Below, piece after piece: positions 1-32,000 of a stretch of 32,000 nt of DNA. How positions within the stretch are numbered: position 1 is the first letter of the stretch; every line of letters starts with the position of its first letter. Below the pieces are notes generated by a model. That model saw only the letters and a list, made by a program, of their open reading frames with translations, was not told where the DNA came from and did no database searches. The DNA is from Dickeya solani IPO 2222 (GTDB lineage: Bacteria > Pseudomonadota > Gammaproteobacteria > Enterobacterales > Enterobacteriaceae). The stretch spans positions 3,810,001 to 3,842,000 of the forward strand of contig NZ_CP015137.1 of NCBI RefSeq assembly GCF_001644705.1, given 5' to 3'. The position numbers and the translations under genes are program-made.

Positions 1-160
1 CGCCTGAAATGGCCGTCAACAGCCGTCACGTATTGATTGCGCGCTCAAGCTCAAACATGGCTACTTTTTCAGCGCGCTGTTTCGGTTTTATCGGATGGTG
101 CCTGATGGCCGCGAGGGTATACTGCGTCACAGTTTTCGATCACAAAAGAGTAAGCGTGTT

Positions 161-646
161 ATGACATTAATCAAACGTGCAGTGAACACCGTGGGTGTGG
201 CCGCTCTGATGGCGGCAGCAAGTTACGTTCAGGCGGCCAGCTGGCAGGAGTCCCTTTCCAACGCGGCCAACCAGTTAAGCCAGAACGGTGCGTCATCTGG
301 CAACCTGAGTGGGCTGACCGGCTTGCTGAATGGCGGAACCCAGTCGCTGAGCGCCGGCAGCATGAACAATGCGGCGGGTATCCTGGAATACTGCATGAAA
401 CAGAAGCTGGTTGCGGCGACAAACACCGAAAATGTCAAAAACCAGTTGCTGAATAAACTGGGCCTGACCTCTCAACAGGAACAGCAGAAACAGACCGATT
501 ATGTACAAGGGTTGACCGGTCTGTTGAATACGGGAGAGGGGAAACAGCTAAACCTGAGTACGTTGGGTAATACGCCGCTGGCGGAAAAAGTCAAAACCAA
601 AGCGTGCGATATCGTATTAAAGCAAGGGTTGAAATTTATTTCCTGA
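161..646 (+). CDS. Secreted DUF2501-family protein (YjjA-like)
   Basis: ORF 95..646. The internal ATG at 161 gives a signal-peptide-like N-terminus (MTLIKRAVNTVGVAALMAAASYVQA/AS). The NAAGILEYC motif and the C-terminal KTKACDIVLKQGLKFIS resemble enterobacterial YjjA/DUF2501 proteins as I remember them. Confidence 0.65.
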   Translation: MTLIKRAVNTVGVAALMAAASYVQAASWQESLSNAANQLSQNGASSGNLSGLTGLLNGGTQSLSAGSMNNAAGILEYCMKQKLVAATNTENVKNQLLNKLGLTSQQEQQKQTDYVQGLTGLLNTGEGKQLNLSTLGNTPLAEKVKTKACDIVLKQGLKFIS

Positions 647-789
647 CTGATAATTCCCGACCAGCACGCGGCATTGATAGCGTCTGGTCGTGGTAACGGA
701 AGTGTGAAATTCCATAAACCCCAGAAGATAAAGATGCCGGGTGGGTGTAGCCGACGCGGTTTAATGCCGGGCTGGTGCTCTGGCTATGA

Positions 790-1380
790 TCAGTGTCCGT
801 ATTTAAAATTAAAGCCTAACGCATCGCCTGTTGTATCGTATTCGCGGAAGTTATATATCAACGGTTTCCACTTTGACGAGTCGATGGCATCGTTTTGACC
901 TAATAGATGGCTTTCTACCCAGACATTCAAAATATCAAACTCAACGAGAATAAAACGCCCTTTATCCGTCGTACTTACGGTTCGGCATTCCGCCTGAATC
1001 GGACATTCAACCACGCGCGGCGGTACAATCTCTGTCGATTTTTCAGTGTGAAGCCCGGTTTTGGCGAATTTATCGTGGCATACCTGAACGCCCCATTTTA
1101 TTTGGCTTTCGGATAGCGTATCTCCGCCCGTCAGTTTACCGATTTCTTCCACCGTCTCCCAAAGATTGTAATCAGGGATATTTATAACCGCATCGGAGCC
1201 TGATAGTAAATTGCTGTAGGTTTTGCTGCCTTTGCTGACCCCGATAATAATTTTATCGCCCAGCGAAATCGAGGAAGATACTGGGGCGATATTGGTATTC
1301 CCGTTACGGCTGTCTGTCGTTGTGACAAGAAAAACCGGGAAGCCGTAATAAAATGAATTTAATTTCACACTTTTCTTCAT
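790..1380 (-). CDS. Flavin reductase-like (FMN-binding split-barrel) domain protein
   Basis: 196-aa ORF. The N-terminal pattern YYGFPVFLVTT...GNTNIAPVSS is typical of the flavin reductase-like domain family. The antisense ORFs 674..898 and 907..1116 are treated as shadows. Confidence 0.7.
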   Translation of the reverse strand: MKKSVKLNSFYYGFPVFLVTTTDSRNGNTNIAPVSSSISLGDKIIIGVSKGSKTYSNLLSGSDAVINIPDYNLWETVEEIGKLTGGDTLSESQIKWGVQVCHDKFAKTGLHTEKSTEIVPPRVVECPIQAECRTVSTTDKGRFILVEFDILNVWVESHLLGQNDAIDSSKWKPLIYNFREYDTTGDALGFNFKYGH

Positions 1381-1687
1381 TTCAGCGTAGAACCCATTAT
1401 TTGAAGGTATATGTGATGCCCATTTCTACTCTTTTCGATGGCCTTTAACAATAACCCCAATTGAGTATTCACGGGGTATGTATGCCGCGTGTTAATAAAT
1501 CGGTTTGTTATCTTCATGAGGGATTTTTGTTTACTTAATGTGGCATTTTCTTCATGTGATTATCCCTGTCGGCTTGCTGGGGATACGGATAACTGAGGTG
1601 AAACGTGCTTATCTGCCTCATCATCGGCTTGTCATGCTGTTGCGCGACTGTGAAAGATATATAGAAAAAATAATCCACAAACCCGAA

Positions 1688-1710
1688 AAGAGGTATATGA
1701 TATACATCAT
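1688..1710 (+). promoter_or_regulatory. Candidate NsrR-type operator (11-1-11 inverted repeat) upstream of yeaR
   Basis: AAGAGGTATAT-G-ATATACATCAT. The two halves are 9/11 symmetric, and each matches about 9/11 of the remembered NsrR half-site AAnATGCATTT. It lies 51-73 nt upstream of the yeaR ATG. Confidence 0.35.
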
Positions 1711-1760
1711 ATTGTTTTATCCTCCCGTCATTTTTTAAACTGGGATAAATGAGGTTAAAC

Positions 1761-2093
1761 ATGCAACGAATCGTAATACCAGCTAATTATGTTCATACAC
1801 GTACAACGCCTTTTTGGACCAAGGATACGGCGCCTGCGTCTATTTGGCAGCGACACCTGGATGCGGGTACCCGGCAAGGTGTTTACCCACGTTTATGTGT
1901 GATGCAGGGGGCTATCCGTTATTACGGCTATGCAGATGAGAACAGCCCCGATCCTGTCGACACCCTGACGATAGAAGCCGGGCAATTTGGCGTATTTCCG
2001 CCGGAAAAGTGGCACCGAATAGAAGCACTATCGGATGATACGTTATTTAACGTTGATTTTTATGTCGACCCAAAAATTTTGATCGAAGGCTGA
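1761..2093 (+). CDS. yeaR: DUF1971 protein YeaR (TehB C-terminal-like)
   Basis: ORF 1749..2093. The ATG at 1761 is preceded by GAGG. MQRIVIPANYVHTRTTPFWTKDTAPA...GVYPRLCVMQGAIRYYGYADE...AGQFGVFPPEKWHRIEA is near-colinear with E. coli YeaR. Confidence 0.85.
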   Translation: MQRIVIPANYVHTRTTPFWTKDTAPASIWQRHLDAGTRQGVYPRLCVMQGAIRYYGYADENSPDPVDTLTIEAGQFGVFPPEKWHRIEALSDDTLFNVDFYVDPKILIEG

Positions 2094-2103
2094 GGTAGTA
2101 ATA

Positions 2104-2442
2104 ATGGAAAGCGAAAATAAAGGGTATTCCTTAGCATTATCTCATCGTGGTAATAGTGAAAAAAAAGAAAGGGTGTTTCTTAAACCCATGTCGTTATATG
2201 TGCCGGACGTAGCGAATCAGGCGGTTGCGGCGCTGATTGACGAACTGTCGGAAACCAGCAAGCAAGGTAAAGACTTTTTGCTGACCGTAACCAATCAAAA
2301 CAATGGCGTATCAGTGGATAAAGATTTCGCCACCCTTTCTGAACTGAAGGACCCGGCTATTGCTGCTGATGCCGTCAAGGAACTGGTCAATATTGTCAGG
2401 GGCTACGAGTCGGACGAAGAAACTAATGTTTGTGGCTGGTAG
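2104..2442 (+). CDS. yoaG: YoaG-like DUF1869 protein with an N-terminal extension
   Basis: The C-terminal 56 aa (DFLLTVTNQNNGVSVD...VKELVNIVRGYESDEETNVCGW) align with the whole 60-aa E. coli YoaG. The gene lies directly downstream of yeaR, as in E. coli. Confidence 0.75.
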   Translation: MESENKGYSLALSHRGNSEKKERVFLKPMSLYVPDVANQAVAALIDELSETSKQGKDFLLTVTNQNNGVSVDKDFATLSELKDPAIAADAVKELVNIVRGYESDEETNVCGW

Positions 2443-2464
2443 CGTGACGTGTTGATGTAATAAA

Positions 2465-2514
2465 TACTCCTTATATTTCCATTCGATGTGGGAGTGAATA
2501 TAAGGGGTATTTTT
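2465..2514 (+). terminator. Putative rho-independent terminator of yeaR-yoaG
   Basis: 12-bp stem TACTCCTTATAT / ATATAAGGGGTA (one G-U pair) with a 21-nt loop, followed by TTTTT. Confidence 0.4.
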
Positions 2515-2716
2515 CAGTCAATCTCCGTGGTAAGTATTATTGGTGTAGTGGCCTGCGGTTTTGCTCTCCTGTCTGGCGTCATCGCCCATTCTCCTGGATG
2601 TCTGATGACTGCTCAGTAATGCCTGATTCATGAGTCTTATTCATAAGTCTATTCTGTAGCGCATGATTATCATCGGGTTCAATCCCGGTAATATAGTGCG
2701 AATAATCGAAGCTTAA

Positions 2717-3925
2717 ATGACAGATATGACTCAACCTCAGATGCGATCGAAAAAAATCCCAGAGCTATTTTTTATTGCCATTCTCAGCGCCCTGATGGCG
2801 TTTACTTCCTTATCGACAGACATTTACCTGCCTGCCATGCCAATCATGGGGAACGATTTACAGGGTGATGTGGAATTGACCATCACCGGTTTTTTAATCG
2901 GCTTTTGCATTGCACAGCTGATTTGGGGCCCGTTAAGCGACCACTGGGGGCGCCGGACGCCGCTGTTTATTGGTATGGCACTGTTCATCGTCGGCTCCGT
3001 GGGCTGCGCACTGTCTACTACTATTTCGCAAATTGTTTTCTGGCGTATTTTTCAGGCGCTGGGCGCGTGCACTGGGCCGATGCTAGCTCGTGCGATGATC
3101 CGCGATCTATTTAGCCGTATCCGCGCCGCACAAATGCTCTCTACGCTAATAATCATTATGGCGATTGCGCCGATTGCCGGTCCGCTACTCGGCGGACAAT
3201 TGATCAAAGTGACATCATGGCACTCGATTTTCTGGTTGCTGGCGGTGATTGGCCTGCTCATGTTCATTTCATTATATTGGTTGCCTGAAACGTTACCGGA
3301 GGACAAACGAATCAAGGCTTCTTTATCCAGCGCCTTTCACAACTATTATGCACTGCTGACGAATACGGCTTTCATGCGCTTCACCTTATGCCTGACGTCC
3401 TATTATGTCGCGGCTTACGCGTTTATTACCGGATCGGCTTTTGTCTACATCACTTATTTCGGTGTCGACCCTCAACATTACGGCTGGTTATTTGCGCTGA
3501 ATATCGTCGGCGTAGTGGGCATGAGCATCGTGAACCGTCGTCTGGTTCAACGCTACCCGCTTGAGAGGTTGCTTAAATTTGCCGTGCTGATCGCCGCCGC
3601 CGCCTCACTGGTTCTTGCGGTAGGCACAAAACTCAACATCGGCGGAATTATTCTGATTGTGGTCTCGGTGTTTATTTTCTTTTCGATGAACGGCATCATC
3701 GCTGCTACATCAACAGCCGCCGCGCTTGATGCCGTGCCAAACATTGCTGGGTCCGCATCGGCATTGATCGGCTCGCTACAGTACGGTAGCGGCATTATTT
3801 CTTCCTTGCTGCTTGCCCTGCTGGGCGATGGTACGCCGTGGACGATGGCCTGGATCATCGCCTTATTTACCGTGGTCAGCGCGGTAATAGCGCTGACCAC
3901 ACGAGTAACGAAAACGACCAGTTAA
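2717..3925 (+). CDS. MFS drug efflux transporter, Bcr/CflA subfamily
   Basis: 402-aa polytopic ORF. LSTDIYLPAMP...GFLIGFCIAQLIWGPLSDHWGRR is the Bcr/CflA signature region, and the profile looks like 12 TM segments. Confidence 0.85.
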   Translation: MTDMTQPQMRSKKIPELFFIAILSALMAFTSLSTDIYLPAMPIMGNDLQGDVELTITGFLIGFCIAQLIWGPLSDHWGRRTPLFIGMALFIVGSVGCALSTTISQIVFWRIFQALGACTGPMLARAMIRDLFSRIRAAQMLSTLIIIMAIAPIAGPLLGGQLIKVTSWHSIFWLLAVIGLLMFISLYWLPETLPEDKRIKASLSSAFHNYYALLTNTAFMRFTLCLTSYYVAAYAFITGSAFVYITYFGVDPQHYGWLFALNIVGVVGMSIVNRRLVQRYPLERLLKFAVLIAAAASLVLAVGTKLNIGGIILIVVSVFIFFSMNGIIAATSTAAALDAVPNIAGSASALIGSLQYGSGIISSLLLALLGDGTPWTMAWIIALFTVVSAVIALTTRVTKTTS

Positions 3926-4097
3926 CTATTATTGTTGAGGAGCGTATCGGGTTTGTGGCCTTACCTAAAAATAATGGATACCGTCCCGAGCGCTTCAATT
4001 TTAAAATCTTCGGGATAACGTTTACCGTTCATGGGAAGCTCTTTTTTAAGTCATCTTAACTAACTCTGAGATGCTTGCTGTACCCGTGGCGATTCAG

Positions 4098-5195
4098 CTA
4101 CCTGTTATTTGTCCAGTAACTCCCGGTTTCTTTCAGCGTTAAAAACTGCTGATTTATCTCTTCCATTGTGTTGGCCGGGTCAAGTTCGTGGAAGAGTTCG
4201 GGATGAAATGTTTTGGCAAAGAATTCGACAACCAGCAGGTGCCATGGGCTCATGTAAAAATTCTGCCAGAAAGCATAAGCCTTGTGATTCTGGACCGCCC
4301 CCAACGCGGCGACGGTCGGTTCACCGTTTAGCGCATCGAGAAATGTTTCTTTTGCTCTGGCGTGACTGACCGCGGGCCCCAGTTGCAGAAAACCTTTTTC
4401 GTCCGGGCCAGCCATACCGGTCGCAATGTAGATATCCGGGTTTGCCGCAATAACCGCCTCAGGATTAAGCTGGCCGAAAACACTCGAAAAACGATTGGCG
4501 GCGATGTTGTTGCCTCCAGCAAAGACAATCAGCTCGGCAAGGTTTCCATGTGCAACGGTGGTACAACACCCCGCTTTACGTCCGAGGTGAAGTTGCAGCA
4601 TCACCTTAGGTTTGGGCGGATTAGCTTCCTGCAGCCGCTGCCTGATGAAATCCATATGTGATTGGTAGAACGCGATAAATTTCTCACTCTTTGCCTCATC
4701 GTTCAACGCGAGCCCAAGTGTGCGTAGCGATGGCACGGTGGCGCTTAGCTGATTCACGCGAAAATCAAGAAAAAGAACCGGGATATGCGCCGCCGCAAGC
4801 TGGCGCATCAGTTCTTCGCTATTTGGCGGCGTTTTCGCGTATACCGGTAAAATGACAAGTTCAGGTCGCAGGGCAATGATTTTTTCAACGTTTAGTTGTG
4901 AAAAATTGGATTTACCAATTAGGGGAATCTGTTTGATGGCCGGAAACGCGTCGGTATAGCGTTGCCATGTTTGCTGATCGAGCTGCCTGAGATCGTCGGG
5001 CCAGCCAACGATCCGCTTCGCCGGGTTCCCCTCTTCAACCAGGGCGAGGGTATAAATCATGCGGCTTTCACCAATCACGATGCGCTGCGGATTGTCAGGC
5101 ACGTCAACCTGGCGTTGCAAACTATCCGTAAGGATCTTTGCCTGCGCCGAGAGTGACAGAATCATGCCCGTTAGCAGTAGCGATAACGTTCTCAT
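4098..5195 (-). CDS. Periplasmic iron-siderophore/cobalamin-type ABC substrate-binding protein
   Basis: 365-aa ORF with a signal peptide (MRTLSLLLTGMILSLSAQA). The layout is FecB/FhuD-like (RIVIGE...LRPELVI...). It lies directly downstream of a TonB-dependent receptor. Confidence 0.75.
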   Translation of the reverse strand: MRTLSLLLTGMILSLSAQAKILTDSLQRQVDVPDNPQRIVIGESRMIYTLALVEEGNPAKRIVGWPDDLRQLDQQTWQRYTDAFPAIKQIPLIGKSNFSQLNVEKIIALRPELVILPVYAKTPPNSEELMRQLAAAHIPVLFLDFRVNQLSATVPSLRTLGLALNDEAKSEKFIAFYQSHMDFIRQRLQEANPPKPKVMLQLHLGRKAGCCTTVAHGNLAELIVFAGGNNIAANRFSSVFGQLNPEAVIAANPDIYIATGMAGPDEKGFLQLGPAVSHARAKETFLDALNGEPTVAALGAVQNHKAYAFWQNFYMSPWHLLVVEFFAKTFHPELFHELDPANTMEEINQQFLTLKETGSYWTNNR

Positions 5196-5244
5196 AATAA
5201 AACCTTATTTAGCTCCGCCAGTGGCAGGCGGAGCAGGGGAGGGA

Positions 5245-7380
5245 TTAAAAATCGACAGAAGCTTGCAGATACATCACACGCGGCTCACCTTCTATCACGC
5301 GAAGATTGCCGGCACTGGATTCGTAATACTCGCGATCAAACAGGTTTTTCATGTTGAGTTTCAACTGGGTATGTTTGCCCACCAGTTGGCTGTCCCATGC
5401 AATAAAAGCATCCGCCACCGTGTAAGCTGGCATGATAAAGCTGTTTTCTGGATCGCCAGCACGGGTACCAACATAGCGGCCACCACCACCGATGCGTAGC
5501 TCACCAGGTAACCAGGAAAAACGTAACGTATGGCTCAGATACAGGCTGCCCATATTGGTCGGGGCATTGACCAGCCGGTTGCCAATGTTCGCGGGGTTGA
5601 TTTTGTCCTCGACAATTTCTGTTTTGTCGTAGCTGTAGTTCGCAATAAGATTCCAGTCTTTAGTGATTTCACCATTGATCTCGATTTCCGCGCCACTTGA
5701 GCGAGCGGCGGGAATATTACGCGTTACGCCGTTGATAAAGATCGACATATCTTTTTCGTCGATGCGATAAAGCGCCAGGGTCGCGGCAATAGCGTGAGAA
5801 ATCTGCCACTTACTGCCGACTTCATACGATGTCCCTTTTTCCGCCGAGGCGACATTGCCGTTATCATCCGTGTTGGTCGATGGCGTGAATGATTTGCTGT
5901 AACTGGCGTAAAGAGACAAATCCGGCATGACTTTGTAAACCACGCCAACCTGAGGCAAGAAAGCATCACCGCGATCATTCAGCGTCGATTCAGGAGTGAT
6001 AAACCCATTGCTGGATGTCTGGGTATATTTCTGGAATCGGCCACCCAGCACGGCTATCCATTTATCCGTGAGATGAATGCTGTCCTTGGCAAAAATGGAA
6101 CGGCTGTAAAGATTCGTGCGTAGATTACTTAACGAGTCACGATAAGTACTGCCACTCACGACGGGCTCTTCGCCATAGACCGGGTTATACATATTGAAGG
6201 TTTTCGATACATTACCCCGATACGAATAGGCTTTATAGGTCTCATTTTGCTCATAATCGACACCCAGCAATAAATCATGCCGCATTCCCGCGATTTCAGG
6301 TGAACCGCCGATATCCCAGGAAACATACTGTGTCTGATGATTGAACCCGCGGTTAGCATCGGCGCGTCGGGAGACAATGCCTGTGGTGGTGTTAATTGCG
6401 GTGGCGCGGACTTCATTACTGTCGTAGCGGCGCTGCATCCAGCCATAATTCAGGTGTGTGTCCCAGATATCATTCAGGGCGTAGCCATAGCTGGCATTTA
6501 ACCGCTTGTTCTTGCCCCAGGCGTGGTTCGCACTATCATCAAGGCGTTCGTTGTAAGGAATATTGACCGGCTTGCCATCGATAAACGCGGTTCCTCTGTC
6601 ATAAGGAACGTCGTATTTGTACTCGACGTAGCTGATATTGAATGAGGCACGATCGCCATACCAGCTCAGAGAAGGCGCGAGCAGGGTGTGTTCATTTACG
6701 CCAAAGTTACGCCAGTAATCCTCACGCTGGCGTTCTGCGACCAGACGAAAGGCAAAACCATTTCCCAGCGGACCGGTGATATCCAGTGTTCCGGTACCAC
6801 CACCGTAACTGCTGGATTCTCCACTAAGGTGTGTGTTCCATTCATACTGGGGTTTTTTGCTGACGAGATTGATCACCCCGCCAGGGTTCAGAATACCGTA
6901 CAGCAGGGAGGAGGAGCCCCTGAGTACTTCAACATGATCGATGCTGGCATCCATGGTCAGCCCCTGATTGCTGCGGATGCCATCGATAAATATTGAGCCG
7001 TCGGTATTCGATCCAAACCCGCGTTTGACAAAGCCATCCTCGGTGCCACCCAGGGTGTTGCCTTGTGTGACGCCACTGACAAATTTAACGGCGTCATTCA
7101 GGCTGGTCACCTGGTAATCGTCCATCACCTGCGGCGTGACCACGCTGACAGACTGTGGCGTTTCATTGCGGGGAACCCTGGTCCGTAAAGTCGCCGCCGC
7201 GTCATCCTGGTTATAGCTGCCGGCGGAAGACGCCTGGGTGGCGGTCACGGTTAATGTTTCTTCCGTGGATGCTTCTGCCGCTGAAATATGCTGGCAGGCA
7301 AGAAGGGTTGAGAGTAACAGTACCCCTGAGCCAGACGCTTTATTATTTAATACGGGTGCAAAATGGGAAAGAGACTTCAT
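5245..7380 (-). CDS. TonB-dependent siderophore receptor
   Basis: ORF 5245..7581. The internal ATG at 7380 gives a signal peptide (MKSLSHF...LLACQHISAAEA) and the TonB box ETLTVTA. It has a plug domain and a C-terminal beta-barrel ending in ...YLQASVDF (terminal Phe). Confidence 0.85.
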   Translation of the reverse strand: MKSLSHFAPVLNNKASGSGVLLLSTLLACQHISAAEASTEETLTVTATQASSAGSYNQDDAAATLRTRVPRNETPQSVSVVTPQVMDDYQVTSLNDAVKFVSGVTQGNTLGGTEDGFVKRGFGSNTDGSIFIDGIRSNQGLTMDASIDHVEVLRGSSSLLYGILNPGGVINLVSKKPQYEWNTHLSGESSSYGGGTGTLDITGPLGNGFAFRLVAERQREDYWRNFGVNEHTLLAPSLSWYGDRASFNISYVEYKYDVPYDRGTAFIDGKPVNIPYNERLDDSANHAWGKNKRLNASYGYALNDIWDTHLNYGWMQRRYDSNEVRATAINTTTGIVSRRADANRGFNHQTQYVSWDIGGSPEIAGMRHDLLLGVDYEQNETYKAYSYRGNVSKTFNMYNPVYGEEPVVSGSTYRDSLSNLRTNLYSRSIFAKDSIHLTDKWIAVLGGRFQKYTQTSSNGFITPESTLNDRGDAFLPQVGVVYKVMPDLSLYASYSKSFTPSTNTDDNGNVASAEKGTSYEVGSKWQISHAIAATLALYRIDEKDMSIFINGVTRNIPAARSSGAEIEINGEITKDWNLIANYSYDKTEIVEDKINPANIGNRLVNAPTNMGSLYLSHTLRFSWLPGELRIGGGGRYVGTRAGDPENSFIMPAYTVADAFIAWDSQLVGKHTQLKLNMKNLFDREYYESSAGNLRVIEGEPRVMYLQASVDF

Positions 7381-7430
7381 CGGTTCGAGTCCGCAGCAAA
7401 GGAAAATAAATTTACATGCAGAATAGTAAT

Positions 7431-7449
7431 GAGATTGATTTTTATTTTC
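7431..7449 (-). promoter_or_regulatory. Candidate Fur box upstream of the receptor gene
   Basis: The minus-strand sequence GAAAATAAAAATCAATCTC matches 14/19 positions of GATAATGATAATCATTATC. It lies 51-69 nt upstream of the ATG. Confidence 0.35.
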
Positions 7450-7995
7450 AATGATGAGATTTAAACGTTTAGCCTCACGTTTACCGGTGATAAATAAAAC
7501 GCTATCCCATTCAGTATGTATTTTTATAAATAACAATATGGTCAAAAAATGAATGTAGTAGGGTAAATCAAATAAAATCATTAGTTTGCGATTGTTTTGT
7601 AGTAGCTGCTCGTGTTTTTTTTCTTATTTTTGTTTAATTGCTACATCATTTATTGCGTTCAGTCGTGGGGGGAAGATATGGATGATGGAATAAAAGAAGG
7701 ATTATTAAGGTAGCCTTAAGCTATGTATGCTCGGTTGGTTGGTGAAAATAAAGGCAGTAAATTGCAATAAACCCTTTCAGACCCGGTTTAGGCTTGTTCT
7801 TCGGGTTGCACGAGCCCGTGGGGCAATATACCCAAGTCATCTGCGCAGCGGTGTTTACAGTACAGTCACCGGCGTTCTGCAGATCACGCGATGAGCCGTA
7901 GTCGTCTCATGCACGCGATGGCTTGGGTGAGAATGGGGGGCTTTGTATCAGATAACGGAACGTGACAAGCTTAATTTTTAACAGGCAATCACCCG

Positions 7996-8895
7996 TTATG
8001 TTTTTTTCGGTCTTGTCAGAGCATTATTCAGCTCGTAGAGCCGATTAATGGTCTTCAACGGTGTGCCTGGAGAGAGCGTCGCAAGCGCCAATACCAGTAC
8101 CTCAAGGCACATAATGGGGGTGCCGTGGATGGGGATTTTCTCTTTAGATGAGCTGCGTGGAATGAATATCGTGCTGTCGGCATGTTTCATGAAGACAGAA
8201 TCATCTGCGCCAGTGAGTAAAACGACCTTCATTTTTAATTTTCTGGCCTCTTCCAGCGTGGTCATGCCTTCACGATGCGCACTTTTCTGCGCCAGCATAA
8301 TCAACACATCGCCGGTGCGTAATTCGATAATCTGTTCACTCAGTGCTGCCCCCGTTCTGTTCAGCACATACGCTGATCTGCCGTAACGGTTGAACAAGCG
8401 TGACGTATATTCCGCCAGCAAAGCGGAAGCGCCAATACCGAATATGGCGATACGTTCAGCGGGCGCCAGCAGACTGCTGGCCAGCGCGATGGCGTCACGA
8501 TTACGCTGGCTTAGCAGCAAATCACAGGTCAGACGGTAACTATCGACGACAAAATCAATGCTGGCGTTAATATCTGGTGATAACTCACTGACGGTGGTAG
8601 CCATACGTGCTGATGAACTGAGCGTCTCGCCGACCACGGCCCGCAGGACATTTTTCAGGTCTCTTAAACCCGAGAACCCCAGCGCTTGTATGGCCCTGAT
8701 GACCGTTGCATCAGACGTACCGGTTTCTGTGGCGATCGCCATTGCTGTCTGGTTCAACACGGCTGCCCGGTTTTGATCAATATACTGCGCAACGACAAAC
8801 AGTCTGGCTGACAGCTGATCCTTCTGGGCGCGAAATCGCTCGGTAAAGATATCGAGCTGTTTACGTTTTATTTTGGTCAGGGGAGTCGTTTTCAC
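7996..8895 (-). CDS. MurR/RpiR-family transcriptional regulator (HTH_6 + SIS domains)
   Basis: ORF 7996..9045. The HTH region is AMAIATETGTSDATVIRAIQALGFSGLRDLK, and the SIS region is IAIFGIGASALLAEY. The first ~50 codons of the long ORF are Arg/Cys-rich junk, so I propose the GTG at 8895 as the start; this start is uncertain. Confidence 0.7.
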   Translation of the reverse strand: MKTTPLTKIKRKQLDIFTERFRAQKDQLSARLFVVAQYIDQNRAAVLNQTAMAIATETGTSDATVIRAIQALGFSGLRDLKNVLRAVVGETLSSSARMATTVSELSPDINASIDFVVDSYRLTCDLLLSQRNRDAIALASSLLAPAERIAIFGIGASALLAEYTSRLFNRYGRSAYVLNRTGAALSEQIIELRTGDVLIMLAQKSAHREGMTTLEEARKLKMKVVLLTGADDSVFMKHADSTIFIPRSSSKEKIPIHGTPIMCLEVLVLALATLSPGTPLKTINRLYELNNALTRPKKT

Positions 8896-9460
8896 AAATA
8901 GTCGTCTGCATTGCCTGGGCTGAGCGATAACAGAGCAAGAACCCTTTTCTGCTCCACCAGCATGGTTTCTTCCAGAGGGACATATCCTTCTGCGCGATGT
9001 GTCAGTGCGGCAACAACTGCCTGTCCCGCTGGCGACACTATGCATTCTAACCAGGTCCTGAGCATCGGGTCGAGCCTGGAACCTGGTGGCCGGTCAAAAA
9101 AAGAGAGCGACATAGCTTGATAACGGATAACGATCTTTACTCACGTGTTCACGTTCTGGTGAAATTCGCTTCACTATCTCTTCCCATCTTGTCATTAGTA
9201 TTTTCGATGGGGATGACAACTATCCTGACAGAGGGGGTAGCAGACAAACTATGAAAGAAAAATCACACCCATTCGCTGATGCGGGCGAACTGGCCACATT
9301 CACTTGATGCTCCCGGATGACGCCTTTGGTGCGCGATACGCAGAAGGACATGTTCCCGAGTGGGAATAACTTCTGTCGTGAGTAACAGCTAGTCGGCTCA
9401 GGGCCTTAAACGGCCCCTTATTAAGCCTGAACTGTGATGTCCTTCAGCGATATTAATCAG

Positions 9461-9844
9461 CTATTCAGCCGTTTTCTGCATGAAGCTGGTATCAAAATAA
9501 TCTCTCCAGGCGATGATTTTATCGCCGTCAAGCTCAAGTATGCCCATCACTTTTGCTGCTCCAATCTCGCTGCCATCAGCACGTTCGAACCTGTCAAAGC
9601 GTTCAGTGAGCACCTTATTACCGTCAGCGGCGATCGAAAGCATTTCAATACGTACTGTCGTGATGCCAAATGCATCTTCGAGTTTATCAATCAGCGCGAA
9701 TGCTTCATCGATGCCGGTAGTGGTGGCGACGCCTTCATTGACCCAGACAGTGTGGGTTGTGAACCACCGCTGTATGGCAATTTTACCTTTTCCCTCAGGA
9801 TAAGCGTTGAAAAATGCATTTACGGTCTCAATCGGCGTTGGCAT
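9461..9844 (-). CDS. Limonene-1,2-epoxide hydrolase / SnoaL-like (NTF2-fold) protein
   Basis: 127-aa ORF. The C-terminal GDKIIAWRDYFD resembles the GKITGWRDYFD motif of LEH-family proteins. Confidence 0.65.
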   Translation of the reverse strand: MPTPIETVNAFFNAYPEGKGKIAIQRWFTTHTVWVNEGVATTTGIDEAFALIDKLEDAFGITTVRIEMLSIAADGNKVLTERFDRFERADGSEIGAAKVMGILELDGDKIIAWRDYFDTSFMQKTAE

Positions 9845-9895
9845 ATCAGTGTCCTCTAAAGGTCAGCAAAATTAAAATACCGGTACTCTGTAAAC

Positions 9896-10588
9896 TCAGG
9901 TTGCCTGGCAAACTGAATCCGCGAGTATTGCCCGTTGCTTAACAAGGTGCTGCTTAAATCTCTCGGCGTAATCGTTCCGCACGGCAGCAATGACGCTTGG
10001 TCGGTTTGCCAGTGAAGCCCGCCACGCCGATACACCGGGAAGATTGTCGAAAATCGGCTGCGAAACGTCGGGGCTTAGCAAGTCGAAGTAGCGAAAGACC
10101 GGGGCAAACATCGCATCGACCATACTGAACGCGGATCCTGAAAAATAGGGTCCTTGCTCAAGAGTGCTCTCAAGGCGCTGCAACTTATCACGAAAGGTAG
10201 CTTTCTTATCGTTAGCAACCGCGGGTTCTTTAGCGTTCAGGAACTGCCAGGCATCGGAGAGTGTCGCCACGCCAAACTCTACCCAGGCACGCTGCTGTGC
10301 GCGGGAAAGTGCGTCGCTGGAATAGAGGCTGGTTCCTGCCTGCGTTTCGTTGAGATATTCGCAAATGGCCGCGCTCTCGAACAGGATCGCGTCAGAATTA
10401 TCCGCGAGTTCCACCTTGAGCAATGGCACCTTGCCCGTCGGCGAAAGCGCCAGAAACCAGTCTGGCTTCGCCTCAAGGTTGACGTCGATCCTCTCAAAGG
10501 GCACATTCTTTTCCAATAGCACAATCGCCGCTCGCTGAACAAACGGGCACAACGGATGACTGATGAGCGCAAGTTTTGCGTTCGGCAT
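9896..10588 (-). CDS. Glutathione S-transferase family protein
   Basis: ORF 9896..10696. The ATG at 10588 is preceded by AAGGGAGAG. The thioredoxin-like N-domain reads LISHPLCPFVQRAAIVLLEKNVPFE...SPTGKVPLL. Confidence 0.8.
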   Translation of the reverse strand: MPNAKLALISHPLCPFVQRAAIVLLEKNVPFERIDVNLEAKPDWFLALSPTGKVPLLKVELADNSDAILFESAAICEYLNETQAGTSLYSSDALSRAQQRAWVEFGVATLSDAWQFLNAKEPAVANDKKATFRDKLQRLESTLEQGPYFSGSAFSMVDAMFAPVFRYFDLLSPDVSQPIFDNLPGVSAWRASLANRPSVIAAVRNDYAERFKQHLVKQRAILADSVCQAT

Positions 10589-10637
10589 ATGCTCTCCCTT
10601 AAAGGTCAATGACAGAATGGAATTAAGGTGGCCGTGG

Positions 10638-11396
10638 TTACAGCAGTTGGCCGCCCGAAATGTCAAAAGTCGTCCCGTTAGCCCAGGCCATGTCATCGGA
10701 CAGGATGGCCGCTACTGCTCCACCTACATCGTCCGGAAGACCCACACGGCCCAGTGCGATCCCCTGAGCAACATAAGCATTCACATCCTCATTATCTCGC
10801 ACCGCGCCTCCTCCAAAATCTGTTGCGATGGCTCCTGGGGCAATAGCATTGACCCTAATCTGGCGTGCACCAAGCTCTACGGCCATGTAACGGGTAAGCA
10901 CTTCAACGGCGGCCTTCACAGCCGCATAAATGCTGTACCCCGGCAAAGTAAAGCGTACAAATCCGGACGAAACGTTCAGGATACGTCCGCCGTCTTCAAC
11001 AAGCGGTAACAGCTTCTGAGTCAGAAAAATCGGGCCCTGAAGATGCGTGGTCACCAGTGAAGTAAACTGCTCTTCGGTCGCGTCAACAAAGTTCGCAAAG
11101 AGGCCGTTGCCCGCATTGTTGACGAGGAAGTTGAAACGCTCACGGCCAAAGTCGTTTTTCAGCGTTTCAGTCACGGCGCTTGAAAAAGCCTGATAACTGG
11201 CGGTATCGGTGATGTCGAGCGGCAACATGACGGCCTTGCCGCCTTGTGCTTCGATCTCCTGTTTCAGCGTCTCTGCTTCTGCCGCGCCGCTGCGATAGGT
11301 ACCGATGATGTGGACGCCGCGCCTGGCGAGGTGGAGTGCCATGTTGCGGCCGAGGCCACGGCTGGCGCCGGTGATGAGTGCGATAGGGTGAGTCAT
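10638..11396 (-). CDS. SDR-family oxidoreductase
   Basis: 252-aa ORF. It has the cofactor motif TGASRGLG, the NNAG motif and the catalytic YxxxK (YAAVKAA). Confidence 0.85.
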   Translation of the reverse strand: MTHPIALITGASRGLGRNMALHLARRGVHIIGTYRSGAAEAETLKQEIEAQGGKAVMLPLDITDTASYQAFSSAVTETLKNDFGRERFNFLVNNAGNGLFANFVDATEEQFTSLVTTHLQGPIFLTQKLLPLVEDGGRILNVSSGFVRFTLPGYSIYAAVKAAVEVLTRYMAVELGARQIRVNAIAPGAIATDFGGGAVRDNEDVNAYVAQGIALGRVGLPDDVGGAVAAILSDDMAWANGTTFDISGGQLL

Positions 11397-11556
11397 GAGC
11401 TGTCTCTTTCAGGTTATTAGGGCACCTTCCGGTGCTTTCTTGACCTGCTCATAATAGGTAATGACCGGCGTGTAGCCTACGCCTGATAAGCTCATTTTCT
11501 TGCCTGATTGTATCAATCATCTTGCGTGGTATTACGTCGGTGATAGAATCAGCCTC

Positions 11557-12456
11557 ATGAATGACTCTCTTGCACCGCATCTTGAAATCGCCCTGCGCCA
11601 CGCGTCGCCGGGATTGACTGTCACACGCATCCCACGTGTGGATCTCTGCGTGGGGCAAGGCTCTACGGACAAGGCTCCCTGCCTGTATCGTTCGATGATC
11701 TGCTTCATCCTGCAAGGCTCAAAGCGCGTTGCGATTAACGACACGGTTTTGAGTTACAACAGCGAACAGTATCTTATCAGCGCGCTTGAGCTGCCTTTGA
11801 TCGGACAAATTCTTGATGCTGAAGATGGGCAGCCTTACGTAGCAGTATCGCTGGTGCTGGATCCGGCCATACTGGCGGAATTAGCGGCGAACATGCCTTC
11901 TGTCCGCGAGAGCGAACAGAAGGGGATTGGCATCATGATAAATCCCATGACCGCTTCGCTCCGCGATACGTTACTCCGCCTAATGTTGTTGCTCGATACG
12001 CCTGACGATATCCCTATTCTTGGCCCTATGCTCGAACGGGAATTGCTTTATCGTCTCCTGCAGGGCCCTCAGGGACGACTGCTGCGTCAGATTGCCCAAC
12101 CCGATGGCGCACTCAATAGCATCCGGCGCGCTGTTGGCTGGATCAGGGACAATTACAGTACCCGTCTTCGCATCGAAGCGTTGTGCGAGGTAAGCGGTAT
12201 GAGCAGGGCAAGCCTGCATCGCCATTTTCTGTCAATGACAGGTCTCAGTCCTGTTCAGTATCAGAAACAGCTTAGATTGCAGGAAGCTCGCCAGCTTTTG
12301 CTTACCGGTGAACATCGCGCATCTGACGTGGCGTTTGTCGTCGGCTATGAAAGCGCATCACAGTTTAGCCGTGAATATCTCCGGCAATTTGGCGCGCCGC
12401 CTGTCCGCGACGTGCGCGCCATACGGATGGCGATAGATACGCCAACTAAGGCGTAG
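11557..12456 (+). CDS. AraC-family transcriptional regulator (AraC_N-type N-domain)
   Basis: ORF 11500..12456, with the likely start at ATG 11557 (MNDSLAPHLE). The C-terminal double HTH reads GMSRASLHRHF...GYESASQFSREY. It is divergent from the SDR-GST-LEH operon. Confidence 0.8.
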   Translation: MNDSLAPHLEIALRHASPGLTVTRIPRVDLCVGQGSTDKAPCLYRSMICFILQGSKRVAINDTVLSYNSEQYLISALELPLIGQILDAEDGQPYVAVSLVLDPAILAELAANMPSVRESEQKGIGIMINPMTASLRDTLLRLMLLLDTPDDIPILGPMLERELLYRLLQGPQGRLLRQIAQPDGALNSIRRAVGWIRDNYSTRLRIEALCEVSGMSRASLHRHFLSMTGLSPVQYQKQLRLQEARQLLLTGEHRASDVAFVVGYESASQFSREYLRQFGAPPVRDVRAIRMAIDTPTKA

Positions 12457-12585
12457 ACGGTAGACGGGTTTATTGCTCGCCAGAGTTGACCCAGTGTCGA
12501 TACTGGCGGCGATTGCAACGTTATAGACGTAGTTATCTGACAGAGTCCCAACCAGAATATTCATGAGTATTAAGCGGGAGTTATT

Positions 12586-12939
12586 ATGAAAAGAGAGGCA
12601 TTATTCAGGTACGCTCGGGAACATTTTAAATCTGAGCCGGAATATCTCTGGAGTAAGCTGCCGGGCTATGCTGTGCTTCGCCATCACGACGGGAAAAAAT
12701 GGTTCGCTATCGTGATGAACGTACCCGGCACAAAGCTGGGTCTGAAGACGGATGATGAGCTGGAGGTACTCGAAGTTAAAGTCAGGCCTGAGTATATCGG
12801 CTCATTACGCCAAAAAGACGGCATTTTACCCGCTTATCATATGAACAAAGAGCACTGGGTCAGCGTGCTTCTTTCCGGGCGTTTATCGCCTAAGGAAATA
12901 CATGAACTGCTCGCGGACAGCCATGAATTGACGCACTGA
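12586..12939 (+). CDS. MmcQ/YjbR-family protein
   Basis: 117-aa ORF. EPEYLWSKLPGYAVLRHHDGKKWFAIVMNV...HMNKEHWVSV is typical of the YjbR/MmcQ family. Confidence 0.7.
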   Translation: MKREALFRYAREHFKSEPEYLWSKLPGYAVLRHHDGKKWFAIVMNVPGTKLGLKTDDELEVLEVKVRPEYIGSLRQKDGILPAYHMNKEHWVSVLLSGRLSPKEIHELLADSHELTH

Positions 12940-12959
12940 TAATATATAAAAAAGATATA

Positions 12960-12990
12960 CTGCAGGAGGTTTTCCTGCAGCGCATTTTTT
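12960..12990 (+). terminator. Rho-independent terminator
   Basis: CTGCAGG-aggtttt-CCTGCAG hairpin followed by cgcaTTTTTT, 20 nt after the stop codon. Confidence 0.6.
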
Positions 12991-12992
12991 GT

Positions 12993-14147
12993 CTAAATAG
13001 CTTCTCATATTATCGCTCCACTTTAGCCAGCCCATGTTGATTGCCGGCGAACGGTGAAGCCACGTTCATAAATTGTTTTACCCGTTCCAGTAATTGCCAC
13101 ATATATCGATTCTGGTGGTTTCTCGTTATGGTTTCATGTAACGACAGCCACAGCCGTTCTATCGGATTCAGCCACGGCGAATACGTTGGTAGGAACAGCA
13201 ATCGGAATTTCGTGTTTTTCTCCAGCCAGCGCTCCACTTTTCGGCTTTTATGGATGATGTAGTTATCCGCTACCAGTGTGATAGTTTTCGCCCGCCGGTA
13301 TGTGCGCCGCAACGTTTCTAACAAATTGATAAATAAATCAGAACACTTGCTGCTGCCACTAACGTAGTGGATTCGCCCCGTACCCGAATGTAACGCGCCC
13401 GCCAGATAATGTTTTTGGTTCTGTCCCGGCGTGGCAATGCGTTTCTGATGCCCTTTTGGCATCCAGTCCGCGCCAATTTTCGGGTTCAGGTCGATATCAA
13501 CTTCATCCTGATAAAACACGGGATGATTCGTTGACTCCGGAGACAGCGCCTGCTCAATGGCGAGCCGTTTTTCCTCATAGTGTTGATCTTTGATTTTCAA
13601 CGTGGGCGCGGCTCTGCGCCAGACCATACCTACCTGTTTCAGATATCGGTGCAAGGTAGCGGTGAAGCCTCAGGTCGAAAAGTTGGTTGACGATACGGGT
13701 CGGTAACTCCGTGCTCCAACGAGAGCGCAGCCAGCCAAAATCCTGCGGAGAACGTTGTACCAGAAGCGGTAGGACATGCAGGATATCCGTGACGGGCCAG
13801 CGTGGAACACGTCCAGCCCTGAGACTTTTTAGTCCTTCAACATCATGTCAAGTAAACCAATTTATCCATCTTCCAACAGATGAACGAGCGGCACAAAGTA
13901 TTCTGGCGACCTCAGTGACCGTCCTTCCCCGATGCAGCATCAGTATAGCAATGAGGCGTCTGGCATGATTTTTATCGCGGTCTGTTGGGCTTCTTTACGC
14001 ATCAGTTGTCGTTCTTCATCAGGAATTGCTGCTATGATCGGCATCGCTTAGTCCGGCTGGTGGTTTGTTCTTTTTGGCGATTGATCAGATCGCACAATTC
14101 GGACTGAGTTCCCTTCAAGTGATCTACTATTTGGCGAAGTTATTTAG
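12993..14147 (-). mobile_element. IS630-family insertion sequence (decayed)
   Basis: Terminal inverted repeats CTAAATAGCTTC (12993-13004) and GAAGTTATTTAG (14136-14147) match 11/12. The element is ~1.15 kb and its flanking TA is compatible with an IS630 TA target duplication. It encloses an IS630-like transposase reading frame. Confidence 0.8.
13010..14044 (-). pseudogene. IS630-family DDE transposase, disrupted
   Basis: The C-terminal 214 aa (13010..13654) are intact and IS630-like (PVFYQDEVDIDLNPKIGADW...VADNYIIHKS). The N-terminus from ATG 14044 (MPIIAAIPDEERQLMRKEAQQT) is frameshifted. There is an in-frame TGA in WINWFT*HDVEGLK and a 14-nt near-duplication around 13655-13685. Confidence 0.75.
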
Positions 14148-14179
14148 AGATAAAATTAACATTATTAATTTTATCTCTA
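14146..14179 (-). terminator. Perfect AT-rich palindrome downstream of the ABC gene (possible operon terminator)
   Basis: AGAGATAAAATTAA-catta-TTAATTTTATCTCT; the arms reach 15 bp if the flanking T/A is counted. It lies 13 nt after the stop codon. There is no clear T-run, so terminator function is uncertain. Confidence 0.35.
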
Positions 14180-14191
14180 GTCTCTTTTCTT

Positions 14192-15997
14192 TTAGATGGC
14201 AACCTGTGCATCTCCGGAGCCGGAGTTGTACTGACTTCGCTGCAAATTCAGCAGGGCATAATATTCACCCCGCTTTATCTCCAGTTCAGCCGGTGTTCCA
14301 CTTTCAACAATTTCGCCTTGTTTTAATACAATTATCCGCGTGGAGTTTTTTACGGCACTCAGACGGTGTGTGACCATTACGGATGTTCTTCCCCTGACAA
14401 GTTCAGAAAAGCGAGCAAATAACTCGGTTTCCACTCGCGGATCCATTGCGCTGGTTGGTTCATCAAGTATGATTAATTCCCCGTCAGAAAACAGAGCACG
14501 GGCCAGTGCAAGGCGCTGCCACTGACCACCAGAAAGTTCTGTACCGGAATATTCTTTCCCGAGGAAACTGGTTGCATCATGGGGGATTTCCAGCGGGAAC
14601 TGAGCCTGTTCACAAGTCTGTAAAAAGCGTTGTTGCTCGACCGTACTCATGTTGTTCCTGAACGTGACATTCTCCTGCACCGTCATATTGTAATGGCCAA
14701 AATCTTGAAAAATAGCACTAAGGCAACGATGCCATGTCCTTATATCAATGCTGGCAACATCAATCCCGTTCCAGGTAATACGGCCGGATGTGGGGTGGTA
14801 CAAACGGCAGAGCAGCTTAATCAGTGTTGATTTACCTGCGCCATTTTCACCAACAATAGAAAGCTGGTCACCAGCATGGATCGTTAGATTAATATTGCTG
14901 AGAACGTTGTGGCCGTTCTCATAAGAAAAGGAAACATTTTCAAACTTGATTTCATCTAGAGGAGGTATCTCAGAGAGGGAATAGCTGTTCTCCTGCGCAA
15001 CGCTTTCAAGTTCTCTCAGTCGAGCAAAGAAACTAAAACAGACGCCGATATTAGCAAAGGAATACACCATCCACTGGCAAGATAAACCAAAGAAAGAAAT
15101 TGATTGTATGGTGCCCAGTAACCCTCCGACAGAAATTCTGCCTGCCTGAAGATATTCAACAAACCAGTACATAACACCTAGGATGGATGCCAGGTATAAA
15201 AGATTCCATGGCTGGGGTCTGAGTAATTGTTTGCGTCTGACCTGATTTAATTCATTTTCCAGCTCTTCGAAAGCCTGCGTGTGTTTGGTGAAAAAAAATG
15301 ATGCTGAACGGAAAATTCTGACCTCTTTAGCTAGCTTCACATCAAGTAGAACACCCAGATAATACCTTATCAGGCGAGCGGCGGTACCTTTTCCCAGCAG
15401 AGCTCGAAAAATATCGATTTGTGAAAGTGCAACAGTAAAAGTGATCGGGATAAGCGGCAGAAGAAATGCCAGAGGAAACCACCAGACAACTGAAGCCAGT
15501 ACCAGAGACAAAGACAACAGCGTTAGTATGCCGCGAAATATATCAACAAGATTAACCAGAAGGTTCAGGGGACGGTGAGCTGCTTCTCTTGAAAGAACCT
15601 CAAGATTATCGTGTATGTCCGGTTTCTCGATAATTTTCAGGTCTTCAATGCGGCAGGCTGCCTCCATAATAGTTCGTTGTGTCAGATAGGTGGCATGCTG
15701 ATTCAGTATACTTTGTAGAGTACTGATAATGGGAGCCAGCACACCGGGGAAGACAAATGTCAATGCCCAGAATACTGCCACGGTCATCAGACCTGAATGA
15801 TCCGGGCTACTGATGATATTTCCGAGCCGGATGCTTGCCATCACACTCGTGGTAGGCAATAACCCCTGCAGGGCAATGAGGATGATAAACAGCGTGGATA
15901 GCCATGGTGATTTCCTGAATAGCAATGAAAGTGAATAGGTCACCAGATTCAGTTTTTCTTTTACCTTCTGCATCAGAAAAGCTCCATTGTCAGGCAT
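14192..15997 (-). CDS. ABC exporter, fused permease/ATPase (type I exporter), no peptidase domain
   Basis: 601-aa ORF with six predicted N-terminal TM helices. It has Walker A GENGAGKST, the signature LSGGQWQR and Walker B LIILDEPTSAMD. An alternative start at ATG 15973 overlaps the upstream stop codon (TGATG) and has GGAG 8 nt upstream. Confidence 0.85.
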   Translation of the reverse strand: MPDNGAFLMQKVKEKLNLVTYSLSLLFRKSPWLSTLFIILIALQGLLPTTSVMASIRLGNIISSPDHSGLMTVAVFWALTFVFPGVLAPIISTLQSILNQHATYLTQRTIMEAACRIEDLKIIEKPDIHDNLEVLSREAAHRPLNLLVNLVDIFRGILTLLSLSLVLASVVWWFPLAFLLPLIPITFTVALSQIDIFRALLGKGTAARLIRYYLGVLLDVKLAKEVRIFRSASFFFTKHTQAFEELENELNQVRRKQLLRPQPWNLLYLASILGVMYWFVEYLQAGRISVGGLLGTIQSISFFGLSCQWMVYSFANIGVCFSFFARLRELESVAQENSYSLSEIPPLDEIKFENVSFSYENGHNVLSNINLTIHAGDQLSIVGENGAGKSTLIKLLCRLYHPTSGRITWNGIDVASIDIRTWHRCLSAIFQDFGHYNMTVQENVTFRNNMSTVEQQRFLQTCEQAQFPLEIPHDATSFLGKEYSGTELSGGQWQRLALARALFSDGELIILDEPTSAMDPRVETELFARFSELVRGRTSVMVTHRLSAVKNSTRIIVLKQGEIVESGTPAELEIKRGEYYALLNLQRSQYNSGSGDAQVAI

Positions 15998-16827
15998 TTC
16001 CCGTTCGGGAAAATGACAAATTCATCAAAATGTCGAGGAGTATTCAGAATTAGCTCCATCGCATCCCTGGTTTCCGTTCTGTAGAGGGAGGATATCATTT
16101 TTACACGGTATGTCTGGTTACCCATTTTTTTGCACGCATGCCGTACAGAGTTTATTGACAGTGAATGTCCATCTGGTGTTGCCAGAAATGTCATGTTTTC
16201 AGAAAATACGCCGTATGATGTGATATCGATGCTTCCATGAAATTTGTTTTCGAGTGTCTGACAGAGCGAAGGGTAATGGAGCCATGAAGTGTGCGTTGCA
16301 TGAAAGTTGTGGCAGATGACAAAAATTAATTCATAACCAAGCTGGATAGCTAACCCGATCTTCTCCGCCATAGCGGTCTCACGCTGTTCCGGCGTTGCTC
16401 CAGTCATACTTAATGTACTTTGTCGATCAAACTCCAGCAAACTGATCAACAGACGCTGCTCAGCAAGAGGAACTAAGCGAATACTTTTAATATAATTTTC
16501 ATGAAGTGTTGTGGATAAAGGTAAATCAATCCCCGCAATAACACATGTTGCAGGTAAAGCATGGAGGAAAGTTGCAAACTCCTCAGAACGCATCCACCAG
16601 TACGCTGACGATGTAAGGTACGACATGTCCCCGGTATTTACTTTTCTAAAGCGTCTGAGTGTAAACACAATCAGGTCTATAGTCGGACATTCGACAAGAA
16701 CTATGCTACGTAACTCCCTTCGTAGCTTATGTATAAAGGCATTCCGAAACGCCCATGACTCGTCTGAACCATGGCTGTTCTGACCAATAAAATAAATATG
16801 CTTTTTAGCCTGCTTTGTATACAACAT
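15973..16827 (-). CDS. Erythromycin-esterase / ChaN (TIKI-TraB)-like superfamily protein, function unknown
   Basis: 284-aa ORF. The N-terminal YFIGQNSHGSDESWAFRNAFIHKL resembles the Ere-family G-E-x-x-H-G-x-x-E motif, and the later VICHNFHATH resembles the AHNxH motif. The start overlaps the upstream gene by 23 nt. The family assignment is from memory only. Confidence 0.5.
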   Translation of the reverse strand: MLYTKQAKKHIYFIGQNSHGSDESWAFRNAFIHKLRRELRSIVLVECPTIDLIVFTLRRFRKVNTGDMSYLTSSAYWWMRSEEFATFLHALPATCVIAGIDLPLSTTLHENYIKSIRLVPLAEQRLLISLLEFDRQSTLSMTGATPEQRETAMAEKIGLAIQLGYELIFVICHNFHATHTSWLHYPSLCQTLENKFHGSIDITSYGVFSENMTFLATPDGHSLSINSVRHACKKMGNQTYRVKMISSLYRTETRDAMELILNTPRHFDEFVIFPNGKCLTMELF

Positions 16828-18331
16828 TCATACTCCGCGCTATAAGGTGATGTTGTCTTAATAAATACCGTTCATCACGAGAAAAATAGCTGTCAATCTG
16901 TTCAAGAGGGGTGGTAGGGAAAAAGTCAGGGAATTCGTTTTTCTCTCCATCAAATAAACTGCGTGAATTAATAAAAAGATGAAACAGAGGAATGTCATAG
17001 TTTGCAAGGCAGGATACTTCATATAATATAAGACTCTGAAACTTGGGGTGTGATCCGGGGTAGAGTAAAAATTCATCAATTAACGCTGGTAGCTTTTTTT
17101 TGATATTTATGCTTGTCTCTGGATGAATTATTTTATTAATGATAAGTAGATAATAAGCTGTTGTGCGAACGAGGTAACGTGGTTTAATTTCTGAGTGGTT
17201 TTTCAGGAGGGAAATTATTCTCGCATGGTTTCTTTTTAATTTGAGAAACGTGTCGGTATATCCCTCTGTTACATCAGAAATATACTTCTTAGACTTCACC
17301 GGAAGACCGTGGTAGTGTGGGAAGTTTTGTGTCCGTTTGGCAAATCCTCGTTCATATCGAACCTGAATATTTTCAGTCGCATCATGGATGGCATGAGGAT
17401 AGGTAAAAGACTGAAATATATTGGTGACAGCGGTAAGTGCTGATGTATGCCCTAGTCCATTCTTGACAACATCCGGGCTCTGAAGCAATCCGCTTTGATA
17501 TATAGAACGTTCAAATTCCGGGGCGTCATCAAAAAAATACTGGAAGCTGGTTTCGGGATCTATCAGCCATACAGTGTCAGCATCTACAATGAAGTTATCA
17601 AAATGACAGTCATTGATATTCAGAAGATCGGCTAGAGCTAGAATGTTACCGTATCTTCTGTAAACTTTGGCTGCATCCACGCTCAAATCCAAGCCCCTGT
17701 TTTCGACAAATTCCTGCCACAAATGTGTTTTAAGACTAAGTGTCACAGGGCAGACATTAGCTAACCCGATAATGTTGCAGATCTCATTAAGTACATTTTC
17801 AATGCCAGAATCTCTGGGTTTGTAAATAAGCTTGAAGCTTCCGAGGGCTAGTATTACTGGTTGTTGTCCATTGTCATGCCGGTCACCAGCAGCTAAAGAC
17901 AGCTTTCCCGGAGTTGAAGAAAGTGGTGGGCAATTATAAATATCAATAAGTAACTTATGTTCCTCTATTAAGCGGATAAGAAAATTATTTATGTTTGCGA
18001 TAGTGGTATCACAGATATGTTCTGCCAGTTGACTAATATATTGATTGTGGTTTCTTAGCCCTGGCAGCCAGGAATTATCATCATTCTTGAAATAGGAAGT
18101 ATATCTATCTGAATGTGAATCGGGTTGTGTTTTCAGCCATTCATCGAATTTAACAACAAAATCAGGAAGGTGGATTTGATCAAGTGATTCAGAGATACTC
18201 AATGACACATCTGTAAAATCGAGGTGATGCAGACCATAATCAGTCAGCATCTGTTGCATCTTTTTATTAAAATTTCTTATATATGGGAAATAGAGGTAAG
18301 CACGATATGGTTCTGACAGTATGTAGCGCAT
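16805..18331 (-). CDS. Stand-alone LanM-type (DUF4135) lanthipeptide dehydratase/kinase domain protein, no LanC cyclase domain
   Basis: 508-aa ORF carrying the LanM N-domain motifs in order. These are GDRHDNGQ (149-156), KLIYKPRD (167-174), DCHFDN (241-246, DxHxxN), LIDPET (256-261), SGLLQSP (280-286), RYLVRTTAYY (385-394, the Arg/Thr elimination motif) and DIPLF (446-450). The protein ends ~60 aa later, with no WCxG or CHG Zn-ligand motifs. Confidence 0.75.
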   Translation of the reverse strand: MRYILSEPYRAYLYFPYIRNFNKKMQQMLTDYGLHHLDFTDVSLSISESLDQIHLPDFVVKFDEWLKTQPDSHSDRYTSYFKNDDNSWLPGLRNHNQYISQLAEHICDTTIANINNFLIRLIEEHKLLIDIYNCPPLSSTPGKLSLAAGDRHDNGQQPVILALGSFKLIYKPRDSGIENVLNEICNIIGLANVCPVTLSLKTHLWQEFVENRGLDLSVDAAKVYRRYGNILALADLLNINDCHFDNFIVDADTVWLIDPETSFQYFFDDAPEFERSIYQSGLLQSPDVVKNGLGHTSALTAVTNIFQSFTYPHAIHDATENIQVRYERGFAKRTQNFPHYHGLPVKSKKYISDVTEGYTDTFLKLKRNHARIISLLKNHSEIKPRYLVRTTAYYLLIINKIIHPETSINIKKKLPALIDEFLLYPGSHPKFQSLILYEVSCLANYDIPLFHLFINSRSLFDGEKNEFPDFFPTTPLEQIDSYFSRDERYLLRQHHLIARSMNVVYKAG

Positions 18332-18351
18332 ACATCTTATCCTTGCTTCCT

Positions 18352-18382
18352 AAAAAAGGGCAGCCGATGGCCGCCCTTTTTT
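18352..18382 (-). terminator. Intra-operon hairpin/attenuator between the precursor and modification genes
   Basis: The minus strand reads GGGCGGC-catcg-GCUGCCC (7 bp, with one G-U pair that would be an A-C mismatch on the plus strand), followed by TTTTTT. It starts 2 nt after the peptide stop codon and ends 20 nt before the next ATG. Confidence 0.6.
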
Positions 18383-18383
18383 A

Positions 18384-18563
18384 TCAATTAAAGAATTCTT
18401 CAGTAATTTCCTGAAGCTCTTTGATTAGTACTTCTTCAGAGGAGATATTAATACCACTACCTCCGCAGTCGCAGGTACCACTGGCGCAGTCAACACCACT
18501 ATTAGCCATATAACCGCGAATATCGGAGATCTTACTCGGTGCTACTTCGATAATACGTTCCAT
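18384..18563 (-). CDS. Candidate RiPP precursor peptide (59 aa)
   Basis: Hand translation gives MERIIEVAPSKISDIRGYMANSGVDCASGTCDCGGSGINISSEEVLIKELQEITEEFFN. The Shine-Dalgarno GAGGT ends 6 nt before the ATG. It is the first gene of the operon and is followed by a hairpin. It is below the 60-aa cutoff of the supplied ORF track. Confidence 0.7.
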   Translation of the reverse strand: MERIIEVAPSKISDIRGYMANSGVDCASGTCDCGGSGINISSEEVLIKELQEITEEFFN

Positions 18564-19373
18564 TTGTTACCTCGGATTTTGTCAATTACTACGTAAGTGG
18601 ATAAACAATGTCTTCGCGAGATACAACTTTTGTGTACACAGAGAAAGTATAAAATGGGAATAATAGATTAAAATGTGATCTGTCTCTGATAAATAATCTG
18701 ATGGTAATTTGATTTTTTATTTTCCAGTGATTTGAGTTTTTTTGTTCTTATGTATAGTTTCTTTTTCTATGATCTCTAATGTTTTTTCTTTATGTGCAAA
18801 CAATATGCATTTTTATTATTCATATTTTGTTTCATGTTTTTACCCCTATTGAGGATGTGAAATTATGGTAATTAAGTGAAAGATTAAAAATCTAATGGAG
18901 GGACATTAAGCGATTATTTCTTGCACGGACAGTAACATATATCAGATTTGGAAATTTGTTCTTCAGAGCAAGTAAATAAATTTACTTATGGTAATAATTT
19001 ATTTTGATGAAAGTTATTTATTGTTAACGATAAACTATCGAGCAGATTGATTTATGTAGCGAACATTCTGGATGTACTAATGTCTCTGATAAACTACAGT
19101 TTTTTCAATGTGTTCGCAAGAGTTATACAGAAATGTTCGAGCTTTAACTGAATATTAATGTGTGCTTAATAAAATTATAATGAATTTTTAGTTCGCAATA
19201 ATGTTTGATTCATTATCAGGGGAAAACCGTTAATTGGCATAATTACTGTATCTGGTTTCAAGTCAGCTTCACGGCTGTTCGGTGTTCACTTTGCTTCAGC
19301 CATGGCGTATAGCATTGCTAACTAAAAGAATAGCACTTGTACTGACGGGGACTACTTCAAGGTTATCTATTAA

Positions 19374-20033
19374 TCAATCTACTGAAGACTCAGGCAACAT
19401 GATGGCTATTTTCTCTACTCTGGGTATTAACGAAGGATACATCCGCTTACCGGTCACGACACCTACCAAGTTCAATGCAGCGCTGTTTTTCACCCGTCCC
19501 TTCTGTAATGCGTAACGCATGATGTTGCACAGGTGCTGCCGGGTACGGGCTGCCACTTCCAGTAAACCTTTTTTCTCAATCCCTTTCAGCAGGTCGATGA
19601 AATGACGGGGTTTTAGTTCCGTGACGGGCAGGTGCCCGATAACCGGGAAAATATGGTTGTTCATGCTGGCAAGCAGACGGGCGGCGTGGTTCTCTGACCA
19701 TGTCCGGTTGCTCTTGTGCCAGTCCAGCGCTACGTCCCTGAATGATTTTTCTGGTGAGCGGGGCGCTTTTTCTGCCGCCCGTTGGTGCGCGGGGTTGATA
19801 TTCTGCGCCAGCAGTTTACGGATGCCGTCACGCTGTTGACGCGCATCGGCCAGCGATACATCGGGGTAGGTACCTAAACCGAGGCGGGATTCTTTTCTAT
19901 TGATACGATATTTGAGATACCAGAGACGTGAACCGCCTGGATTAACTAAAAGGCACAGACCGTGAGAATCGGAAACTTTGTAGGGTTTTGCAGATGGTTT
20001 TAAGTTGCGGATTTTTGAGTCGTTAAGAGACAT
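19374..20033 (-). pseudogene. P4-type tyrosine integrase, 3'-truncated (N-terminal ~200 aa only)
   Basis: MSLNDSKIRNLKPSAKPYKVSDSHGLCLLVNPGGSRLWYLKYR...GTYPDVSLADARQQRD is the classic P4/CP4-57 Int arm-binding and SAM-like N-terminus. The catalytic R-K-H-R-H-Y domain (~220 aa) is absent. Similarity ends near 19400, where AT-rich DNA begins. Confidence 0.8.
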
Positions 20034-20163
20034 GTGGGGGTCACTCCGTCATCGAACCAACCTGACCCCAAATCTGACCACCAAATTCACCCAATGCAGA
20101 GGGAAAACTGAAAAAGCATCGGGAAGCTTTTTTACGTGAACGTATTGATTAAATGACTAAAAG

Positions 20164-20196
20164 CAAAAATACCGCTTAAGTTTCCTTAAGCGGTAT
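20164..20196 (-). terminator. Rho-independent terminator of tRNA-Asn
   Basis: 12-bp perfect stem ATACCGCTTAAG / CTTAAGCGGTAT with a 4-nt loop, followed by a T-run on the minus strand. Confidence 0.7.
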
Positions 20197-20206
20197 TTTC
20201 TAAATC

Positions 20207-20282
20207 TGGCTCCTCTGACTGGACTCGAACCAGTGACATACGGATTAACAGTCCGCCGTTCTACCGACTGAACTACAGAGGA
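20207..20282 (-). tRNA. tRNA-Asn (anticodon GUU)
   Basis: The minus strand reads TCCTCTGTAGTTCAGTCGGTAGAACGGCGGACTGTTAATCCGTATGTCACTGGTTCGAGTCCAGTCAGAGGAGCCA. This matches my recollection of E. coli tRNA-Asn, including the encoded CCA. Confidence 0.95.
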
Positions 20283-20436
20283 ATCGTTGGAACGGGGCGC
20301 ATGATAACGAGGTCTGCCGTGCATGTCAAAGGTGTAAACCACATTTTTGACGCGTTTGGCGAGGGAATGCGCAATATGCTGACTTTTTCACACGATCGTC
20401 TTGATTGGACTGCGTTTTACGTTGTGTCGTGGTGGT

Positions 20437-20473
20437 AAAACAGCGGGCCGGCAGTAGCGAGTGCTGCCGGCCC
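20437..20473 (-). terminator. Putative terminator after lacZ
   Basis: GC-rich 10-bp stem GGGCCGGCAG / CTGCCGGCCC with a 9-nt loop, then gctgTTTT on the minus strand, 8 nt after the lacZ stop codon. Confidence 0.5.
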
Positions 20474-20480
20474 GGCGGGG

Positions 20481-23609
<3,129 letters not shown>

Positions 23610-23660
23610 TTATTGGCTGAAGGTGATTGGCTGAAAACGCCTGACAGGCAGATGAACAGA

Positions 23661-23681
23661 TTTTGTTATCCGCTCACAATT
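23661..23681 (-). promoter_or_regulatory. lac operator (O1-like)
   Basis: The minus strand reads AATTGTGAGCGGATAACAAAA, a 19/21 match to E. coli lacO1 AATTGTGAGCGGATAACAATT. It lies 67-87 nt upstream of the lacZ ATG. Confidence 0.8.
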
Positions 23682-23773
23682 CTATTGGCAGGATCGCGGC
23701 TTGCCGGGTGTGAGTAAAGCGCAAGGGCGCCGGAAAGTGGTGTCGATCACAAAACCAGCGTCGGGGAAATGGG

Positions 23774-24847
23774 TTAGCGTTGTAATTGCCGCGCCAGCGT
23801 AATCAGCTGTTGTGCGACATCCTGCGGCGATAAGGTGTAGGGCTGCCAGGCAGCGGTGGTCTGACGGGGGATCAGCGTAGTTTTCAGCCGCAGCGGGGCG
23901 AGGGTGTGCGGGTGTTGCAGGCACTCCAGCAGCCGGTTGACGCTTTCCCGGCCCAGTTGCCGGAAGTCCTGGCGGATGGTGGTCAACGGCGGCTGGAAAT
24001 AGGCGCTGTCGCGGGTGTCGTCAAAACCGATCACCGAGATCTGCTCCGGTACGCGCAGGCCATATTCGTGGATGGCTCGTAGCACGCCCAGCGCCATTTG
24101 GTCGTTGGCGACGGCAATGGCGGTCGGACGAACCGAGTTCGCCAGCAGCAGATGCGCCTGCTGATAACCGGCGCTGGCGCTCCAGTCTCCTTCCGCAGTC
24201 GCGCAGGGCGTCAGCAGGTGGGCGGCCAGCGCCTGTTGCCAGCCTTCGTAACGCAGCCGGGCGGACACTGAGCTTTGCGGGCCGGCAAGCAATGCGATCC
24301 GGCGATGGCCCAGCGCCACCAGATGATCGATAGCCAGCCTGGTGCCCTGATGCGGGTCGAATATCACGCTCGGCAGGTTGGCGGTGGGGGCGGTGTCGAG
24401 AAACAGCGCCGGCGTGGTGGCGCACAACTGGTGGATTTGCTCCGCCGCCGCCTGTTCCAGCGGCACGTTGATTATCACGCCGTCCACCCGTTGCGCCAGC
24501 AGTTCATTGACGGCGCGCTGAACGTCATTGCCGTCGGCGGCGCGTAACATGGAGATCACCACGTTAAATCCCAGTTCGCTGGCGGTGGTTTTAATGGCGG
24601 CGGCAATTTGGGAGGGGGCATGCAGCGACAGGTCGATGGTCGCCAGACCGATGGTGGTGGCGCTGCGGCGCGCCAGTTGCTGGGCTACCCGGTTGGGGAT
24701 GTAGTGAAGTGCGGTCATCGCCTGCTCCACTTTTTCCCGGGTGCGGTCTGAGACATGAGGCGCCTGATTCAGCACTCGGGAGACGGTCTGGTACGACACA
24801 CCGGCGTAAGCCGCCACGTCATTGAGCGTTACTGGTTTCGCTTTCAT
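23774..24847 (-). CDS. lacI: Lactose operon repressor
   Basis: 357-aa ORF. MKAKPVTLNDVAAYAGVSYQTVSRVLNQAPHVSDRTREKVEQAM..YIPNRVAQQLA is near-identical in pattern to the E. coli LacI headpiece, and the remainder is colinear. Confidence 0.9.
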   Translation of the reverse strand: MKAKPVTLNDVAAYAGVSYQTVSRVLNQAPHVSDRTREKVEQAMTALHYIPNRVAQQLARRSATTIGLATIDLSLHAPSQIAAAIKTTASELGFNVVISMLRAADGNDVQRAVNELLAQRVDGVIINVPLEQAAAEQIHQLCATTPALFLDTAPTANLPSVIFDPHQGTRLAIDHLVALGHRRIALLAGPQSSVSARLRYEGWQQALAAHLLTPCATAEGDWSASAGYQQAHLLLANSVRPTAIAVANDQMALGVLRAIHEYGLRVPEQISVIGFDDTRDSAYFQPPLTTIRQDFRQLGRESVNRLLECLQHPHTLAPLRLKTTLIPRQTTAAWQPYTLSPQDVAQQLITLARQLQR

Positions 24848-24934
24848 GATTCTCTGTTAATCAGCCCCTGTATTGTCACCTGGCGTTATCATAACAAAGG
24901 TTGGTGACAGCAGACTGCGACCGACAGAGAAAAA

Positions 24935-25651
24935 TTACGCCGCGACCGGTGGATGCGTGATTTGTTGGTAATACCAGGCGATGGTTTTTTTGATCAGCGC
25001 ATCGGTGGCATCCAGATAGGCGTCTGGCTCGGCGACGGCTTCCGGTTCCAGAATCAGCGGCAGTTCGGTGCAGCCCAGAATGATTTTCTCCACGCCCCGT
25101 TGCCGCAGCGAGGCGACCACCGGCAACAACAGCGCGCGAGCTTGCGCGACGTCGCCCGCTTTGTAGGCATAGATGCTGCTCATTACCGCATCCTGCTGCT
25201 CGTCGGTCGGTAATGTACAGCGCACCTGCTGACCGGCCAGGGCGTGCTGATAAATTTCGCCGCGTACGGTGGCGGTGGTGGCCAGAATGGCAACGTGACG
25301 AACGCGCTGTTCAGCCACTTGCTGACAGGTGGCGTCAATAATGCTGATCATCTCCAACTCGGTATGCCGCTTCAAATCCTCAAACCAGTAATGCGCGGTG
25401 TTGCAGGGAATGATGATGCAGGTGGCGCCGGCTTTCTCCAGAATTTTCAGGTACTCCACCATTTTCTTCAGCGGTGAGGCGCTGTGATTGAGAATACACT
25501 GGGTGCGATCGGGAATATCCGGGATAGAAACCGCGATCATCGGAATATGTTCCTGATCCTTTCTGGCCGGAGTCTGCCGGATGAGTTTTTGCATGGCATC
25601 CACGGTCGCACCGGGTCCCATGCCGCCAAGAATGCCGACTACAGGATTCAC
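24935..25651 (-). CDS. Aspartate/glutamate racemase family protein (aspartate racemase-like)
   Basis: 238-aa ORF. It has VGILGGMGPGATVD and two catalytic-Cys contexts (IIPCNTAHYW and LGCTELPL). Confidence 0.8.
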   Translation of the reverse strand: MNPVVGILGGMGPGATVDAMQKLIRQTPARKDQEHIPMIAVSIPDIPDRTQCILNHSASPLKKMVEYLKILEKAGATCIIIPCNTAHYWFEDLKRHTELEMISIIDATCQQVAEQRVRHVAILATTATVRGEIYQHALAGQQVRCTLPTDEQQDAVMSSIYAYKAGDVAQARALLLPVVASLRQRGVEKIILGCTELPLILEPEAVAEPDAYLDATDALIKKTIAWYYQQITHPPVAA

Positions 25652-25803
25652 GTTTTCCGCCTCATTGATGGTGATGTTGAAGTGGAAAAATCATCGCACA
25701 GCGCCTGGAAATGTGAATTGCGAAATTCCCATCCTCTATGTATGTTTTGCATAACTTCACTGGTGTTATGCGCATAATGCGTTTTTCTAAAAGGTGGCCG
25801 TCG

Positions 25804-26697
25804 ATGCTGAATAACATTGAAACCAAATGGTTATACGATTTTATCGCCCTGGAGGAGCACCGCAGTTTTACGCTGGCGGCCGAGACGCGCAATATTTCCC
25901 AGTCGTCATTCAGCCGACGGATCCGGGCGCTGGAAGAGGCGGTAGGGTTCGATATTTTCGACCGCAGCGCTCAGCCGTTGCAACTGACCGAACAGGGCAA
26001 GATTTTTCACGCCCATATCCGCAACACCCTTGACGATCTGGAATACCAGATTCACAAACTGCACGGCGGCAGCCATTACAAGAACAAGATCACGATTGCG
26101 GCGGCGCACTCGCTGTCGGTGTTTGTGATGCCCGAGTTGCTCAAAACCGTGCCAGACCGGCAGGAGAAAATTTTCTATGTCGAATCCATCGATGTGGATG
26201 ATGCGGTACGTAATCTTAAAGAAGGGCGCAGCGATTTCATTTTCTCGTTTTACAACGAGGAACTGATGTCGGAACCGTTTCGCCATACCCGCATCATGGA
26301 TTCTACCCTGTACCCGGTGTGCGCCTGCGATGCGGCCGGCAAACCGTTGTTTGATATCCGCGCCGTCGGGCTGCCGCTGCTCAACTACACCGACACCAGC
26401 TACATGGGGCGTCAGGTCAACCGCTATCTTGCCACTCTGGCGCCCGAGCGTTTTACCGTGAGCTTTGTCTCCTCAATGAGCGATTTGCTCAAGCGGATGG
26501 TGAAGCAGGGCCACGGCATCGCCTGGCTGCCGGACTACTCCATCCGCGATGAACTGGCGCATAAGGAACTGACCGTACTGAAGCTGGATCAGGCGGTGAT
26601 GAAGATGCAGGTGTATCTGTACCGGTTGGATGCGCGACTCAACGTAGCGTCGGAGTCATTCTGGCGGGCGATGACGGCGCCGCGTTCGACGCAATAA
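25804..26697 (+). CDS. LysR-family transcriptional regulator
   Basis: ORF 25738..26697. The ATG at 25804 is preceded by AAGGTGG. The HTH region reads FIALEEHRSFTLAAETRNISQSSFSRRIRALEE. It is divergent from the racemase gene. Confidence 0.85.
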   Translation: MLNNIETKWLYDFIALEEHRSFTLAAETRNISQSSFSRRIRALEEAVGFDIFDRSAQPLQLTEQGKIFHAHIRNTLDDLEYQIHKLHGGSHYKNKITIAAAHSLSVFVMPELLKTVPDRQEKIFYVESIDVDDAVRNLKEGRSDFIFSFYNEELMSEPFRHTRIMDSTLYPVCACDAAGKPLFDIRAVGLPLLNYTDTSYMGRQVNRYLATLAPERFTVSFVSSMSDLLKRMVKQGHGIAWLPDYSIRDELAHKELTVLKLDQAVMKMQVYLYRLDARLNVASESFWRAMTAPRSTQ

Positions 26698-26722
26698 AAA
26701 AACAGCGGCCGGATGGCCGCTG
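26694..26722 (-). terminator. Rho-independent terminator (of the DAACS gene; possibly bidirectional)
   Basis: CAGCGGCC-ggat-GGCCGCTG hairpin flanked by an A7 run on the plus strand, which is a T-run for the minus-strand transcript. Confidence 0.65.
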
Positions 26723-26760
26723 TCTGACTCACTCACTGTCTGACGTGTTGTCGGGCGTAA

Positions 26761-28050
26761 TCAGGCGTCCTGTCTGACCTGTTGAAGCACCACTTCCACC
26801 CCGGTCTCTTCCTCGTCGTCGGTGATGCCTTTTTCCAGACTGGCCACCACGGCGGTCGAGATACTGTTGCCGATAACGTTGGTCGCGGTGCGGCCCATAT
26901 CCAGGAACTGGTCGATACCCAGAATCAGCAGGATACCGGCTTCCGGCAGGCTGAACATCGGCAGCGTGGCGGCCACAACCACCACGGAGGCGCGCGCGAC
27001 GCCGGCCATGCCTTTACTGGTGATCATCAGCGTCAGCAGGATCAGGATCTGCTGGGTCAGGCTCAGGTCAATGTTGTACGCCTGAGCGATGAACAGGATT
27101 GCGAACGACTGATACATCATGGAGCCGTCCAGATTGAAGGAGTAACCCAGCGGCAATACAAAGCTGGTGATCTTCTTCGGCACGCCGAAACGCGTCAGGG
27201 CATCCATGGTTTTCGGGTAAGCTGACTCGCTGCTGGCGGTAGCGAATGCCAGCATGGTGGGTTCGCGAATCAGACGGGCCAGCACCGCGATGGAACGGCC
27301 GAGGAACGCGTAACCTACCAGGAACAGCACCGCCCACAGCAGTGCCAGGCCGAGATAGAACTCGCCGATCAGCTTGCCGAAGTCGTAGATCAGGCCCAGA
27401 CCCTGAGTGGTGATGGCGGAACCAATGGCGGCGAATACGGCGATCGGCGCCAGCGCCATCACGTAGTCGGTCACGCGGAACATCACTTTGGCCAGTTCTT
27501 CGATGGTGGACAGAATGAAGTTGGCCTGTTTGTTATGGTGTTTAACGTAAGCCAGCGCAGAACCGAAGAACAGTGAGAACACCAGAATCTGCAGGATCTC
27601 GTTGTTAGCCATCGCTTCCACGATGCTTTTCGGGAAGATATGGCTGATGAAGTTTTTCAGTGTGAAACCATCGGTATTTAGACCGGTGGTGACATGGTTA
27701 ACCGGGGCGACCAGATTCATGCCGGTGCCCGGCTGGAAGAAGTTCGCCAGCATCATGCCGATCAGCAGCGACAGGAAAGACGCGGTAACGAACCAGGTCA
27801 TAGCTTTCAGGCCGACGCGGCCCACGGCAGAAGAGTTACCCATGCTGGCCAGACCGGAGACCAGAGTGGCGAACACCAGCGGCGCGATGATCATCTTGAT
27901 CAGACGCAGGAAGATGTCGGTAACCATATTAAAGTAAGACGCCACCTCTTTGGCACGGGCGCCGTCCAGATAGTTGTGGCATGCCCAGCCAATCAGAATA
28001 CCGAGCACGATCGCCAGCATTATCTGTATTAATAACTTCTGCCTTTGCAT
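26761..28050 (-). CDS. Dicarboxylate/amino acid:cation symporter (DAACS family, GltP/DctA-like)
   Basis: ORF 26761..28086. The ATG at 28050 is preceded by GAGG. Family motifs include FLRLIKMIIAPLVF, ASSESAYP, GYSFNLDG and GIDQFLDMGRTATNVIGN. Confidence 0.85.
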   Translation of the reverse strand: MQRQKLLIQIMLAIVLGILIGWACHNYLDGARAKEVASYFNMVTDIFLRLIKMIIAPLVFATLVSGLASMGNSSAVGRVGLKAMTWFVTASFLSLLIGMMLANFFQPGTGMNLVAPVNHVTTGLNTDGFTLKNFISHIFPKSIVEAMANNEILQILVFSLFFGSALAYVKHHNKQANFILSTIEELAKVMFRVTDYVMALAPIAVFAAIGSAITTQGLGLIYDFGKLIGEFYLGLALLWAVLFLVGYAFLGRSIAVLARLIREPTMLAFATASSESAYPKTMDALTRFGVPKKITSFVLPLGYSFNLDGSMMYQSFAILFIAQAYNIDLSLTQQILILLTLMITSKGMAGVARASVVVVAATLPMFSLPEAGILLILGIDQFLDMGRTATNVIGNSISTAVVASLEKGITDDEEETGVEVVLQQVRQDA

Positions 28051-28446
28051 ATTAACCTCATGTTGATGAATGTATTCAGACAACACACAGTGTTATTGCA
28101 GCGTAGCGGTCAGAGATGTCGTGAGACATACGCAGGCCGATACCCTGCTTTGTTTGTGGGGTGTTGTGTCTGCCGCGCGAAATATTACAACGAAATCGGA
28201 TTTTTGCCCTTTTTTTCTGCTGATAAAATGAAATGCATCACTGAATGAGGCCATAAATGTGCTATTTCCCTGCTGTTCATGGCTAAAAGCCTTGAAAAAA
28301 TCAGGTGTATTTATTTATATAACATTTTACTTATCAATAACTTGTGTATTTATTTCTGTGCGTCGGCAGGCGGATTTTGCGTTAATCATAACTTTTTCTT
28401 ATATCTCCACCTGAGTCAGCAATAAATCCAATAATCGTCGCTGAAC

Positions 28447-28467
28447 CATTTTTATCCGCTCACTATT
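28447..28467 (-). promoter_or_regulatory. Second lac-operator-like sequence
   Basis: The minus strand reads AATAGTGAGCGGATAAAAATG, an 18/21 match to E. coli lacO1. It shares the exact 12-mer TTATCCGCTCAC with the operator at 23661-23681. It sits in the AT-rich intergenic region between the DAACS gene and fhlA. Confidence 0.3.
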
Positions 28468-28964
28468 TTATTATTGGTTGATGACATGAGTGATTAATAA
28501 ACAAGAATTACCCTTCTATTCATGAAAATATAATCTGGCGTAATACAGGAAAGCCCGTATCGCAATTGAATAAAAACAACAGTAATTTTAATGACCTGCT
28601 TTAATTGCATCGGCAGGGCCATAAATGTTGTTTTCTTTTTTCGGGATGTAATTGAAGTGTTGCATTTTAGTTTTAATATGACGATATCTTAATCAATCCA
28701 GCGTGATGGCGACGCGCCAAGACAATATTGCCTCAACAAGAATCGGTAATATCACCTGTATAAAATACAGCCACAATAGTAAACGGTTCTTATTATTATC
28801 TGCCGCGACAGGTGGTAATCGCTCATCGGGTAACCGCTTGTCGCCGGCGTGCTCCGGTTTAGTACGATTCAGATCAAGCTATTGGTGAGGCGACGTGTCA
28901 TTTCCGTAGTGAAGCTCTTACACTATTTCCCCACACTATCTATGGAAATTGGATTACGGTGGTT

Positions 28965-31142
28965 ATGGCGACACGACTGACAGACACTCCGTCCCGACTG
29001 TCTATTCTGTGGCAGGATGCCTTGCTGAAAATTTCTCAGTCACTGTTGCAACAACGCACCATTCCTGACCTGTTGCGGGCGCTGGATGGCGTGTCGTTTT
29101 CGGTGGTGCGCTTTGGCCGGGTCAACCTGATCCTGCTTGATCCGCTGCATAACCAGATGAATTTCTATCGCCACGACCGCGAATCCGGGCAGACCCAGTG
29201 CAGCGAAGAGGCGATTCTGCTGGCTAACGGGCCTGGCGGGGTGGTGTGGAGCACGCAGACCCCGCTGCATTGCGATCGTCCACACTTTCAGCGTGATTTC
29301 CCCCACCTGACTGACCAGCCGGCCTACGCCGGCCTGAGTGATTATTGTCAGTTGCCGCTGCGTGGCACGCACCGCGGGTTGGGCGGGGTGGAGTTCCTCA
29401 AGACCGACGGTAGCCGTTTCACCGATAACGAACTCGATTTTTTCCAGGCGCTGGCCGGGGTGGTAGCGCTGGTGGTGGAAACCATTCGCGAGCGCGAACA
29501 GGTGCTGCAGGAAGAGGAGCGGTTGCGCCATGAGCGCGACCATCTGCGCATTCTGGTGGATGTCACTAACACCGTGATTTCCAAACTGGAACTGAAGGCG
29601 CTGGCGCTGGAAGTGTCGCGCGAAATCCACCGCTTTTTCGGCATCGATTTTATCGCGCTGGTATTAAAAGAAGGCGAGGGCGAAGCGCAAAGGCTCAAGT
29701 ATCTCGCCACCGTTTACCCGCCGGCCGGCGCGCCGAAAACGGCGCAAGGCGAGGTGGATCGGGCGCAAACGCTGGCAGACGGCGTGATGGCGCAGCATCA
29801 GCCGCAGTTGGTACGGGTGACGGAACGCCCCCAAACCGGCGAACCGCGCCCGCTCAGCCAGTGGTTCGACAATGCGTTGTCTCACGTCTGCCTGCTGCCG
29901 CTGGCGTTTGGCAACCGGACGCTGGGCGTGTTGGAGCTGGCGCACCGCTCAGCGCTGGCGGTCAGCGAGGCGGATCTCCGGCTGCTGCGGCAGATTGCCG
30001 CGCGTATCGCCATTGCGCTGGATAACGCGCTGGCCTATGAGCAGATCACCCGGCTGAAGGATTCGCTGATCCATGAAAACTTCTACCTTACCGAACAGCT
30101 TACCGAGCATATCCATCAGCGCAGCGGCGATGAGTTTGGCGAAATCATCGGCCGCAGTGCGGCGATCCGCCAGGTGCTGGAACAGGTAGAGATGGTGGCG
30201 GCCAGCGACAGCACCGTGCTGATTCTGGGGGAAACCGGCACCGGCAAGGAACTGATTGCCCGCGCTATCCATAGCCTGAGCCAGCGTAAAGCCCAGCATA
30301 TGGTGAAAATGAATTGCGCCGCCATTCCGTCCGGCCTGCTGGAAAGCGACCTGTTCGGCCATGAAAAGGGCGCGTTTACCGGCGCCACCAGCCAGCGTCA
30401 GGGGCGGTTTGAACTGGCGGATAGCAGTACGTTGTTTCTGGATGAGGTGGGCGATATCCCGCTGGAATTGCAGCCCAAACTGCTGCGGGTGCTGCAGGAG
30501 CGGGAGATCGAGCGGCTGGGCGGCAGCAAGGTGATTCCGGTGGATGTGCGGTTGATCGCCGCCACCAACCGCGACCTGAAGCAGATGGTGGCGGACCGCG
30601 AGTACCGCAGTGACCTTTATTACCGGCTCAATGTCTTTCCCATCGTCATTCCGCCGTTGCGCGAGCGGCCGGAAGATATTCCACTGCTGGTGAAGTTTTT
30701 CACCCGCAAGATTGCCCGTCGTATGAACCGTACCATCGACAGCATTCCGTCCGACATGTTGCGTCAGCTGAGCCGTTTGCCGTGGCCCGGCAACGTGAGG
30801 GAGTTGGAAAACGTGGTAGAGCGCGCGGTGATCCTGACGCGCGGCACCACGCTCAATCTGCAAATGGATGAATTGCAGCATCACCTGTCGCCGCTGGAGG
30901 TGCCCAAACCTGCGCACCGCGACCTTACGCCGCCGCCGGTGGCGGCCGAGCCGTCATCCGGGCAACTGGATGCTGAAGAGGAATCGGAGCGCGAGCGTAT
31001 TATCCGGGTACTGAGGGAAACCAACGGTATCGTCGCCGGCCCGAAAGGCGCCGCCGCCCGGCTCGGGCTTAAACGCACCACGCTGTTGTCGCGCATGCAA
31101 CGCATGGGGATTTCCGCCCGGGAAATCGAGGGAATTTCCTGA
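28965..31142 (+). CDS. fhlA: Sigma-54-dependent formate hydrogenlyase transcriptional activator
   Basis: ORF from GTG 28959 or ATG 28965. It has two GAF-like N-terminal domains, an AAA+ domain ([35 protein letters not shown]) and a C-terminal HTH ([20 protein letters not shown]). It is colinear with E. coli FhlA. Confidence 0.85.
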
Positions 31143-31180
31143 TTTTGGTGATTGAAACGATGAGGTTGTGAGACGGACTG

Positions 31181-31213
31181 AAAAAGCCATCCTCCCCGAA
31201 CGAGGAGGATGGC
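31181..31213 (-). terminator. Rho-independent terminator of fdhF (between convergent genes)
   Basis: GCCATCCTCC-8 nt-GGAGGATGGC hairpin followed by TTTTT on the minus strand, 20 nt after the fdhF stop codon. Confidence 0.6.
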
Positions 31214-31233
31214 GAAGGGTTGATGGCGAAGGA

Positions 31234-32000
31234 TTAACCGGCCACTTCCGCTTCTTTACGCAGACGGGCCTTCAGTGCGCTGTACTCCTGTACGACGTAG
31301 TTCTCCGCCCAGTTTTGGTCGGCGATCGGTTCCAGTTTCACCGCGCAATGCTTGTATTCCGGTGTTTTGGCGATCGGGTCCACTTCGTCCAGCGTCAGCT
31401 CGTTACAGGCACCAATCCACCACTGATAGGTCATGTAAACCGCGCCTTTGTTGATGCGCTCGCTGACCATCGCCCGGCTGATTACCTTGCCGCGGCGTGA
31501 CGCTACCCACGTCAGTTGCTGATCGCGAATGCCGAGATGAGCGGCGTCTTCCGGGTTCATCTGCACGTAGCCCGGTTCGTCCGCCAATGTTTGCAGCGCG
31601 GTGCAGTTGCCGGTCATGGAACGGCAGGAGTAGTGACCGACTTCGCGCACCGTGGAGAGTACCAGCGGGTAGTTGGCGTCGGTCTGCTCCATCGGCGGGT
31701 GCCATTCGGTCGCAAACAGCAACCCTTTGCCGTTCGGGCGGTCGAACTGGTTACCGGCGTACAGCCACGGCGTGCCTGGGCTGTCTTCGGTCAGGCACGG
31801 CCACGGTACATAGCCTAGTCCGCCCATTTTCTCATAGGTAGCGCCGTAATAGAGCGGGCACAGATTGCGCAGCTCATCCCAGATTTCATGCGTGTTGTTG
31901 TAGTGCATTGGGTAGCCCAGCGCGGTCGCCATCAGGCTGATGATTTCCCAATCCGGTTTCACATTGCCCTGCGGTTCTACCGCTTTGTAGAAACGCTGGA
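31234..32000 (-). CDS. fdhF: Formate dehydrogenase H, C-terminal part (5' end outside the window)
   Basis: The frame is open to the window edge. VREVGHYSCRSMTGNC, GYVQMNPEDA, KTPEYKHCAVKLEPIADQ and the C-terminal tail are colinear with E. coli FdhF. The selenocysteine codon region is not in the window. Confidence 0.9.
   Translation of the reverse strand, partial: QRFYKAVEPQGNVKPDWEIISLMATALGYPMHYNNTHEIWDELRNLCPLYYGATYEKMGGLGYVPWPCLTEDSPGTPWLYAGNQFDRPNGKGLLFATEWHPPMEQTDANYPLVLSTVREVGHYSCRSMTGNCTALQTLADEPGYVQMNPEDAAHLGIRDQQLTWVASRRGKVISRAMVSERINKGAVYMTYQWWIGACNELTLDEVDPIAKTPEYKHCAVKLEPIADQNWAENYVVQEYSALKARLRKEAEVAG

Follow-up and report, generated by a model that had tools for sequence, protein, structure and literature searches.

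The window analyzed here is a 32-kb stretch of the genome of Dickeya solani, a potato pathogen. It carries four genes on the minus strand, encoding a putative 59-aa precursor peptide, a 508-aa DUF4135 protein, a 284-aa protein with a predicted erythromycin-esterase (Ere) fold and an ABC exporter, and these lie between the remnant of an integrase gene next to a tRNA-Asn gene and the relic of an insertion sequence (Table 1). The initial annotation had proposed four co-directional genes, and the coordinates of all four open reading frames agree with it. The genes for the 508-aa and 284-aa proteins overlap by 23 nt (16805-16827), as had been claimed, and the TGATG stop/start overlap described for the next junction holds if the ABC protein begins at the ninth codon (ATG, 15973-15971) of its longest reading frame. 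This longest frame encodes 601 aa and starts at 15997, 24 nt further upstream; the ninth-codon start agrees with the N-termini of the 595-aa homologues.

Table 1. Features of the cassette and its surroundings in the D. solani window
Feature	Position	Strand	Evidence or remark
IS630-family transposase relic, DDE_3 ORF and frameshifted HTH remnants, distal island border	13010..14150	-	PF13358
ABCB-type half-transporter exporter, 593 aa from the ATG at 15973, without C39 peptidase domain	14192..15973	-	ABC_tran
Compact erythromycin-esterase/Tiki-superfamily fold enzyme (predicted), 284 aa, cytoplasmic	15973..16827	-	AF2, Foldseek, hhalign
Stand-alone LanM-type kinase/dehydratase, DUF4135 only, 508 aa, without LanC domain	16805..18331	-	PF13575
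Intrinsic-terminator-like attenuator hairpin, GGGCGGCC-AUC-GGCUGCCC + U6	18352..18383	-	Between precursor and enzyme genes
Precursor peptide gene, 59 aa (MERIIEVAPSKISDIRGYMANSGVDCASGTCDCGGSGINISSEEVLIKELQEITEEFFN)	18384..18563	-	ORF; GAGG ribosome-binding site 6 nt upstream
AT-rich non-coding upstream region, presumed operon promoter/regulatory region	18564..19373	-	GC 0.304
Truncated tyrosine-integrase gene, N-terminal arm-binding and central domains only	19374..20033	-	PF13356, PF22022
tRNA-Asn (GTT), insertion site of the island	20207..20282	-	ARAGORN; Rfam RF00005, 72.6 bits

The hairpin noted earlier behind the peptide gene is a real structure that follows the stop codon and is itself followed by a U-run; its predicted stability is -27.1 kcal/mol (z -4.78), and none of 200 shuffled sequences was equally stable. 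An equivalent hairpin, with a GC stem and a T-run of different sequence, was observed at the same place in all 11 loci examined. Inspection of open reading frames in both spacers revealed no small ORF resembling an immunity peptide or a regulator, and no credible ORF was found in the region upstream of the precursor gene. Promoter-like matches in that region were no more common than in shuffled sequences, and the promoter was not located. In an Rfam search, the tRNA was the sole match, two sub-threshold hits being noise.

Proteins of the cassette

The 508-aa protein had been assigned to the DUF4135 family, and the profile search bears this out (PF13575, E 4.9e-69, profile positions 5-376 of 378). 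The match to the full LanM model TIGR03897 is limited to model positions 4-519 of 932, with a score of 206.9 against a cut-off of 304, and the protein thus has no cyclase half. No match to the LanC-like cyclase domain PF05147, with its Cys/Cys/His zinc ligands, was found in this protein, which stops at residue 508; the current annotation wrongly labels it as a full LanM. Its best sequence matches in the PDB are CylM and LicM2. Residues D150, H152, K171, D241, H243, N246, D258, R385, and T391 correspond, in this order, to D252, H254, K274, D347, H349, N352, D364, R506, and T512 of CylM, that is, to the five residues of the phosphorylation step (K274, D347, H349, N352, and D364) and the four residues of the elimination step (D252, H254, R506, and T512). 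All nine are invariant in the 19 aligned family members, which have a uniform length of 500 aa and diverge down to 39% identity.

The description of the 284-aa protein as Ere/ChaN-like found no support in direct sequence searches, where no match was obtained in Pfam (E <= 1), NCBIfam, PADLOC, or the PDB (phmmer and profile search), whereas structure prediction and profile comparison upheld it. Foldseek comparison of the AF2 model (pLDDT 90, pTM 0.90) gave Bcr135/136 and EreC as the best matches, with E values of 1e-11 to 1e-9 and TM-scores of 0.56-0.69 (structures 2rad, 2qgm, and 3b55; EreC 6xcs and 6xcq). A deep profile search revealed that PF05139 is carried only by distant relatives of the protein, which itself does not reach the gathering score; in hhalign, its family matched the PF05139-positive relatives with a probability of 99.2% (E 1e-19). 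Membership in the erythromycin-esterase/Tiki superfamily is confirmed at the level of predicted fold and aligned residues.

When compared with the erythromycin esterases (EreA/B/C and the Bacillus cereus Bcr135/136, in the Tiki/TraB/ChaN superfamily), the protein shares the fold, and its invariant residues H19, E46, R149, N174, and H176 align with the invariant residues of that family, namely the GxxxHG His, the Glu, the Arg, and the HNxH motif. It differs from them in lacking about 120 residues of the Ere helical insertion, in escaping Pfam detection, in having additional family-specific invariant residues (C47, C172, H173, and C189), and in being encoded in a putative peptide-modification operon and not in a resistance context. 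This genomic context argues for a peptide substrate rather than a macrolide.

The ABC protein (ABC_tran, E 6.5e-35) has matches in NCBIfam and the PDB to exporter-type ABC proteins, and its hydrophobic N-terminal half starts at residue 25. With 52-71% identity, it is better conserved than any other protein of the cassette.

The precursor family comprises 19 clusters, all from Enterobacterales, and occurs solely alongside this cassette. The earlier characterization of the peptide as rich in Cys, Ser, Thr, and Gly is too simple: its N-terminal half hardly varies, the Gly/His/Cys linker that follows is hypervariable, and the C-terminal helix is acidic. Almost no variation is seen at residues 15-32 (IRGYMANS..DC.SGTC); the 18 invariant columns of the peptide include I15-S22, D25, C26, and S28-C31, and contain only two invariant cysteines (C26 and C31) and only three invariant Ser/Thr residues (S22, S28, and T30). 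The dN/dS ratio is 0.04 at a dS of about 1.4 and synonymous codons differ at invariant residues, so that the invariance reflects a constraint at the protein level. As in lanthipeptides, Ser/Thr and Cys residues of the core (S22, C26, S28, T30, and C31) are placed for ring formation; a double-glycine leader is absent. AF2 modeling of the precursor alone, at a low confidence (pLDDT 65) that restricts its use to the helix/disorder pattern, predicts helices at residues 9-20 and 42-51 on either side of a disordered core, an arrangement expected for recognition segments flanking a core. The linker is rich in His and Cys in several homologues (e.g., GGHHH and HGQGGGHC).

Two properties of the precursor weigh against its reading as a modified antibacterial peptide. 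In RiPPs (ribosomally synthesized, post-translationally modified peptides) it is usually the leader that is conserved and the core that varies, the reverse of what the near-invariant core shows here, and the anionic character of the peptide (net charge -7) is unlike that of most membrane-active bacteriocins.

Mobility, distribution and missing components

The island features proposed earlier were all recovered. The cassette with its upstream spacer has a GC content of 0.406, and the spacer alone 0.304, against 0.498 and 0.580 in the flanks. The integrase is indeed truncated: it retains PF13356 (E 1e-24) and PF22022 (E 2e-23) and lacks the catalytic Phage_integrase domain, and the tRNA-Asn gene lies beside it. 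The IS630 relic matches DDE_3 (PF13358, E 5.5e-30), its ORFs are fragmented, and its segment at 14000-14150 of the window is about 86% identical to annotated IS630 transposase genes of E. coli. A search for an att-like direct repeat of the 3' end of tRNA-Asn gave no match, and the distal border of the island is thus set by the IS630 relic alone. The AT-rich block between the integrase remnant and the IS relic, together with syntenic loci in mobile contexts, supports the suggested horizontal acquisition.

A survey of the co-occurrence of the four genes revealed strict synteny, with identical gene order, in 16 further loci from at least 10 enterobacterial genera. The hosts include Dickeya (among them the model strain D. 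dadantii 3937), Pectobacterium, Pantoea, Erwinia, Serratia, Enterobacter, Citrobacter, and Salmonella; no close copy was found among E. coli complete genomes or PLSDB plasmids. In most of the related loci the reading frames overlap or abut, and mobile settings of the cassette range from an IncFII plasmid and an ICE-like region to islands with an integrase. The dN/dS ratios, 0.04-0.30, indicate purifying selection on each of the four genes. Given the 16 syntenic loci and these dN/dS values, the cassette is, as judged from sequence comparison, a conserved, selected, and mobile unit. A gene for a periplasmic DsbA-like protein, with a signal peptide and a CPHC motif, is appended in 9 of the 15 informative loci. 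Broken copies of the cassette occur in some strains and weigh against its reading as a RiPP system.

As reported previously, several canonical components of lanthipeptide loci are absent: the window contains no gene for LanC, LanB, a protease, LanFEG/LanI, or a regulator. A cyclase gene was likewise not found among the called genes or the six-frame ORFs of the related loci inspected. The lack of protease, immunity, and regulator genes gives no support to an antibiotic function. The peptide, the DUF4135 protein, and the Ere-like protein have no match in PADLOC-DB, and the ABC protein has only generic P-loop matches; a role as a defense system was rejected for want of such a match.

Comparison with known systems

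The cassette fits none of the lanthipeptide classes I-VI. It resembles class II systems in that its enzyme corresponds to the N-terminal, lipid-kinase-like DUF4135 dehydratase of LanMs such as CylM, LctM, and LicM2, with all phosphorylation and elimination residues, and in that a short precursor gene with Ser/Thr and Cys lies directly upstream and an ABC exporter is part of the operon. In contrast to class II, it has neither a C-terminal LanC-like zinc cyclase domain nor a separate LanC, its exporter lacks the C39 protease domain, its precursor lacks the double-glycine leader, and its hosts are Enterobacterales; the nearest full-length relatives of the enzyme are LanMs of Gram-positive bacteria, with only about 25-29% identity.

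Class I microcins (post-translationally modified, <5 kDa; MccB17, MccC, and MccJ25) are encoded by compact mobile enterobacterial operons that combine a precursor, one to three modification enzymes, and an exporter doubling as immunity. The cassette has the same layout of a compact enterobacterial operon with precursor, enzymes, and a dedicated exporter, whereas the microcin chemistry is different (azoles, peptidyl-nucleotide, or lasso) and involves neither a LanM-type dehydratase nor an Ere-fold enzyme.

Class V pathways (LanK/LanY/LanX; e.g., triantimycins, lexapeptide, and cacaoidin) are similarly LanC-free, use separate small enzymes in place of a multidomain synthetase, and can form methyllanthionine (MeLan) spontaneously, as was demonstrated in one of them (PMC11186320). 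They differ in dehydrating by an unrelated kinase and a HopA1-like lyase and not by DUF4135, in occurring in Actinomycetota, and in having no Ere-fold enzyme. CcaM, a LanMbC enzyme that joins DUF4135 to a zinc-free class III-type cyclase domain, is also an atypical DUF4135 dehydratase and produces dehydro residues without lanthionines (PMC10676384). It is leader-independent, keeps a required non-catalytic cyclase-like domain, and acts only after YcaO azole formation, whereas the cassette has no cyclase-like domain and no YcaO, dehydrogenase, or rSAM gene. Because CcaM needs both this domain and a pre-modified substrate, a stand-alone domain may not act on a naked precursor; on the other side, excised LanM dehydratase domains dehydrate unaided (PMC10676384). 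The orphan LanM-like protein CA_C0082 of Clostridium is another non-canonical LanM relative outside a standard lanthipeptide cluster. Proteins of its type have lost the kinase and elimination residues but still carry a degenerate cyclase domain, and they are accompanied by neither a precursor nor an exporter (PMC10301443); the cassette has both of these genes and an intact set of catalytic residues.

In the freely accessible literature searched, we found no description of the DUF4135 and Ere-fold combination and no characterized product of the same gene set. A fosfazinomycin preprint mentioning PF13575 proved unrelated.

Proposed pathway and its alternatives

The suggestion of a new minimal RiPP or microcin-like pathway with unusual enzymes is supported in silico by synteny, selection, the lack of a matching class, and the absence of a description in the literature searched, and its probable product is a secreted, modified peptide of a new kind. 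Sequence analysis and structure prediction establish which genes, domains, and folds are present, that the catalytic residues are conserved, and that the cassette is syntenic, selected, and mobile; where the peptide is dehydrated, which rings or disulfide it forms, what the Ere-fold enzyme does, and whether the product is bioactive are inferred. Our preferred reading, with a probability of about 0.6, is a mobile four-gene RiPP cassette of Enterobacterales in which the core is modified by a dehydratase, the peptide is processed by the Ere-fold enzyme, and the product is exported by the ABC protein.

In this pathway, the precursor would be transcribed in excess of the enzymes, because the terminator-like hairpin would attenuate read-through into their genes. 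The DUF4135 enzyme would dock on one of the two helices that flank the precursor core and use ATP to phosphorylate S22, S28, and/or T30, all three invariant, before eliminating phosphate to yield Dha/Dhb. Since no LanC-type cyclase is found at the locus, two fates are conceivable for C26 and C31. They may add to the dehydro residues and form small (methyl)lanthionine rings, for which the invariant residues offer the pairs S22-C26 and S28-C31, the closure being spontaneous or aided by the partner enzyme. Alternatively, they may remain free and be oxidized after export, which would account for the DsbA-like gene. The translationally coupled Ere-fold enzyme, with its His/Glu/Arg/His hydrolase set kept, would most likely cut the leader and/or the acidic follower off the peptide, and the ABC half-transporter would export the product and probably also provide self-protection.

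The Ere-fold protein could instead be a thioether cyclase unrelated to LanC, with C47, C172, H173, and C189, possibly together with zinc, activating the precursor cysteines for Michael addition and host peptidases removing the leader. In the predicted structure these four invariant residues map to the C-terminal ends of parallel strands, beside E46 and H176 of the Ere catalytic set, a clustering deduced from topology only; the gene is translationally coupled to the dehydratase gene and always co-occurs with it, and the zinc site of LanC is likewise Cys-Cys-His. We nevertheless consider this role unlikely, as the general-base/oxyanion set typical of hydrolysis is wholly kept and, to our knowledge, the Ere/Tiki superfamily has no C-S bond-forming member, its known members being esterases or proteases. 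A departure of a different kind concerns the product, which could arise by the same biosynthesis and serve as a metal-binding peptide or a signal, with the Asp/Cys core and the Gly/His/Cys linker binding a metal and the ABC protein acting in secretion. The anionic charge, the His/Cys-enriched linker of several homologues, and the absence of an immunity gene are in line with such a function, and a core that does not vary points to a constant ligand or target and not to an arms race. Against it, none of the loci inspected links the cassette to an uptake receptor or regulator, the patchy distribution on mobile elements is typical of competition factors, and microcin exporters can double as immunity; we regard this function as rather improbable.

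The initial annotation had left open whether the product is dehydrated or phosphorylated. LanM dehydratase domains begin by acting as kinases, and phosphopeptides build up in mutants deficient in elimination, so that the DUF4135 protein might act only as a Ser/Thr kinase whose phosphopeptide is handled by the Ere-fold enzyme or the exporter. Because the four counterparts of the elimination residues (D150, H152, R385, and T391) are invariant despite the divergence of the family, a dehydrated product appears favored from the alignment, and a phosphorylated end-product is quite improbable. Far more remote still is a functionless, decaying remnant of a Gram-positive-type class II cluster whose LanM has lost its cyclase half. 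The Gram-positive affinity of the nearest full-length relatives, the truncated integrase and IS relic of the island, and the broken copies would fit such decay; yet intact four-gene units occur in at least 10 genera, with invariant catalytic residues, a conserved attenuator, conserved gene overlaps, and a uniform length of the DUF4135 protein. The dN/dS values and the conserved synteny effectively refute a pseudogene.

Beyond the preferred RiPP reading, we would tentatively, and with the odds against it, entertain a new lanthipeptide-type class in which a stand-alone DUF4135 enzyme works with an Ere/Tiki-fold partner that has a new RiPP function, acting either as a LanC-unrelated thioether cyclase or as a new leader/follower peptidase. 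Among the microcins of Enterobacterales, its product would be the first of a thioether or dehydro type, and a highly conserved target is suggested by the invariance of the 18-residue core.

If the RiPP pathway is correct, it would represent a seventh enzyme configuration for lanthipeptide-type biosynthesis and the first RiPP function for the erythromycin-esterase/Tiki fold, whose homologues in other RiPP loci lack an explanation; Ere-like and Tiki/TraB genes were noticed in graspetide loci, where their role is unexplained (PMC8939145). It would also yield a modified peptide from Gram-negative plant- and animal-associated bacteria that is potentially active against close relatives and, if active, relevant to soft-rot biocontrol and to narrow-spectrum anti-enterobacterial agents. 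Lanthipeptide genome-mining surveys in the literature searched anchor on the LanC domain, and LanC-less systems are therefore missed. With four genes and natural hosts closely related to E. coli, the system should lend itself readily to reconstitution.

Organization of the cassette and its genomic setting

The cassette of Dickeya solani IPO 2222 was compared with 16 further loci, found via either of its enzymes in genomes and metagenomes, and is classified here as a LanC-less DUF4135-plus-Ere-fold RiPP family of Enterobacterales, whose product, chemistry and activity we infer. The loci share two features: (i) the gene order is always peptide, DUF4135 protein, Ere-fold protein and ABC protein wherever the contig allows, and (ii) in most of them reading frames overlap or abut. 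The neighbouring genes differ at every locus, the settings including an IncFII plasmid, an ICE-like region, integrase islands and sugar operons; therefore, the cassette moves as a unit.

Coordinates of the cassette genes, the tRNA gene and the DsbA-like genes
Feature	Locus	Coordinates	Strand
59-aa peptide ORF	D. solani window	18384-18563	minus
508-aa protein ORF	D. solani window	16805-18331	minus
284-aa protein ORF	D. solani window	15973-16827	minus
ABC protein, longest ORF	D. solani window	14192-15997	minus
tRNA-Asn	D. solani window	20207-20282	
DsbA-like gene	L002	12177-12872	
DsbA-like gene	L007	12123-12785	
DsbA-like gene	L008	10108-10818	
DsbA-like gene	L009	5851-6510	
DsbA-like gene	L003, L013-L015, L018		

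The initial annotation described four co-directional genes with a hairpin, a 23-nt overlap and a TGATG stop/start junction, in an AT-rich island without the usual lanthipeptide partners, and this layout was reproduced. The four ORFs are present, the genes for the 508-aa and 284-aa proteins overlap by the 23 nt claimed, and the TGATG junction of the 284-aa and ABC genes holds given an ABC start at the ATG at 15973. That start yields an N-terminus like that of the 595-aa homologues, the start of the longest ORF lying 24 nt upstream. The hairpin separating the peptide gene from that for the 508-aa protein is GC-rich and followed by a U-run (-27.1 kcal/mol, z -4.8). A hairpin after the stop codon of the peptide gene is kept in 11/11 loci with different stem sequences, the pattern that would be expected of a functional attenuator holding precursor mRNA in excess.

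The GC content is 40.6% for the cassette with its upstream spacer, versus 49.8% and 58.0% in the flanks, and 30.4% for the spacer alone. The ORF adjoining tRNA-Asn, annotated as a truncated integrase, has arm-binding and central domains only, and the distal border is formed by the IS630 relic. As had been claimed, the 32-kb window contains no LanC, LanB, protease, LanFEG/LanI or dedicated regulator; its remaining genes are for transporters, regulators and enzymes of ordinary kinds, one ORF being of beta-galactosidase size. Along the operon (window 14192-18563) GC content rises, with 0.39 for DUF4135, 0.42 for the precursor, 0.43 for the Ere-like protein and 0.46 for ABC. The 810-bp non-coding stretch upstream of the precursor gene (18564-19373; only 30% GC, no credible ORF) is probably the regulatory region of the operon, and its AT-richness makes it a candidate for silencing of the H-NS type. 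A second AT-rich intergenic stretch (28100-28950, ~40% GC) separates a sodium:dicarboxylate symporter gene from a long ORF (28959-31142) that looks by its motifs like a sigma-54-dependent activator; this stretch is apparently ordinary intergenic regulatory DNA.

DUF4135 and Ere-fold proteins

Profile-HMM analysis confirmed the full LanM N-domain read from the sequence of the 508-aa protein, which is a complete DUF4135 domain (PF13575, E 4.9e-69). Its match to the LanM model TIGR03897 takes in the first half only, positions 4-519 of 932, with a score of 206.9, below the cut-off of 304, and its sole meaningful PDB relatives are CylM and LicM2. NCBI lists a D. solani protein to which it is 100% identical. 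In CylM, the phosphorylation residues are K274, D347, H349, N352 and D364, and the phosphate-elimination residues are D252, H254, R506 and T512 (PMC4550811). By residue-by-residue alignment, the former correspond to K171, D241, H243, N246 and D258 of the 508-aa protein, and the latter to D150, H152, R385 and T391. Because all nine residues are invariant in 19 aligned family members, with divergence down to 39% identity, the protein looks like a complete dehydratase and not a kinase alone. It has all that ATP-dependent phosphorylation and elimination require. When excised, LanM dehydratase domains are active alone (PMC10676384). Public names of the protein in NCBI and UniRef are 'type 2 lanthipeptide synthetase LanM' or 'salivaricin A modification enzyme'; judged by its sequence, the LanM annotation overstates its content, since the entire cyclase half is missing and the score falls under the TIGR03897 cut-off. 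The model strain D. dadantii 3937 carries the same DUF4135 gene (ADM97754.1).

The description of the 284-aa protein as Ere/ChaN-like stands as to the Ere fold, by structure and profile comparison, but drew a blank in direct sequence searches, with no match in Pfam, NCBIfam, PADLOC or PDB. AlphaFold2, run on an alignment, gave a confident model (pLDDT 90, pTM 0.90), closest in structure to Bcr135/136, erythromycin-esterase-like proteins of Bacillus cereus, and to EreC (E 1e-11 to 1e-9; TM 0.56-0.69 on the query). Among 1.84 billion representative proteins, profile searching gave only 11 below E 1e-10, with a weak tail of ~400-aa proteins carrying PF05139; profile-profile comparison with this tail gave a probability of 99.2% and E 1e-19. 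H19, E46, R149, N174 and H176 align on the esterase invariant GE..HG His, Glu, Arg and HN.H, while ~120 residues of the esterase helical insertion are absent. No signal peptide or membrane segment is predicted.

The role we favour for this enzyme is hydrolytic trimming, that is, removal of the leader and/or the acidic follower, because the His/Glu/Arg/His set is intact, no further protease is encoded, Tiki/TraB relatives are proteases, and related genes of graspetide loci are proposed peptidases. The graspetide proposal concerns Ere-like or Tiki-like genes (PMC8939145). The enzyme may instead be cyclase-like or cysteine-dependent: C47, C172, H173 and C189 are invariant only within its own family, and these extra Cys and His residues adjoin the catalytic positions. 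In a rather unlikely combined reading, the protein represents a new cyclase or a new type of RiPP peptidase, and its pathway yields the first microcin of lanthipeptide type.

Precursor peptide, proposed chemistry and export

Comparison of 19 distinct precursor homologues revealed (i) a near-invariant N-terminal half, MERI(V/I)E(V/I)...I..IRGYMANS(G/S/T)xDC(A/G)SGTC(D/E), (ii) a hypervariable, Gly-rich linker of 5-20 residues, often with His or Cys, (iii) an acidic segment of moderate conservation, resembling ...E(D/E)xLxKELEEVS..., and (iv) a C-terminal FF or FY followed by one residue. S22, S28 and T30 are invariant; the only invariant cysteines are C26 and C31, several members having H, S, G or L in place of C33. 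Invariant residues are encoded by two to four synonymous codons across loci; thus, the constraint acts on the protein. The peptide is strongly anionic (net charge -7), had no match in the NCBIfam search, and is modelled by AlphaFold2 as a disordered centre flanked by two helices, one at 9-20 and the other, with pLDDT ~80, at 42-51. RiPPs usually have a conserved leader and a variable core. The anatomy of this precursor differs, and suggests a modified segment that is fixed by functional constraint and presented between two helices serving recognition or handling. To our eye, with no statistical support, the C-terminal helix resembles an ELxxEL-type class II leader motif.

In the proposed pathway, S22, S28 and/or T30 would be converted to Dha/Dhb, and C26 and C31 would form small rings, the pairings open to invariant residues being S22-C26 and S28-C31. 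Spontaneous MeLan formation without LanC has precedent (PMC11186320). Alternatively, some thiols would remain free. Indirect support for this comes from 9/15 informative loci, in which the ABC gene is followed immediately, and in some cases overlapped, by one encoding a periplasmic oxidoreductase of DsbA type (CPHC active site and signal peptide; Pfam DSBA/Thioredoxin_4). No such gene is present in the Dickeya window. Its occurrence elsewhere suggests reactive thiols left on the exported peptide, or a part for the protein in self-protection. The ABC protein is an ABCB-type half-transporter without an N-terminal C39 peptidase domain; it would export the product, and may give immunity. In the most divergent cassette (L006, uncultured source, SRR32407041), the post-ABC gene (11194-12012) encodes not a DsbA-like protein but a 272-aa protein with a GS...SDVD nucleotidyltransferase-like motif.

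Relation to known systems and distribution

The cassette would function as lanthipeptide or microcin operons do, but the absence of a LanC domain places it outside class II. It is also unlike classes I, III and IV (LanB; kinase-lyase-cyclase), class V (LanK/LanY/LanX) and class VI (LanKCb). The nearest atypical DUF4135 enzyme, the dehydrazole enzyme CcaM, retains a cyclase-like domain and depends on YcaO chemistry; clostridial LanM-like orphans have lost the catalytic residues. No description of the cassette was found among the open-access papers searched. The earlier suggestion of a new minimal RiPP or microcin pathway is supported. The lanthipeptide surveys examined, being anchored on the LanC domain, would have missed it.

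The DUF4135-only protein (22 clusters), the Ere-fold protein (23) and the peptide (19) each form a small family confined to Enterobacterales, and their named members are all 'hypothetical', the LanM label excepted. They come from the genera Dickeya (D. dadantii 3937 among them), Pectobacterium, Pantoea, Erwinia, Serratia, Citrobacter, Enterobacter, Buttiauxella, Scandinavium, Dryocola and Salmonella.

In comparisons with unsaturated synonymous divergence, all genes, the 59-aa ORF among them, have dN/dS of 0.04-0.30. A reading of the cassette as a remnant or pseudogene was rejected on these values and the conserved hairpin. Broken copies occur in individual strains (P0019, P0092/P0100, P0045): in D. 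dadantii a DUF4135 fragment is joined to an Ere-like one in a 315-aa fusion, one D. solani strain has its DUF4135 gene split into 304-aa and 269-aa pieces, and a Buttiauxella Ere-like gene is truncated (239 aa). Protein conservation between loci decreases from ABC through precursor and DUF4135 to Ere-like; the fastest-evolving enzyme and the fastest-evolving precursor part (linker and tail) may be interaction partners. An Acidobacteria MAG (L011, 4443-9328) has a 71-aa ORF, a 488-aa DUF4135-like ORF (25% identity) and then a 744-aa Ser/Thr-kinase-like ORF, and may represent another LanC-less DUF4135 context, beyond Enterobacterales.

Follow-up and report, generated by a model that had tools for sequence, protein, structure and literature searches.

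A mobile operon of Dickeya solani encoding a free-standing LanM-type dehydration domain and a small, putatively modified peptide

The genome of Dickeya solani IPO 2222 contains a mobile operon of four genes, which encode a small cysteine-rich precursor peptide, a dehydratase, a hydrolase, and an exporter, and the 508-aa dehydratase represents a complete free-standing LanM dehydration domain. It represents a family of modified secreted peptides that is widespread and uncharacterised. With moderate confidence we regard the operon as a microcin-like, horizontally mobile unit for the production of a ribosomal peptide with post-translational modifications; its product is most likely a modified peptide of the microcin type. 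The region analysed (hereafter the window) is a 32-kb stretch covering positions 3,810,001 to 3,842,000 of the forward strand of NZ_CP015137.1 (assembly GCF_001644705.1), within which the following features were assigned:

19374..20282, minus strand: island edge with tRNA-Asn (20207-20282) and a truncated integrase gene (19374-20033, 219 aa) (ARAGORN, Pfam)
18384..18563, minus strand: precursor peptide gene, 59 aa (GAGG ribosome-binding site, coding-type substitution pattern, homologues beside DUF4135 genes)
18352..18376, minus strand: terminator or attenuator (read from the sequence and RNAfold)
16805..18331, minus strand: LanM-type dehydratase without cyclase, 508 aa, DUF4135 only (Pfam, alignment, AF2/Foldseek)
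15973..16827, minus strand: hydrolase with predicted erythromycin-esterase/Tiki fold, 284 aa (AF2/Foldseek)
14192..15997, minus strand: ABC exporter, 601 aa (Pfam ABC_tran)
13010..13654, minus strand: opposite island edge, IS630-family DDE transposase fragment, 214 aa (Pfam DDE_3, E 5.5e-30)

The operon lies in a region of low GC content (34-45% over 14-19 kb, compared to 55-63% in the flanks). The integrase retains the arm-binding and central domains only (Arm-DNA-bind_3 and Phage_int_M in Pfam) and lacks the catalytic domain; a search for the attachment site of the island revealed no direct repeat of the 3' end of tRNA-Asn. At the other edge, bases 14000-14150 are 84-87% identical to IS630 copies of E. 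coli, and this edge was the sole match when E. coli genomes were searched with the operon at near identity. A tblastn search of the PLSDB plasmids with the dehydratase gave nothing at E 1e-20, and PADLOC and PHROGs contained no matches for the dehydratase, the hydrolase, or the peptide, those of the ABC protein reflecting generic ATPase similarity only. The hydrolase gene shares 23 nt with the dehydratase gene and 25 nt with the ABC gene, and the order of the four genes including these overlaps is kept in Dickeya, Erwinia, Dryocola, Buttiauxella, Pantoea, Enterobacter, Serratia, and one metagenome contig. A promoter scan was uninformative (12 sites versus 14.9 expected).

The assignment of the dehydratase is based on sequence, predicted structure, and active-site residues. 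The Pfam domain DUF4135 covers residues 100-451 with an E value of 4.9e-69, far beyond chance, and the NCBIfam model for LanM, TIGR03897, is matched at model positions 4-519 of 932 with 206.9 bits, which is under its cut-off of 304 bits. Sequence matches to CylM (E 3e-17) and LicM2 (E 1.5e-16) are paralleled by those of the AF2 model (pLDDT 84), for which Foldseek retrieved LicM2 (E 8e-22, TMq 0.74) and CylM (E 3e-20, TMq 0.71). With LanM enzymes such as CylM (PDB 5DZT) and LicM2 (PDB 6ST5) the protein has in common the lipid-kinase-like N-terminal dehydration domain together with all kinase residues (K, DxHxxN, and D) and the elimination residues (the D/H pair of the P-loop and R...T). An earlier note on this DNA, made from the sequence alone, had listed six motifs, all of which are present (GDRHDNGQ at 149-156, YKPR at 170-173, DCHFDN at 241-246, IDPET at 257-261, RYLVRTTAYY at 385-394, and DIPLF at 446-450), and had proposed that both kinase and elimination residues are kept. 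This proposal is borne out by the alignment with CylM, whose residues required for phosphorylation and for phosphate elimination are known from mutagenesis (PMC4550811). The equivalent positions are D150/H152 for D252/H254 of CylM, K171 for K274, D241/H243/N246 for D347/H349/N352, D258 for D364, R385 for R506, and T391 for T512; by this alignment, D150 and H152 would serve as P-loop and elimination residues, K171, D241, H243, N246, and D258 in the kinase reaction, and R385 and T391 in elimination. All nine are invariant in 19 homologues and conserved across a wider clade of short proteins described below.

In comparison to CylM, the D. solani enzyme is about 100 residues shorter at the N-terminal capping helices, and its C-terminus corresponds to approximately residue 625 of CylM, i.e., to the boundary between the dehydration and the cyclase domain. 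The stop codon follows DIPLF after 58 residues, in agreement with the estimate of about 60, and no Pfam match to PF05147, the LanC-like zinc cyclase domain with its Cys-Cys-His ligands, was obtained for the 508-aa protein. An excised CylM domain comprising residues 1-625 dehydrates its substrate efficiently (PMC4550811). ATP-dependent dehydration by the 508-aa enzyme is thus a well-supported prediction, the activity being deduced from homology.

The short architecture is a natural one. The possibility that the gene is a functionless, decayed remnant of a full-length lanM, the cyclase half of which was deleted on the island, would fit the degraded state of both island edges (truncated integrase and IS630 fragment) and a D. 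dadantii relative that looks like a deletion derivative, namely a 315-aa fusion of the enzyme N-terminus with the hydrolase C-terminus. It is effectively refuted and must be considered extremely improbable because the protein keeps a length of 497-527 aa in about 20 Enterobacterales homologues down to 39% identity and shows no variation at the catalytic residues, because purifying selection acts on the peptide and the genes overlap in a conserved manner, and because in a neighbour-joining tree a single clade without any full-length LanM unites 74 of the 89 short DUF4135 proteins (at least 74 clusters at 50% identity). The view of the earlier note that this is a cyclase-less LanM dehydratase and no truncation artefact is supported by the constant length, the purity of the clade, the invariant residues, and the end of the protein at the CylM domain boundary. 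The short clade spans Enterobacterales, one Verrucomicrobiota MAG, and one Chlamydiae MAG; the profile used for the metagenome scan was an alignment of an 11-sequence subset.

A cyclase encoded elsewhere at the locus was sought with an HMM of the LanC domain derived from 60 full-length relatives; most full-length LanM ORFs are recognised by this HMM through their cyclase domain. Neither 26 short-clade loci nor any part of the 32-kb window contained a LanC-like ORF; in contrast to LanM systems the zinc cyclase domain is neither fused to the dehydratase nor encoded nearby. A LanC-like gene adjacent in intact relatives, which in the earlier note would have indicated a deletion in D. solani, is therefore absent from all 26 loci, as is an arrangement in which LanM is split into a dehydratase and a separate cyclase. 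The gene following the dehydratase gene overlaps it in a different frame, as had been stated, and its product is unrelated in fold to LanC, being predicted as erythromycin-esterase-like. The 508-aa enzyme accordingly shows the DUF4135-only architecture of PoyF-like free-standing dehydratases, and the name "type 2 lanthipeptide synthetase LanM", under which the short proteins are found in databases, overstates what they encode.

The precursor gene encodes a peptide of 59 residues (MERIIEVAPSKISDIRGYMANSGVDCASGTCDCGGSGINISSEEVLIKELQEITEEFFN), which is composed of a leader-like N-terminus, a core S22-x3-C26-A-S28-G-T30-C31(-D-C33), a Gly-rich linker, and an acidic/aromatic tail. Its GAGG ribosome-binding site is located 6 nt upstream, and in the first 32 codons of nine loci the variable columns are distributed over the three codon positions as 11/9/28, a pattern indicating purifying selection on the coding sequence. 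Homologous peptides adjoin the DUF4135 gene in all loci inspected, and 35 precursor clusters were found in the protein database, every one of them named "hypothetical"; the 59-aa peptide has no match in Pfam or NCBIfam and belongs to no curated family. Precursors from several phyla have the core [S/T]xxxC-[A/G]-[S/T]-G-T-C in common. In a numbering that takes the first cysteine of this motif as position 0, all 37 distinct precursors have this cysteine together with an S/T at -4 and a Gly at +3; S/T at +2 occurs in 36 of them, Thr at +4 in 34, and Cys at +5 in 33. The sole precursor without S/T at +2 also lacks the cysteine at +5, which is missing from three further precursors that do have S/T at +2. 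Of the three cysteines previously noticed in the D. solani peptide, all are present (C26, C31, and C33), but only C26 and C31 are conserved. As in LanM systems, a leader with an ELxxL-type motif, seen in the metagenomic relatives (SLxELEKLKFDW), is combined with a Ser/Thr-Cys core; unlike LanM precursors, the family has a conserved C-terminal tail. The spacings in the core match those of canonical lanthionine rings.

Between the precursor and the dehydratase gene, a stem formed by GGGCGGCC...GGCTGCCC at 18376-18358 is followed by TTTTTT at 18357-18352, and RNAfold assigns an energy of -23 kcal/mol to the hairpin. A simple terminator scan missed it. A GC-rich hairpin with a T-run occurs at the same position in nine of nine loci with differing hairpin sequences.

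The 284-aa hydrolase has no signal peptide and no match in Pfam or NCBIfam, and PDB searches by sequence only, with the single sequence or a profile, gave nothing meaningful; the fold search alone was successful. The AF2 model (pLDDT 90, pTM 0.90) has an Ere-type fold, with Foldseek listing as best matches the B. cereus Ere-like structures 2rad, 2qgm, and 3b55 (E 1e-11, TMq 0.65-0.69), followed by EreC (6xcs and 6xcq, E 1e-9). By sequence the protein does not belong to PF05139: sub-threshold matches to Erythro_esteras occurred in 8 and to ChaN/Tiki in 2 of 20 homologues, the best homologue reached E 2e-4, and rescans of individual proteins gave 11-15 bits compared to a cut-off of 26.4 bits. 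Ten residues are invariant, i.e., H19 (in GQNSHG), E46, C47, R149, E150, C172, H173 and H176 (in CHNFHA), C189, and H266. The succession of GxxxHG, a glutamate about 27 residues later, and HNxH recalls E47/H50, E78, and H289 of EreC; by motif context and spacing, H19, E46, and H173/H176 are candidate counterparts of H50, E78, and H289, and Q16 takes the place of E47, the glutamate at position -3 that orients the catalytic histidine in EreC. The same predicted fold is thus shared with EreC (PDB 6XCQ/6XCS) and Bcr135 (PDB 2RAD/3B55) at E values of 1e-9 to 1e-11, whereas the D. solani protein is about 120 residues shorter, has no Pfam match at cut-off, contains additional invariant cysteines (C47, C172, and C189), and is encoded in a peptide operon instead of serving macrolide resistance. 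Ere enzymes are esterases, not peptidases. The 23 hydrolase homologues have the same distribution as the DUF4135 family; the hydrolase occurs in the Enterobacterales branch only, and the S/T plus Cys pattern of the precursor extends over the whole clade.

The exporter is a half-transporter with a membrane domain fused to the ATPase (ABC_tran, E 6.5e-35) and without a C39 peptidase domain according to Pfam. Its best NCBIfam matches are exporter families, all far under their cut-offs, and its PDB relatives are ABCB-type exporters. A similar exporter of about 590 aa is encoded after the enzyme genes at all Enterobacterales loci and at several of the metagenomic ones, and across the short-clade loci it is the sole other recurrent partner. 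Pantoea and Serratia contain a fifth, translationally coupled gene for a DsbA-like protein with a signal peptide and a CPHC motif, which is missing from Dickeya, Erwinia E602, Buttiauxella, Enterobacter, and all metagenomic loci; no remnant of it was detected 3' of the exporter gene in the window.

These data are consistent with the following pathway. The precursor would be transcribed in excess, since a leaky terminator separates its gene from the enzyme genes; the terminator itself is evident, and its regulatory effect is presumed. By homology, the 508-aa enzyme would use ATP to phosphorylate the conserved Ser/Thr residues of the core (S22, S28, and T30), and the same active site would eliminate phosphate with formation of dehydroalanine and dehydrobutyrine. 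Next, the flanking cysteines could react with these dehydro residues with no LanC zinc cyclase involved, yielding two small thioether rings of canonical size, S22-C26 (i+4) and S28-C31 (i+3); as suggested by the conserved spacing, closure may be spontaneous or templated by the dehydratase. The cytoplasmic esterase/Tiki-fold hydrolase might trim the peptide, most likely by removal of the leader, and the ABC exporter would secrete the product and probably protect the producer. In Pantoea and Serratia, the periplasmic DsbA-like oxidoreductase would handle a leftover thiol.

The fate of the cysteines is the step at which alternatives have to be weighed, and we infer either ring closure without LanC or a disulfide. 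As a tentative proposal, the whole clade of free-standing LanM dehydration domains may make true thioether-bridged peptides without a LanC-type cyclase, ring closure being spontaneous but programmed by the sequence, or else brought about enzymatically, by the dehydratase itself or, in Enterobacterales, by the esterase-fold protein, which is rich in Cys and His. Enteric and plant-pathogenic Gram-negative bacteria would then produce a lanthipeptide microcin with rings like the A and B rings of nisin. The three precursors with S/T at +2 and no cysteine at +5 speak against the thioether step, and the DsbA-like gene of some relatives suits a disulfide of the C26-C31 type at least as well. We therefore also consider, with considerable doubt, a dehydrated but non-cyclised product, in which the enzyme introduces Dha/Dhb and a disulfide between C26 and C31 closes a loop in the periplasm; such a dehydropeptide, electrophilic and constrained by its disulfide, would not be a lanthipeptide. 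The coupled DsbA-like gene in Pantoea and Serratia, the absence of a cyclase of known type from every locus searched, and the presence of exactly two near-universal cysteines argue for such a product. Against it stands the lack of the DsbA gene, and in the window of any remnant of it, at the loci named above, and the invariant S/T at -4 and the co-occurrence of S/T at +2 with Cys at +5 are better explained by donor-acceptor pairs. Moreover, free thiols beside Dha/Dhb in the reducing cytoplasm tend toward spontaneous addition, as known from general lanthipeptide chemistry, which likewise disfavours the disulfide.

Two further readings are suggested by cyclase-less LanM-like enzymes that are already known, the dehydratase PoyF (PMC9505594) and EmbM, which acts as a kinase only (PMC9259500; PMC9505594); in view of these precedents, the cyclase-less architecture alone is not unprecedented. 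PoyF of the polytheonamide pathway is likewise of the DUF4135 type, lacks a cyclase, and belongs to a modified-peptide pathway with a separate hydrolase. Following its logic, the S/T at the leader-core junction would be dehydrated and cleavage just N-terminal of it would create a new N-terminus, which is converted to an alpha-keto acyl cap by tautomerisation and hydrolysis; the cysteines would have another role. This is unlikely, even though PoyF is a free-standing LanM-type dehydratase acting in this manner together with a protease (PMC9505594), the D. solani dehydratase is also paired with a hydrolase, and the S/T four residues before the first core cysteine is invariant: the precursor is not of the proteusin/NHLP type and matches no curated family, the hydrolase is less widely distributed than the core pattern, and the invariant Cys and Gly would be left unaccounted for. 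PoyF itself acts on a long NHLP/proteusin precursor in which one Thr is dehydrated for the alpha-keto N-cap and many other tailoring enzymes participate, whereas the operon described here has four genes and a 59-aa, Cys-containing precursor of an uncurated family; the long NHLP/Nif11 leader, radical SAM epimerases, and methyltransferases of proteusin pathways are absent, and only a hydrolase and an exporter are added. EmbM of phospeptin biosynthesis is similarly homologous to the CylM dehydration domain and devoid of a cyclase; it is encoded in a minimal cluster of precursor and enzyme, and its product retains the phosphates (PMC9259500; PMC9505594). A kinase-only enzyme with a phosphopeptide as end product is nevertheless very unlikely in the present case and was rejected because the elimination residues D150, H152, R385, and T391 are invariant; EmbM has lost its elimination residues and stops at phospho-Thr, and its precursor contains no cysteine (PMC9505594), whereas the first core cysteine is present in all 37 precursors compared here.

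Dehydro amino acids in a final product without lanthionine are also known from the dehydrazoles, which are made by the divergent DUF4135 dehydratase CcaM (LanMbC). This enzyme requires its zinc-less class III-type cyclase domain for activity as well as azoles made by YcaO, and it is leader-independent; neither such a cyclase domain nor a YcaO protein is encoded in the D. solani operon. In the N-terminal A and B rings of nisin, a Ser/Thr-Cys pair with i+4 spacing is followed by one with i+3 spacing. The donor-acceptor spacings predicted here from sequence are the same, and a third T-x-x-C (SGTCDC) in some members resembles TATCHC of nisin; the putative rings are separated by one extra residue, and the enzymology is class II-like rather than of the LanB/LanC type.

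Lanthipeptide biosynthesis is defined by the pair of a dehydratase and a LanC-type cyclase. The short clade represents a large and old lineage with the full set of dehydration residues, a strongly conserved Ser/Thr-Cys core, and no cyclase at the loci searched, and this combination therefore offers a direct test of LanC-free thioether rings or of another role of the motif. It would add a new class of modified microcins to Dickeya, Pectobacterium, Pantoea, Serratia, Enterobacter, and Salmonella, and would give an enzyme with erythromycin-esterase fold its first role in peptide maturation or immunity. Genome mining based on LanC (e.g., Walker et al. 2020) misses the family entirely. No published description of the peptide family or of the hydrolase partner was found in the full-text literature searched, subscription-only papers lying outside its scope.

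In its layout the operon conforms to the clusters of class I (post-translationally modified) microcins, in which genes for a small precursor, for its maturation, and for an ABC exporter of its own are carried by mobile DNA of Enterobacterales. Microcin J25-type clusters consist of a precursor of about 58 aa, an ATP-dependent maturation enzyme of about 500 aa, a smaller hydrolase, and an ABC exporter of about 580-600 aa without peptidase domain, also on mobile Enterobacterales DNA. The D. solani operon has the same four-gene layout with unrelated enzymes, those of the J25 type being asparagine-synthetase-like and transglutaminase-like and forming a lasso product. The Pantoea microcin MccEh252 was considered as a match and is unrelated, since it is pantocin A. 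The Pantoea cassette itself is located on a contig with genes for IncFII RepA and TraI.

The 508-aa enzyme is a LanM-type dehydratase without a cyclase domain, encoded in an operon of four minus-strand genes (precursor, dehydratase, putative hydrolase and exporter). The operon and the elements around it are as follows:

13010-14150: fragment of an IS630-family DDE transposase (214 aa) and adjacent DNA, the DNA being 84-87% identical to E. coli IS630 copies
14192-15997, minus strand: ABC exporter gene (601 aa), overlapping the 284-aa ORF by 25 nt; no C39 peptidase domain
15973-16827, minus strand: putative hydrolase gene (284-aa ORF), overlapping the dehydratase gene by 23 nt
16805-18331, minus strand: dehydratase gene (508 aa, LanM dehydration domain DUF4135)
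18376-18352: GC-rich hairpin followed by a T-run, between the precursor and dehydratase genes
18384-18563, minus strand: precursor gene (59-aa ORF)
Within 19374-20282, after the tRNA-Asn: integrase fragment (219 aa; arm-binding and central domains only, no catalytic domain)
20207-20282, minus strand: tRNA-Asn

Residues 100-451 of the dehydratase match Pfam DUF4135 (LanM dehydration domain; E 4.9e-69), and the NCBIfam LanM model is matched only up to model position 519 of 932, with 206.9 bits against a cut-off of 304 bits. The protein aligns with residues 176-593 of CylM and also with LicM2, and its AlphaFold model (pLDDT 84, input alignment of 19 homologues) matches the N-terminal halves of LicM2 (Foldseek E 8e-22, TMq 0.74) and CylM (E 3e-20, TMq 0.71). 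CylM is composed of a dehydration domain (residues 4-624) and a cyclase domain (641-992), and its excised fragment 1-625 efficiently dehydrates the substrate (PMC4550811). As dehydratase residue 476 corresponds to CylM residue 593, the end of the 508-aa protein falls at the CylM dehydration/cyclase boundary. The functional residues known from the CylM structure (PMC4550811) have these counterparts:

Kinase: CylM K274, D347, H349, N352, D364; dehydratase K171, D241, H243, N246, D258
Phosphate elimination: CylM D252, H254, R506, T512; dehydratase D150, H152, R385, T391

None of the nine varies in the family alignment (n = 19 sequences). An earlier note, made from the sequence alone, had proposed a genuine LanM dehydratase that lacks a cyclase and keeps both kinase and elimination motifs. 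The motifs it quoted are all present at the expected positions, the protein ends 58 aa beyond DIPLF, and the CylM alignment and structure prediction it had called for agree with a LanM dehydration domain in sequence, fold and active-site residues. Its observation is thus confirmed and its interpretation supported. The dehydratase can be likened to the dehydration half of a LanM, and the missing LanC domain is the second defining feature of the family, so that 'type 2 lanthipeptide synthetase LanM', as databases call it, overstates the 508-aa enzyme. Residues 291-333 form the sole low-confidence stretch of the model (pLDDT <50), yet rank among the best-conserved regions of the family (G292, G294, H295, T296, A298, T300, A301, F306, S308, P312, A314 and D317, among others); they may represent a substrate-binding loop that is ordered only once the peptide is bound.

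The short length is a family property. An identical copy is annotated in Dickeya solani, and homologues occur in Dickeya, Pectobacterium, Citrobacter, Serratia, Pantoea, Buttiauxella, Enterobacter, Erwinia and Salmonella, about 20 in all, 497-527 aa long with DUF4135 only and with identities down to 39%. When 1.84 billion representative proteins were searched with a profile, a far larger set of DUF4135-only proteins of 497-560 aa emerged; these retain the catalytic residues and originate mostly from metagenomes, one of them from a Verrucomicrobiota MAG; most of these short proteins rank ahead of the first full-length LanM. By neighbour-joining of 159 sequences (distance method, midpoint rooting, alignment HMM derived from short members), 74 of the 89 short proteins, including the 508-aa enzyme, constitute one clade devoid of full-length LanMs. 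A LanC-domain HMM trained on 60 full-length relatives, which recognised cyclase domains in the majority of long LanM ORFs, had no match in 26 loci of this short clade, taken with flanks of 5-8 kb as far as the contigs extended, nor anywhere in the 32-kb window. The earlier view that the stop is not a truncation artefact therefore holds, given the length common to the homologues and the 74-member clade, and the search of the 26 loci was negative for an adjacent LanC gene in intact versions, which would have spoken for a deletion here. A 315-aa protein of Dickeya dadantii (P0019) shares 96% identity with the first ~190 dehydratase residues and 98% with about 45% of the hydrolase; it appears to result from an in-frame deletion joining the two genes in a decayed operon copy of some D. 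dadantii strains. Outside the 74-member clade, a second group of DUF4135 proteins without LanC domain, 600-700 aa in size (L048 4530-6491, P0108, P0127, P0134, P0137, P0188, P0191), may represent independent cyclase-less lineages; around L048, nothing recognisable as a C-x-S/T-G-T-type precursor was present.

The precursor gene is truly coding, with variable columns at codon positions 1/2/3 numbering 11/9/28 in the first 32 codons. Enterobacterales precursors follow the pattern MERI[IV]EV..KIxEIRGYMANS[G/S]xDC[A/G]SGTC[D/E], followed by a variable Gly-rich linker and an acidic/aromatic tail (..LIKELEEVSxxFF[S/N]). Small ORFs adjoining distant short-clade enzymes are recognisable homologues, with an N-terminal leader of the SLxELEKLKFDW type, a core KTT[K/R]xC-A-T-G-T-C and a tail ending in [R/K]YG[S/V]LR. 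No Pfam or NCBIfam model matches these peptides, and a profile search returned 35 clusters, all annotated 'hypothetical', one of them from a Chlamydiae MAG. Conservation in 37 distinct precursor sequences, numbered from the invariant Cys (0), with the equivalent residue of the window precursor, is as follows:

-4 (S22): S/T, 37/37
0 (C26): Cys, 37/37
+2 (S28): S/T, 36/37
+3 (G29): Gly, 37/37
+4 (T30): Thr, 34/37
+5 (C31): Cys, 33/37

The sole sequence without S/T at +2 also lacks the Cys at +5, and C33 of the window precursor is not conserved among the 37. Spacings from S/T to Cys of i+4 and then i+3 are canonical for lanthionine rings in size and direction, as in the A and B rings of nisin.

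Homology, residue conservation and the fact that the excised CylM fragment is active strongly support that the 508-aa enzyme would catalyze ATP-dependent phosphorylation and subsequent elimination at conserved Ser/Thr residues of the core. Cyclase-less LanM-like proteins have precedents in EmbM, a kinase of phospeptin biosynthesis (PMC9259500), and PoyF, a dehydratase of polytheonamide biosynthesis (PMC9505594); CcaM of the dehydrazoles has a zinc-less class III-type domain. A phosphopeptide as formed by EmbM is less likely here, as it requires loss of the elimination residues, which in this family are invariant, and a PoyF-like N-terminal α-keto route is also less likely, since it leaves the invariant Cys and Gly unexplained. 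For the cysteines, we favour LanC-independent Michael addition, which would give S22-C26 and S28-C31 rings, because donors and acceptors recur in an almost universal pattern, maturation of the peptide takes place in the reducing cytoplasm beside reactive dehydro residues, and the clade conserves nothing else that could act on the cysteines. The main rival, a C26-C31 disulfide around retained Dha/Dhb, is made plausible by an accessory DsbA gene. This gene is the fifth of the Pantoea and Serratia cassettes (L008 12177-12872 and L011 5053-5715) and overlaps the exporter gene at its end. The encoded protein, a predicted periplasmic oxidoreductase, is 220-231 aa long and has both a signal peptide and a CPHC motif; this hints that at least one cysteine of the peptide product is handled in the periplasm.

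The 284-aa protein matches no Pfam or NCBIfam model, and its 23 homologues have the same distribution as the DUF4135 family. Its AlphaFold model (pLDDT 90, pTM 0.90) matches the erythromycin-esterase-like proteins 2RAD/2QGM/3B55 of Bacillus cereus (E ~1e-11, TMq up to 0.69) and EreC (E ~1e-9), in line with the unrelated fold that the earlier note had ascribed to the gene overlapping the dehydratase by 23 nt. Sub-threshold Pfam matches of several homologues point to Erythro_esteras (region around CHNFHA) and, in the N-terminal part, to the ChaN/Tiki family. By motif and spacing alone, the invariant residues H19 (GQNSHG), E46 27 residues on, and H173/H176 (CHNFHA) resemble the catalytic residues H50, E78 and H289 of EreC (PMC7979712). 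Ere-like and Tiki-like proteins were noticed in other modified-peptide loci with no role assigned (PMC8939145). The protein, which has no signal peptide, is a putative cytoplasmic hydrolase and most likely the leader peptidase, because the exporter lacks a peptidase domain; alternatively, it could protect the producer.

Gene order and overlaps recur in Erwinia oleae, Dryocola, Erwinia sp. E602, one metagenome contig, Buttiauxella, Pantoea, Enterobacter bugandensis and Serratia, and a hairpin of differing sequence occupies the equivalent place in all nine loci examined. A hairpin between peptide and enzyme genes is the usual layout for producing the structural peptide in excess over the enzymes. 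The cassette lies in a stretch of 34-45% GC (flanks, 55-63%), bounded by the tRNA-Asn and truncated integrase on one side and the IS630 fragment on the other. As the tRNA-Asn 3' end has no direct repeat elsewhere in the window, the island looks old and immobilised. The IS630 fragment lies directly downstream of the exporter gene, where Pantoea and Serratia carry the DsbA-like gene, and the element may have removed whatever originally followed. The Pantoea contig also contains IncFII RepA and TraI genes; the cassette was found neither in 5,426 complete E. coli genomes (near-identity search) nor in PLSDB (tblastn with the enzyme). Upstream of the precursor gene, 18564-19373 (810 bp, ~34% GC, no ORF >40 aa) is presumably the promoter and regulatory region; a simple promoter scan was uninformative. 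Directly past the tRNA-Asn, 20481-24847 (60-63% GC) encodes a lacZ-type beta-galactosidase (1037 aa) and a LacI-family repressor (357 aa) and is ordinary chromosomal context. A second low-GC patch (28087-28958, ~40%) is an intergenic gap of ~870 bp flanked by ORFs of 441 aa (membrane transporter-like) and 727 aa (sigma-54-type activator-like).

In its four-gene layout, the Enterobacterales operon resembles microcin clusters. Walker et al. (2020) mined for lanthipeptides with LanC-like proteins as the starting point (PMC7268733), so the short-clade family lay beyond their scope, and in full-text literature available without subscription we found no description of the precursor family, the short clade as such or the esterase-fold partner. 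The data describe an uncharacterised, widespread modified-peptide family based on a free-standing LanM dehydration domain. Besides precursor and enzyme, its only recurrent partner is the exporter, a fused ABC protein of ~590-605 aa in five loci (L016, L017, L021, L022, L024) and an ABC-2 pair in L013; all further partners are lineage-specific, such as the esterase-fold hydrolase in Enterobacterales and the DsbA-like protein in Pantoea and Serratia. In metagenomic relatives, the short dehydratase is accompanied either by a GNAT acetyltransferase, near which two contigs also have a radical SAM gene, or by a sulfotransferase (L019 6652-8971, the contig of P0058, L022 8244-9002), which suggests further tailoring or immunity in other branches. 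The distant cassette L016 (JAKOXD010000476.1) comprises a 77-aa precursor, a 531-aa enzyme, the ABC exporter and a 312-aa unknown protein, and is probably located on a plasmid or prophage, as ERF recombinase, HNH, ParA/ParB, IstB-like and PemK genes surround it.

Follow-up and report, generated by a model that had tools for sequence, protein, structure and literature searches.

The 59-codon open reading frame at positions 18384–18563 of the window (the whole stretch of 32 000 nucleotides of Dickeya solani IPO 2222 DNA that was analysed) is a real, conserved gene. Its product is probably a genuine RiPP precursor, modified at a central motif by a stand-alone dehydratase. The four-gene cassette that begins with this gene occurs on mobile elements in various Enterobacterales and most likely specifies an uncharacterised, bacteriocin- or microcin-like RiPP. 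The features of the window discussed below are the following.

13010–14100, minus strand: IS630-family element with a DDE_3 transposase, immediately after the ABC stop codon (domain search)
14192–15997, minus strand: putative ABC exporter (TMD + NBD), 601 aa (domain search)
15973–16827, minus strand: erythromycin-esterase/TIKI-fold protein, 284 aa (AlphaFold model and fold search)
16805–18331, minus strand: predicted stand-alone LanM-type dehydratase, 508 aa, DUF4135 only (Pfam, NCBIfam and CylM alignment)
18352–18382, minus strand: terminator-like hairpin (A-tract, G+C-rich stem of 12–15 bp, U-tract) in the gap between the precursor and enzyme genes (folding)
18384–18563, minus strand: probable precursor-peptide gene, 59 codons (read from the sequence, homologues and codon alignment)
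18569–18573, minus strand: Shine-Dalgarno sequence GAGGT (read from the sequence)
19374–20033, minus strand: truncated P4-type integrase (219 aa), reduced to the Arm-binding and central domains; island boundary
20207–20282, minus strand: tRNA-Asn; island boundary

A conserved small gene at the head of the cassette

We translated the minus strand between positions 18384 and 18563 and obtained exactly the 59-residue peptide quoted in the preliminary description, with C26, C31 and C33 and S22, S28, T30, S36, S41 and S42 at the positions given there; the Ser and Thr residues outside that cluster are S10, S13 and T54. The good Shine-Dalgarno sequence that had been claimed was found 5 nt upstream of the ATG, and the frame is indeed the first in a co-directional row, followed by the genes for the 508-, 284- and 601-aa proteins. 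It had been absent from the open reading frame track because it is shorter than the length cutoff. The databases already contain the exact peptide under the name 'hypothetical protein [Dickeya solani]', with AYQ47304.1 among the entries, on 44 contigs.

A word-indexed search yielded 15 clusters of homologues of 56–65 aa (E = 1e-12 to 1e-30) from Dickeya, Pantoea, Serratia, Buttiauxella, Salmonella, Enterobacter and Erwinia. Two distant members (P0061 and P0063) were added by a profile search of 1.84 billion representatives, and two more homologues were obtained by reading loci reached via the enzyme gene, so that about 20 distinct homologues were available in total. In a codon-level alignment of 12 loci, synonymous variation was observed at almost every invariant codon; for example, Gly17 and Gly29 are each encoded by four codons, and Ser28 is encoded by AGC, AGT, TCA and TCC, that is, by both serine families (AGY and TCN). 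This synonymous turnover across the gene indicates purifying selection on the amino-acid sequence, and a chance open reading frame is ruled out by the same codon-level evidence.

The peptide gene is also conserved in homologous clusters beside DUF4135 genes, where the preliminary description had proposed to look for it. The order of peptide, ~500-aa DUF4135 protein, ~285-aa protein and ~590-aa ABC protein was found in 13 out of 13 distinct intact loci, which come from Dickeya, Pantoea, Erwinia, Salmonella, Buttiauxella, Enterobacter, Scandinavium, Dryocola and metagenomes. The proposal of a precursor-type gene is thus borne out by the homologues, by the synteny with the DUF4135 enzyme and by selection at the codon level.

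Anatomy and conservation of the peptide

The alignment of the homologues divides the peptide into four segments.

Residues 1–17: candidate N-terminal leader (conservation)
Residues 18–33: core, YMANS22GVDC26AS28GT30C31DC33 (conservation)
Residues 34–40: Gly-rich linker of variable length (alignment)
Residues 41–59: acidic amphipathic tail, with FFx at the end (alignment)

The central motif IRGY-x3-[ST]-x3-C-x-[ST]-G-T-C is invariant among the homologues, and the residues invariant family-wide are R3, I4, I15, R16, G17, Y18, C26, G29, T30 and C31. Positions 22 and 28 hold either Ser or Thr, whereas C26 and C31 are fixed, and the spacings between them are ring-compatible (i+4 from [S/T]22 to C26 and i+3 from [S/T]28 to C31). 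Position 33 is facultative (C, S, G, H, L or M), with another Cys often found 2–6 residues further on; P0061 and P0063 contain four Cys in the arrangement …C-x-T-G-T-C-x-C-G-x1-2-C. The Cys/Ser/Thr cluster had been proposed as the functional centre of the peptide, and this stands for [S/T]22, C26, [S/T]28, T30 and C31, which are conserved, but not for C33, S36, S41 and S42, which are not. Rings D/E of nisin and subtilin show the pattern T-x-T-C-x-C, and in our reading [ST]28-G-T30-C31-x-C33 reproduces it.

The mean pairwise identity was 0.82 in the core (residues 18–32), 0.67 in residues 1–17 and 0.43 in the tail (minimum, 0.09), and this order of conservation supports the central core well. 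The Gly linker between core and tail varies from ~2 to ~12 residues across the homologues. The tail has a hydrophobic moment of ~0.6 and a net charge of –5; L46, E49, L50, F57 and F58 hardly vary within the main Enterobacterales subgroup, and all members of the family retain an aromatic pair close to the C-terminus. In an AlphaFold model of the peptide alone (low confidence, pLDDT 64), helices at residues 9–21 and 42–58 flank a disordered centre. A comparison of the peptide with the known precursor and leader models of Pfam and NCBIfam gave no meaningful match at E ≤ 10, and the NHLP and Nif11 models did not match it.

A stand-alone DUF4135 enzyme

The neighbouring enzyme had been described as a LanM-type DUF4135 protein without a cyclase, and the domain searches agree: DUF4135 is the sole Pfam match of the 508-aa protein (E = 4.9e-69) and a LanC domain is absent. 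The NCBIfam LanM model (TIGR03897) scored 206.9, below its cutoff of 304, and aligned over model positions 4–519 of 932 only. No LANC_like or LanC cyclase gene was found in any of the cassette loci read. The protein shares 100% identity with a D. solani entry, and its family comprises about 22 clusters, all from Enterobacterales; the next match is canonical LanM at 24% identity.

We aligned the enzyme with CylM (5dzt) and compared the residues of the catalytic site. CylM residues D252, H254, K274, D347 and H349 correspond to D150, H152, K171, D241 and H243 of the enzyme, and N352, D364, E366, R506 and T512 correspond to N246, D258, E260, R385 and T391; all ten are invariant in 19 family enzymes. 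In CylM, D347, H349, N352, D364 and K274 are required for phosphorylation, and D252, H254, R506 and T512 are required for phosphate elimination (PMC4550811). Excised LanM dehydratase domains are active alone (PMC10676384). Since both the kinase and the elimination residues are complete, and since excised domains are active elsewhere, we predict that the 508-aa enzyme is a Ser/Thr dehydratase capable of both steps.

In some D. solani (WOA50987/WOA50988) and D. dadantii (NPE63143/NPE63145) entries and in locus L020, the DUF4135 gene is broken into two or three fragments (137–304 aa), which suggests either that the cassette is decaying in part of the population or that these assemblies contain frameshift errors. 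An unrelated stand-alone DUF4135 protein (488 aa, 25% identity) was seen in a metagenome-assembled genome of Acidobacteria (L018, 5596–9328), beside a 744-aa Ser/Thr protein kinase-TPR protein and a MacB-type permease and with no peptide homologue seen; cyclase-less DUF4135 enzymes thus occur in other contexts too.

The esterase-fold protein and the ABC protein

The 284-aa protein itself had no Pfam or NCBIfam match, and its 23 homologues are all from Enterobacterales. Weak Erythro_esteras matches were obtained for 7 out of 18 homologues and ChaN/Tiki matches for two, and a PDB sequence search with the profile of the family returned nothing relevant. An AlphaFold model computed from 18 sequences (pLDDT 90, pTM 0.90) was compared with known structures by Foldseek, and it matched Bacillus cereus BcR135/136 and EreC (E = 1e-11 to 1e-9, probability 1.0), the top PDB entries being 2rad, 2qgm, 3b55 and, for EreC, 6xcs/6xcq. 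The invariant residues are H19 (GQNSHG), E46 (ECPT), R149-E150, C172-H173-N-F-H176 and C189, among which the His/Glu/HNxH set (H19, E46, H173 and H176) resembles what we take to be the hydrolytic centre of Ere/TIKI enzymes. The fold is that of the Ere/TIKI/ChaN superfamily (EreC and BcR135/136), but the protein is shorter by ~120 residues, contains invariant Cys and lies in a putative RiPP operon. Judging from the model, it is a candidate leader or follower peptidase, cyclisation helper or cyclase, or immunity hydrolase. An Ere-like enzyme of unknown role was once noted in gammaproteobacterial graspetide loci (PMC8939145).

For the 601-aa ABC protein, ABC_tran/NBD models were the only matches, and a C39 peptidase domain is absent. 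We consider it a candidate exporter and self-immunity pump.

In three loci from Erwinia sp. and food metagenomes (L002–L004, about 10001–12340), the precursor gene is intact and the ABC gene is kept, and the genes for the DUF4135 enzyme and the 285-aa protein are lost. The full cassette is found at the same chromosomal site in Erwinia sp. E602 (L010), with a peptide that differs by one residue; as this site is complete in E602, the three loci look like the result of a recent deletion, and their hosts are possibly immune non-producers.

Some relatives of the cassette carry a fifth gene, of one of two kinds.

L001, 14368–15063; L015, 10123–10818; L016, 5851–6510: DsbA-like fifth gene, co-directional, in Pantoea allii, Erwinia oleae and Scandinavium
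L012, 10115–10933; L013, 4535–5350: other fifth gene, protein of ~271 aa with a weak NTP_transf_2 match

The DsbA-like gene encodes a thioredoxin-fold protein of 219–231 aa, and in all three loci there is an overlap between it and the stop codon of the ABC gene; the precursors of these loci all carry C33. The presence of the DsbA-like gene hints that some Cys of the peptide may be free or in disulfides. The ~271-aa protein occurs in the most divergent cassettes, and its gene suggests an extra tailoring or immunity function.

Which flank the enzyme recognises

The preliminary description regarded the C-terminal acidic helix as a leader-like recognition element, with ExxLxxELxxI as the recognition helix. 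The alignment does not favour this reading. The tail is the least conserved segment of the peptide, and the ExxLxxELxxI pattern is absent in L012, L013 and P0063 despite clear orthologous enzymes. The N-terminal segment (RII...K-I-x-x-I-R-G-Y) is most likely the better recognition candidate; residues 1–17 occupy the canonical leader position and carry family-wide invariant residues. If G17-Y18 are taken as positions –2/–1, I15, I12, V7 and I4 would fall at –4, –7, –12 and –15, which is the spacing of a double-glycine or class II leader. The likeness is our reading of the residue spacing; no leader or precursor model matches the peptide, and the cassette encodes no C39 peptidase to cut a leader of the double-Gly type.

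We consider it unlikely that the acidic helix (SEEVLIKELQEITEEFF) is recognised by the DUF4135 enzyme, with the N-terminus serving another role or with both flanks acting jointly. Such recognition would agree with the strong amphipathicity and predicted helicity of the tail, with its five nearly invariant residues in the main Enterobacterales subgroup, with the aromatic pair kept near the C-terminus and with the E-L-x-x-I spacing, which in our reading resembles that of class II leaders. However, the identity of the tail falls as low as 0.09, ELxxI is lost in three members whose enzymes are clear orthologues, and, with a linker of variable length, the spacing between helix and core differs widely. 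Moreover, to our knowledge no LanM-type enzyme uses a follower. A bipartite arrangement of leader and follower may apply, as both flanks are predicted to be helical and the tail keeps its acidic amphipathic character together with the aromatic pair. The nearly invariant residues in the main subgroup show the tail to be under some constraint, and it could be a follower for a second enzyme or the exporter, or a part of the mature peptide.

The hairpin and the region upstream of the precursor gene

The hairpin reported between the precursor and enzyme genes was confirmed by folding (–27.1 kcal/mol, z = –5.5), and none of 200 shuffled sequences folded as well; a simple terminator scan did not call it. 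A stable hairpin (–17 to –24 kcal/mol) is found in the same place after the peptide stop in eight other loci. The sequences of these hairpins are unrelated, which indicates that the element is conserved as a structure and not as a sequence. A hairpin after the precursor gene is a familiar layout for an excess of precursor transcript over the processing enzymes. The hairpin of the cassette probably acts as a leaky terminator or stabilises the mRNA, and would thereby keep the amount of precursor high relative to that of the enzyme.

A sigma-70 scan of the AT-rich non-coding region of ~800 bp upstream of the precursor gene found no convincing promoter. An exact 13-nt direct repeat, TGTCTCTGATAAA, is present in this non-coding region at 18681–18693 and 19081–19093, 400 nt apart; it could be a regulator-binding site or a chance occurrence. 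In a contig of Salmonella Newport (L005, 8193–8230), a (GATAAA)6 tandem repeat lies between the precursor stop and the terminator-like hairpin. Around the cassette in the window, Rfam models matched nothing but the tRNA.

Comparison with known systems

Among the known systems compared, the cassette would work most like a class II lanthipeptide pathway, but it differs from such a pathway with respect to LanC and a C39 exporter and, it appears, in the position of the core. In common with LanA/LanM systems such as cytolysin (CylLS/CylM), it has a DUF4135 dehydratase with identical catalytic residues, a small precursor gene placed first in the operon and followed by a hairpin, a core with many Ser, Thr and Cys residues at distances that would allow rings, and an ABC exporter. 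Unlike these systems, it contains no LanC domain or gene, and its exporter lacks the C39 peptidase with which LanT-type exporters cut the double-Gly leader. Furthermore, its core is central, with a conserved N-terminal segment before it and an acidic tail of ~25 aa after it, an esterase-fold partner is present and the hosts are Enterobacterales.

With class II microcins, the cassette shares a compact, mobile and island-borne organization, a small Gly-rich anionic precursor with an N-terminal segment of ~17 aa, and an ABC exporter that probably doubles as the immunity determinant. Class II microcins have a double-glycine leader, are exported by a C39-ABC exporter with a membrane-fusion protein and undergo no LanM-type dehydration, whereas neither a C39 domain nor an MFP gene is present in the cassette. 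Follower-type precursors such as that of bottromycin resemble the precursor of the cassette in having, after the modified residues, a C-terminal extension conserved in character. They have no N-terminal leader, in contrast to the precursor of the cassette, in which the 17-residue N-terminal segment is well conserved and the tail shows the lowest conservation of all segments.

PoyF (polytheonamide) and EmbM (phospeptin) are stand-alone LanM-N-domain enzymes (PMC9505594), and they share with the cassette a DUF4135-only enzyme and the lack of a cyclase. PoyF dehydrates a single Thr of a proteusin with an NHLP leader, and EmbM, which lacks the elimination residues, only phosphorylates a substrate that is free of Cys (PMC9505594). 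In the cassette, by contrast, the elimination residues and C26/C31 are invariant, and the precursor has no NHLP or Nif11 match. The dehydrazole enzyme CcaM, in which DUF4135 is combined with a zinc-free class III cyclase domain, forms dehydroamino acids without lanthionines in a leader-independent manner and needs a YcaO-made azole beside Ser (PMC10676384). A divergent DUF4135 enzyme is the point in common with the cassette, which differs in having neither a YcaO protein nor a cyclase-like domain.

We found no paper on this cassette in the literature searched. If the inference holds, the cassette would represent a so far unstudied RiPP family whose hosts are familiar plant-associated and enteric Gram-negatives, among them Dickeya dadantii 3937, D. 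solani, Pantoea, Salmonella and Enterobacter. A cyclase-free LanM dehydratase would be found in it together with a helix-core-helix precursor and an esterase-fold partner to which RiPP chemistry has assigned no role. Because the cassette is small (four genes, about 4.4 kb) and its hosts are related to E. coli, it should be easy to reconstitute. Such work could show how thioether or dehydro-peptides arise without LanC, and whether a LanM-type enzyme reads a non-canonical recognition segment; the cassette may also explain antagonism between soft-rot Pectobacteriaceae strains.

Proposed pathway and alternative products

From the sequence and model comparisons, we infer every chemical step of the following pathway and also which flank the enzyme binds; the tail may end up as a follower, an export signal or a stretch of the mature peptide. 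More of the 59-aa peptide than of the enzymes would be made, owing to the hairpin after its gene, which we propose to be a leaky terminator. The dehydratase would then dock on a flanking helix, most likely at the N-terminal leader, phosphorylate Ser22, Ser28 and Thr30 and eliminate the phosphate, to give Dha and Dhb. Cys26 and Cys31, and Cys33 where present, would add to Dha/Dhb to form small thioether rings, the candidates being 22→26 (i+4), 28→31 (i+3) and 30→33. Since no LanC is present, ring closure would be spontaneous or helped by the esterase-fold protein, and since there is no recognisable cyclase, the thioether rings are conjecture. The Ere/TIKI-fold hydrolase might subsequently trim a flanking segment, or else protect the producer. 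Finally, the ABC pump would export the product and confer immunity.

Several forms of the product were weighed. It is possible, although on the improbable side, that the tail is part of a two-domain microcin-like product of ~40 residues, in which a ringed 'warhead' and a Gly hinge are followed by a diversifying amphipathic helix for a receptor or membrane, and from which only residues 1–17/18 are removed as a leader. The conserved N-terminal module, the indel-rich Gly hinge and the diversifying tail together have the look of a two-domain bacteriocin, a leader of 17–18 aa is within the length range of class II microcin leaders, and the orphan ABC exporter is kept with the precursor in Erwinia; however, the tail is highly acidic (net –5) and the cassette contains no peptidase of known leader specificity. 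We regard as rather doubtful the more specific reading that the product is a LanC-free lanthipeptide-type microcin, the Ere/TIKI-fold protein a new tailoring enzyme and the precursor bipartite, its leader being read by the dehydratase and its follower by the second enzyme or by the exporter. Under this reading, the Ere/TIKI protein would either close thioether rings with the help of its cluster of invariant Cys and His residues or act as a peptidase with cleavage sites at dehydroalanine or beside it.

A small molecule or cofactor might alternatively be excised from C-x-S-G-T-C, both flanks being disposable scaffolds and the esterase-fold hydrolase releasing the product, in the way that pantocin A derives from PaaP and PQQ from PqqA. 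We consider this very unlikely, because the cassette has no oxidase, radical SAM or ThiF-type enzyme and because P0061 and P0063 add Cys, Ser and Thr just after the motif, which looks like additional rings, even though only a short central stretch between two helices shows extreme invariance, a hydrolase-fold protein is always present and relatives in Pantoea and Erwinia make peptide-derived small molecules. It is highly improbable that the enzyme acts as a kinase only, as EmbM does in the formation of phospeptin, or that the product is a Cys-based metal- or redox-binding peptide without dehydration. EmbM demonstrates that a stand-alone LanM-like kinase stopping at phosphorylation exists (PMC9505594), and some loci contain a DsbA-like accessory gene; however, EmbM has no elimination residues and its substrate has no Cys (PMC9505594), whereas D150, H152, R385, T391 and the substrate Cys are all invariant here. 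Modification of the peptide at its central motif by the stand-alone dehydratase is the reading that we prefer.

Distribution and genomic context

A scan of genome contigs found three further family loci and two unrelated DUF4135 genes. In the PLSDB plasmids, canonical LanMs only were found, at <30% identity, with no peptide match, and complete E. coli genomes gave no match. Relatives of the cassette elsewhere neighbour mobile-element genes (ccdAB, integrases, traC and ardC). The cassette in the window is on a decayed tRNA-linked genomic island, with a GC content of 0.34–0.45, compared with 0.55–0.63 in the flanks, and with the tRNA-Asn gene and the truncated P4-type integrase at its boundary.

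A defence-system reading was rejected, as the PADLOC models matched none of the cassette-specific proteins. The frame of the IS630 transposase appears split, the DDE_3 part being at 13010–13654, whereas a different frame, farther upstream, encodes an HTH-like N-terminal part. The element sits where some relatives carry the DsbA-like fifth gene.
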